From Hyphochytrium catenoides (taxonomy: Eukaryota; Protista; Hyphochytriomycota), in the NCBI GenBank assembly GCA_900088475.1, contig FLMG01000484.1, positions 1-64,000 on the forward strand: a stretch of DNA of 64,000 nt, written 5' to 3'. Position numbers and translations under genes: made by a program. A model generated the notes under the pieces. That model saw only the letters and a program-made list of their open reading frames with translations. It was not told where the DNA came from and ran no database searches. Positions 1-64,000 of this stretch are shown piece by piece (position 1 is the stretch's first letter; each line of letters opens with the position of its first letter).

Positions 1-123
1 GAAACGTGCTTGCCTTGCACCTTCGCGGTAAGTTATCAACTGGGCAATTCTGAGATGAACAACTGGTGGTGCGCCAGCCAGCCCTGAGTCCAAAGCCGAG
101 TCAGCGTGGGCTGGATCTCCCAT
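1..123 (-). CDS. Possible 5' end of a minus-strand gene running off the window (MGDPAHADSALDSGLAGAPPVVHLRIAQLITYREG...)
   Basis: ATG at 123 and a frame open to the window edge; no recognisable motif. Confidence 0.25.
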   Translation of the reverse strand, partial: MGDPAHADSALDSGLAGAPPVVHLRIAQLITYREGARQARF

Positions 124-2559
124 GCTTTGTGCCCTACTTTCCCCTTGAGAGGAACTTCCTTGGCTTTCTTCCTGCTTGTGTGGGAGAGAACAGCTTCGAG
201 CGTTTGGCCTGGCCTTCCCAAGGTACCTTCCGTGGCGGCAGGGACGGTGTTTGGCTCGGCGCTCCGTTACTTGCGCTTTCGTTCTCGCTCACTGTTCGCC
301 CTCCCTCGCCCCTCTGGTTTGTCTTCCTTCCTCGCGTCTTTGTTTCAACTGACCACAGCCCCTTATCTCCATAGTTATTATTAGGCAAAGAGAGAAGGAG
401 TTTAGAACAGCTTAGAAGGAGAGGAGTTGAAGGGAAACTCCACCGCCTCGGAATTATTCCCACCCTGAAAGAGAAGAAAGCTTCATCATTCACTTCAGTC
501 TTATCCTCTGATTCTTCCTATTTTCCATTGGAAGAAACATTAAAGAGGAAACATTTCGCGACGAGAGCTGAGGGGTGAGTGGAGCTTGGAATTCTGGCCA
601 GGTCCAAGTTCTATCCCAGACGACTAAAATTACATAGATCTTCCGGAATAATAAACAATCACGGTAGTTATAGATGGTTCTAAACTACTGCTCAACTTCA
701 AATTAGAGGCAGAAATTTCCGCTGCTTCTCTATATTGAAATTGTATAAAAGGGAAGCCAGCAACTAGCCCACCCAGCCCGCCGCTGCCTCTCCTCTGCAC
801 TGCACAACCGTGAGTGGTACTGTACCATGATTAGCTCATCAACTTTGATCCAATCCTCTCTATCAAACAGCGGAAAGAACTTCACACCCAGCCCCATCGG
901 CCTCTAGCAATAGAAAGCCATAGAAAAGGGTCAAACATTGTCTTGTGGTTTGAAGGGATAGATAGGATCAGGGTCACAAAAAAGATCCCACTGGTAGCTG
1001 GATCTTTTTGCCTTGCTACAACTCCATCGGCCCCACCCACAACGAGAACTCTACTCAGACGGAAGATACCGCTGCTGCTGCTGGCGCTGATGGGGATGCG
1101 AGCCAAGTGCTGCTGTAGTTCTACAGTTGTACTGGAAAGGGAAAGGTAGAGTCGTAGGTTATAATCCAATGGTTAAAGGCGCAGCAGGCGGGCTTGGTGT
1201 TTGCTGGCGTAAATCGAAAGCCTTCCTCCACCAGATGATGCCTGCGCTTGTTATTATTATTAGTACTTACCAGAAGAACAGTCCGCCGCTTGGCGTGCTT
1301 CCGTCCAACAAGGCCAGCTCTCATAGAAATATGGGCCTCTAATAAGAGGTGAACACCATCTCGGTATGCTCAGTTAGAGGTTGCGGCCACCATCCAGCGA
1401 GAGCCCGTGGCTAATTCTTTGCAGATTGGCGCCTCGGTGCTAGTAGGCACCTATTGCAAAGTCGTTGTTGCGGTTTGTAGCTTGCCCTCAGACTAGTTTA
1501 TTATTAGAGAGATCGATAAGTAGCAAGTAAACTTTGAAGATGTTATCATCTGGCCTTATCGTTTCAGATTCCGTTCTTAGTCGTTGTTGAATTGTTGTGC
1601 CTACTACTCAAGGTTTGTAGACTACTGGACTACTATATTACTCAAACGGTGACTTATTTTCAGGGTGAGAATGGGCCACAACAACAACTTGAACACTACT
1701 AGCATGGTAGCGATTCGATAGAAAGGCGGATGGCGGAGGTATGGGTTACTGTGATGAGTTGATAGGTGCGGGAAAGTAGCCTGTGGTTGTTCTGCAGCTC
1801 TTAACTTATAGAATGGTAGAGAAGAACATTATTTTTGTGCAACAACGTCTCCTCCTCCGAGGCAGCAGTAGAGCACACCATCAGCTATTGGGTTCACATT
1901 TGCGTATGCCCGGCAACCGGCACTGAGCAACGCGGACTTGTCGGTCGCCTTTCTTGCAAGACATAGCAACTATTATGATGAGGTTATTAATGATGACTCT
2001 ACTTCGGTGCTGGCGAAGCAACCAGCTAGAAGAAGAACGACCCTTCGACGCCATCCTCCTCTCTCCTGCTGTAGGACTGAAGGATAAACGTTATCTAGCC
2101 CCTTCTTTCGATGATATCTGCTGCTACCCTAATTTGTAGAGCTTTCCTGCTTCTGCCGTCGACCCTGAAGAAGACGGAACCTTGCACAGGTACAGAAGCG
2201 GACCACAAACCAACAACAACTAGCCACAGACCTTGTTGGCGAACCTTGAGAGTCGTCTCTTCAGAAAGGACTGGATGTAGTCGTTGTTGACGTACGTTAG
2301 CGAATCTTCGATGTATCCTCAAAAAAGAATCACTAGAAATAAGGATCAACATTGGATAGTCTTAGTTATCAATCGAGAGCTTGAAACACCCCAATCAACT
2401 CCCCTTCCTCACTTCCTCCCTCCAGCGCCTGGGATCTCTCAGAAGTGGAAGAAGCAGGCAACAGCGAAATCCTATCCTCTCGCTTATTGCCCCTCCTTCC
2501 AGCAGCAGCTCTCCCTCTTGAAAGCCGATAGCTCTGTGTTGACTGCTCTATACCTACTT

Positions 2560-2635
2560 CTTTCCTCTTCTCCTCTCTCTCTCTCCCCTCTCTCCCCTCT
2601 CTTTATCTCCTCTCTCCGTCCTCTCTCGCTCCCCG

Positions 2636-2668
<33 letters not shown>

Positions 2669-2720
2669 NNNNNNNNNNNNNNNNNNNNNNNNNNNNNNNN
2701 NNNNNTCTCTCCTCTCTCTC
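2560..2720. repeat. (CT)n microsatellite / pyrimidine tract containing an assembly gap (N 2669-2705)
   Basis: Directly visible; lies about 400 bp upstream of the SEC14 gene. Confidence 0.95.
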
Positions 2721-3112
2721 ACACTACTCACCTCTCTTCTCGCTGATAGTCAAGGCGGCAACTTACAGTTCGGCGCTTACAGTCCTCATCCCTTACTTGT
2801 CTCCTCCTCTCAACAGTTCCCTTTCATCCGGCACACCATCTACCCCATCCTCGGTCCCATCCTTTTCTGACGGGTTGAGGACCCAATTATAGATCGACAA
2901 ACCTCCATCCCGCTCTCAACTCATCAAACCCGTTTAAGAGTAAGAAAGACATAACAGCAAGCCCGTCTAGCCGTCATTCATTACTAAAATCGTCAAACTT
3001 GAGGTCATCCGTGCGCCGCTTGCCCCCTGCATATATCAACTTCACTCCAGACAATCAAGACCATCATTCGTTTTTCAACGGAATCCGCTCTCTCATTATC
3101 GGTCAACCAATC

Positions 3113-5848
3113 ATGACTTCTGTGGAGTCGATCAATGTGCAGATGGCTGTTTGCAACGACGCAAAGGCCGTTGATTCAACTCTCAGCAAGCTTGATGATG
3201 TTGATGACCTTCGCTTACCGACACTTGCGCTTGGCAATGATGCTACGGAAGAGGTAGCTCCTGTCTCTAAACAATCTCGTTGATGGGACCATGTGGGTCT
3301 AACAAAATTCTTGTCCTCCTGTGTTGTCACAGTCCAGCCACCTCGAGCAGCAGAAGATGGCAATGGAAGGTTAGTACGATCGGCTTTTTTTCCTTTACTA
3401 AGATCTAGTGCCAAAGTCGATGTGCTACTTAGAGGAGGTGGCAAAGACTGAAGCCGAACTGATGCGAGCCTTGCACGATGCAGAGAAGCAGCTGCACGAC
3501 ATTGCTCTCCTGGAGGAACTAAGCCCTAAGGCAGAGCTTCAGACCTGCAATCTGGATATCCTGCGCGCTGCTTCCTCATGTTCGAGTATGAACAGCGGCA
3601 TCGCTCACTGCAATGATGCCAGCGGACCTTCCAGTAGTACTAACACCGTCAGGTATGGGGCTGCAATTGGCCAAACACCAGTAAGGCTGTAATTAACTCA
3701 TAGCGCTTGCAGACTTCCGGGTGATAAGGTCCAAAGAGCCACCTCTATGCATGCCCTGCCCATTGAATCCCCCAACCCTGCCAACGAGTTTGCAGCTCTG
3801 ACAGGTTTGTCACTTGCTTTGACATCATCAAGTCACTCGATTATAGCCTTTCTGTCCAATTTCTGATTGATCTCACACTTCGGCTACTCAGAGATGCGTA
3901 AGGAGCTTGCAGAAGATCTCAAGGGCGTGCCAGACTTCGAAGAATTGAAAGGGGATGTCCGCCTTTTGCGCTTCCTCCGCGGCTACCGACTAAATGTGCA
4001 GCAGGTAGAGCTTTTCTGGACTGGGCTCATGAGCCCTTCACGTTTACTTATTGACGATCAATAGGCCTGCAAGAGCTACCGCGCTATGCTTGAGTCTAGA
4101 AAACAGCATGGTCTTGATAAGATTCGTGAGGAGCTCGTCGCGAAGCAACTGCGCCCAGAAAGCTTCCCTCATTTTGCCCTTGTGCAGTGAGTGCCAGACT
4201 TTATTCTTCTCATATTACTAGTTGCCTCTCATAATAATACCGCCATCCTTTATTCATTCCAAATATTCTACGCTCTCCTTGGTCCAGGCCACGGTGTGTT
4301 CCAAGGTCGTCCTTAATTTTCTCCCCCGTTATCAGATTCCCCCATCAGTCGCTTGCCGTCACCTCCTCTCTTGCACCCTCTTCTTCATCTGTCAAGACTT
4401 CGGTTCGGTTTCTTTACTTAGCAATGTTTGAACATCAGGAAGCACATCCCCTTCGCCAACCTGTACAATACCTTTGACCGCCAAGGGAATGTCATCGTCA
4501 TAGAGAGGACAGGCGCTATCAACAAAAACGGTTCGGATAAGCTGTCTCACTTTTAGCTTCTGCCCATCTAGCTACCTTGTCTGCCTGAGTTAGTTATTTT
4601 TGCTGTAGCTGAATTCTCACTGAACCTGATTATTTCCTGCCATTATCATGCTCATAGTGCGAGTTGGCCTTGACACCTATATTGGACAGGTCTGGTGGCA
4701 GAGCTCGGCTACGAGAAGCTGTTTGATTACTTCAAATATGAGCTCGAGTACAGGTCAATCCAGCTAGACAGACACTCCAGAGAGAAAGAGCGCTTAGTGC
4801 GAGTCATTGAGATCCGCGATTTGAAGGTGCATAGTCTTCCTTATAGAGCTCTTCACTTGCAATCCACCACTTATCGCTTCTCTTTCGCTCTGCAGGATAT
4901 CAACCCAGCGGTCTTGGATGTGAAGACTCTGAACTTCCTAAACCTTCTATTTTCTTTTATGCAAATCAACTACCCAGAATCCACCGCCTACATTTTTGCC
5001 TCCAACGCTCCGGTAAGGGTTCCTTCGTCTCCAGTGGCGAGTGCTTTGAAGCTAATTGCATTGCCGACAGTGGGTCTTCTCTCAGATGTGGAAGCTGCTG
5101 GTCACCGTCATTCCCGCAGCAGTAATCCAGAAGATCCAGATTAAGGATGAGAAGAAGACGAAAGCAGAGCTTCCCATTTACATAGATAAGGACGTACTCC
5201 CTACATACCTAGGCAAGTTGAAACCATGTGCTCTAATAATCGCGGTCAAAGCTGACCAAGAGCCCGCTACTTGATGATAGGAGGAAATAATGAAGCCAGG
5301 CTTGTTCCCGAGACGGGTCTGCTAGCCCCTCCTCCGTTCCAACAGCTTCTCAATGAAGGGGGGACAAGCGTCAGCATTGGCCGGGGAGCCTCTGAGAGAC
5401 TTGCAGTCCTTGTGCCCAAGGGCGGCTCTCTTCGCTGGGAGTTTGCCTGCGACGGATATGACTTAGACTTTACCTTGAAGGAATGTAAACAGGGCGACGG
5501 AGAGGCTATTGAAGAAGTTTTGATTCCAACACAGAGGTACCAACCTTACAGGTAAGACTACTTGTCGGTGACGATGGACCACGTAGGGAGCGAGGGAGAG
5601 AAAGAACACGTTGAGTATTTGACAGGCGGAAGAAACCAGAGAGTGTCAGAAAAAATGTTAGAGGGTTTGACGTTAGCTGACCTTCTGTTGCTCCTAGCAT
5701 CGTGGCTGGCACATGGAAGGCGGAAAAGGACACTCGGCTGGCGCTCATCTTTAGCAACAGCTATTCCTGGGTAAGGGGCAAGGAAGTTGCGTACAAGACA
5801 ACGATCACGAAGCCCACCGGAGAGGAGGAGACAGTACTTAAGCAGTAG
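3113..5848 (+). CDS. SEC14-like lipid-binding protein (CRAL-TRIO plus C-terminal GOLD domain), multi-exon
   Basis: CRAL-TRIO N motif DVRLLRFLRGYRLNV; DRQGNVIVIERTG; IRDLK; MQINYPES..IFASNAP|WVFSQMWKL; IDKDVLPTYLGG; GOLD motifs LRWEFACDGYDLDF and LIFSNSYSWVRGKEVAY; GT-AG introns; stop TAG 5846-5848. Confidence 0.9.
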
Positions 5849-6139
5849 TGCCGGACAATAATAGATTACTCATTTTAGTGTACATTAAGTACAATGGAGA
5901 CATTGGCTTTTTCCTGACCCTGATTACCACGACTAATTGCCAAGAATTCTTGGCCAAAGCTCTCTTTTTCCCTCTTTACTTCTTCTCTCTATCCCCTTTG
6001 CCACCCACTAACGACTTCTCTTGCCACCCACTAGCGACAGGAGAAGTCTCTAGTGGAGGCAAGAGTGGCATATTTGTATAGCCGATTGTATGCTACGGTA
6101 ACTGAGGGTCGTGACTGTGAGGAAGACTATGGCAGCTGT

Positions 6140-7339
6140 CTAAAAGCGAAAGATAACCAAACGCTTCTCAACGCCAATCCTGCACACCGGACACTCGGTA
6201 GTGCTCTCTGTGCACTCTTCACAAAAACCTAGATGACCACAAGGGATGAAAGCGATGTTGGCCAGGTACTCGTAGCACACCTTGCAGCAATCACGCTCAA
6301 AGTCCACGCTGCTGGGCCGTCGAGTGAGTCGTGGTGCCTTCTCCTCATCACCCTCCTCATCTCTTCTCTCGGGGCTGCCTTCCCCTCCCACTTCTATCCC
6401 GTTGCACTCTTTCGAGGAGCGCTTGGATATCCGGGTCTCTCTTCCTAACAGATGCTTGTTGATAATGGGGGCCCCCTCCAGAGTTAGGGAGGCGCTTCGA
6501 GAGGAGCCGTTTGCGATCACTGGTGCAGCAGAAGATTCCACGCTTGAAGCGAGAAGGCCTCCACTGGACGGCCCACTGGTGTCTCTTAAGACAGACGACC
6601 TAGGACGAGGAGGTAGGGAACCACTAGGCCTGCTGACATCAAGGGAGAGAAGCGTATCTACCAGTTCCTCCATTCTTGCTGTGGGCTTCTGAGCCGTAAC
6701 ACGCAACACATCCTGAGTATGGAAGCCTAACCCTACGAGTTGGGCCACCACGTTCCCAGTCCCCGCTGGCGTGCCTCCTATTAAGGCAAGGCAAAAAGTA
6801 AGGAACAGTCGTCATACTGATATACCTGGCTAAACCCATATATCTCTTCTGGCAACAGCAATTGTCACTGTTTGTCTCTTACTCGCTCCCTTCATTGTTG
6901 CCCCGCAATATTATAACCTTATCCTTAGATCACAGCTTCCCTTGCTCGACAAACCTACTTACCGGGCTGTCCTGAAACTTCTCTGGCTTGTCCAAACAGA
7001 TTCTCCGACTCACTACTATATCTGTGCCCTTTCCGAGCAGGAGTCCCAATGGCCACGTATGAGAAGAAATTTTGAAAAGACAGGGAGAGGCAATAGAGAC
7101 ACCGATATCAAGATCGAGAGAAAGAGAGAGAGCAAGAGAAAGACAACAGATAGAGTGGGTGTTGAGAGGAAAAGAGAGAAAAAAGAGAGTGAGCTTTGTG
7201 AGGATTTGTGAAGAGGTCTAGCACTTATACTGCACCAACCCCCCGGCAACCCTTAGCGTCTTTCTCCTTACCTGGTGGCGTTGAAGCTTGAACGGCAGGA
7301 GAGGAGACAGGACTCAAGACAAGGGATGAAAGGTCTCAT
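6140..7339 (-). CDS. UBA-like plus C-terminal C3HC4 RING (IAP/XBAT-type) E3 ligase ORF; possibly the C-terminal half of the adjacent ankyrin gene
   Basis: VAQLVGLGF...LVDTLL (UBA-like) and CKVCYE..ANIAFIPCGHLGFCEECTESTTECPVCR at the C-terminus; upstream exons near 6964-7020 and ending at 7272; start uncertain. Confidence 0.75.
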
Positions 7340-7661
7340 TGAGAAGCTGAACAATCCCCTCATTATCGCCTCGGAGGTTTCTAGCTTTCCAAAGCCGGAC
7401 ATTCACATCCTCCACAGCTCCTGCATTCAGAAGCATTTGCACAGCGCTCTTGTGGCCAGCCAGACAAGCATAATATAGCGCTGACTTGCCGACATGGTCG
7501 GCCATGCTGACATCGCACTCATCTCTCTCCAGGAAGTACTGGATGGCCTGCACATCACCTTTATAAGCAGCTGCATAGATGTTCTCCACCGCGGGTCGAT
7601 AGCTCTTTTTGCTGAACGAGTTTGACCGCACTGAGCGTCTGCGGAAGAGCTTGGTTGACAT
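7314..7661 (-). CDS. Ankyrin-repeat ORF
   Basis: IYAAAYKGDVQAIQYFLE..CDVSMADHVGKSALYYACLAGHKSAVQMLLNAGA; ends at TGA 7314-7316 (see finding). Confidence 0.8.
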   Translation of the reverse strand: MSTKLFRRRSVRSNSFSKKSYRPAVENIYAAAYKGDVQAIQYFLERDECDVSMADHVGKSALYYACLAGHKSAVQMLLNAGAVEDVNVRLWKARNLRGDNEGIVQLLNETFHPLS

Positions 7662-8621
7662 GGCGTCCGATGGTGGCTCTGATCCGCGAACAAACAGTTT
7701 CTGGACTGATAAATGAAGCTCCACGGCAGGAGCAAATGATGGTGCCGAGCGCCGTATCCAAGAGAGTCAGAGAACGAGTAGACCGTCAAGTCATCGAAGT
7801 TCTTCAAGCCATAGCTTCCGACAGGCTTTCAGTTGATGTGTCTAACAGAAATGTGAGGCAAGCCTAATACAGCGGCATCAGCCTTTACCGCTGGCTCCAG
7901 GAATGAGAAAGCAGCGCCTCCCAGCTCTTCAAGAAGCTCTGGTTTATGCACCTCGGTAATGACGTTGTCTCTCCCTTAACAGCGCAAATAGGACGACGTG
8001 GACAGAGTGGAGTGAGTGCCAAGGCGACGGGACGGTACCTCGTAGAAGTGCAGCTGTGAAGCTCCTCAAGCTCATCGTCTTCTCCTCGTCAAGTCTTCTC
8101 CTTGCCATCTTCAGTGCTGCCGCGCCGCCGCATCATGGGCAGCAGCTTGGATCATGGACAGCTTCTGCGTTCTTCATGTGGCTGTTAGGAGCTTAGGAGG
8201 GACGACGCGGAATAGCCTTAGGTATCTCGTCCGCAGTCCGCCCGACATTCCTTTGATATGGGGGAATTCCTTCGGATACTGTTGGGTGTAGAAGTTGGAC
8301 AGTTATGAAAATCCTCAAAAGGCCGGCAGAGTGCTTCTGAAAAAAAGAGACAGAGGGAATGGAAGACGGGACAATAGGGATTGAAGAGATAGAAGAGAGA
8401 CGACCAAGGGAGGAGGAGGACAGAAAGCAGCAAGATCTCCCCCTTTCTGCCTCTGTTGTCCTGCTGATGATGGAGCGAGGCTCAGCTTTTATATTAATAA
8501 TGGCGATGCCTTGAAGCTGATGCGGCATTGAGTAGTATCCGGGGCGCAACTTGCGCAAGGCAGAGCGCTGTGACGACAGATAAGGTGCTCTGTTAGTAGG
8601 ACGATGAAGGGATGAGTCGCG

Positions 8622-10276
8622 ATGGACGTGAGGAAAACCTGCGAAGGGCGACAAGCTGAGGCGGTGTCCCGCTGGAAGGCTGTACCCTGGAATCGCGTTT
8701 TCGAGGGTTCGACGACCGCGGGTGAGCACTTCTTTGCTCCTTCAGGACAATGTGGACTATCCCCTTGATCTGACGCTGCCTGAGGGGAATTATCCTCCCC
8801 GTCATCCTCTCTTCACGATTACTTTCTTCTAACGCCCTGCTGGCACGTCCATCGCTTCCCTACTGCTACCTGTACTCACACGTTGCTCTTCTCCTTTTGC
8901 TTTTGAGCAGCTCTTTACTTCATGCGTAGCGGCTTGGTACGAAAGGATCTTCTTTGTCTGTATGCCAAGGAGTTTATCCCTGAAAGCTACTCCGCGGAGA
9001 GTGCTGAAGCTGCACTATCCCTCCTCTTTTCCGATAAGGCTACTCATTGCTCTCCGTCACAATCAGAGTCCTGCAGGTCACCTCCAACGCCTTCTACTCT
9101 ATCTTCGCCATACGTCCCTGGCCTTTGGATTTTAAAGCTCACAGACTCCAGCAATGCCAATGGCCTCATGGTCTTACGTTCTGACAGTATCGACATCAGT
9201 TTACTCGCGGAGCTCTTTGAGGATAAGTACGGACAACAGAGAAGGGGGAACCCTTACTAATAAGTGTTCCCAGCCATGATCTTCATCTTGTTGGCGCTAT
9301 ACTTGACCTCGTTCCTGATGGTCCTTCTTGCTCTTTTGTCTCCTCTGCTTGGAACTGCAATTTTGGTGTCTATCTTTCATTGCTGATGGCCACGAGTATG
9401 CCGGCCTGTTGCCCCTTCACAGCACTGCGCTGGGGGGACAGCATTCTGACTCGCTTCTCTCTCTTCTCCAAGACGAAAGAGGATTCTGCAGCGCTACCTT
9501 CAGCCCATGCTGCTTGACAGGAAGTACAAGTTTCATGTCCGAAGCTTAGTCTTGTGTGTAGGCGCCCTCTCCGTCTACCTATATGAAGATAGTTTGGCCC
9601 TCAGAGCCACTGTACCATGGACTAAGGAACATAACCTGGATGATAAGCTTGCCCATGTCACAAACGTTAGCGTCAATGAGAGAAACCATCTCTTTTCTCC
9701 TGGATCTCAGGTGATGAAAATTAAAGACCTTTATCTTAGCGACCAACTGGGCTTCCACAAGACAAGAGATGTGAATGCGGCGGAACACCCTTCTTGCTGT
9801 TCCCAGAGAGACCTTAGGCACTGTTGGTCGCTAGAAGAGGCAGTAGCCCCGCAGATGAAGGAGATTATAAGAGTTACTTTTGAGAGGATCTCCACAAACA
9901 GACGGCACTTCTTTACCCTTCCCAACTGCTATGAGCTCTTTGGCGTCGACTTCATGGTAACGTCAACACGTACCGCCTGACGACCCCTACTGCTGCCCTC
10001 TTGCCATCACGCTCTGACTGTTGTGCTCCTTCTGCTATAGCTATCCATCTCTGTTCTGCGGCGGACCGTTTGTCACAATTCTGGCACCTAACAGTAACGT
10101 CCTGCTCTCAGATTGATTATAGTTGCCGAGTATGGCTCCTAGAGTTTAACCCCTGTCCGAGCCTTGCGATGTATGGGAAGTCGTTGGAGGAGCTTGTGGG
10201 CCCAACTCCTTTGGAGCAGATACCTTCCTCTTTCAAGCGCGTGTACAGCTCGCCGAGCCTTATAGCTCCTGAGTGA
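8622..10276 (+). CDS. Tubulin-tyrosine ligase family ATP-grasp protein (Pby1/TTL-like)
   Basis: WILKLTDSSNANG, ILQRYLQPMLL..KFHVRSLVL, AHVTN, YELFGVDFM|IDYSCRVWLLEFNPCP; start codon uncertain. Confidence 0.85.
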
Positions 10277-10342
10277 CTTCTTGCGCAACATCAACCTTTA
10301 CTGACTCCCTTCGGAGGATCTGACATGGACGGAGAAGAATCG

Positions 10343-12826
10343 CTATATCTTTGCGACCTCAGAATGCCGAAGAGCGTTGGCAGCTTCCAGTTTGTCGAAG
10401 TCCTCGCCATCCTGCTGAGTGCCAGTTAGAGCAACTTTGGGATAGATAACCCAGAAGGATGCGAAACGATAGATGAGAGCGGGGGAAACTCGAGAGGAGA
10501 AATCGCGGACCATACCTCGTCAACCAGTCTCTCCAGAGCCATAACCTTTTTCTTAAGGTCATCAAGGGCAATGGAGTTTCTGGAAGTGGCCCTCTCACCG
10601 ATCCGGCTATCAGCAAAGTGTGCAGGATAGACCTACAGAGACAGGGACTTAGCCAGCCTGGGTTTCTCTTTGCTCAAGCTGTAAACTCATACCGCCGCGA
10701 CCGGTCTTTTAGGAGCGGGATCCTGGAAACAAAAGGATTAGTAACCCGCGGCGTTGACCTAGAAGCAGTGCCTGCCCTTTTTGGCGTTACCTGCAAACCC
10801 AATAGTCGTGAGTCCCTCCACTCGTCATGCTGCTTCCGCTGCTCCAGCTTGTGAGCGGCAAACCTATGTGGAGGGACACGTGATAGGATGAGAGTTAGCA
10901 ACGCAGAAATCTCATCCATGCCATAGCTTTAGCTTCCGAGGGCCAAGCTCAGCTTCTTACCTATCTTCAAGCGTAAAGTATCGCTGCTCCCAATCTTTGT
11001 TTATTTCTCTGCAAGCTGCTTCTTGCTTCGCAAGCTCCTCTTTAGCTGCCTGCAGCTGCTTCTGCGTGCACAAAGTGCATTTAAACAAAACAGGTAAGGA
11101 GGTTGGGAACTTAAACCCGGTCTGTAATGTGAAGATGTCCGCGATGATGAGAGAACAGTTACCTGAGACTTGTCCCGATCCACAGCCATTTCTTGGATCT
11201 AAGTAGAGTCCGATTCTAAGCAGTACAGGATAGAATGGAACATCTGCCGGCCTTAACGTACCTCAAGGAGTAGCTCCTGGATTTGACGTTGCGACTTAAT
11301 GAGCTCCGCTTGGGCTTGAGTAAGGAGGGAGGAGACGTGTTGTTCTTTTTGCTTGGATGCCGCTAGTTGGTCAACTAGATCTTTCTTCTCATTTTCCATA
11401 ATCTTTCTCCCTCCGGTGTATTTTCTTGCAGATGGGATATTAGCTCTTAGCATTGCATTGTCTAGTGTGCCCACCGTCAATAGCTCTACCTGTTCTCGCC
11501 TCGAAGATCCACAATTATTTTCATTGCTTCCTGGAGTTGATCCGCCAGCTTCTGATTCACAGCCTAGCCAAGGGATTTGAGTTAAAGAGGTAAAGCTCGG
11601 AGAGTTTGACTGTTTGTGGCTGAGGGGGTCTGGAGTCTAACTTTAAGTGGAGACTGTTAAGAACGTTGACTGAAGATCGTAAATGAGTTGATAGTTAGTG
11701 GAAAAGCAGGACGTACTGCAGCTTCCCGCTCCCTAGCTTCGACACGGCTTGACCACTGCACAGCCTCCTCGTAATGTTCGAGGAGATAGGCACACAGCTG
11801 GGTTTGGCTGGTCGGGTCAAGATCCTCAGGACTCAGCAGCGCAGTGCGGACCTGAATGGCAAATCATGAGACGCGGAGCCTTGGACCAGCGTCATGGTTC
11901 GGACCGTCGCTAACTTAGCGGAGCTAACCAAAATGGGAAAAGACAGGTAGACGAGGGCAAACTTGAAAAGTGAGACACAAACAGAAGATGGAAGAGCGAA
12001 TCGAAAGCGCCAAACAGAAAGAGTACGAATGGTCTGATTTCAAGCTCGAAGGCTAGGAGATCAGGCACCTTGTCCGAAATCTTGAAGGGCCGGATGCTCT
12101 CTTTTACCCTCTCGTGGGACCTCCTAGAAGGAACGTCTTCATGACCAGTATGGTGCTTTGTCCTGCGTAGCCCTCTGCAAGACTGCTTCCATATTGCTGA
12201 CTAGATGCCAAAAAGCCTTAGAGGGGTTGACTCTTCCCTCTTCATATACAATAGTTTCAGAACCAGCTGATCCATACCTCCTTTGACAGTTGCCCTGAGC
12301 GCTAAGAGCAGAAGCCAAAGTCCATGGATGATTACATAGGTTAACTACCAGCAACAGTGTGATTTATTTGGGTCTATCCGTACCTCTTGACTGTATTCGC
12401 CGGAGATGCGATGGCTAAGATTGGAAGAAGAAGAATCCAATGATGGAGAAGAGACTGAGGACAAGAGTAGATTAGCTTCTTCATCGTATTGTGGCGCTTC
12501 AGCCAAAGGAATATCTTTTTCCGTCCCTTACCAAAAGAGGCTTCTTCTTTCTCCGTTTTAGTTGTAGCTGGACGTGAGTTCTCATACGACCAGGACTTTG
12601 GAGGCTTCCGACCCTCGAGCATTGCGTCTCTCAGCTCTGAGAGCCTATCACGTACATTAGAAGCCAAATTTGGCGGAACTGCAGTAATAGACCTCTCATT
12701 GCCTAGGGTAGTAAATCCTTCTCGGTTTCGAGCGAAAGCTTCAGCGTTCTCCTTAGAGTTCTGCCGCAGCGCCCGCCGCCTTAGCGCAAGCTCCCGGCGA
12801 CTTAAGTGAGTTTCCGTACTTGCCAT
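10343..12826 (-). CDS. Multi-exon coiled-coil protein of unknown function
   Basis: Exons with E/K/Q-rich heptads (KKDLVDQLAASKQKEQ..., KQLQAAKEELAKQE, LDDLKKKVMALERLVDE) joined by GT-AG introns; last exon ends ...HSEVAKI*. Confidence 0.65.
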
Positions 12827-13671
12827 TGACCTTCCAGGAGTAATAGCTAGGAATTGTTCTGTGTCCGCTCTCTTCTACTTCATACAAGCTTCCCATTAGG
12901 GCGCAATCGGATCATTGTACGTCTGGGTGGTCCCTAGCACTTCACGAAGCAGCTCGAAGTTTTGCCGGTTCGGTCAACTTCTGCCAGATGTGCGTTAGTC
13001 CCCCTGCTGCGGTAAGAATGTCTGAAAGAAGTCTATCTCTAAGGCTGGGCTGACAATGGCTAACACTCCGTTTACGAGGCAAGAGAGGTGGACTTCTCCT
13101 TGCGCCGGTGGGGATGGAAGAAGGCCAATGACTCGGAGCTCGGAGCTCGGAGCGCCAGAGATGATCCTGAAGCTCTGTGATGATATTAAAGTGAAACGAT
13201 GTCGGTTGGCCCTTGCTTCTCATCTTAACAGTTATCAAACACTGATAACTGAAATGTTCCTGACCGTTACCCGTCGATCAATCTCCCTCGCTTCATCTGA
13301 AGATCATCGGCGCTCCCATCACCCAGCCCGCGCTCTCCCTAACACCTGTGACACTTGTCAAGCATCATCCCATGACGATGGCGTTTAGCTGAAAGAGTCT
13401 ATAAATCTGGAGGCGGATCTTCAGAAGTTCAACCATCTCCGTCACGAACCACGTCTGAGAGAGCCTGTGTAAGCAATCTTGGGGCTTGATATGTGTGGCC
13501 CATAGGGTCAAGGGCTTCGGAACCAGGCTGGCTAGGAGCCTTCCCATATTGGAAGTGGCTGAGCCCAGCAGCACCAGCTTTTGTCGCCCCTTCAAATCTC
13601 TGGAGTTCTCTTCCTAGATCTGCTTGTTCTACTGGACATGAGGGAGGTTCTGTAGCATTAATATATGAAGG

Positions 13672-16091
13672 ATGATGACCCCAGAGGAAATACAGAGAAG
13701 GATGCAGGAAGCTCATCGACAGAGTGGGAGCTTTTACGGGCAGCCCCCACATCCACCTCCTTATGCCTTCAATATCCCGAGACCTTATCCGCCGAGGCCC
13801 ATGGGAGTTGAGCATTCTCCTCCTGCTCCTCCGCCTCCTCCAGCGCCGGAAGACCGTCAAAGGATCGATAAGATGGCAGAGTACGTTGCAAGAAATGGGG
13901 TTGCGTTCGAGGGCATGCTAAGAGAGAAGGAAAGGAACAATCCCAAGTTTGCTTTCCTCTTCGGTGGGGAGCATGCACTGTATTATCGCTGGAAACTGCA
14001 ACAAATGTCTCCCTCAGCGATGGCTCCACCTGCCCAAGGCTACCCTGCCGTTCCTTACCCTACTCCGAACTATGTTGTCCCAAGACCAGCCTATCCCCTT
14101 CCCGTGGCCTATCCGCAGGCAGAGGTAACCCCTGCGCCACGTAGACCGGAACCTGTGACAGAGTCTATGCCACCACAGCTACCACCTGGAGCGGCACTTA
14201 CAGCAGCAGAAGTCCAGAGCTTCGACGAGATGGTGGAAAGCCTAAATGGATCGAACTCCTCCATCCGAGATGCCAATTCGTGGGTCCTAAAGCACAGCAA
14301 CAAGGTCCGCGACGTCCTCTGGCGACTGAAGAAAAAGACGCTTGAGCTCGAATCCACTGAGAAAAAGCTATTCATTCTTTACCTTGTCAATGACCTATTG
14401 TTCAGCTGTACGGTAGGGGAGAAGGTATGCATTCTCTTTTTGTGCTGTGGTGGAGTTAGTTTGTCAATGACTTCGGCGCGCTTGCAGGAGTTGTCTGGAG
14501 CCAACCTGAAGGCTGCAATAGTCCAAGAACTACCGGAAATGATCTACGGCACTTGCTTCTCCAAAGATCCACGGGCGTCGCCGCCCATTGACCGAGTCGA
14601 GAAGATGCTACGGCTGTGGAAGGAGCATCAGGTGTTTTCTCCAGGACAGATAAAAGACTTGGAAATGGCGCTGGCACGAGAGTGTGCGCAGGTTACTAGA
14701 GCCGTCCCAGGAGGCCAGATTCAACCTGCTGTACCCCAAGCTCCTACAATGGCACAGAACGCTTTAGGAGGCGCTGGTCTTTTGGACACTCCTCCTACAA
14801 TGCACCCACAGTTCTCAATGCCTGTTGTTGGCGCTAGTGGCCACCCTCCACATCCGTACACAGCTCCACCTCCAAGACATCACCAGCTTCCTCCTCAGAC
14901 ACAGGCCCCTCCTCATCCACCACCGGTTTACGACGGGCAAGGGAGGATGTGGCATCAGAACCAAGAAGCGGGCCCAACTCAAACCCAGGTAACAAATTCT
15001 AGCGGCTCAATGACCTCTGACAAACCTCTAAAACATCCCTCCTGACATAGCACCAAGTCGACCAAAGGGGTTCGGCTTTCCAGCCAGTAGTGGTACCAAG
15101 ACCTCCAGCGCCGTACTCCGCTAATCATCCACTGGGAGATTTGTCGGCTGCTCATAGCATTCCTGCTCAGCCACCCTTGAATGGACTTTCACCTATGCCA
15201 GGCCCACATGGTAGCTCACAAATCCCAAGACCTCCGCAGCCCACACAGATACCACCCAATACAGCAGCAGAACTTCCTGGTTCTTCTCCGGCTATTCAGA
15301 GCTTGAGTCAGACCCCTTCCCCTTCTGCTTCACGGGGTCGTTGGGCTGAGGTTCCTGCACTGCCAGTTTCATCTTCGGTTGGTCCACAATTGATCTTTCA
15401 GACCTCTTCCTACCCAATTCCACCTCACATTCTACTTAACAGGCAGGCGCGCCGCTTTCGGATGCGGCTGCAATGGCAGCGGCCGCCATGTTGGCCGCCC
15501 AGAAGGCTTCTAATTCTGTTACCCCTCCCTTAACGGGAGCTAAACCATCGAGTATAGCTCCAGTAGCGGTGAAATTAAAGGTTGATGAATACTCTCCAGG
15601 TCTGCTAGTTAATATTGTCAAGGCAGCGCTGATCAACGGGCATCCACCATATGCGCCTTTTCCTGCTGAGTTTATGCCAAGCACGCTGACGGCTTTATCA
15701 ATGGAGCCGGGGAGGTTGGAAGCCAGAGTCAACGAATTCTACCAGAAAGTAAAGGCCTTATCAGTAAGTTCTCCGTAAGCTAAACATCTTTCGCATTTAG
15801 TGCTCATTCACTCGTGTGCCCCCGCGGCTTCCCAACTACTAATGCACCTAGGAAAAACCACCACCCATAGTAAAGGAACGGTAAGTGGGGATGCTCATGC
15901 TACTACGCGCTCGACGTTCTGAGAAGCATAAAGTCTAATTCTTTCTTTCTGGAATTTTCTGTCTGTATAGTGAAGAGAAGAAGGAAGAGCCAAGCAGAAG
16001 TCGAAAACGGTACAGCGAAAGGCCCGAGTACAGAGAAGATAGAGACAAATATGAGAAGAGACGACGGAGAGATAGCGATGAGCGATACTAG
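13672..16091 (+). CDS. SURP (SWAP) plus CID domain, Pro-rich splicing factor, CHERP-like
   Basis: SURP: IDKMAEYVARNGVAFEGMLREKERNNPKFAFLFGGEHALYYRWKL; CID: LNGSNSSIRDANSWV...KKLFILYLVNDLLF...RVEKMLRLWKEHQVF; YSPGLLV motif; R/E/D-rich last exon ending TAG 16089-16091. Confidence 0.85.
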
Positions 16092-16200
16092 ACTGTAGGG
16101 TTAAAGTTGTCTCTAATACTTTGCGTCTTCACCCTGCGCCCGTTCTGTGCTCCTGGCTAAGAGATGTGTGCTCTTAATTATGTGCTCTCTTCATTTTATT

Positions 16201-18389
16201 CTAAGGCTCATACAACTGGAAGCTTCCACCACTCTCAAACATGAAGTGAGACGGCCTATTCGACTCGTCAAGAGTGCAGGAGACGATTGACACTTTCCAT
16301 CTCATCTGGCTAAGACACGCAGCCAACGTCTTGGCATCCTTCTCCTTGACCACTCTCCATAGCTCCGGGGTCCTCTGGAGCAAAGGATGATATTCTTCCA
16401 GCCCACGGGTTTCGTCAAAGATTAGGTGTGAGAGTCGAAAGTGCATTCCATCTATTTTCGAAGTAGCGCGTACAACTCTATCAACGTCCTTTGCCTCATG
16501 CGGCTCTGTGGGATGGTTGAAGCATGAGAGACCCAGGAGCCTTTCTCTTTCCTCTTCGAGGACGATTGAGGAGAACGACGTCGTGACGTAGGCTGGGTCA
16601 CCTGAGTGATAATGAAGACGGACGGAATCCTCGGGAATGCGCCAGGTGCCATTTGTCTTTCGGATGAGCTCCCTAGATGTAAGCCACAGGTGCTGTCCAA
16701 GAGATTCTGCGTCGAAGCCTACAGATTTATCATCGAAACGTCAGATCGCCGCCACACAGGGGCAAGAGAATGGTATACTGCCACTTTATCTGAAAGAGTA
16801 ATGCAAAAGCAAGCCCCGTGGAAGATGTAAATGAGAGAGGAGAAGCGTCATTGAGAAGCATAGAACACAGATTGAGTGAGAGAACACAGATTGAGTGAGA
16901 TTTTTAAAAAGAGGTGTCCTCAGCCTATAATATTGACAGAGGTTATATTGACAGAAGTCCCACGAGATCCTAGCCATCTTCGACCACCGTCTTACCTGAC
17001 ATATGCCTGAAAGGGGTCAGCGTAAAGTGGAACATGTGCCCCAGTCGTAAAAAAGTCGAGGTCCGAAGCTCTGTACTACGATGGCAAGCGTTGAAGAACG
17101 AAAGTATCTCTTTTAAGAGAGTAGGGTAGCCCTTTCCGTCCTGAGACCGGTTGCCTGACGGTAGGAGAACGACACCATACAGTCGCCGCTCGGCAATGTG
17201 CAGGTGCGGATCGGGCTTAGGATACCAAATAGTCTCGATCCAGGCGCAGTTCTGAAGCTTCAACTCATGCCTATAACCCGCTATATAGCCGGGAAAGAGA
17301 AAAGGAGGTTTAGTCAAGGGTAAGCTTGGCATCTAACAGACTGAGTCCCCACTGATAGGAGATCAGAGGACCGCCAATGACGGGTTAAAGGCGCCAAAGG
17401 TGAATAGAAAAGAAAGAGCATGGACTGATAGCCCGTGGGCAATTAATAAAGGATGAGATGCAGCACAGAGAGAGCAAGAACAACTAAGAAGTGCTGGAGC
17501 CGTTAGTGGACCAAAGGGCACAAGATAGAGCAAGTGAGGTACACACAGAGAGGCTGGTATACCGCAATTCTCCTGAGGACACCTTCTCATCACGTACCTG
17601 CCCTAATTAGTCCTCTGATGAAGCCCCAGTGACTCACGACACATATACGCTCTGCAGGATGGTCGCGAAGTCGCGCCATAACTCTCAGGATCCTGGATCG
17701 ATCATCCGCATCGACCCACCAATTCTCCTTCTGAACTCCTGACAGGTCAACATAGGCAAATTTAGTCAAGCTCGTCAGCTTGCTGTCCGCTTTTAGCACC
17801 TCCCGCGGCCGTCCCTGGCACTGAGAAGACGAGAAAGGGACAAATGTTAAACAAGTTGTGGCATGAAAGGGCACAGAATGAGCAGAGATACGTTAGGACA
17901 GCCAGAGCAACATATCCGGCCACCACCAACCTCAGGCAATGCACCATAGAATTCGGTCACTTCTGGATCACAAACAAGCTGAACATCCGGAGCAGTTTCC
18001 TCAAAAGCTAAGCAAGCTGTTTGTATGGCACGAGACAGAGGGGACACAATGACTGCCGTGATCCCTGCTCGAGAAACTCGCTGCCTTAGAGCTCTCGCCT
18101 GTGTTTCACCAATGGGCGTCAGACGGGCATCTCTATGCCTCTCAGTATGGCGTTCTGCCTCATCAGTTATAACATTTGCCGTCGATTGACCGTGGCGTAT
18201 GAAAACGATGTACTTGCCGTGAGGTTTGAGGGGATGATGGGGCTCATCCAGGTTCTCTCTCACTATAGGAAAAAGAGGGACTCGAGGTGAGAAGCCTGGT
18301 TTAGAGCATTCCAAAGGTGAGAGAGGGATTGGCTTACCATCGTATAGATAAAAAGGTAGATCAAGCAAAGGACTTGCTGAGGAGCCCAT
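16201..18389 (-). CDS. Histidine phosphatase (phosphoglycerate mutase family) with a C-terminal 2H-phosphoesterase-like domain
   Basis: FIRHGQS, DARLTPIGETQA, SPLSRAIQTA, VVSHWGFIRGL; four exons splice in frame; candidate start MGSSAS at 18389. Confidence 0.85.
16862..16899. repeat. Perfect 19-bp tandem duplication AGAACACAGATTGAGTGAG x2 (intronic)
   Basis: Visible directly; a second short direct repeat ATATTGACAGA occurs at 16930 and 16945. Confidence 0.9.
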
Positions 18390-19347
18390 GAGCAGGGTGA
18401 GGCTAACTAGCACTCCACCCCTGAATGGCAGAAGATCTGGGGTACGAACTTGCGCGGAGAAGGTCCCAGATGCTGCAGGCCTGGCTTGTAGAAGTGCCAA
18501 CGTATCAGGTGGAATGAAGCATCGCCTTACGTTGATTGAGAGCTATGAGTTCTTGCCGCTACTGTGGCTTTCACTCAGGTATGGAGAAAGTTCTCTGAGC
18601 GTCCAGCGTGCTGCGGACTGTTGCTCTGATCTGCCGCGATGTGGGACCCGCTGCCGTAGCTGCTGCCGTCACCAAGGTGAAGAGTGAGAAGGTGTGATGG
18701 AAAAGAATAACGACAGATTAATCCCGAATACTTCATTTCAGCCAAGGTTTCATGCCTCTTTTGACTGTCTAGGAAGGAGGTGAATGAAAGATTCAATCTC
18801 TTCATCGAAGACGAAAGATTTAGATCCATCAAGGTTTATGGCCTTTGGGGAGTAGCGTCATCAGACGTCCAGCAAGTTCTTATGGCTGGAAAGGATTCTT
18901 ATCACTGCGCCCTCGTCGTGCTTGGTAGAGACGACACTCATTCCTCAGCGCCGTAGCTTCGCCTCATCCGCAGCAGCGCCTTGATCGTAAGTCGGCCCAT
19001 TAGCAGCCGGCCAGGGACAAGCAAAAGTGGCTTATCGGTAGGTTCGACCTCAGAAGGAGAGCAAAAGACTAGCGGACGAGCCAGCTGCGTGAACAGATAA
19101 GGACGATATTGTCACTGCAGCGTCAAACAAGACATTCAATTGTGGGTTAGGAATAGGGCACCTCTTATAGAGCACTCAGCCCAGAAGTGTTGGGGCCTGA
19201 AATATAGCCTCGTCTTCCTTCACTAAGAAGCGGAAGGCTTACGAGAGCACGGAAGCAAAGATCCGTGCGTTACAGCCTTTCTTAGTGGCACTATGGTAAT
19301 AATAAATAATGACAACACAGGGAGACTAGTTCTAAGTTGCGGTGGAC

Positions 19348-22300
19348 TCACTTCACAGACCCCAGGAGGAACTTCGCCCGTCGCTGGCTGTCCTTCTCGT
19401 CATCCGACGTCGGGACGGGAGAACGCAGCGCCTGCACTTCACCAATCGCATCTTCATCTGCCACCACCGACCCTCCTCTGTCGGTCCCTCCCAATCGCAG
19501 CAGCTTGTGCTTCACTTTGGAAAGTCCAGATGTAGCGCTAGATTTGGTGACATGCCAGATAATATGCTTCACTACCTTTCTGACGAACTTCTCCCAAGTC
19601 CAGATGCGCCGCTGTCTGACAAAGGGGTCTACCTGCAGGACGACTCGGTCTACATTGACAGGAAATCCATCGCAGCTCACTCGTACACATAGTTGACCTA
19701 TGCGTATGTAACGGAAGAAGAAGACTTCTCCTCTCTGAGTGGTGTCTGAGAAGTCATCTTCATCCTCTTCAAAAATCACGACAGAAGTGTCGCTGCTATC
19801 GTCTGAGTCTCTGCTTGTGGAAGATTGAAGAGAGAGTGCCGATGTAGGAGAGGAATCTGAGTCCATTCCGTGGAGTTTTGACTTCTTCTCCTTAAACCGG
19901 CTCTTCTCCTTTAGCTTATCCATAAGCCCTTTCTTGCTTTTTTTAGGCTTTTCTCCGCCTCCTTCGCCGCTGGTGCTTCCAAAGGAAGTGGTAGAAGAGA
20001 TGCCCCACATGCTCAGGCTTTCGACAGGCTGCGTAGGTGCAGGCCCAAGAAGAAGAGACGTCGATGCTGGTGACGTCTCGGTTGGCGGGAAAAAATAGGT
20101 AACCAGGATGCCCAAGACATCTGCGGTCATTTGTACGTCGATTACATGGTTCACGCCTGGGAAGACGTTGACTTCTATGTGATCATAGACAGAGAGCTTC
20201 TTCCCCAGAATGTTGAGAGGAGGACTTCCGGTTGCCCGAATACTAAGAAAAGACTCCTTTCGCTTGGTATTCGCGTTGGCTCCAGGCTGACTGGTAATGT
20301 TGGGAGTGATAATGCCGGTCGGATCTTTGAAGACAATGGAGCTTGGGCCTGGCTTTTTGTTGTTGACGCGCGCTGTCTCGGCGTTGATGATGAACAGAGT
20401 TGAAAGGTCTTCATAGAACGTGTGCTTGCCCTGGAAGCCTACAAAGCAGATCTCTATAAAGTCCATAGAACTGCTTCGACCCGAGCTGGCGCTATCTATA
20501 AGACTCCAGCGACCCTTCCCAAGACACCACTGGACGACTTTGACTGGCTTCTGCAGTGGAGGAAAAGTGTCATCGTTAAAAAGCAGCAGTACAGGTGAAG
20601 GTGCGGTACGTATCGATGGTCACATCTAAGATTTACCCAGATCAGGCACAGATGCACCATGTGGAACATTCTCAAAGTACAGAGACTTACCTCTTTCCTA
20701 TTCAACTCCTTCCTCTCGTCCTTGGCTCTCTTGGTCAAGAGGCTATTCATAGTGTCATTGATAAGGAGGAAGTCTGTCTTAGTGAGGCTCTGCAGCGTGG
20801 CAGGCTGCAAGTTCCCTGCCGCAAGGGAGCCAGAAGATGACCGCCTCCTTTTCCGCACGTGACGGGAGGGAGGGGCGAGGAGCACGTGCTTGATCACCGC
20901 TAGCAGCTGGTAGAATTGGTTGCTATCCATAGAAACGCTAACCTCGGGGATATCTAGGTCCAGTCTGTCAATGCAGCCTGGAGGAAGCTTGTCTTTCCTG
21001 TCCGGAGCATTACCGCTTAGAGAAATGTCGTAAGTTGTGTAGGAGAACCGAGCGAAAGATTCGTCAAGTATTTGCTTCAGCAGTCCGCTGCGGCGGGAGC
21101 CGCTAGGTCTTCTGGTCAGCTTTCGTCGTCCCTCTGCTCCCTTGCTAAGATCATCAGCCACCCGGTTGACCGCAGGTGTACCGGTCTCGACCTCTCTCTC
21201 CAGCCACTCAATGCCGGCACTTATGTCGACGTCCGTGGGAGCGATATATCCAGTAAGACTCTCAAACTGCACCGATATTCTCTTCTCCAACGCAGCAGGT
21301 AAATCAGGGACGAACGTACGGCTCGAGATTTTCATCTCTGCCTTTTCAGAAGCTACCACGACACTGCTGCGAGATGTATGGTCCATGAAGTTCACTTGGA
21401 TGCCCTCAAACACAATATCATAAGAGTCCAAACTTTGGCGGCCGGACCGTAATAACCTATCAGGCTTATGATTTAGATGAAGCTCCTTTAGCTCTTCACT
21501 TTGTGTTCCTCCACTAAAAGCGCTGATCTCGGATAAGAAAGTGTCAGAGCGACGGAAGCTGACAGTACTGCTGCCCTCAGAAGTGTCCTGATGATGCAAA
21601 TCTTCAGCTAACTCCCCAGCTGCCCAGTTTGGAACCTTAGGGTCGAGGGGAGCGAGAGAAGCGTCAGAGACAGGTCTCTCCTCCGGTAGCCCATCAAGTT
21701 CCCCTTTGGCAAGCAACTCAAGCATTGTCGGGCCCTCCTGGGCCTTTGGCTTGACCACTTTGTCTCCTAGCGGCTCCGAGATGAGCCCAGATGAAACGGA
21801 AGAAGAGTCAGAGATGGAGAGAAAATCAGCCTCGCTGACGTCCTCAGCACGAAGAGGACCAGCCTCGCTCACGTCTGAGAGGGAGTGACTCCTCACTAAC
21901 GTCGGCTCTTTTTTAGAAGAGATTCTAGATAGATCCATCTGCACCACCTCAACCATGCGGAAGACTTCATCTCTCATTTCCAAGGTCCAGAGGAGCTTCA
22001 TGTTCGTCAGTACAATGGGCTGAGTATCCTCACGGGAGAAGATCGGTCCTGTGATAGCAGGCAGCCGTCGGCGTTTTCCGTAGGGCAGACCAAGAGCGAA
22101 TATTTCAGAGAGCGATCGTGGTCCCAACTTCATCGTAGCTGTGTCTGCCTCTATGAAGAATGCAGAGGGATCAGGGGTGATGAAGGGATGAAGCCACGAT
22201 TGTGTCACTGGCTCCTCTGGTGTTAGAAGTCTCATCGACTCCATAGTTAGATAGTCTGGAGAGATCCCAGCCTTTATTGAAGATCTACGCCTTGATAAGT

Positions 22301-25300
22301 GCCTTGCTCCCATCTCTCCTGCAGAAGGGTCTCCTGCAGAGCTGCAGCGGCGATTGATTAGCAGCAAGTAGCCATAGAGGTGATCTATTTGGAGCAAGGT
22401 AGCAGCCACTGAGAGGACGTCACTAGCACCTTGAGAGCTTTTGTCAGAAGCTCCCGATGCAGACTTAATGAAGGTCATGTTTACTAAGAAGCATTCGCTG
22501 GTGGCGTAGACAGCCTTAGAGGACTTGTCATCTTCAAACCAGAGAACTTTCAAACAGCCGAGGTTGATATGCAATGTGAAGTGTCGACAAAGATCAAGTA
22601 GGTTGGGCCCCGCTTTCTTGGTATCTGGTCGCTTGAGGGCATAACGATCACTATTCTGGTATAAGCTGTTCAGATAACCTGCGACAAGATCCCACTGGAT
22701 AGCCAGGCGGCTGCCACCCGTTCCGAGCGAGGGGTTGCCTGCAGAGCAAACTTCTATAGAGCAGTTCAAGCTATGTGCCGTAAAGGACTGCCAGATGTCC
22801 TCTGGGCTGATCTGTCCTGAGGTGTAGAGCTGCATATAATTCTGGTGCTCCGAAGAAGAAGAAAACTCCAGTGCAAGCTCCACTTCTAGGATTGGAATAG
22901 TGGCGATTACACTGGTGTCCATCAAGGTGTGGCGCTCGCAGTTGAGTAAGATTTCACTCTTCACAGCAGAAGCTTTCAATAAGCCGTCTCCAACAACGTT
23001 AAACAAGACCTGATGAAGCTTGATGGACAGGCCTTGACTGGGCTTGCTACTGTTATACACGAAGGGAAAGACGGTAAGCTCTGTCACTTGTAGATCCGCT
23101 TTCCCATTTAGCATGTACCGTAGCTTATCCCACCACGGAGTTGCTGCAACGCCTCGTCCACCAGGGTTTGTAGGGGTGACGCGATCAAAGGCAGCAGAAG
23201 CAAGACTTAGTGAGTCAGCGATGAGTGGTCCAAACGCCACGGTCAGTCCTTGAAGGGTGCTCTGTAGGCTGTAGACAAGCTTCGTCGGCAAATTGTTGCC
23301 CGAGACTTCAACCTGAAGCCGCCGACGGTTATATGCGTCAGCCTCTCCTCCGTCGTTATACTGCTCTTCTGCGCTGTACAGGCGGAAGCTCTTTTTATAA
23401 TTGTATAAGAACGATGCCCGCTCTTCTGCGACAATCAGAGTGCCAGCAACGCCTAGGCTCTGCAGAGTAAGGAAATCACACGCGTGCCTCCCTAACCTTA
23501 GACTCAGGGTCTGTACGCGCAGGAGGGCGTCACCCCCCGCTAGACTTTGGAAGTCTGAAGACTTGAGAGACACGGCGGACGGGTCCAACTCATGCACTCG
23601 GCCAAGCAGACTCTCTCGCCCTGCCTCGCCGCTGGTTGAATCCCCTTGAAGGTAGATTCCCTCCATCGCGAGCTTCACCAGCTTCGAGATGCCTTCAGTG
23701 TCCTCTTGGAGTGGGGAAGCCCCAAACATGTGGGCTAAGGCGCTTAAACTATCCTCTCCCTCAATAATGAGAGAGAAACTAGAGCACTGGACTTCATAAG
23801 ACATCTCTTCCCTCTTGTGGGGATTTGGCTCGGGTGCAAGAAGCTTCACAACCTTCAGTTGCTCCAGTAGACCGAATAGGTGGGTCGAGAGGTCTACTCC
23901 GTGGCGAAGCGTCAGTGAGCAGGTGCACATAGAGCTCGCAAAATGAACTTTGCTCTCCAGCCTGCTCATTCTGTCTACGGTGTAAGTCATCTTGATTCCG
24001 CCAAGCGTTCCAAACTGGGTACTCTCTCCCAGGTAGAGGGAGAGTATCTGCATTTGTGAGGTGACCTGCAAAGTTGTGGAGCTCTTGACGATAGACAAAC
24101 AAGCCTCCTCACACTGAAGGCCAATTGAGCTTCCGGCACCGAAGGCGTACTGGAGACGCAAGGTTGTCATCCTGATCGTAAGGCGGTGAAATGTATCGAC
24201 TTTCCTCTCATCGTTTCCTTCCAGTGCGTTGCCCCGATTCAGCACATCCTCTAGATAGTTCGCTAGCTCATCCATGGCCGTAATGCAGCGCAACAGGTAA
24301 AGCTGAAGGGAGGGGTTGACAAGGCAATCTACTCGGTCCATTGACAGATGCCACTGCGGAGAAAGACCCAAGCCGATACCGCTATAATCCCGCTCACATA
24401 GGCAGCTGACAGCGAGGGTCCTGGAATTGATAAATGGTGTCCAAGGGCTTCCACACCATAACCGATATTGGATGCAGAAACCCTTTGTGATGAAAAAGTA
24501 GCAAAGGGAAGGGCTTCTGGAAGCTGCAACACTTGCATCCTCCGTAAGTGACATCTGAGAGAGAACGCACTCTATGGCGAAAGAGGGATCGCTGGCCCCT
24601 TCAAGCAGCTTCATGCAGAATGCAGCTCCAGACAGAGAGAAGCGCGAGAGTTGAGTCAAGAATGTGAGCTTATGTGGAGAGGAGCTTGGAGTACTCAGCC
24701 TTTGCCCGCGCCTTTGAAGCTCCAGATCGATCTTCTCTAGACAAACAGAAAATTCGGCGCCTTCAACTCCCCTACTACCTTCTAGTCTTCCGGTGGAAAG
24801 CATAAAGCTTGATTCGACCATCGAGACCCTTAGACTGCAGGGAGTGCAAAATATCCCAAGGGATGAGGGTGATGTGGGCGGTCTCTTCTTGGAGCTAGTC
24901 TGGAAGCAAGATGCTAGCGAATCTAGAAACAGCACAGCTGCTGTGTCAAAGCCCACCTTGGTCGATGAGATTCGCAGCTCTGACTCGGCATTCTGGAGAA
25001 TGTGCCCCCCTCTATTGATGAGAGTCTGGAGCTCGCTCTCAAGCTGCAATGACAGCATCAGTCATCCTTGTCAACAATTAGTTAGCAGGACTCTAGAGTT
25101 CTTACCTCTAGCGACTGAAGTAGTAGAAGGTCTCGCTTTGACCGTCCCAGAAACTGGCATGACAGCCCTGAGAGCCCAAAGCTGGCCAAGAGGCTTTCAG
25201 TTGATTCCTTGGTGGTTCTCCAATTCGCCATCGCAGTTAGAGCGAGTGAGACGACTATCCTCTGATGAGGATCTGGGGTGGCTGTCTCAGTATCGATCAA

Positions 25301-26425
25301 CTGAAGCTTAATGCCGCTAAACTTTAGTGATACGTGATCGGCCACCTTTCGAATAACAAGGTCTGAACTTTGATCCAAAGTACCACCGGGAATGGAAAGG
25401 GGGCTCAAGCCAACAGTGCTGGGTAACGAGGGGGGGACTTGAGAGGTACTGGAGACCGCTGGATGGCTCCCAGCATTTAGCTCCCGAAGATGCTGCAACG
25501 AACAATCGATTTCTACCTTCTCAGGGCATTCCACCTCTATTCTCTCCAACAACCCTGTCCCACGTCCATAACTCTCAACATTAAGGGCAGGTAGGGTGAG
25601 CTCCACACCAGGAACTTGTGGCCCGCAGTCCACGTCTTCTCGTATGCAAACACTCAAATCCTCTAGATGCACCTTCGTTTGCAGGATGACGCGCTGAAGT
25701 TGTTGACCTGGCTGAAGAATGAGCGAGAGACTCCCACTTTGAAGTGACGCCTGCACTCGGAGGTGGTCCAGCTGATGGACGATGTTCAGTCTCTCCTCCA
25801 CCACTAAGCCATCGAGCTCGAGGGTTACGGAGCTTATGAGTCGGGCGCACCAGTGAAGAAGAGTCTGCTCAACCCAACCCGCTAGAAAAAATGATCAAAG
25901 AATCATTAGGTCCAATCTTTTATAGAAAGGGGTCAAACAAGATAGGAAATATTAGTCAATAGGGTCTTCTGAGGGAGTTGATTGATGGGACCACGTGACA
26001 CGGAAAGGAAGAGTAGAGAGCGAACTGATAGACATCAAATCAAAGCACGTACGGCTAGACTTAGGCGGCCTCTGCCCAGCTTCTGACTTCGGCCTCTGTC
26101 CGTCCAGGTACTGTGCTAACTCCTTACATCTGCAAAGCTCAAGCTTTGAAATCTTGACTTTTACCTTCCGGCGTGACTCTTCGAGTGCTTGACGAATACA
26201 AAGGCGTTCCAACAAGATGCAGGGGCGCTCCTCTTGAGCACCACCAGACGACGTCAGCTCCAGATTCTCAATGGCGAACGACAATATGCTGACTCTAAGG
26301 CGACGCAGCTTGTACCGCTTCGATACGGCATTGAAAACGACAAGCAGCATCCGGCCGCAGCAGGTGGGTTCAAGCAGTGCGCCGATGAGAATGGCGGAAG
26401 CCAAAAGCAGAAGCAGCCAGCCCAT
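19348..26425 (-). CDS. BLTP2: Bridge-like lipid transfer protein BLTP2 / Hobbit / KIAA0100 / SABRE / Fmp27 family, about 2,250 aa, four exons
   Basis: N-terminal hydrophobic anchor; WWDKLRYMLNG; APTDVDISAGIEWL; MDSNQFYQLLAVIKHVLLAPP; C-terminal FFRYIRIG...WTW; exons join in frame (25043-20691 and 20550-19348 checked). Confidence 0.85.
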
Positions 26426-27429
26426 TGTGACGTCTGCCAATGACGGAGTAGTACGCCAACCCCACCCTTCGCGTCAGGCAACGCGTGCTTCCTTAACTCT
26501 TCGAACAAAGGTACTTATCTGAGCCCATCCCGTCCCTACCGTAGACCTACGAATGGTAGGGCATACTATCCACTCGGGTCATCTGCACTGTACCCCATAG
26601 TCAGCAGTGCTTCATCGGTGAGGCAAAGCCAGAGAGGGAGATCCCATGAACTCTACTACGCAGTTTGGTCGGCCAATGCAAGGTGAATGCAGAGCCTACC
26701 ACGACTGCTTCTTAAGTGGCCGCGAATTTGATCAGAGACTTGAAGAGCGCAACACAGCGGGTGATTATCCAGAGACACGGTTGAGATGGTTAATAATAGA
26801 AGGAGGAGAACGACAAGGAGACGCAGTGCGTCTGCAAGGCTCTCTGACAGTGGCAGATGACGATGATGATGTCCTTTGTTGGCTGCTACGCCCGCGCTCC
26901 AGCGCCTCCGATGATGATTCTCTGTCTGCACTTCCTGCACACACCTGAGCCGCGACTGCATCCTCGTCACAACACACCTAGATTGCGGTCTACTCTAGCC
27001 ATTATATCCCTTATCCCGCAAACCCACATACTCAAGCTGAAACTGGACTGATCAGCTAAAAGAACCCTCCCTTTCTCCTCTTCTCGAAATGACGTTTCAA
27101 ATGTACGCCCTCAAAACGCAATATTGTCTCTGGCGGGACCGCTAACGTCTTTCACTGTTTCAACAAAGCGTTTTTGTTGGGATGTTGCGCTCACAGAAAC
27201 TCCAAAAAAGGTTACTTTTAGAGCTCATCGGAAGATCTTTTTATGCATCGAAAGACGCTCCGAAAGCTGGGCAATGAAGGCAATGAATCTCTGCAATATA
27301 TTAAGAACACTGTGCGCTTGCGTAGGTTGAATGAAAGGCTCCTGCCGGTTATAGTTGGTGATGATGCAATCTCGCTTTTAGTTCCCCTTCGTTGTGCTCG
27401 GGTGCTGAGTCTGGTCTAGCTGTGACTGT

Positions 27430-29061
27430 ATGTGGTGGAGGGAGAGTATCCAAGAGCCAACCCTGGAGGAGTGCCCAGCTCACTTCACGACAGGGCAACC
27501 GTATGAAGATGGCAACAAATGCGCCGCTCTTGCAAAATACGGACGACAACTGTTCCGCGATGATAGGAGACTTAGAGAGCTCGCAAGTGGAATTGTTGAT
27601 GAGAGGACATACAGGATGGACGGTAGTTCACTCATCCTGCTTAGTATACCACAGATGGTAGCACTTATGGCGTGACTTTTGCACTGACCTAGGCGAGATT
27701 ATTAGAGACCTTAGAGCAAGCTTGTACGATCTAATAAGAAGACGGGATGATTTTTTTCGAGTTGCTCTTGTTCGCGAAGAGCACCTTAGAAGTACCATTA
27801 AGCAGCTTACCGTGAGTATTAAGAGGTGGTACCGTCGTCTCTCTCTGCTCGTCCCTCCTAACGCATCTTTTGCCCTCCCCTTTAGATTGCCGCACAAGTT
27901 CCGGGATCAGCTAATTACTTTACGGAGAGAATAAGAGCCCTGGAACAAGAAGTGGAAGGATGCAGGAACCAACTCCGCAAACAGCAAGCTGAGAAGGATG
28001 TGCTTGAAGATCGTATTCAGCAGAGAGCGAAATTGGACCTAGAGGCCGAACGCAAGCTGCAAGCTTTACGGCTCGACGCCGTACATAAAGAACTTGATGC
28101 GCAGAAGCAGGAGGTGGTCAAACTCAAAGAAACTTTGGAAAAGGTAGAGAATGCCCTTAGGGCCGAGCGGAGGAAGAATGCCACCGTGACTGAAGCGCTA
28201 AACAGAAAGAGCTTGAGCCACGCAGAATTGGAGCTCGCTTATGGTAGACTTCAGCGGACGCTCCGCAAGCTTGAAAGTGAGAAGGCGGAATTGGAGTTAG
28301 ATCGCGAGAGCGATCGTGCGCTGGCTAACGACGCGATGATTACGGTACGGAGTCCACGATGGCCAATACTACAGAGGATCTCTAATAAGAGGTTTCCTCA
28401 TATGACCGCTTCTAGCTCAAAAGCGAGTTTATACGCGTTCAAGAAACCTTGGCTAAGGAGAAACTAAAGTTCAACGAGCTCCACCAAGAGTTCGTGGGCA
28501 ATGGCTTCAGACGACGAAAAGATCCTTTGTTGGTTAACATGGGTAAAGAGCAATGGGATGCAGGCTCAGCAGGGTCTACTTTTCCACCTCTAGAGGTAAA
28601 GTATAAACAATGGATGGACGGCTCTCTTGTAAGGCTGATGGCTCATTCTTAAAAAGCTTTCGCAGGTGGAAGGGTCACCCACGCCGAAAGCACGGTTTGG
28701 GTTGGGACAGGTCCGAGAAGTCTTCTCAAGAGTTCTATCTACTCCGTCTTTACCAAGACCACAAGTGAGCGAGGCCCCACCTATATCCATAGTTGGACCA
28801 CATATTTCGGCTTCCGACCAGAAGACGCCTCTCCTTGGACGCGTAGAGCACGTGATCACAGTAGAGAATGAGAACTGTGGCATGAGCAGCGGTCGTCAGG
28901 ACGGGGGAGAACTACAGCAAGAAGGCGACGGTGATGGCGATTTTAAAGTTTTCGTGGACGCCCCTGAGGACGAGGACACTATAATCCTCTTTGATGACAT
29001 TGAAGACAGTCTTCTTTCTTCTACCTCGATGTCTTCAACGCAGGAAGAAGAGAGAGCATAG
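27430..29061 (+). CDS. Multi-exon coiled-coil protein with acidic C-terminus, unknown function
   Basis: Consecutive ORF segments 27430, 27722, 27952, 28449 and 28666 separated by GT-AG introns; long heptad region 27952-28340. Confidence 0.65.
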
Positions 29062-31196
29062 CGGTCATTGGTGTTCAAGGTGGACAGCAGCAGATGTACA
29101 AAAGGCAAGCTCGAGTTGGCCGTTTATCTGACACCGCTAAGGCAGTTTGGGGCAGCTGACCGGCTACTCCCGCTAGACGTGTTGATCTCATTTTACTGGC
29201 TGCCTTCGGCATTCTAGCGATAATTCTCCTCCTGATTACGCAGTCTTCAGTAGAAGGATACTAATTAGATTAGTTCTTTGTCATGGGATGTTGTGCTGAA
29301 TGACCTTTCATGGAAGGATTTGGTTACTCCTGTGCCCGCGGTTCCACGGAACCAGCGGGCCATTGCAGGCTTGTAAAGGGAGCTCCATCTACTTCGGGTC
29401 ATCAACCCACCAATCGCTACAGTATACCAGCTTACTCTGAGTTGTCTCCGCCGCTGAGAAGTGAACTAACTAGCAGTTCTACACATGGCCAAGCAATGCA
29501 CACGCAGATGGAGTTTTGAACCGGCCTGGTGCCTTTGTTTGTGGCAGAGACATAGATAGAGACAGAGATGCAGACTGAAGGACAAGGCTGCCTTTCGATT
29601 TGGTCGTTACCCTTCTTCAGATAGCGAATCTATCACAACAAAAAGTGGAATCAGGACGGCTGCAATGAGGCCATTCCTAATCTGTACTGTAGGAAAGTTC
29701 AAAACCACATTGGTACAGGCTGATCTGGTGTAAAAGCTGTATATTCCGTCCACAGCACGGACCCTGTGTTATGTCGAACGCTCCAATACATGTACACAGA
29801 CCATAAGAACAACTCTCTAATATCTTGGATGTACCTTGTCCCCATTTACAATCAAGTGAGGTTTCGACTGATTCGTAATATAATTGCTATTTGCTGTTCC
29901 AATTCAAAATGCCTAGAAACACTCTACAGTAATAAATGACAGAGGAAATATTCAGACCTTATCACCTCTATCTTTCCCAAAAATGCAGCTAAGGAAATGA
30001 AACTCGGCATAGTGGCAAATCTCATTGGCGGAAAGCGATTGACGAGGGCACTTTGTCAAAGTTCATAATTCCAACCTCTCAGGATGAAAGCTTCGAAGGA
30101 TTCAAAAAATGAAACCTTCGAGATCACCTGGAAGGAAGCCAAAACAGAACGAAGTGCCTTCGTGAATCGATAGAGCATACCAAATTAGGGGCCTATGCAA
30201 GGTTTCAGCTTGACGAAACTATCACAGGTGGGAGGAAAGTACAAACTCTAGTGGGGCTCACCCACTATTGAGCTTCAGGTGCCCACCCACTCCGAGCGGT
30301 TTCAGGATGATTTCAACAGATTTCTTTCTCATCATTTGCCGTGGCGCTCGCCGTCCGACAGTGGTGGCGATGATGATGATGATGATAAAGAAGCACGCAG
30401 CAGCAGCACTGGCAGCAGGCAGAGTGACCACCAAGACAGAAAGAAGGAACGAAGACCTAATAAGGGGCAACTAGGATATACATGTGAGAACCAATGACGG
30501 GGTGAGGGCACCAGTGTTGATAGGGAGCAACCTCTCCTCCTGCCGGGTCTCTCTATGCTTCTACATCCCTCCAACTTACTATCATCCAGAGCTTCCTTCT
30601 TCTGTGTCCTCAATGGTAGGTCTTGCTTCTCGATAGAAAGCAAGGAAGAGGTTCAGGGGGTTTCCTGCATTCAAGCTGAGATTTCTGGAAAGCAACCCAC
30701 AGTCTAGATTGGTCTGCATCCTCTCCGGCCTAGCCCGAGTCAGTCCTCTCCGCCCTAACTTTTTCTCCAGCTTCTAAGCCTTCGCCTCTACGATCAGCGA
30801 TACATCTTTGGCCGGTCTAAGGGTGGGAACGTTTACCAGCCGACACCTTCTTCCTATTGCAGTGTCTAGAACTTGTCAGCGTTCTTCACATCTTCCTCGT
30901 ACCTAGAGGATACCAGTTGTCGGGATTAGGAGTGATACCAAGAAAATAACAGAAAAATCACTAGAACACCCTCAGGACGGAGCTCAACCCCTGCGGAACC
31001 TCTTTAACGCAAGCAGTAGTGCGTCCAGACCACTCAAGGATCTCTTTTATATCCAGACAGAGGGTTCACGACTCCGGTTCAAAGAATGGAGCGGTGGCTC
31101 TAGTTGTTCCTTTTAGGGTTAAGCAAGACTCAAATCCTGGAGCTCCTCACAGCTCGTGAAGCATAGCTTCCTCGGGGCATCAAGGAGGTCAAGACA

Positions 31197-31688
31197 ATGG
31201 CAAACTCTTCGAGTCATATTCTAAATGGAGCCTATCAAATTGATCTACACCTCTCAGACAGCCCAGACAGGTTCCTTAAGGCTCTAAAGGTACAGTTTAT
31301 CAGACGGCAGGTAATGTGCCGCTCTAGATTAGACCTATGGTTGAAGATCACTCCGGAGAAGGTGATGGAAGTTAGAAAGACTTCATGGTCTACCAAATCG
31401 TTAGAGTTCCACATAGGCAACATGGACTATATCACAGCCTTCTTCAACCAGGATTTGGGCTACGTGGTGCAGGGAAAGGTTTGGATAGAAGGCAATGTCT
31501 TGCACGGGACAGTGGCAGTGCCAAAAATAGGGACGTACTCGGAAAAGAGGTACCTCAACGACAAGGACCAACTGGTCTGGGAGACCTCCTATAAGACAAG
31601 AGACCATGTGGATATTGCATTCAAGAGAATCTTTCGCAGGGTTCAGGATAAAGATGCGAATACGAAGCGTGTCTCACCAACCAAGTGA
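31197..31688 (+). CDS. Single-exon calycin / fatty-acid-binding-protein-like beta-barrel protein (163 aa)
   Basis: Pattern LNGAYQID..SDSPDRFLKALKVQFIRR ... EFHIG ... WIEGNVL ... EKRYLNDKDQLV ... FKRIFRR resembles the FABP/iLBP layout. Confidence 0.6.
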   Translation: MANSSSHILNGAYQIDLHLSDSPDRFLKALKVQFIRRQVMCRSRLDLWLKITPEKVMEVRKTSWSTKSLEFHIGNMDYITAFFNQDLGYVVQGKVWIEGNVLHGTVAVPKIGTYSEKRYLNDKDQLVWETSYKTRDHVDIAFKRIFRRVQDKDANTKRVSPTK

Positions 31689-31867
31689 GGCACTAGGGAG
31701 GATATGATACGCATGACATTCAGCTGAGCACTCGAGCTAGCTAGACTTTACACAGAGATGCAGATCATCAGGACAACGTTCTGCTTTCTTGGGTTCACAT
31801 GCCAACAGTTGCTTGCTTGTCTCCCATTGGAGAAGGAAACTTCTGTGGACCCAGCCTATTGGGTATT

Positions 31868-32869
31868 TTACCCCAGGTTCTCTACTTTCTCAATGAACTT
31901 CTCGTACTTTTTTCTATAGCTTTCTGCTATCCACTTGAAGGGCTCATTCACGCCCAGGTTCTCCATCTAAGTAGAAGCGAGAAGCAGAAGTTGAATAATC
32001 CTAAACATATCAGATACAGAAGCTGCTGCGACCCACCGCTGAAACTTCAAAGTACTGGACTCCATTTTGTGAGGCGAATAGCTTAGCCTCCTCCATCTGC
32101 ACCTCCGCACGACCAGACTTTCGCAAATCTGACTTCATCCCTACTATGACAGCTACCAAGTGGAACATGGATAAAAGCGCAGGGAATAGGCACAACAAAG
32201 GATGTAGTTGGAGTAAGATACAGTATTGCCACGCAACGAGGTAGGTGCATGGAGGCTGGTACCTTCAATCGGCGAGCTTCTAGCTTGCCTGGCGTTGTTC
32301 AGCCACTTCGAACACGCCAGGAAGGAGTCACGGTTTCCAATATCGAAAGTGATGATTGCTGCTGAGGCATTTTGGTACTGAAAGTCACGTTCAGTCACTC
32401 TCGGCTAGAAGCAGGAGACTTTAAAGCATGATCAGAGGTGCTCACGTTCTTCTGTGCTTGATCTAGTTGATTGAAGATGCTTTGGCCTCCACAGTCAAAG
32501 AGATACATCTCCACCGCCATATTCTTGACCTCTGTTTGCACCGACTTCACACTTAGCTCTACGCCTAGAGTCTGAAGGAAGACAGAGGGTCAGCCTCCAA
32601 CATACGCAGAAGAGTACACAGCTTCGGCAGTACCATCAAATAGTTCTTCGGGTATTCTTGGCCAGATGTAGTGAACATCTTCACCATTGCAGTCTTCCCC
32701 GTATGTGGATCGCCTGGCAGGTAATCTTCATGAGGTTCCGTCTTCCTGCAGCACATTAAATTATCCTCTTACCTACGACAATGACCTTGGATCGAAGCAT
32801 CACCTACGAACATTTCGGTTACGCGCCTTTAACCATAGCTTTGCCGTCCACGAAGTGTAGACTCACCAT
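31868..32869 (-). CDS. IFT27: Intraflagellar transport protein 27 (RabL4 small GTPase)
   Basis: M|VMLRSKVIVV|GDPHTGKTAMVKMFTTSGQEYPKNYLM; EMYLFDCGGQSIF; VIVGMKSDL; YFEVSA; no prenylation motif; stop TAA at 31868. Confidence 0.9.
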
Positions 32870-33766
32870 AGTTGTGTGCGTTGAGTCCATAGAGCGAATA
32901 GCGCTCTTCATTGGTTGATCCCCCATTTCGGCCGCAAGCCGAGTTACCTGATGTGAAGATATGGACCTGAGTTGATGTGCAATGACCTACTGGTTAGGTG
33001 AAGACCTCTACGCAGGCTCACGCTCAAGCTTGAAGTTATGGGCACTTCTCTCTTCTACAGCAAATCCCTCTGAGTTATCTCGCGGTCTTGGGGTTCTCGG
33101 GTTCTCTTCACTCTGCTCTTTATCAAGTAAGGCTCAATGCAATATCCCAGGCAGACATACGGATTGCACTTAACATGTAGAGGCAAGAAGTGTTCCAAGG
33201 CTGTAGCTCTCGAATGCTAGGAAGCTTATTGCATCTCAATAATGCTCATGATTGTCCTTTCAGTGATTGCGGGCAATCGCGCGAATCGCGCCGCTTCCCT
33301 GACTAGACGTTAGCCGCAACTGGCGGATGACAGAGAGATAACGGCTAGGGCGCCATAGAATCACTGACCTCCAGATCTTCCAGAACAGATCAGGAAGATG
33401 CAGAAATGTGCAATCGTGGACACAGCAGATTTAGCGCCAGAATCTCCGCACATTTTAACAGAGAGTGTGGGGCTTTGAAAAGGCTAGTTGCTCGTCGTCT
33501 CCATGAACCTCCAGTGTCTTTTTGCGTAAGACCAGGACCAAAGTAGTTCTTGCTTTTGGCATTAGTCTCTTTGCAAGCTGCTTTGCCGAAGCAGGTGCTA
33601 TCAGCTATCATCCCTCTTGACTTCTATGGTCTAAATAGACCTTGACTTCACTACGTTAGCAAGTTTGCACTGAGCTGGTTCATAGTCTTGTAGTCTCAAC
33701 GGTGTGCAAAGCCCACGTAGAGCTAGTAAGGCAGGGCCACCGCGTTTCGCGGGCAAGATAAAGACG

Positions 33767-34493
33767 ATGGACTCTGCCGATCCGAAGAAGCCAGCCCCAC
33801 AAGTTGACAGAGAGAAGGTAGGTCGCCTTAAAATACTACTTGCCAGGGTGCTGATCTCAGTTGCTAAGTTGTGGTTGGACCAGATTACCCCTTTCTTGAT
33901 CAGAGTATTCTGGAAGAAAGATGGGCACAATCGGTAAGCTATCCAGGCATTTTTTTAATGTAGTTTGGCCGACAGCTGAGGATTGTCAACAGGCCGGAGG
34001 ACTATCACAATGGCAACACACCCAAGGAGGAGATGCAAATCTACACCTGGTAAGAGGTGGACTGCTTAATCTCCTCCCGCCCTCCAACTAGCCCTGACAG
34101 CTCCACGCTGCTTAACTCCTTTCTCCCTTGCTGACTAATCTCTCATTGGCTCGGGCCCCATGGCGAATAGGCGAGATGCTACCCTGCGTGAGCTTTGTGA
34201 GCTTATCAAGGATGTAAATCCTGAGACTCAGAAGAGGAATGTCAGCTTATCCTTCTCTTTCGTGTATCCAGACAAGAAGGGAAGGTAAATGTTCAAGACT
34301 GGCCAAATCTTGCCCTCCCCTTGGTTCTTCAAGGGGCCTTGCTCTAACGCTATCCGATCTCAGATTCACTGTCAAGCATATCGCGACAGTTCCTGCTTTC
34401 CGACGGAAAGGGCACGCAGACGAAGAAAAAAGCCTGGCAGAACTCGGCTTCCAGGCTGGCGACTTCATCGATCTGTCCATCTTGGAGAGATAA
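33767..34493 (+). CDS. SAP18: Sin3-associated polypeptide SAP18 (ASAP/PSAP complex)
   Basis: VDREK|ITPFLIRVF..GH..PEDY; EMQIYTW|RDATLREL..LIK; SFSFVYPD; KSLAELGFQAGDFIDLSI. Confidence 0.95.
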
Positions 34494-34621
34494 GAACAGC
34501 GCCACGGCCCAAGCTTTTGCATTAAGCCGAACGTTGCTTGGGAGGTAGCAAGCTTGCAAGAGATAGTACCGTATAAGTGCCGCGCCGTCGCGGCAGAGAT
34601 AGAAGCCCAGTCATAGTGCAT

Positions 34622-35650
34622 CTACTCCTCGTCTTCCTCTTCTTCATCACTAAAATATGAGCTCTTCTTGAACTGCTTCCTTCGTCTCTGGCCAGCAGCC
34701 TCATTTCTGGCATATAGGGAGATTGAATCCTCATCATCCCTGTATTGCTCCAGAGCCTCAGCAAAAAATACAGCTTCAGCACCAAAGTACTCCGTATTAC
34801 TTACCTAGTGTCAGCGTCCAGGACGTGTGCTGGCTGGCTAGAAGAGAGATTGAAGATGTCATCCTCCTCATCAGACGTTTGACTTGTCGTAGGTCGTGGT
34901 CGTGATCCTCCGCGAAGTTTTTTAGACTTCTGACTGACCGTCCTCTGCCGTTCACCAAGAATGTTCTTTGGACAATTGTACGACTTGTGTCCTTGCTGAT
35001 GGCATTCAAAGCAATAGTTGGCCGTCGAGTACTTGCGTTTCTTGATGAACTCACTAGCTCGTCCATTATCTCGAGCAACTTGGCACCTGATCGTTAGCCC
35101 TTCAAGCACAGTCTTGTCCATTTCTAAGGGTATATTGTAGTTGAATGCAACGTGGAAGTGGCAATCAGCTTGGCGTCCTCTAGTCCAAGCATAAACTAAG
35201 CTCTCTTACCTTTCTGCGCTCGAGAGCAGTCCTCGATCCGAGCGAATTGAATAAAGGCAACTCCTTTACTCTTCCAGGTTTCCTTGTCCCGCAGAATGGT
35301 GATCTTCAAATGAGAGGCTCAAGGCGTGTTCAAGCTCTTGGAATCAAATGACGCGTACCTTCGCAATCTTTCCGAAGCGGTCGAAGAGGTTCCCGATATC
35401 ATTGTTGGTGTAGTCGAACGGCAACATGGAGACATGTAAGGTAGACTATTTTGAGGAGAAAGTTGTTTAGTATGAAGTACTAGGTGGGTGTCCAGGCCCT
35501 CTTCATACAGGTCCGGGCACGAGACACATCTAGTCTGCAAATGAATACCTTAGAGGGTGCGAAGACGGACTTTGCGGATGTCGTTAGGAGATCTGATGAC
35601 ACACTGGGGGTGGATATATGCCTTGATTGCAATGACTTCTCTGTCTCCAT
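34622..35650 (-). CDS. ZCRB1: U11/U12 snRNP 31K protein (RRM plus CCHC zinc knuckle)
   Basis: APSK|STLHVSMLPFDYTNNDI; ILRDKETWKSKGVAFIQF; ARDNGRASEFIKKRKY; CFECHQQGHKSYNCPKNILGER; C-terminal KKSSYFSDEEE. Confidence 0.93.
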
Positions 35651-36685
35651 TTGCCCGAAGAATCGGTTTTGATTACGTGGCAGGCTTGGTTGTCTAACGG
35701 AAGGAGCGTTGCCTAAGTGGTAGGCAGCCTTTGATCTATGAGTGAGAGCTTCTGCGTGTAATCTTCTTACGTCCCTAGTAGCACTGTGCCCAATCCTTCG
35801 ATTGAACTCAAAAGTCTCGTGATGATAAAGACATCAGAACGACCGTCCCAGAACTCCTCCAGGCCTAATGCTTGTCAGTTTTGCTGTTTACCTGCTCCGT
35901 CCTACCGGAAGCGGAGCACCCCCAAAGGTTGGACGGTTGGACGGATAATCTCAGATTCCCACGATCCAACCATCCGTCCTACCACTTCGTCCGACCGATA
36001 AGACTAACCCTAAGCCCCCGTATTTGTCTTGAGGGCTTGAATTATTATGATGATGGGGTAACTGGTTTGATTGTCCTGTAGGAGTATTTGCCAGGGCTTC
36101 TTTACATCTTCCCTCCCCTACCTAAAGCCTCTACCCTCCTCGAAGGAAAAGGATAAATAGGGAACTACCAGGAAGGAGTTTTTAAGATAGTGGCATGGCG
36201 TGTCTGCGGTGTGCAGGATAATCTTTCCATTTTCCTCCTCCTCCACAACTATTCGTGTCAGCTGTTCTACTAGCCGAGGAGGAAGGGCAATGCACCCAGG
36301 CTATAAGACGCTTGGTGGATAGATATTTCATGGGTTAGAGGAGATGAGGTCGCTGATGGTGGAATGGCTGATAAAAGCAATGGACTAATAAAAAGCTAGA
36401 GAAGATACGCTAATGATGGATCTGGGGACTCACACAGCTCATTGACAGATGACCAGCTCGAATTCCTTGTCTCGAGAACGCTCTCTATAGACTGACAATA
36501 TTGAAGAACAACACGCCATTAGTAGGGTAGATGGGGCTACGTTGCTTCTCAACAACGTAAGACAGGCACTTCTCTGTCTACCCGGTTTCTTTTCGCCTGG
36601 CGTTCCGAGAAATAGGACTCCTGGGATGTATTGTTTATCCTTTAGCGTCTTCTAGCTGCTGAAAGTGTCCGAACTGAAGCTACTT

Positions 36686-37373
36686 TCATACATAGCCATT
36701 AGCCCTGGCCCAACCGTAGCCAATGTAGGTACAAAGCAGCATAGAGCTTGCACCCAACAGTAACACAAGCTGTGCAGGACTGATTGCAGCAGCTCTGTAC
36801 AGGATCACTGGTACACCTAGCAGCGGGGAGGAAGTGAGAAATACACCTCAACTGAAGATGAGCAAGGAATCCCTTACCATAGAGCGATGTCCATAAGAAA
36901 GCCTCGAGGAAGTAACCTAATTGAGTGTAGACGCTGGCCATCAGCAAAACATGTGTCAATAACACAACAGTAAAAGACGGAGGAAGCAGATCCTGTGCGA
37001 AAGAGAGCGACTGGACTTTCACCTGGGTAGTTCACCATAGCCTCCCCTCAAGCCGCTGGTGAAGAAGGGACAGAGCACTCTTGGAGCTGGGATTAGGATA
37101 ATAGGTATGTCTAAAACGAAGACAAGACATCAACTACCAGAGTTGGTTGATAAGTAAGCGAGAAACCGCGCTCTTCTCGTACTCCCACTCACATATGATG
37201 AGGCCCCACCAGCTGTCGTACAGGGCTCCTGAGACAAAGATGAGGCTCGCGCTCAATAGAGTCACCCCGACAGCCAACCAGTTGATAATAACTGCTAGGA
37301 GCAGAAAGAGTTAACATCGAGCCAGCCAGCAAAGAGTCCAAACCTCGCTGTGAAGCTTACCGCCTTGTTCCAT
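36686..37373 (-). CDS. VPS55: Vps55 / LEPROT family four-TM endosomal protein (missed by the ORF track)
   Basis: Spliced product MEQGAVIINWLAVGVTLLSASLIFVSGALYDSWWGLIIYIPIILIPAP...QLGYFLEAFLWTSLYGVPVILYRAAAISPAQLVLLLGASSMLLCTYIGYGW matches the Vps55 pattern (ALY.NWW, PxP, FL..F...S..G.P.IL). Confidence 0.75.
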
Positions 37374-38364
37374 TGCTCGTTCGTCAGGACCCTTCTTTCT
37401 ACCAATTAATGCCGCACAGGAGCGACAAAGGATGCATTCCTGGGTCTTCCTGGCCCGTGTCACGGCTAGCCACTACGGAGCTTTCTGAACAAGCAGTAAG
37501 GATATGAAGAACAGCATTGAGAGACCAAGCAGCAGGCGAGCGGATGCAGCTCTTAACCGAGACTGATGATGAGCTCTTGCCGCCTACTGCAGGAAATCCT
37601 GATGATGAAGCAGCTGTAATAATGAATAAGGAAGTTGGATCGATGGGAAGATGCGAATCACTTTCCTTCTGTCGCTGTACGATGTTACGGACAGTTCGGT
37701 CGTATTCAGTTGATGTCCAGAACTTCGGACGTCGTTCAGATGGACTCGAACTTCCCTTTATTTAGTTGTGCAAAAGCATCGAAGGTGGTCTTATCTGAAG
37801 TACGTTACCGGCTGTCTACCCTTCTATTGCTTGTATGTGATGAGAGTTCAGAGCCCACGTTCTCATCATTCCCAATACTCACTCCTCTGTACTACGAGTA
37901 ACTCTGATGAAAGTTGGTTGAGATGCTGAAGGTTGCAGCATTGCATTGATGATGTCGTCCACGTCCCTGCTCTTGGAGCTAATGCTACGGCTCTGCCAGG
38001 CTGTCTAACGATAAAAGTCTATCTAGGAGAAGCAGTGAGTCGAGATTGGTTCTTCCACGGCCAAGGCCTTGCTCTAGCTTAGACGCAGCTTTAGAGGGCA
38101 ACTCAGGTTCCAAAGTGAGCAGCCCAGCTGTTGTCAAAGACAGTGATAGATTGGGTTGTGGAAGCCGTGTTTTATCATGATGTCAATTGCTCTGGATGGA
38201 TCATACGTGCCATAGTTATTGCAGAGAAGTCAATCAAGCCTTGAGATGTCCAAGCGTTGAGGTCTCCTCTTTGAGAGGCCATGACTATATCGTGGCAGTC
38301 CGCTTAGGCAGAGGGATATTAGGTTTACCCTGTTCTTAAGACAGGTTTTGGGTTCTCTCTCGCC

Positions 38365-40401
38365 ATGGCAGTGACAAAATATCCTCTTCTGGCCATAATC
38401 TGGACTCTGGTGATAGTGTTTCTGCCGTCACAGATCCAGGATTGGACTTCGGATTCTGTTATTGGGGCACCACAGCACCAGGCCAGGAGCGATCTGATCA
38501 CACCAACTCGTACCCCTTTGAAGCCAGCTAAGCCTGAACCAGCACCCTTCTGCAACCTGACGGATACCTTGAATCAGTATGTCAAAGAGCGAGACCCACT
38601 AAGGCCGGCCCAGCGCAAGATCAAGTTAGCTTTCCACGTTATCCCTTACGCATCGGGATATGAGGACGCCTTCAAGGTAGAGTAACATCATGGACTCCTG
38701 TAACCACGCCGTCTTCGCCTTCCGCCTCTAAGGTGCATGTATGCACAATGTGCTTTCTCTGTCTCTTGACTACCTCGGGTCATCTAAGGAGCTTTTGGCA
38801 AAAGCTCACTAATGCTAACTTGATATGTCGCCAGGATGAGATGATCGCCCTTGTCCCGTCCTTAGTGTTTTGTTTTATTTCCACTCAGAGTGGCCCAGAA
38901 ATTCTGCGCTGCATGCCTACTTTCAATGCTCTGGAATCTCATTCATAACTTGCACTTTATCACTAAGGGGTCTCTGTGAATAGGCCTTAGTGCGGACTCT
39001 CCGGGTACCTGGCTTGTCTGATCTGGTTGAGGCTCGCGCGATCGTCACAAGCTATGACGACAATGCGGCCACCACCGGGGAGTACAACCCTCGCTTGCGC
39101 CTACTTGTAAGGCATTTAACATGTGCACAGTCTGCCATGCCAGGACTTTCTCTCTTCGACAACGAGGTATGCCTCCGCAACTTGTAGACAAAAGCCGAAT
39201 GCCTCTGGGGCAAAAAGCTTAGCTCTTGTGACAGGTGCAGGATCATGTTGGGTGCCTGATGGAGCGCAAGGATCCAATGGCCTTCCAAGGTTGCTTGGAC
39301 GCTAACATCTCCGCAACATATCGAAGGAGTCTGTCAACGGTAAAGTTTCAAGCTGCTGCCATGCTTTTGTCTTAGTGTCAAGAGACGACTTCATCGTAGT
39401 AGCTGCTATTGGTGGCATACTCGCCTTCTCAATTTTCGCTAACACAATGCTTCCCCGTATATATAGTGCTTGGTCGAGGTTAATGGCATCAGCGTAGCTA
39501 CGGTTTTAGATTTCCAGAATCGGATGAACAGTTATGCCCATCATGTTGTCGTATCCCCGACGGTAATGCTTCTTGGAGAAGCATTCAAACCTATCTACCT
39601 TTGTGGACCGAGGTAACGCTCAATTGCCCTTGGTATGATGCGCCCTCACTAGGTAAATCAAATTTCCCTCTTGTCAGGTCTTCGGAAGATATGGAGAAAG
39701 CTCTCTGTCTCATGCTAAGGTGAGACTTTGTGATAAGGTGAAGGTATATCAAGGGTTAACGTTTAAGTCACGACTCAGGCACGAAGAGAAGGCAGTAGGT
39801 CGGATGTCCCAGTGCGGCATTCGCGCGGTGGCAGAGCTGCCCGAAGAAACATACTTCCATCACTCTGCACTCACCTCGCTCTCACCCTTCTATTATATGG
39901 TGGTGGCAAGTATGGGCAGCAGTATCTTTATTCTTGGTCTCTGCGTCTTGTTTGCCGGTCTGAGGGAGCGTGTCAATAACAACGCTGTCGGAGGCGATGG
40001 GCGGTCGCGGAGAGCAACTGCTGGGTTGACATCGCAGGAGATTGATGCTCTCAAGACAGAGGAGATCAAGGAGCCGGAAGATGACTCTGCCTTGCCAACA
40101 TGCTCTATTTGTATGGATGAGTTAGAGGTAAGGTAGAGAGTAGAACTATGCCCCTCGGCCTTTTCCTTCGCCTTTGGCTAAGTATGCAATCACACTGCTA
40201 GGTGGGTGAGGTCGTATGGGAATTCCCTTGCCCTCATCGGTATCACCAAGACTGCATCGGAGTTTGGCTAGAGAGGAAGAATGAGGTAAGCCTATGCGTC
40301 GATAATCCCTCCTTTGATTTTCTGCTAACCCTGGTATGCTGTAGTGTCCGGATTGCCGACAACCAGTTCTGCAGCGTGGAGGAGAAGCTGATGTCCTTTA
40401 A
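38365..40401 (+). CDS. Signal peptide, lumenal domain, TM helix and RING-H2 E3 ligase (ATL/RMR-like topology)
   Basis: Hydrophobic N-terminus; TM FYYMVVASMGSSIFILGLCVLFAGL; GLTSQEIDAL; CSICMDELE|VGEVVWEFPCPHRYHQDCIGVWLERKNE|CPDCR. Confidence 0.85.
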
Positions 40402-41308
40402 TTCTATGCGCGACACGGCAAAGCGTCAAGGTCATCCATTCTTATGTGAAGGACTATATCGTTGCTTGGCTCCTTATTATGGACCGCTTGAGCTCCTCTT
40501 CACCACCCACCTGTGAGAGGTATCACCACAGAGCTCTTCATTGCAGCCGCTCCTTTACATAGACTCGAGTCTCTCTGTCGAGAGCCGGAGAGAGACGAGC
40601 TCCTTGCTCTCATGATGGTTCAGTCGCAGGGGCCATTCGTGTTGCTTGCTCCCTCTCGACGCTCGCCACCTTATTCAAGCTTGAACAGCATTCCTACGGG
40701 GTTCCCGCATCTGTCAAACGGCCAGGTATCCTAGCTATAAGAAGGCCTTCCTAACTCCGACAAGCCCTGTCAATAAACATCCTGTCAGTCGTTTGGCAGC
40801 AGTGCCGGCAGAACCTCCATTTGCCAATCTGTCCACTCAAAGATAGACCACCTAAGAATACAGGACCGAGTTCTGTGTGTATTCAAAGATAAGCCGGTCA
40901 GGGGGGTTCACATTAAAAAAAAACAGCATTCTTGTAATTACTTACCTGATCATTATCCGATTAATAGTTTTTCACAGATGATTTGAGGCTTTGTGGTAAC
41001 TGAGGCTTAACCGGTCCTGTGGTTGACACAAGAATTAGTTGCGGAGCCCTACAGGAAGCGCGCAGCTGCTCGCCCAAACTCCTCATCCCGTGGCGATCGA
41101 ATGCCAAGTCTCAAACTCTGAGGTGTAGAACTACGCTCCTGCCCGGGACCAAGCCGCTGGCGCCATCTGCGTGCTCTTAGAAGCACTCTCATCATCAGAG
41201 GTGTTAAGCAGGAGACCATTATTTGAAGATTTCTGGAAAGTTCTGTAGGAGATCGCTGGGTGGTTCTGGTTCTTAAGCTGCCCACGAAGAGCTGACGTCG
41301 GCCGACCT

Positions 41309-43421
41309 ATGGCTCGAAGCCTTGACGGGGAGAGGCTTCATTGGCAGCGAAGCTACTTGGGGATATACAAGTTTTTCAGACGACTCTTGACTGCTGATGA
41401 TAACCTCAGGCGAGCGGCCCTGAAGGACATCTTGACTGACATTAAAGAACTTAGCGAGACCAATCAAGAGGAGCTGCACAATTATGTTCCCACAATCAAT
41501 CGGCTCGCCCTCGAGGCACCTTTCGAGGACATCCGAAAGGCTTTCTGTGAGCTCTCCTCCCGGCTAGCCAAGGTACGCATCCCATGCCATTCCTTTTGTT
41601 CTCTTGCTCTTTCCAAGGGACACGTAAAGTACAATGGCAGTCTGGCCAGCGACTAATACTCGTCTGTCTTCTTATGGCCAGGAATTCGGCCTCACTTTTG
41701 AGGCAAAGCAGTCTCCCAGCCTTTTTATTCCGTATGATAGGGTCGTACCTGTGGATGCGACAGATAGCGAACTTAGAGAGATATTCATCACCAGCTTCTG
41801 CCTGAGAGGAAGGGTGAGCCACTTAGAGCGAGTATTGGCCTTTCACCCTCCTTATCTCAAGGTAAGAATACTGTTAGTGGAGGGCCTGCTGGGGTCAAGG
41901 TCAGCGGAACTGACACACACGAGTCTTTCGCAGATATTTCGAAAGGTCTCAAATTCATTGATGTTTCACGGTAAGTCTGTCCTAGAATCGTCAGTGTGCT
42001 TCTCCATCCTCCTTCACTCTCGTTCTAACATAAATCCACCTATTCCGGCCGCTCTGGCTGAAGATGGCCCCTTGCCCCTTAGCTGGCGCTGCTACATTGC
42101 TATTATGGCCGCCTCCCGTTACCATTGCGGGTACATTGTAGCGTTAGAGGAGCAATACTTCATAATGAATGGAGGAGAGTCGACGTGGCTGAAGGGCCTG
42201 CAGTTCGCTCCTCTTAAGCTGCAGAAGTTGGCGAGGATCAATGCTGTTCTTGCTCACCGGCCGTGGCTGATGGATGTCAACCTAGTGAGGGATCTACTGG
42301 GAGGTGAAGACGCCTGGTCACTAACGGAGTTAGTTCATGCCCTAGTTATTCTCGCACACATCCATGCCCTCTCCTGCTTCGTCTGGGGCCTCGGTGTCAC
42401 TCCAGAAGTGGACCTGCAGTTTCCCTTTGACTCAGTGGGCGAACCTGAAAGTGATAGCGACCCAGAAGGTACGGAGGTCTTTAATCTTGTCAAGTTAGGC
42501 TCAGACTAAGTTAGGTGAAAGCAGACATTGCGCTAATAGAGAGAGATGAAACCGCTCTTTACTCACGGCTTATCACTGCTACAACGAGCCTTGCTAAATG
42601 TGTCCAGGAGGTAAGGCTCCAATCTGTGCAAGCTTCCGCAACGAACTAATAGAGTGAATGACCTAATACTTTGCCTTTATAGAACATGGATGACACTCAT
42701 GAGCCCTTTGAGGTCTCCGACGTCAAGTCTGGTGAGTGTACTTGCTTGAACCCGTTCGTCAGTACGTTGTCAGACTGACTTCGCTTACCTTATAGCTGCC
42801 CTTAGAATCAAGTCCAGCCAGCCTAAGGCTGACGTAGCGAAGTTTCGTGGCTCAATAGAGCTGGAGCATACAGATTTTGATGTCCGTTCAGAATCCTATC
42901 GGATCTTTCACACAGAAGACTTCTCTTGGGAGGACCAGGGATTTGCAACTCTGAACAGATTTCTGCCAGAGGCGGTAAATGTCTTTCAGTAGCTCTTTAC
43001 GGACTAGCCCTTCTGTTTAGCCTGATTCTCTCTGTCCACTCGAACCCCACAGGCGTCTGTCTTGGACGAGCTATTCCAGTTCGTACAAGTTCTGACCTAC
43101 TGTCGCTATAAGAACAGCGAAGAAGAAATTGACACGACGCCCTTCCGACGAGCCATTTGGATGTATGTGCTGAGAATAATGGGCATCTGTAACGATGACT
43201 ACGACTACCACGAAGTGAACGTCTTCCTCAACCGCCCTACCAAGGCCTTTGTAAAGAAGACTGCGTGCGTGCCCTATCGCATCAAGAAGAATGATTTTGA
43301 CCACTTTGACCATACCTTCACAGTGGAGGAGAAGTGCCACGTAGGATTGTTACTGATGGAAGCAAGAAAGCAAGCAAGTCTACTCTATGCTCTCTCTGCC
43401 ATTGGCAAGTATCTCCGTTGA
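41309..43421 (+). CDS. SESN: Sestrin (PA26 family)
   Basis: GPLPLSWRCYIAIMAASRYHCGY; LAHRPW; WSLTELVHALVILAHIH; EDFSWEDQG; FRRAIW; DDYDYHEVN; EEKCHVGLLLMEARKQASLLYAL. Confidence 0.95.
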
Positions 43422-44234
43422 GGCTAGTTACAGAGAGGAACACCGCTAGCCTGGCCGCTGAGAAGATGGCAAAAGTCTCAGGTTGGCCAACCTTTTTGAT
43501 ACACAATGCTTCCTTTAGAGCTAGCCTATTCGCTCACAATAGGGTGTCTATATATGAAGCCTTTAATGCATTGTCTCCCGTTGTGTCTCTTGGACACATC
43601 AGCCATAGTATGGATAACGTTGGACCTTGTGTCTTGCTTACAAGAGTGAGGTTACTTCTTTATATCAAAGCGCAGTCCTTTGACGCCTTTCAAGATGCAT
43701 ATAGTCCGGAAGACCTCCATCACGCTGCATCTCCTCTAGAGCTGGGCATCTCACTTTGAAGATGAACGCATACTCCTTGCATCAGAGCAAAGAAGTCATG
43801 CTTCTCTTTCTTTGTCAGAAGGTTTGCTATGACAAGGGCCTCTATATCCTTATTCTAGGTGACTACCTTTCAAGCTCTCATCCCTTGCGAAACCTCATTC
43901 ACAAGCTTCATCGACGCCATGTCCAGGTCCTTCTTCCTAAGCAAACGAAATGGATCTCAGGCGAGGAGACGAGGTTGCCTTTTTTCTTACTTTGATCCAA
44001 TTGGCTTTGATTCGGACGAACGTATGGCCCAGCTTTTGGAGCTCGTTGAGCCTAGACAATTACAGCAGTGGGCTGCCAGTGTTTATTGTCTGATGAAACT
44101 TGCCTGATATCGGTGACCAAGGGTCATCATTGACCTTCATTCTCTTATGGGGACGTCGATGCAGTCCTTCGGCCTAACAAAGACACAATACCAAGTGCGG
44201 TCACTGGTGAAGATTGAAGCCAACGGTATAGAAT

Positions 44235-44280
44235 AAGAGTCATGCCACTCCTTTTCAAGAGTCATGCACTCCTTTTCAAG
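44235..44280. repeat. Near-perfect 21-22 bp tandem duplication AAGAGTCATGC(C)ACTCCTTTTC
   Basis: Visible directly; intergenic. Confidence 0.85.
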
Positions 44281-45229
44281 TAGGGTTATGGGAGGTTGGC
44301 CTCCCTCTTTCGACGAGGGCAAGAGATGGCCTACCTGGGACTTCTCTGAGCCCTGACCACCATCATCATCATCTTCTTGAAGTCTCTGCTACTGTGTGAG
44401 TTGCTGCTTTTTGTTCTTTCTCCCCATCACCGTCAAGCTACTTACAGTAGGAGTAATAGGAGTGGATTGCTGCCTAAGAAAGAAGATGTCGCCCCTCTCC
44501 TGCTGCTACATAGAGTAAGTAGTGCCTTGATTTGAGTTGTCGCAGCGGAGGAGGTGGCAGTGAGTGAGGTGATAGGAGTAACATCATAAAAGAGCGTTGG
44601 GACGATAACATATAGGGGGCACATTGGTGTGCCATTTTTCGTTTGCTGCTGTAGAGTTTACCTCGTGGTGAAGCGACGTACGATTGATGAGTAATTCACC
44701 TGCAGTAGCCTGAAGGTTGGTGGCCAGCAAGTCCATGATAACATGTGCAGCAAAATGATGAAGCAAGAAGCGACTAAGGTTCCTGTTTCTTTCACACCTT
44801 TTATAAGATCTCATAGTACTTTGTAGTTGCGAGTATAGCTTCGACAGCAAAGAGCATTCTTCTATGATGAAGCTCAACTGAGGCTGACAACCCCTCATCG
44901 TCTAGGAGGTGCAACGTGCAAGAATATTACGTTAGTCAACGAGAGGGAGGAGGTGGCATCAATAATCTTATGGCCTGCTTGAAGCTAGGCAAACATGAAA
45001 CGCTGGGTGCTGTTGTCTGGCGTTCACAGGGGACCAAGCCCACTCTAGTAGGAAGTCAGACCCGAAGTGTCCGTTAGTCCTGCTTGTCTTATTCTCTTCT
45101 TGTGGTTTGTCCTGCACTGGTTCAAAGGGCTGCCTGGTGGTATCAGGTGCTCAGAGCAGACAGTGAGGATCTGGATGTGAAAGGAAGAGAGCCAACAGAG
45201 AGAGGGCCGACAGAGCGGGTGAGCGGTAG

Positions 45230-45297
45230 AGAGAGCAAGAGAGGGGGAGAGAGAGAGTGAGGGAGAGAGAGAGAGAGAGTGAGGGAGAGAGAAGAGC
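45230..45297. repeat. (GA)n microsatellite
   Basis: Visible directly. Confidence 0.85.
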
Positions 45298-45754
45298 GGA
45301 GGTGTTTCAGGGCCGAACCCACAGCAATTTTCTGGGTGAGAATGGGATCGCCAAAACTCTCCAGTCTGAGGTCCAGAGTTCAGATCGCGCTATCAGGAAT
45401 ATAAGAGGCTTTCATAGACGGCATGATCTAAATTATTCTGCATATCGTTTGCCTAATCAGACTTTGTCATTATTCCACACACCCATGACCTGGCCCTGCA
45501 CAGCACCTCTTCTTCAATCTGTCTCGCACCCTTTCCTCACCCCCGTTATAAATCTGCGTCCTCAGCTCCCTTCTTTCCATCTCTATCAAGCTCTGGCTCC
45601 CTAGCTCTTCATACCTCACTCGCCTTCCTGACCCTTGCCTCTCGGCTACTCTGTCTCTCCTCTCCTATTCTCTGTTTCTCAATCTCTCTTCTTTCCGTTA
45701 CTCTCACAGGCATGGAAGCTATAACACCGCACCAAATCCATCACTTCTTGTCTA

Positions 45755-46120
45755 TTTCTTTCTCTTCTCTCTCATCTCTTCTCTCTCTGTCTTGCTCCTT
45801 ATCACTCTCTCTCCCATCTCTGTTTTCTCTCCCCTCCTTTTCTCTCCCTGTTGTGGCTACAAAAGTTATATCTGTCTCCTACTTCTGATCCTCAACCTAC
45901 CCCATCACCTTCCTCTACCTCTTCTTCTTTCTGTCTCCTTCCCTTTCACAAGTTATGCTGTATTTATCAATATCTCCCTCCTNNNNNNNNNNNNNNNNNN
46001 NNNNNNNNNNNNNNNNNNNNNNNNNNNNNNNNNNNNNNNNNNNNNNNNNNNNNNNNNNNNNNNNNNNNNNNNNNNNNNNNNNNNNNNNNNNNNNNNNNNN
46101 NNNNNNNCTATCTCTCTCTT

Positions 46121-46151
<31 letters not shown>

Positions 46152-46235
46152 CTTTTTCTCTCTTTTTCTCTCTCTCTCCCTCTCTGTCATCTCCCTCTCT
46201 CTCTCTCTCCTTCGTTTCCCTCTCTCTCCCTCTCA
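45755..46235. repeat. CT-rich microsatellite region with assembly gap (N 45983-46107)
   Basis: Visible directly; upstream of the GRK gene. Confidence 0.9.
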
Positions 46236-46839
46236 TCTGCCAGATCCTATAACCTGATTCTCAGCATCAGCAACATCCATTGCAATAGAGAGAGGAGAAA
46301 CGCCTGACCTTCTCCTTGCTATCTTATTCCCTCTCTTGGACCCTGCCGCCACCGCGGCCCGACCGCACCAAAGTAAACTCAGGCAGCAAGAAAGGAAGTG
46401 TTATCTCCTTGGCAAGAAGAGGAAGAAAAGAGAGGAAGAGAGGAAGCGACCCTGTCTCAACTTCCGGGAGAAAGGAGGAACCGCAGACACGAAGAGAACT
46501 CCCCATCACGACACCTGAGAGTTCCCGTAGGATTTCACTCTGCCAAACTCTTTATACTCTGGACTTCCTCCATCCGCTCATTCTTCCCGAAAAACGTCCA
46601 AGCTTTGTTTGAAAGAGCCTTCTTCAAACGATTGCCGATAGCCTCCTAGTCATCCCAGTTCAGTCCAACAAGATTGAAACCGTTTGAAGGGCGATACATT
46701 TCAGGACAAGGCACCAAACAGACGTGCACTAGCTAGTCAGGGAAGTGGCACTCCCTTTTCACACCGCTAATAGCTGTACCCTGCCTAAGAGGAGAAAGAA
46801 GAGGAGAGAGAAAGGGGCAAAAACGGGCTCCAGTCAGCC

Positions 46840-49604
46840 ATGGAGGAGCTCCAGAATACTATTCAAGATGCACAGTACATGGGGGCAATGGTCGACCCCA
46901 CCCCAAGACCAACAGCGCCATTGCCTGTGCCTAAGTCTGCGAGAGCGGTAGGGTTAAGCCCAAGCTCCTCCTCCTCACTTATTCTTTGGCCTCTGTCTCA
47001 AGGCATATTCGCTCTGCATCAATATACCTTGGTTCCAGAAAACGCCCGCTCTCTTCATCGCAGCTCACAACTCAACCTGCATACAGATGCAATCATGCCT
47101 GTTCTCACTTAGTTGATGATCGCTAGGCCACTGCTGACCCCCTCTCGCTCCCCTTCCCTTGTCTCTACTGCGCAGCTGACAGAGTTTCAAGAGACGCTGC
47201 AGTCTCAGAATCCAAATGCTTTCACAATGGAGACTGTCTTAACTTCACCGATGGGCTTCTATCTGTTCAAGCGGTTCTGTCTTGAAAACCAGAGCGGCAC
47301 ACTCGCAAGCTTCTTAGAGGACATCCATCTGTACAGAGGTTTCAAGCTGTCTTCAGGGAGGAAGGAGCTGGCAAGGGACATCGTGAACACCTACTTGCTT
47401 CCTACCTCTAGGGGACCCAACAATATGCAGAAGGCGGTCAAAAGCGGAGATGGTTACGCTTTCGCTGCGAAAGGAAGCTATTCAACCTCCAGAGCCGCGC
47501 AAGAGGTGGCGAGATATAGGGACGAAAGGGCACTGCTACAGGTGAGTTCTGCTGTTGGACCAAGGCGGAACACTTCAACTGATCTCCCTTTAATATACTA
47601 GATTTCTGGTGAGCCCGTAGATGCCATCAGAGCCGCACTCTCAGAGAACAACAAGGGGGAGGTGCCTGTGGACTTGTTTGACCGTCTGGAAGCTATTGTC
47701 TTCGAGCTGCTGAGACAGACTATGTGGAACCACTTTCTGAGAAGCAAGTGGTTCAACAAATACATCTCCATGCTTTACGTCCAAGGTGAGGCTCGGCAAC
47801 AGAACCCTCTGCTCAGTCTGAGGTTCTATGGCTATAGCTAAGGCATGGGACACTTTATTTGGGACCAAATCGTGATCTGTTTGCCTTTGGCTTTTCCACC
47901 TTTGACAAGTAGCCGGTCCTGGGGTCTCGTAGCTTCTGACTTCTGCTTCATCGACCTCTCCCTCAGCATTACCTGTGAGACGAGAAGATTTCGCTCTCTT
48001 CCGCGTCATTGGCAGAGGCGGCTTTGGTATGGTCAACGGCTGTAAGCGTGGAATCACGGGTAAACTCTATGCAATGAAGGTGTTAAACAAGAAAATGATC
48101 AAGAAAAAGCAAGCGGAAAAGGTAACACTGTTGCTTACGTTGCTCGAGCTCTTCCCTCCCCTCTCAGCCTCATTGTTGCTCGCACTTCTCGATTAAGAGC
48201 TCACGAATATCGGTCTATTGCCCTCCATTTCGTCCCGTATTCCTCCTCTAGGTCGTCATAAATGAGCGGAACATGCTCCAGCTCGTGGACTCTCCCTTCA
48301 TCTTAGGCCTCAAGTACTCCTTCAGCACCAAAGACGATCTCTTCCTCATTCTAGATCTTTGTACTGGTGGAGATCTCTCGTTCCACCTGAGGAATGAGGG
48401 GAGATTTACCGAGGAGCGCTCAAAGTTCTACGCTGCACAGATCTTGTTAGGGCTGGAGCACATGCACTCTAAGAGCATCGTCTACAGGTGACGGCCCTGA
48501 TGACTGTGCCTTGAGTTGAGAAGCGCATCCTAGCACCGTTCTCTCCTAGAGACAACCATTTTCTTGAAGCGCTTTGCCTCCTCAGACCGCGATTTAACTT
48601 CTTTGCTTCTGTATCTCAGGGATCTGAAGCCTGACAATATTCTTTTGGACGCTGATGGGCATGCGAAAGTCTCTGATCTCGGGCTGGCGACCAATGTGAA
48701 ATCACAGCTCACAGGCCGCTGTGGGACGAGAGGATGTAAGCGCCCTCGTCCACACTTGTGTCCCGTGCTGGCTTTATCTAATCAGCGTCTTGCCTCTTTC
48801 ACCCCTAACGTCAGACTGGGCTCCAGAAGTGTTAGTGCGATCAGAAGACGGCAAACGTATTGCGTATACCAAGATGGTAGATTATTGGAGCTTTGGATGC
48901 ATTGTCTACGAGATGTTGTCTGGAGTCTGCCCCTTCCGATCATCCAAGGCCAAGTCATTGCTACCGGAAGACAAGGTCAGTAAGAGCACCTCACCGTCTA
49001 TTCCCTTGAGGATACATAGCCATGCCTCTCCAGTATCCGTCTCTGCTGTTGAAGGCTGAAGTCTCATATGCATCTCCCTTCTCTTCTATGCCACATGTAC
49101 ACAGCAACAATCCATGGACCTCGCCACCCTAGAGATGGAAGTGGAGTATGACCTCCAAATCTTCTCTTCGGATGCCCGTTCCTTGTGTCAAGGCCTCCTT
49201 ACTCGCGATCCAAGGAAAAGACTTGGGGCTAATGGTCCTCAGGAGATCAAGGATCATCCCTGGTTCTTTGGACTTGACTGGGACAAATTAGAGGCTTTCA
49301 AGATTCCTCCTCCGTTTGTACCAGAGAAAAACATCAATGCAAGAAGTCAAGGGACAATTGGCTCCTTCACAATTCCTGGAAAGGAGATCCAGTTGAGTGC
49401 TGAGGAGGAAGCATTATATGCTGATTGGCACTTCCAATCAGCAAAAGTGTTTCAGGAGGAGGTCATTGAATTGATTGAGTGGGAGTCCTCACAGGTGAGC
49501 CAGTCCTCCACATGCCGGTCCTTTCCCTTGCTTCAATGAAAGAGATTGGGGGAGCTTGTTGTTGGTCCAATTTCTACGTCCCTCTCGACATAAGATACTG
49601 ACGC

Positions 49605-49641
<37 letters not shown>

Positions 49642-49717
49642 GAAAAGTGGCAAGGGCTCCTCAGCGCCGAGGGGCGCCAATCAAGCAGAGAACACATCAT
49701 GTTGTGTCATTTCATAG
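46840..49717 (+). CDS. GRK: G-protein-coupled receptor kinase (N-helix, RGS-homology domain, AGC kinase, CaaX)
   Basis: MEELQNTIQDAQYMGAM; RH domain PMGFYLFKRFC..FLEDI..Y; FRVIGRGGFGMVNGC..TGKLYAMKVLNKKMIKKK; VYRDLKPDNILLD.DGHAKVSDLGLA; GRCGTRGYWAPEV; PPFVPEKNINA; ends CCVIS*. Confidence 0.93.
49604..49640. repeat. (CT)n(AT)n compound microsatellite directly before the 3' splice site of the last GRK intron
   Basis: ctctct...ctatatatatatatat-AG; acceptor AG at 49641-49642. Confidence 0.9.
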
Positions 49718-49815
49718 GGAAACAGTCTTCCCTTCCCACTGCGCTGATATCCTGATCCATAGTCTGTCGTCCAGACCCATTTGATTTATTAGTCATCTAT
49801 TCTTATTGCTAAATG

Positions 49816-52335
49816 TCAACTTGTACATTCAAAGACCGGACTGCCAAGGACACTCATGATGGGGATTACACCTAGCCCTACGTCACAAAAGGAGTTGTCA
49901 GCTTACAGTGATCACCATTGCAACAGATGTATGGAAGTGGAGAGACCGCGAGGGCACACACAGCATCAATAAGTTTAGGAGAGTCAAAGATGAGGATATT
50001 GAACCCCATGGCCAAAGCGCACTTACCTGGCCCAAGAGGTGCTGACAAGAATCCGTTCTCTCTTTTGGGAGCTCGTTCCGCTATGCTTTTGGTGACGTAA
50101 CTGTTAAAGTCCGTAGACGCAAAAAGAAAACGAGGCGGAGTCGAGTGCGCTAGGTGAGAGATAGCTGCTGTCACGATGTCTCCTCCCCAGGTGTCTTCGA
50201 TGTTCATAGCTATTCCCAGACTGAGGCAGAGGTCTCGAATTTGCCGGGCTTTTGTAAGGCCCCCAACCTTCGAGATCTTTAGGTTGATTACGTCGGTAGC
50301 AGAGTCCCCGATAGCGCGAAGCAGGACCTGATAATGTATATGATGTGGGCCAAAGAAGTTTAGCTCAATGCTACTATTGCTAGTAGACACAGAGGAAGTC
50401 GCTGTAAGCGCAAGGGGGATCAAAAAGGCCGAGACTACCTAGCACTGGAAGAAGGGACAGAGTCATTATGGCAAGAAGGGCGCTCTTTCAAATTGAGACA
50501 CATAACCAAACATCTTGGCTGCTTCTCCTGGCAGTCTGGCTGCAAGAGCAAAACTCTTAGGAACTTGGTCGTAGGGGTTTTCACGCTACCTTAATATCGG
50601 TGATGCTTTCGTCAAGGATAAATGGCTTAGTGCACATACGTCTGACACTAAGATTCTCCTCATAAGAGTCACAAGGCTGTTCTATGTAGACATCCACATC
50701 CCTAACGCCCTCCACCACTCGCACTGCCTCATGCATGAGCCATCCGGTGTTGGCATCTGCCATAAGGACATCACCCTGTGCGCAAGCCTGACGGCAGTGA
50801 ATGATCCTTGCAATGTCTTCTTCAGGATTGCTACCAACCTGAATGTTTAGCGTTCGTAAGGTGTCAAGAAGCCTAAGATGGGCGTACCAAGCCTGAAAGT
50901 GTCAGATCATCTTTGGGCAACAAAATCGGAAGGAAAGAAAGGATGAGGGTAATGGTAGTCGAAAACGAGAAAGAACAGAGAAAACCGGCGTGCCAAGAAG
51001 GAGCTTGGTTTGTGGGAGAAAGAAAGTTTGTCTACTGCCCAAGAAGAAGTAGAGGATGTAGATTGGCAATCGGATGCGGTGATGGCTATGAGAGGCGGTA
51101 TCCTGAGACTTTCCTTGAGCTGGAACTTTCTATATCCCTCACTGCGGTACCTCCTAATTGACTCCGCCATGCGCTCCGGAGTGTCTTGAGATATCGCCCT
51201 ACACCACGATAACTTTAGATCCCATCGAAAGGAGCAGAGACCCATATCATGACTGCGATACAACGAGCGGCAGATAGCGTTGGCGCTCTTTAGAGATCAA
51301 GCAAATAATCGAACGTTGGTAGAATAAAGCTGGGTAAGGGACTGTCACGGATAAAGTGGATCTCACCTATAAAGAGGATAGCTTTCTCCAAATCTTCCAC
51401 CCATAAGATGGGAGATGGGTTGGCGCGTTACTTTGCCTAGAATGTCCCAACAGGCGATGTCTGTTGCATTCCAACGGGAAGGGAGACGCGCAAAGGACTG
51501 AGTTAGCCATTACATCTTTTCCAAGAGATGGATGCCAACACAAGAGGAGACGGGGTTATACCGAGGCCATTCTCTTCTGACGTGCACAGCCAGAACTAGA
51601 CAATAGCAGATAACATCTAGGGCGACCACTTTGTGGGTGCACAACCTAAAGGGGCCTTGACGTAAGGGTGTCCTCTCATGGCAGCGTCCATCAGAAGGTT
51701 GATTTTCAGAAGTTCCGTGGGGTCCTGGCCTAACAAGGTAGGAGCCAGCTCTCGAATGCCCTCTCTGCGGGGCACACGGAACCGTTCATCAGTCAAGAAG
51801 AGAGAGGAGACCAAGGGAGAGGTGTGTGCAAGAGCGCGTACGGTGTAGGAGAGGCGGAGAAATGAAACAATGGAGACAAGTCACGCTCCGAACTATAGGC
51901 TCTAGCCCACAGTCCTACTCTACGGAGAGTGAGCAAACATAGAACGAGTTAGAGGAGAAGGGCCCCCGTCCTGGGTAGCACCTGCAGATAGGCTCTGAGA
52001 ATAGATTCGAAGGGAGCGTCAAGACATCGCGCTTCTGCAGACCTTGTTCCTTTAGCATATGCTGGCAGATAGGCCGGGCCCAATGGACAATTCTCTCCCC
52101 AGCCCACGACCCCTTCATCAGTCTCCACTCGCACCACGGTGGAGTCAAAGACTGTTACTGAGTTGCCTCCAGACCACGAGTCTGCGGACAAGCAAGGCGT
52201 AAGAGACCGCATATGGAAGATGAGCCTCCGAGCTAGGTAGGAGTCAGAAGCGATGGAACCTCTTTTGTCGCTCTTACATTTTCCTTCGACCAATGGGAGA
52301 TCTACTTGGAAGACGGAGATCTTGGTGATCTTCAT
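49816..52335 (-). CDS. Enolase-superfamily (MLE subgroup) enzyme, cis-3-hydroxy-L-proline dehydratase / 4-hydroxyproline betaine epimerase-like
   Basis: [52 protein letters not shown]; [20 protein letters not shown]; KFQLK|VG; DANTGW; IEQPC; LDE; [13 protein letters not shown]; [13 protein letters not shown]; PG|LGV; multiple GT-AG introns. Confidence 0.9.
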
Positions 52336-53110
52336 TCGTGCCAGCTGTCCAGAATTCTCGCCCTACAGATGGCAGCCCTGCCGCTTACAAAGCTCGCCCG
52401 GAAAGCCGCGGAAACAATCTTAGCTACAGCTCGTTAAGAGTATGTGCCACTGGAGGTTCCTGTCAGCAGCAGCAGCCAGGATAATGGTCTGTCCCTATAG
52501 CCTCTCTGTAGAACCCTCTGGCTCGTCCACAGCCGCGTCTCTATGATTATTCGAGGTAGAAGATCACCTGCTGTTGGCTGGTGAACTTCAACATGCGAAC
52601 CCATACAATCTTAGCGGCGTTACCGGCTTATTGTAAGGATTTTCCCCTGGCCGTAGCTTGATGTGAAGGAGCACGAGAGTGCTTGCTGGGAGGCTGCTTG
52701 TAAGGAAGCGTGTGAAAAGCGGCTGAAGAAAGAGGCTGGCTGAGGACGCATGGAAGTCTAGAGCAGCATAGCGGGCAACACTCTACAGGTGCCATATATT
52801 ACGCTATAATAAGACGGAGCGGCCTCACGCAGCTTAGAAATATAGATTTGAAGTCTACTGCCCACGGGAAGTGCAGCCTTTGAGCACCAACTCCAGGCAA
52901 TCTACTGAGGAGGAAAACAGTTGACTGCTCTCCCTAGTCTCTGTGGTCCAGTCGTGGTGATTGCTCTAGCTATCAGGGTCTGACATCGGCAATTTCCTAC
53001 GTCGTCCGTCCTAAGTTCTTAAGGATAATGATGGTCAGCGTCAGCCTTCCATAGAATACATTCGTTTAAAGTCCTTTACAATCGCCTGGACCCTGCAGCC
53101 GCTTCTGGCT

Positions 53111-53986
53111 TTAGAGAGGGCGGAGGAAGATGTGACCCCAGTCCTCCTTGTTCACGTCGTGGCACATAGAACCCCAATGTTCTTTGAAATACCCTGTCAC
53201 AAGCTCTTCGCCCGTCTTCGCGGTCGTTCCTTGCGCCATGTAACCCACACTGCCAAGCTCATCTCCTTGGAGCTCAAGAAGATTGTCTGAGACCATTCTT
53301 ACTGCGAGAGGAGTGTACTTGCGGTCAGGTCTAGAGCCTTGAGGCGGTCCGCCGACGAAGCCGAAGGTGACGACTCTCAGGTCTGCCGCCTGACCAGGCT
53401 TTGCAAACCGTCCAACCAAGACAAACTTGGGCTGGTACAAAGCGGGAGGGAGAGAGAGCTCCGTAATCACACTCATCCCTACATTGACTGTGACATGCTG
53501 CATAATGCGCTCGGCCAAATGAGATGGAAGGCGGCCCTTGCCTCCTCCTCCTTCTGTTAGCTCGGCACACAGCGTTTTCACCACCTCTTTAAACTCTTCC
53601 CTGGTAGCCTCAAGCACAGGTCTGCTATAGTCCCCACCAGCATTAGCAGAACGCGACGTAAGGGCCTTCGGGAGGTCTGAATCCGTGGGCGAGGCCCCTT
53701 TGTTGCCAAGACGCCTAGCATCAATCCCAATTTTGCATAACAGTATATCTCCTCTATTGGGCAGGAAGTTTCTGGCAAAATCGCGCAGCACCTCGTCCGT
53801 CAGCTCAGAGGGCAAGCATCTGAAATCTTGACGTGTCAAGCGTATCCTCCCAGTGGCTCCTAGCCTTTTCTTTCCTCCTGATCCAGAGTCCTGCCATTTT
53901 GACCAACCAAGATAGGCGATAGTGGCCACTGCCACCACACCCACTGTAACCACAGATAGACCATAGGAATCACTGTGCGAATCCAT
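53111..53986 (-). CDS. Single-exon hypothetical protein (about 290 aa) with an N-terminal signal-anchor
   Basis: Long uninterrupted ORF; hydrophobic LSVVTVGVVAVATIAYLGW followed by a Gly/Lys linker; no recognised motif. Confidence 0.7.
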   Translation of the reverse strand: MDSHSDSYGLSVVTVGVVAVATIAYLGWSKWQDSGSGGKKRLGATGRIRLTRQDFRCLPSELTDEVLRDFARNFLPNRGDILLCKIGIDARRLGNKGASPTDSDLPKALTSRSANAGGDYSRPVLEATREEFKEVVKTLCAELTEGGGGKGRLPSHLAERIMQHVTVNVGMSVITELSLPPALYQPKFVLVGRFAKPGQAADLRVVTFGFVGGPPQGSRPDRKYTPLAVRMVSDNLLELQGDELGSVGYMAQGTTAKTGEELVTGYFKEHWGSMCHDVNKEDWGHIFLRPL

Positions 53987-54634
53987 TGCTCTGTAGAGCG
54001 TCTTCCTCACTCTGCCTTCCACACCGTGGCCGCTGTGGCTGTGCTGTCAGGTCAGAGGTTCAGAGCTTTGAAGGCTGAGCGACGGTTAGAAGAAGAGATC
54101 TCATCATCGTGCAGACGATCATCCAAGCCAAAGAAATATCTCCTGCATTTACCGAAAACGACCCGAATCTGGAGTGCAACTGCCGAAGGTTGCATAACAT
54201 ACTATCTATATTGCCCTTGTAGAGAACCTTAGCCGAGAATAAATGGGTCAGACTTCGGCTTACAGTAGTGTAGGAAGCTCTCCCTCTTGCAAGTAGAGAA
54301 ACACCTTCAAGCTCCTCGAGTCTATCATCCTTTCTGATTGTTGGATCCGTTGCTCTGCCTCCTCTCGAACAAGCGGCCCTGGCCTGAGTGCGTGAGCAGT
54401 GCAAGGACCGCTCGGATGATGGAGCGAGTAGAGGATGGCGCAGGGTACTGAGGCAGCACTTCGTAACCTTCTTTGAGTCAGTGCCCAGTTAAACAGGGCG
54501 GGCAAGGGAGACTTTTGTCGCAGTTGAACAGCTGTAGCTCTGAGGATGTATGTCTCTGATGTAAAGGCTCCATCATCTTAGCCTCTTAGCTTAGATTAGC
54601 TGCCGTAGTTCGTGCCACAGGTCTCTATTGGAAG

Positions 54635-56684
54635 ATGTCGGGCGTTAGTGATGCAGACAAACAACCGACCCTGAAAGGTAAAGTTCTGTGTCTCGGTAGC
54701 TTCCACAGTCAGTGGGACTAATCAGCTCCTTCGTAGTGATGAGGCTGTATAAGCCCAAGCTTCACATGTCGCACAAAGTTTTAGATGATGTCTCACCGAC
54801 AAAGGGCCCTGACCTCTTCTCACTTTCCCGGGGAATGATTCTTCCGGACAGCTTCGGGTATCCCTTTATTCCTTATCCATTTGTTATGCATTAACATACG
54901 GTTGGCATCTGCTAACGTCGCCTTGACAGCAATATTTATTTGGGGGAGACTTTCTGCAGCTACATCAGCGTCCTCAACCACTTTCCCTACGATCTGGCAA
55001 ACGTTGGGTTATCGGTGAGACGATCTTCATGAGCCAGATGACATTTTTGTTCCTACCTCTATCAGCTCTCTGGTACCTCCTAGTCTCAAGATCCGCTCTC
55101 GTTGCCTGACTCTCCTGTCGCAGGCTAAGCTTCAAACGCCAAGCGTACGCACAGATTTGCTGGATGTTCGGCTGTCAAGAACAGGAGAAGAAACATTACC
55201 TCAAAATCCCGTACCGAACTTCCGTGCTGGCAGCAACCTTGACATGGTGGTGGAGCACGTCCTAGCCGAGCTAGGTGTACACACGTAAGAACACTTCTTC
55301 ATAATGTGGTCTAAAGCGCGCTGGGTTAGCCTACGGCTAAGAGTAGAAGTACTGATCCAATCCATTGCTTTCTTGGCCCCTTAGGCTGCGAGTCGGGGTT
55401 ACATATAGCGACAGCGAGACTGGAGAACCCAAGACTTTGCGCAAGTACTATCGGTTCAATGTTATGAACCCACTGACTATCTCCTTCAAGCACACCGCCG
55501 TCATGGTAGGTATTACCTCCAAAGAAGGTCCCCTATTGGTTCCGCCCTTTTGTCTTTCCGTTGGTTGCGCTTCATCACTGATGTTTGGCTTTGACTTCCT
55601 GGTGACAGGGTGACTCCTACGTAGAGGCGCATATCAAGAACAACACAACGACAGCCCTCTTCTTCGACTCAATCGTCTTTCAACCCACTCCTCCTTTCTT
55701 TGTTGAAGACCTTCAAAGTACTGAGGAGGATCGAAACTCACGGCAAGTTGTCATGGTTGGGGTGGGGAGAATGGAGGCTGCCTGAACCTCTTCCGAGTAA
55801 CGAGGTTTGTTGTGGGCTAAGAGGTCATCTCCCACTGCAGGAAATCGTACTCTAAGCTCTTGTACGTCAACCCCGAGGAGAAGATTCAGAAGGTCTATCT
55901 CATCAAAGCGGGCGAAGGGCCCGAGCCTACTAATCAGGTAAAAGGCGTTTGCAACTAGCAATAAGGCTGTCCTCTAGCGTCTTTATTCCGTCATTCAAGG
56001 CTTCCAGAAACGTCTGGGTGCGATGATCTCCTTTGTCATTTCCCTCCTCTCTTTGACGTTGTAGCTGTACGTTGTGGCCTTGCGAGGTGTTTACCACTAA
56101 GCCGTATCATGCCTACAGACACTCACTAACCTTGGAAGATTAGACATACAATGGCGAACAGCACTAGGGGAAGCCGGAAGACTGCAGACACAGCCAGTCG
56201 CAAGAAAAGTAAGCATTGATTTTCGATATTTGTTGGAAGCCTCTTCTTGCTAAAGAGGATCATGAAACAGGTGCCTCTTAAGAATCAGGTCGAAGTTACG
56301 TTGGAGAACCTCCCTGACAGGCTTATTCTTGGAGCGACATACGTAGCTACGTGCACGGTGACAAACAACAGTCCAAGGTCTTTATACTTGCAGCTCCAGT
56401 TCCGTAAGGAGCTGATGGGTGGCGTCTTTGTCAGCGGCGTCTCCGCGCAGGTCCGATGGATTTCCGGTATCCAGGGACTCTTGCAATGAGTTGACTCTTT
56501 CTTATCTCTGCAGAATCTGGGAGAGGTGCCATCTCAGATGTCCAAGTCAACTGAGGTGAAGCTTATACCACTAGTCGCGGGCCTCCATGAAGTCAAAGGC
56601 ATGGTTGTCGTAGATCTCGCCACATCCAAAGACTATCCACAGGAGAAGCTCCAGGACGTGATTGTAGAGGAGACGGCTCAATAG
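54635..56684 (+). CDS. TRAPPC13: Trafficking protein particle complex subunit 13
   Basis: LK|VMRLYKP; LPDSFG|NIYLGETFCSYISV; ELGVHT|LRVGVTY; LRKYYRFNVMNPL; LGRLDIQWRTALGEAGRLQT; LIPLVAGLHEV. Confidence 0.93.
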
Positions 56685-56703
56685 ATTATCTTGATTTGGG
56701 TTA

Positions 56704-56928
56704 TCACTGACTCTTTTTGGCGCTTCGCGTTCTCTGCTTAGAGCTCTTCATCTCCTCCTTAGCTTTGATCTCAAGCAGAAGCTCTCTGGTAGTATAGAGG
56801 GCGACAGCTATCAGCAGCACGAGAGCGGCGGTAAGATATAACAGATAACGTTGAGGATGCTGCACAGCCTGCAAAAACTGCTCCTCGATCTGCCCTTGAA
56901 CATACGTGAGCAGGTCCGATGACATCAT
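56704..56928 (-). CDS. Small single-TM membrane protein, SMIM15-like (74 aa)
   Basis: A..HP..YL.YL...LVLL....LY...LL.EIKAKE plus a basic tail resembles the SMIM15 layout. Confidence 0.5.
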   Translation of the reverse strand: MMSSDLLTYVQGQIEEQFLQAVQHPQRYLLYLTAALVLLIAVALYTTRELLLEIKAKEEMKSSKQRTRSAKKSQ

Positions 56929-57635
56929 GACCGTAGATAGCAGGAAGTTTGTCCTCCTCAGCAGCAGGGATCTGTAGATCTATATAGCTGTCCAACTAGG
57001 GTTTGCTCCAAGTGTCAGCGGGCGGACCTGGCTGATGGGCCAAGGTCTGACATTCTTAGCAATGGAGCTCAGAAAATTTTACTTTCTCAATGGCAAGCGG
57101 GCGTGTAGGCGGAGGAGGACGCTACACTAAATGTATGGGATGGGTGTTCCCAAGGAAAGATATAATCAGAATCTTCATTCTGTAACCCCCAATCGCGATA
57201 ATCCTAGGACCATACAGTACCCCAGCTCATAGATCTTCCTACTAGGGTTAGGGAAGAGTGATATCGTGTTGTCTGTTTATAGCCTGGTACCCGTTGTAGA
57301 GCAAGTGAAACGCAAATGCGACTAAGCTCGGTTGACCCCATAGAAAATTAGGGTCCTGCCCTCTCGTAGCGCCACGCCGCGGCCGCTTCTGATTGTACTC
57401 ATCACACCTCACAGCTGACGGAGATCTCAGGAGCAAGACAAGACTGATGACAAATGAAAAATTGATGCACTGCGAGAGAGGAGAGGAAACCTCTCTTGGC
57501 AGCCGAGAAGAAGCAAATGTCTGTCCAGCAGTGATGGATCTAGGGGGAGGCTAAGGTTATAAAAGCAATGATGTCTGACGTGCAGTGCTATTCCAGGATT
57601 TAAGTTCGGAAGGGATGGTCTAAGTGGATGCGAGG

Positions 57636-60600
57636 ATGTACGGCCGAACCATCTGCTTCCACGTGACGTGGCTCCTGGCTGTGTTGCCAGCAGCTATTGT
57701 CTTGGCAGAGTCCAGATTCTCCTTGGTTGCCAGCCGCGGTCCGTGCTTTGTACTTGCTCTGTGGAAGAGATTCAGTGATGCTGACATCCTAACGACACGT
57801 TTTCCGGCCCGTCACCTGGGTGGACCTGCAATCGTCTCATTTCCTTAACTTCTCGCTCTGCCATTCCCAGGACTCTCCAAGGTGATAAATGGCATCCGGT
57901 CCACCGTTTCTAGGTCGCCAGCCCAAAGGNNNNNNNNNNNNNNNNNNNNNNNNNNNNNNNNNNNNNNNNNNNNNNNNNNNNNNNNNNNNNNNNCACACGG
58001 GAACGGTCGATGTAGGTCCTTTTCTCAATTTATCTAAAAGGCCGCCGCTTGAGCCCTCGTTCACAACCAAACAAGCCAATGCCACTGCATTTATTCTTTC
58101 CAACTCTCTCGAAGTTTGATCTCAATCTATCTTTGGCTCTGCTGCTCTTCGCCATCAACAGCATACGGTTAATGTGCTCCTTCAAAGATCTACTTGTGCT
58201 TTTCCTCTCCAGTCTGAACTCCCTTTCTCCCGGTTATGCGGCGACTGCAGTGGGTGTTCGATAGTGGAGCACCTCTAGTCCATGCCTCGAAGTCTTCAGC
58301 AGACTTTCAGGGTGCCATTGTGCCGGCTACGGACGGACGAATAGTCCACATCGTAGACAGCACGGTGAACACTCTGGATATTAAAGCCCAAGACATAGTG
58401 AAAAAGAGTCCTTTCGTGAGCAATGATGGCAAGTCTTTGTTCACGGGGAAAAAGACCACCACTTTGTTTGTTCTGGACCTCAAGTCAGGACAATCCACGG
58501 TACGACCTTACTGTGCGATCCACTGCTTCTGGACGTCTTTCTGCTGTGTTCGTTGCGTTCGCTTATTTCTCCAACGGCTTGGTCTCCTTATAACGTTTTG
58601 CATTCACTCCTTTGCACTAAAGCCTTGCCCTTGTCATCCTTATAGTTCTGCCTACTGATGGTCTTATCACTCCTGCCTTTCTAGTAATTGTAGCATTCGT
58701 GTCGTGCGCAATTGTCTGGCAACCTTCTCTTATAGTTTCTTCGCCCTTTTTCTAAGACTGGATAATCAGGCTTCTTGCTAATCCTGGCCTTTCTTGTGAT
58801 TCGTCCAGATGACTCTTGCCGATCAATGCCCACAGCCGGACCTGAAGTCAACGGCAGGTCTTCTTTCTCGGGAAGAGAGGACAGAAGATGACGGCCAAGA
58901 GATAGAGGATGACCTCTCGGTGGAAGTGGAGGAAGAAGAAGACTTGTATAACAATGCTGAAGAACCCTATCATGACTCTCAGGAAGACATCATTCCTGAA
59001 AAAGATCGACCGGCGATGTGGGTCAGCAGAACTGACTATGCGGTTCGTGCGTTTAGCACCGAGCTTAGAGCTCAGCAGTTTGAGTTTACCTACAGGTATT
59101 ATCTCCTGATAACAGTACGGTAATGCATCTCAGTCTGACTTTTTGGCGGCCCTCTTTCGGCTCTGGGATGCTGGCCAGCGATTTGCGTATCCTCTCCCAT
59201 TCTAGGGACAGCTTGCAGTGTGGCGATGGAGTCCCCGTCAACTTAAAGGATATCGACCTTGTCGTGGGCGAATCAGGTAAACACTTTTGGTGCTAGATAC
59301 AAGCAGGGTGAACGACAGCTATGAAGATGGAACCACACGGGAAAGACAACTGAAGCAATGTCGTAGAGGTGTAAACCTGGAAGGAAGCCGAGTTCTAAAA
59401 CCATGGAGCTCTTAAGATGTTACGGATTTATACTCAAAGCTTCGCCTTATTCTACTTCCGGTCTAGGCGTCCTGCACTACCGCGAGCGCATTTCAGGCAA
59501 CGTGTGGTCTGCCGATTTGGGCTCTCACATAGTAAACGTTTTGAGCCCTTCAACAGCCAACACTCTTCCTCTGAAGAGACTTGGGCATGTGCAGGGAAGC
59601 ATGCAAGACGTTACCGTCACATCGGATGTGAGAGGAGGAGACGCAGCTGATACTGCCCTACTTCGGCTCGATCAGCGCGGAGAGCCGTTCGCTGTCACAG
59701 GTTCACTCATCGACTCCTTTGGGTTTGTTTGGAACGAGGGAGAATGGCAGGTATGAGAGATGCACCACCAAGCCAGCTGGTAGTTTCTTAGCCTGGCTTG
59801 TGCATTGTTAGCCTGGCTCTTGCACTGCTGCACCTTGCAGTTTCCTGACCCGATGATGTCACCGACTAGGCGGTCAATAACCCTGGCAACAACGATAACG
59901 CAGCAGTTATTCCTTTTGTGAGGCAGCTATTGGACTCCGAGGCTGATAGTGGACGATCTGGAAAATGCCACGACGGAAGCTTCTTGTGCTTGGTGGGTTT
60001 ACTTACGACAAATCTTAGCACCGAAGGTGAGAAGCATGCTTCCAAGGCATCGCTGTGTTGTGGCTCCTTATGTTCCCTTTTGGCGCCAACAAGAGTCTGA
60101 GAATCTGTGTGATAGCTCCTTGGTATGAGCTATAGGGATCTAGCTTACGACAAAGAGTCAGATTTCTCGCTGTTAGTCTAGCATCACCATCGCCCTTTAG
60201 CCTGGTCTGAGTCTACCTTCGGTGACTTCTTGTCAGACTAACGTCACCTCTGCAGCTGTACTGAGTCGTTTTGACTACATATGGTCGGATCCGCTGGTTT
60301 GGCTTCTGACAGTCCTTAGCACCTTGCTGCTTCTGGCAGTTGTTTTCCTTATGGGTACAGTTTACCGCCAGTGGAGGCAAATAAAGAGCTCAGGTACCAA
60401 TCTGTTTGCGGTATTATGACCTATAATACTGGTTGTCTGTTCTGCAGTCGCTGACTTTCTTTCTATTATGTTCAGCAGCTGACGTAAAGCAAGAATCGCA
60501 AACCCAAAATGGAACGAACGAAGAATCCACCCTGGCAAGGGCGCGCCGCGACAGCGCAGGGTTTATTTGCGTGGGCTCTCTGAAACTGTCTGATGAGGTA

Positions 60601-63600
60601 CTAGAATTCTTCAAAGTCCGCGAAAACTAACAGGAATTGGACCCCTTGTAAGTTCTCAGTTGCCCCTAACTTTCCTTTCTTCTAATTTGACAGATTTTGG
60701 GGTACGGAAGCCATGGGACAGTGGTATATGCAGGGCTTCTGGGTAATAGGCAGGTAGCTATCAAGAGAATGCTACGACAATTCCACAGCAGCGCGGACAA
60801 GGAGGTCAGAGTTATCTGCTTTCTCATAATAGTTATCCTTCATAGTCGTTCTCAAAGTATTTGGTTATATTCAAAGTCTTGCTTTGGTCTGTGCATAAGC
60901 TCGACTTACTTGGTGATTGATGTGATGTCGTTTACGTTCTCCAGTCCTACCTCATGGGTCAACAGGGCTAAAGTTCTCTTATATCCCACAGATTCAGCTG
61001 CTGATCCATTCAGATGGGCACCCCAACGTGGTGAGATACTTTGCAAGAGAAGTAGAGGGAGACTTCGTGTACCTCGCACTCGAGCGGTGTAAGGTAAGGT
61101 TTCGCAATGACTGGGAGACATCATAGCGACTGGAAAGAGTCAGAGGATTACGAACAATGAGAGCCGATAAGGAGAGAAGATGGAGATGCAGCATATCCAA
61201 AGACAAAGTGGCAAGCTACTAAGCGATAACTGTAGGGCTCGCTATCGGACTTTCTTGCCACTGTTAAGGCGGCGGAAAGCCGTTCTCAGGTGCTTACCTC
61301 AAATTTCCTCCCCAAACCCTTGCGGCGGTGGCTGCGAGAATTGGGTTCTGGAGTTGCTCACCTTCACTCTCTAAAAATCCTGCATCGGGATCTAAAACCG
61401 GGCAATATTCTGATCTCTGATGAGCCGATTAAAGGTACCCATACCAGAATGTCCTCTCTTGCTTCTAGCGGCAGCTGGCCCAATGTTAAGTGGCAGGTCC
61501 GGTCTGTTTTCAAGTGATGGTCGAGTCCACCCTTCAACTTTAAGTGCCTCAGTCGTGTTACTTGTTCGACGGCTGCGGACCTATATTGTCACAGAGCAAT
61601 CCGTCACAAGCCAATTTGCTCTCCGTTCTTTTAGGTTTCTATCTCGGGAGACCGAAGATCTCCGACATGGGCTTGGGCAAACAACTCGATCAAGATCAGA
61701 GCTCATTCGGCCATAGCTCTTTCGGTCTAAGGCGTCAGAAGCTAAACCCAGGCAGCAATGAAGACGATAAGGATGAAAGCTCAGCAAGAGCTCCTGGAAG
61801 CGTAGGCTGGCAGGCACCTGAGATTGTTGCTCTTAGGGGTGCAAACTTACCTTTCTCGGAGGGGTCTGAGACCTCCGCTGAGGCACCGTCCAGGCGCCAT
61901 ATTAATGGTGCCGATGATGGAGAGGCCAGCGACAACTCTAGCAGTGGCCGGGCGATCCTGTCTAAGCGGACGGCGGCTGTGGACATCTTCTCTCTGGGCT
62001 GCGTATTCTACACGGCGATAGACTCCGGTAATCATCCTTTTGGAGAATGGTTCGAAAGAGAAAGGAACATTATTATGGTAAGATCTAACCGTTTTCTGAA
62101 AGTTAGCACGTAAAGCCAGAGAACCTGGCAGAAAGAGTACGGAAATCGCAGACGGGGAGATGAAAAGATGACTCTCTTCTCTGACATCTCCTCTCAACAT
62201 CATCTACTATGGTAGGGTGAGAAGAACCTTAGGGCACTCCGTCAGCTGCCTACAGCGCGTCATTTGCTTTCACAGATGCTAGACCAGGAGCCTGCGGCAC
62301 GGCCCTCAGCGGCAGAGGTAGTAGGCCATCCTACCTTCTGGGAAGAGGAGAAAACCATTGCCTTCTTGCAGGACCTCAGCGATCGACTGGATAAGGAGGA
62401 CCGGAATGGACCACTAATTCAGGGTGGGATGAAGGTTCCTTCGTATTATTCGGCTTAAAGCGCTGCGGTCTGACACCTTGACCACCTGTCCACGTGTGAA
62501 TTTGACTTCCTTGACTCCATGTTACCCGGTGCTTAGACCTAGAGTCTCGCGCCAATCGTGTCTTTCCGGACTGTAGCTGGGAGGGCCAAGTGGACAAGCT
62601 GCTCGTTGAATGCATGCTGAAGTACCGGCGATACAACTATAACTCCTTAGCCGACTTCTTGAGGCTTTTTCGAAATGAGAGACATCATTATCATGAGCTT
62701 CCGCAAGAGGCACAGCAGGTCCTTACTTGGCTGGCCCTTCCACCTCGTTGATAGCTAGTAACTATGCGTGCTGCGGTACACATCATTACTGGCTACCGTT
62801 CTCGCTGATCTTTCACTTTGCTTGTCCTCCGTTAGTGATTGCCAGCATCTCTAACGCAGCAGGACGATTATGTGGGCTGACTTGATCTGTGTACCATCCG
62901 TTTTTAGCTACTCGGAGAGTTGCCGGAGGGCTTCCTCGCCTACTTTCTCAACCGTTTCCCGTCGCTTTTGATCACGTGTTACACTTTTGCCTCTGAGTAC
63001 TTCTACGACGAAAAGCTGTTCCAGAGCTATTTTGGGCCCGCATCCAAGCGCTTCGCGGTGCGTACTTCTCCTGCTACGTCTTCAATTCGCGTCTCTTATG
63101 CAGAACTTCTAATTTATCGCCTTTAGTGCGAACTTCGTCTATTCATATGACTCATATGAACCTAGAAACTGTCATATGAGTTGTAGAGCCATGAGTCACA
63201 GACTAGTCTCATCCATAGCATCCTTTTCCTTTCTGCATTGCATGTCGGTACATCGTAGCTAAAAGCACAGAAGCGACAGTCAGGGCAAACTCGCTCTTGC
63301 ATTCTTTGGCGAGACCGCCTCAAAACTCCTCGCGGATGGCTCAGGCCGGCACCCGAGTGGATTGCTGATACGTCTTTCCGGGTGCGGTCGGCATTGAAGG
63401 ATAATTTGAGCCGCACAGACGAGCGCTACCGCACTTCCTTTTGTGCTAACTGGATGAAGAGCACTGGTTTAGAGTGCAGATTTGGTAAGCGAATTCAAAA
63501 CACGGAACTAGCGCGTATGAATGAGGAGTCCGAGCTCTGATGCGGGATGGAGCCGCTTTAATCCCTTGAGGAGCCATCCTTTGTAAAGCCTGCGGCCATC

Positions 63601-64000
63601 TTGAGGCCTCCGAGAAGTCGCCGCGCTACCTCGGCCGCGGCGGGTAAGACAATTATTGACCAGATGGCTCCTTTTTGCAGGCGCTCGATGTGCATTTGCA
63701 CATGGTCATCATGAATTAAGGTTGTTTAAGGATCAGATTGACCGATGGGCGGACGATGGCACTCCTCTTCCTCTTCTTGCGCTGGGAGGGAAGAACGGGG
63801 ACAGTGTGGCCAGCGATAAGCTCCCACCAAAGACCAAAACGAAGGTGAGGCTCCTCCGCTTTCCCTTAATTTCATACAGCTCTGATAGTTTAACGAAAAA
63901 ATGTCTCCATTGGCTCACCGTCCACGCACAACCGTCGTCGATACAGCTCTGCAACTTTTTTGGGTCGCCTGTGGGGTGCAGAGATGGTGACAACTGCAGG
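57636..64000 (+). CDS. IRE1: IRE1 ER-stress kinase/endoribonuclease with a C-terminal CCCH zinc-finger extension (3'-partial; gap N 57930-57993 inside)
   Basis: Signal peptide; lumenal motifs [37 protein letters not shown]; TM near 60295-60360; [72 protein letters not shown]; KEN domain FLQDLSDR...KYRRY...[15 protein letters not shown]; CCCH exons at 63259-64000. Confidence 0.93.
59788..59827. repeat. Imperfect 20-bp tandem duplication (TTAGCCTGGCT...) in an IRE1 intron
   Basis: Visible directly. Confidence 0.75.

Follow-up and report, generated by a model that had tools for sequence, protein, structure and literature searches.

IRE1 finds its RNA substrates in different ways in different lineages: yeast relies on a 3' element in HAC1, animals on the paused nascent chain of XBP1u, and plants on a membrane anchor on bZIP60. 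An endoribonuclease with its own zinc finger is Regnase-1/MCPIP1 (ZC3H12A), in which a PIN domain is followed by one CCCH finger that helps to hold the RNA. For Chlamydomonas IRE1, the Yamaoka 2018 abstract is said to mention a C-terminal tandem zinc-finger domain. Green-algal IRE1 proteins with CCCH fingers, together with the idea that these fingers recruit mRNA to the ER, have already been published (PMC11077094), and they also appear in a table from 2013 (PMC3710099, Table 1). According to PMC11077094, Chlamydomonas CrIRE1 has C-terminal CCCH fingers (Yamaoka et al. 2018, cited therein). The IRE1 of Volvox (VOLCADRAFT_107956, P0191) has two CCCH fingers and is present as a public record.

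The window, i.e. the whole stretch of 64,000 nucleotides of Hyphochytrium catenoides DNA analysed here, contains the 3' portion of a genuine IRE1 gene, in which a probable luminal sensor and transmembrane helix are followed by the kinase and the KEN RNase. As in green-algal IRE1, the CCCH region comes after KEN and faces the cytosol. The green-algal fingers, however, form an adjacent pair ending in C-x-F-x-H-P, with neither a tryptophan motif nor the F-A-H-G-x-x-E-L-R sequence, and the window protein is not of this tandem type, as it has another type of finger and falls in a separate clade. The likeness to Regnase-1 is one of principle (an endoribonuclease with a single flanking CCCH finger), since Regnase-1 has a PIN and not a KEN/HEPN fold, is soluble, and its finger directly adjoins the nuclease.

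Gene model of IRE1

The spliced model consists of 17 exons on the forward strand (58236–64000), which give 1054 codons with no internal stop. All 16 introns have GT-AG borders, with lengths between 82 and 309 nt. Exons 1–12 (58236–62423) encode a portion of the probable luminal sensor, a hydrophobic helix taken as the transmembrane segment (in exon 60256–60393) and the kinase (60694–62423). Five family proteins match the luminal and kinase exons in order in tblastn, the matches of the luminal exons to relatives being weak. No signal peptide is seen in the model, and the 5' end of the gene is at or beyond the run of N at 57930–57993, while its 3' end is beyond base 64000, the end of the window. 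The introns 62078–62215 and 62424–62536 are confirmed by RNA contigs.

The kinase shows the V-A-I-K and H-R-D-L-K-P-G-N motifs, with D-F-G read as D-M-G, and is directly followed by the KEN domain (Ribonuc_2-5A), the arrangement that characterizes IRE1. The penultimate KEN exon was corrected to 62537–62718 (+), with the acceptor confirmed by an RNA contig. This first of the two KEN exons matches the Pfam Ribonuc_2-5A profile (E 2e-15) and carries the RNase motif R-N-x-x-H-H as R-N-E-R-H-H, where the Lys after R-N is replaced by Glu; in the relatives this position is variable (K, Q, R or M). The second KEN exon (62908–63057, +) covers profile positions 87–127 of 127 (E 7e-10), and the profile ends at residue 42 of the 50 encoded, about 8 codons before the donor site.

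Three further introns separate the KEN domain from the end of the window, all on the forward strand and all resembling those of the rest of the gene. Intron 14 (63058–63258, GTGCGT...TAG, phase 0, 201 nt) leads into exon 15 (63259–63484), which encodes a short linker, the tryptophan motif, placed by alignment to the tails of the family (I-L-W at 63301–63309 and R-G-W-x6-W at 63331–63360), and, from 63424 on, the N-terminal half of finger 1. Finger 1 is split by intron 15 (63485–63680, GTAAGC...CAG, phase 1, 196 nt), and its second half (63681–63721) opens exon 16 (63681–63844), where it is followed, seven residues past the finger portion, by a conserved R-W and by a spacer. Intron 16 (63845–63946, GTGAGG...CAG, phase 0, 102 nt) precedes exon 17, partial at the window end (63947–64000), with the start of finger 2. 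The coordinates, reading frames and splice sites proposed for these 3' exons and introns in the initial annotation agree with the model.

Tail and zinc fingers

The order of elements after KEN is thus a short linker, the tryptophan motif (I-L-W ... R-G-W-x6-W), finger 1, E-L-R-x7-R-W and finger 2. Once spliced, finger 1 reads C-x10-C-x5-C-x3-H and passes the Pfam cut-offs for zf-CCCH (PF00642, 26.2 bits against 20.5) and zf-CCCH_UNK (31.5 against 31.1), whereas each of its half-exons is below every Pfam cut-off, which supports the splicing of intron 15. The Pfam scan that had been suggested as a check thus returned both a zf-CCCH match in the spliced peptide and Ribonuc_2-5A on the KEN exons. 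Finger 2 begins about 50 residues after finger 1, with the lead-in K-T-K-L, and within the window it comprises three cysteines (C-x8-C-x5-C) with a weak match to zf-CCCH_4 (E 0.03), below the cut-off and cut by the window end. The proposal of at least two fingers therefore stands for the first, and the second is probable rather than proven, as its His would be located past base 64000.

The best matches of finger 1 among solved structures are POS-1, tristetraprolin and TIS11d (E 1e-9 to 2e-8), spanning both the lead-in and C-x-F-A-H-G-x-x-E-L-R, so that the TIS11-like lead-in noticed at the outset was borne out. Finger 1 is most similar to the first finger of these proteins, with which it shares the lead-in R-Y-[KR]-T-x-x-C, the aromatic residues and C-x-F-A-H-G-x-x-E-L-R. 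At the positions that we take to be the two RNA-base-stacking aromatics of TIS11d (1RGO), the window finger has F and F. Tristetraprolin, TIS11 and POS-1 lack an enzyme domain, and their two C-x8-C-x5-C-x3-H fingers are separated by 18 residues. In the window, finger 1 has x10 between its first two cysteines, and finger 2 follows at a distance of about 50 residues, preceded by another lead-in. Of the (R/K)-Y-K-T-E-L lead-ins that mark each finger of the TIS11/tristetraprolin tandem the window has the one of finger 1, and the 18-residue gap is absent. Judged by their sequence, the window fingers resemble this family and are not members of it.

The structure was predicted for the module of a relative, Seminavis. 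This AlphaFold model is confident over the tryptophan motif and the finger, and the finger superposes on TIS11d with 1.8 Å over 41 columns. Between KEN and the module, the length of the linker varies from about 25 residues in the window to more than 200 in diatoms, which fits a tethered rather than a docked module. The window has all of the nearly invariant positions in the alignments of the family tails (A1, A2), namely W27, W34, C62, W65, G70 and C73, as well as the C/A/H/G/E/R columns.

Family and phylogeny

In one search of public data a CCCH finger follows KEN in 75 of 96 IRE1 relatives with a KEN motif, and in another search in 48 of 59 relatives. The order KEN, tryptophan motif, CCCH was found in 127 database proteins. 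R-G-W-x6-W usually precedes the finger in the CCCH-bearing relatives, as it does in the window, whose tail aligns along its length with the other IRE1 tails (I-L-W/R-G-W-x6-W, the tristetraprolin-like finger and E-L-R-x7-R-W). Downstream of KEN, the window protein has the features that mark the family, i.e. R-G-W-x6-W followed by C-x10-C-x5/7-C-x3-H with F-A-H-G-x-x-E-L-R. The named family members are diatoms and the chrysophyte Ochromonas, among them Seminavis robusta ('IRE1-like', P0218), Attheya septentrionalis (P0151), Epithemia (P0220), Cylindrotheca (P0234) and Ochromonas danica (P0201), and environmental relatives with the C-x5 type of finger are P0092, P0097, P0104 and P0049.

The phylogenetic tree was built from the kinase and KEN domains only, with the tails left out. 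The window is placed within a clade of 31 rows (support 91/88), all of which are module-bearing IRE1s, and is sister to the C-x5 finger type (93/85). The module of tryptophan motif and finger is present after KEN in every subfamily member sampled in the tree. The window gene belongs to this subfamily, a large one that comprises IRE1s of stramenopile algae and related organisms. A reading of the fusion as an unusual variant is not supported: the IRE1-CCCH layout is the norm in this large stramenopile clade and the rule in diatoms, golden algae and relatives, and it is not special to this genome. For the window, the outcome is mainly a correct gene model and its placement in a family, rather than a novel kind of system. 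The green-algal kinase-KEN sequences group with land plants, apart from the clade of the window. As these clades are separate, the green-algal and the stramenopile fusions look independent; otherwise the fingers would have been lost in land plants.

The window protein shares with the diatom, chrysophyte and environmental IRE1s the order of a luminal domain and a transmembrane helix (both probable in the window), the kinase, KEN, a linker of variable length (shortest in the window), R-G-W-x6-W, one tristetraprolin-like finger and E-L-R ... R-W. The finger spacing of the window and the environmental relatives is C-x10-C-x5-C-x3-H, whereas that of diatoms and chrysophytes is C-x10-C-x7-C-x3-H. 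In the fingers of diatoms the C-x7 loop is basic, and one of the two stacking aromatics is missing. The post-finger segment S-G-G-E-D-x-x-G-A-A-R-S-I-E is conserved in diatoms and chrysophytes, and this block is absent from the window. A second CCCH finger, probable in the window, is seen in none of the 127 other family proteins, and the window gene is rich in introns, whereas four relatives are intronless. The nearest relatives of the window IRE1 are just ~44–53% identical to it, leaving no close genome for comparison, and its tail is the most divergent of the alignment (23–34% identity to the others). A protein homology search with the tail of P0104 matched P0104 itself only, the tail being too divergent for the word index, and an ESM Atlas search with the tail of P0092 gave only generic CCCH clusters (scores 0.62–0.64).

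Role of the tail and alternative explanations

The explanation that fits best, and which we consider likely, is an IRE1 with a CCCH tail acting as a tethered RNA binder. Taken from the type of finger alone, we lean towards the tail binding RNA, while an effect on which RNAs are cut is a tentative suggestion. The module would be tethered flexibly at the cytosolic face of the ER membrane and bind single-stranded RNA there. By keeping unpaired, probably U/A-rich, sequence beside the cleaved stem-loops, it would enrich RNA substrates locally around the KEN active site. The result could be the recruitment of a bZIP-type messenger for unconventional splicing, of ER-bound messengers for decay, or both. 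A single finger of the tristetraprolin type binds only ~4 nt, which counts against such a mechanism, as does the missing stacking aromatic of the diatom fingers. The same functional idea has been put forward for green-algal IRE1 (PMC11077094). According to that paper the CCCH-bearing Chlamydomonas IRE1 still splices a bZIP messenger, and therefore the different unfolded-protein response that had been considered for this locus is not implied.

It is less probable that the tail anchors or regulates IRE1 instead of picking substrates for cleavage, for example by contacting ribosomal or signal-recognition-particle RNA at the translocon, by RNA-driven clustering, or as a protein-binding or autoinhibitory element. 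Human IRE1 associates with ribosomes and translocon RNAs, which is in line with such a role, as are the low sequence specificity of a single finger, the tryptophan motif and conserved post-finger segments, which have no known precedent in RNA binding, and the loop and aromatic features of the diatom fingers. The window finger, however, keeps the tristetraprolin-type lead-in and both aromatic positions, and the added, probable second finger suits messenger-type, single-stranded targets, but the present evidence separates none of these variants from substrate selection.

Both the tethered binder and the anchor presuppose that IRE1 and the CCCH tail form one polypeptide, which homology, gene structure and phylogeny support and which we regard as almost certain; the fusion proposed in the initial annotation is thereby upheld. 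The alternative of two genes, in which IRE1 ends canonically through 63058–63126 while the CCCH exons make up a distinct zinc-finger gene further downstream that starts independently, is very unlikely. Yeast, animal and land-plant IRE1 indeed end shortly after KEN, as had been stated, 60–70 residues past R-N-x-x-H-H, and retention of intron 14, with its in-frame stop at 63124–63126, would give such a canonical length. The RNA run that was found covers only the junctions 62077/62216 and 62423/62537, with nothing past 62733 and contigs ~97–98% identical to the window, so that junction 63057/63259 is without cover in it. Among the runs searched no RNA was found for junctions 63057/63259, 63484/63681 and 63844/63947, the matches to exon 15 (63259–63484) as query were in DNA runs only, and the spliced junction, matched exactly except for open wobble positions, was not found in metagenome contigs. 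Two metagenome loci retrieved with exon 15 (L001 and L002) were rejected as chance matches to W-L-R-P-A-P-E-W on contigs without IRE1. Against a separate gene, exon 15 is directly preceded by a stop codon (63256–63258) and has no in-frame ATG before the finger, so that the independent start named earlier as an objection to the fusion was not found there, and a terminator, a promoter and a first exon would all have to fit into the 132 nt between the read-through stop and exon 15. In addition, the homologous tryptophan motif and finger share a polypeptide with IRE1 in the 127 proteins, in four of which the whole IRE1-CCCH protein is a single uninterrupted genomic ORF, and the kinase-KEN tree puts the window within the module-bearing clade. 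Some family members, e.g. Attheya (MMETSP), are derived from transcriptomes.

That the tail is a decaying, non-functional relic of an ancestral module, as its divergence and the lack of the post-finger block might suggest, is hardly credible. The zinc ligands are all intact, and so are the Trp, Gly and Glu-Leu-Arg positions that hardly vary in the family, three canonical pairs of splice sites and the open frame over four exons, and a probable second finger has been gained, not lost.

Returning to the tethered RNA binder, the observations may perhaps be joined in an ancient stramenopile tail of tryptophan motif and tristetraprolin-like finger, acquired separately from that of green algae, which would decide which messengers reach KEN, the two-finger form of the window being a more specific variant. 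If this doubtful reading is true, an RNA-binding finger was added to the ER-stress RNase independently in two algal lineages. To the ways in which IRE1 finds its substrates in yeast, animals and plants, a finger of its own for single-stranded RNA would add a fourth. The finger is conserved across ecologically dominant algae (diatoms and chrysophytes) and this soil organism. On the same reading, the domain databases would largely miss the tail, because its C-x10-C-x7-C-x3-H form escapes the Pfam model.

A conserved module downstream of the KEN domain

The largest kinase exon of the window was searched in full against 1.8 billion representative proteins, which yielded relatives of IRE1, the ER-stress kinase/endoribonuclease, at up to 53% identity over the full exon. 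A CCCH finger follows KEN, the RNase domain, in 75 of the 96 relatives holding the KEN active-site motif (the short canonical tails in this set belong partly to fragments and partly to distant IRE1s), and in 48 of 59 from a second search. The order KEN, R-G-W-x6-W (Trp motif), CCCH finger is present in 127 proteins in total, with named members in the diatoms Attheya, Seminavis, Epithemia, Amphora, Cylindrotheca, Amphiprora and Staurosira and in the chrysophyte Ochromonas danica. Several of these named sequences originate from transcriptomes. Four relatives are each encoded by one uninterrupted ORF on a genomic contig, and therefore the fusion in these four needs no inference of splicing.

The window's tail can be aligned with those of the relatives along its length. 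The matches comprise I-L-W, a ten-residue stretch, the lead-in R-Y-R-T-S-F-C and C-x10-C in exon 15 (63259-63484), and an eleven-residue stretch with R-W seven residues later in exon 16 (63681-63844). In a maximum-likelihood tree of kinase and KEN only (tails excluded), the window falls within one clade (support 91/88) consisting solely of module-bearing IRE1s, as sister (93/85) to a group with the same C-x5 finger spacing. At the level of sequence, homology appears to settle the architecture of the window's IRE1, which joins the family as a divergent member possessing an additional finger.

Finger type and putative role of the tail

The best solved-structure matches of finger 1 are POS-1 (6nzl), tristetraprolin (1m9o) and TIS11d (1rgo), with E-values of 1e-9 to 2e-8; the alignments span the lead-in and the C-x-F-A-H-G-x-x-E-L-R end of the finger. 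The positions that stack on RNA bases in TIS11d (1RGO) are aromatic in finger 1. Finger 1 does not belong to the tandem zinc-finger family: it has x10 as its first spacing and is separated from finger 2 by ~50 residues instead of 18. The diatom and chrysophyte finger differs in being C-x10-C-x7-C-x3-H with a basic loop. In the precomputed domain lists of the database relatives (P0002-P0239) it goes undetected by Pfam zf-CCCH, e.g. at 1409-1432 of P0218 (Seminavis robusta 'IRE1-like'), thus domain-architecture resources list kinase and KEN only. An extra conserved block, R-W-G-x-L-V-D ... S-G-G-E-D-x-x-G-A-A-R-S-I-E, is observed after the C-x7 finger in diatoms and chrysophytes (e.g. P0006, residues 1255-1330). 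This block matches no Pfam family and is absent from the part of the window's tail that can be seen.

In an AlphaFold model of the Seminavis module, the Trp motif and the finger are predicted with confidence (mean pLDDT 74); the finger superposes on TIS11d with 1.8 Å over 41 columns, although the Foldseek E-values are weak for a domain of this size. KEN is joined to the module by a linker whose length ranges from ~25 residues in the window to >200 in diatoms; this range argues for a module that is tethered rather than docked.

These comparisons establish the tail's architecture, which type of finger it has, and its conservation. The proposal of the initial annotation, that the fusion may let IRE1 select its substrates directly, is reasonable, and the function is putative. 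Located at the cytosolic face of the ER, the tail would bind single-stranded RNA and would raise the substrate concentration at the KEN site; the process served may be splicing of a bZIP messenger, decay of ER-bound messengers, or both. The tail might instead anchor or regulate IRE1 rather than choose substrates, which we consider unlikely.

Comparison with green-algal IRE1

The CCCH-bearing architecture is neither unique to the window nor new. Volvox IRE1 (NCBI, UniProt) has kinase, KEN and two zf-CCCH domains, and green-algal IRE1s have been described with at least one CCCH finger, in contrast to those of land plants (2024 paper, PMC11077094, citing Yamaoka et al. 2018). It was suggested there that the green-algal CCCH might aid mRNA recruitment to the ER. 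In Chlamydomonas, a bZIP messenger remains a splicing target of IRE1; its stem-loops lack the full CxGxxG motif (sources including PMC11077094). Our literature search found no paper on the stramenopile IRE1 tail. On green-algal IRE1s the fingers differ in type and come without the Trp motif, and these IRE1s group with land plants in the kinase and KEN tree; thus the two fusions look independent.

The IRE1 gene and its 3' introns

The multi-exon IRE1 gene lies on the + strand from ~58236 to the window end, its luminal, kinase and KEN exons being matched in order by five IRE1 relatives (tblastn on the window). The 17-exon model is stop-free over 1054 codons, and all 16 introns (82-309 nt) are GT-AG. 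For introns 62078-62215 and 62424-62536, contigs from a public RNA run provide confirmation; no other public RNA contigs were found on this gene. Over 62031-62663 these contigs are ~97-98% identical, not identical, to the window (e.g. C>T at 62577), which suggests that the run contains a related strain or species. The KEN exons 62537-62718 and 62908-63057 (both + strand) match Pfam Ribonuc_2-5A, and in the second of them the profile ends eight codons 5' of the donor 63057/63058.

The three + strand introns initially proposed at the 3' end are all correct as described: intron 14 (63058-63258, GTGCGT..TAG, phase 0), intron 15 (63485-63680, GTAAGC..CAG, phase 1) and intron 16 (63845-63946, GTGAGG..CAG, phase 0). 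In a Pfam scan, each half of finger 1 alone stays below every cut-off, while the spliced peptide passes zf-CCCH (26.2 vs 20.5 bits) and zf-CCCH_UNK (31.5 vs 31.1 bits), and intron 15 is therefore well supported internally. Of the second finger claimed, C-x8-C-x5-C is visible in exon 17 (63947-64000), where the window ends, so that its His would lie beyond.

The case for junction 63057/63259 is built on gene structure and homology, since the public RNA run has no coverage of the gene after 62733, exon 15 matched DNA runs only among the public runs, and a wobble-tolerant search of metagenome contigs did not find the spliced junction. Two loci retrieved with exon 15 were chance matches, without IRE1. 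The codon directly 5' of exon 15 is a stop, and the first in-frame ATG of its reading frame falls within the finger. With intron 14 retained, IRE1 would stop at 63124-63126, which leaves only 132 nt for the terminator, promoter and first exon of a second gene; an IRE1 gene followed by a separate finger gene is very improbable. That the conserved tail is a dead relic is hardly credible. Judged from gene structure and homology, the KEN-to-CCCH fusion is very probably present in the window.

Shortly before the first IRE1 exon that can be recognised, positions 57930-57993 are a run of N. The model has no signal peptide at its N-terminus, therefore the true 5' end is probably missing or past this gap. 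The kinase D-F-G reads D-M-G (I-S-D-M-G-L-G, 61658-61678); the Seminavis relative is named 'inactive ... IRE1-like' by NCBI. The RNase motif at 62671-62691 is R-N-E-R-H-H, with Glu in place of the Lys of most IRE1s, a position that is variable in the window's clade, where relatives have K, Q, R or M. Two long inserts, an acidic one in the luminal part (58809-59010) and a Ser/Asp/Glu-rich one in the kinase activation segment (61700-61960), lie outside the Pfam kinase match.
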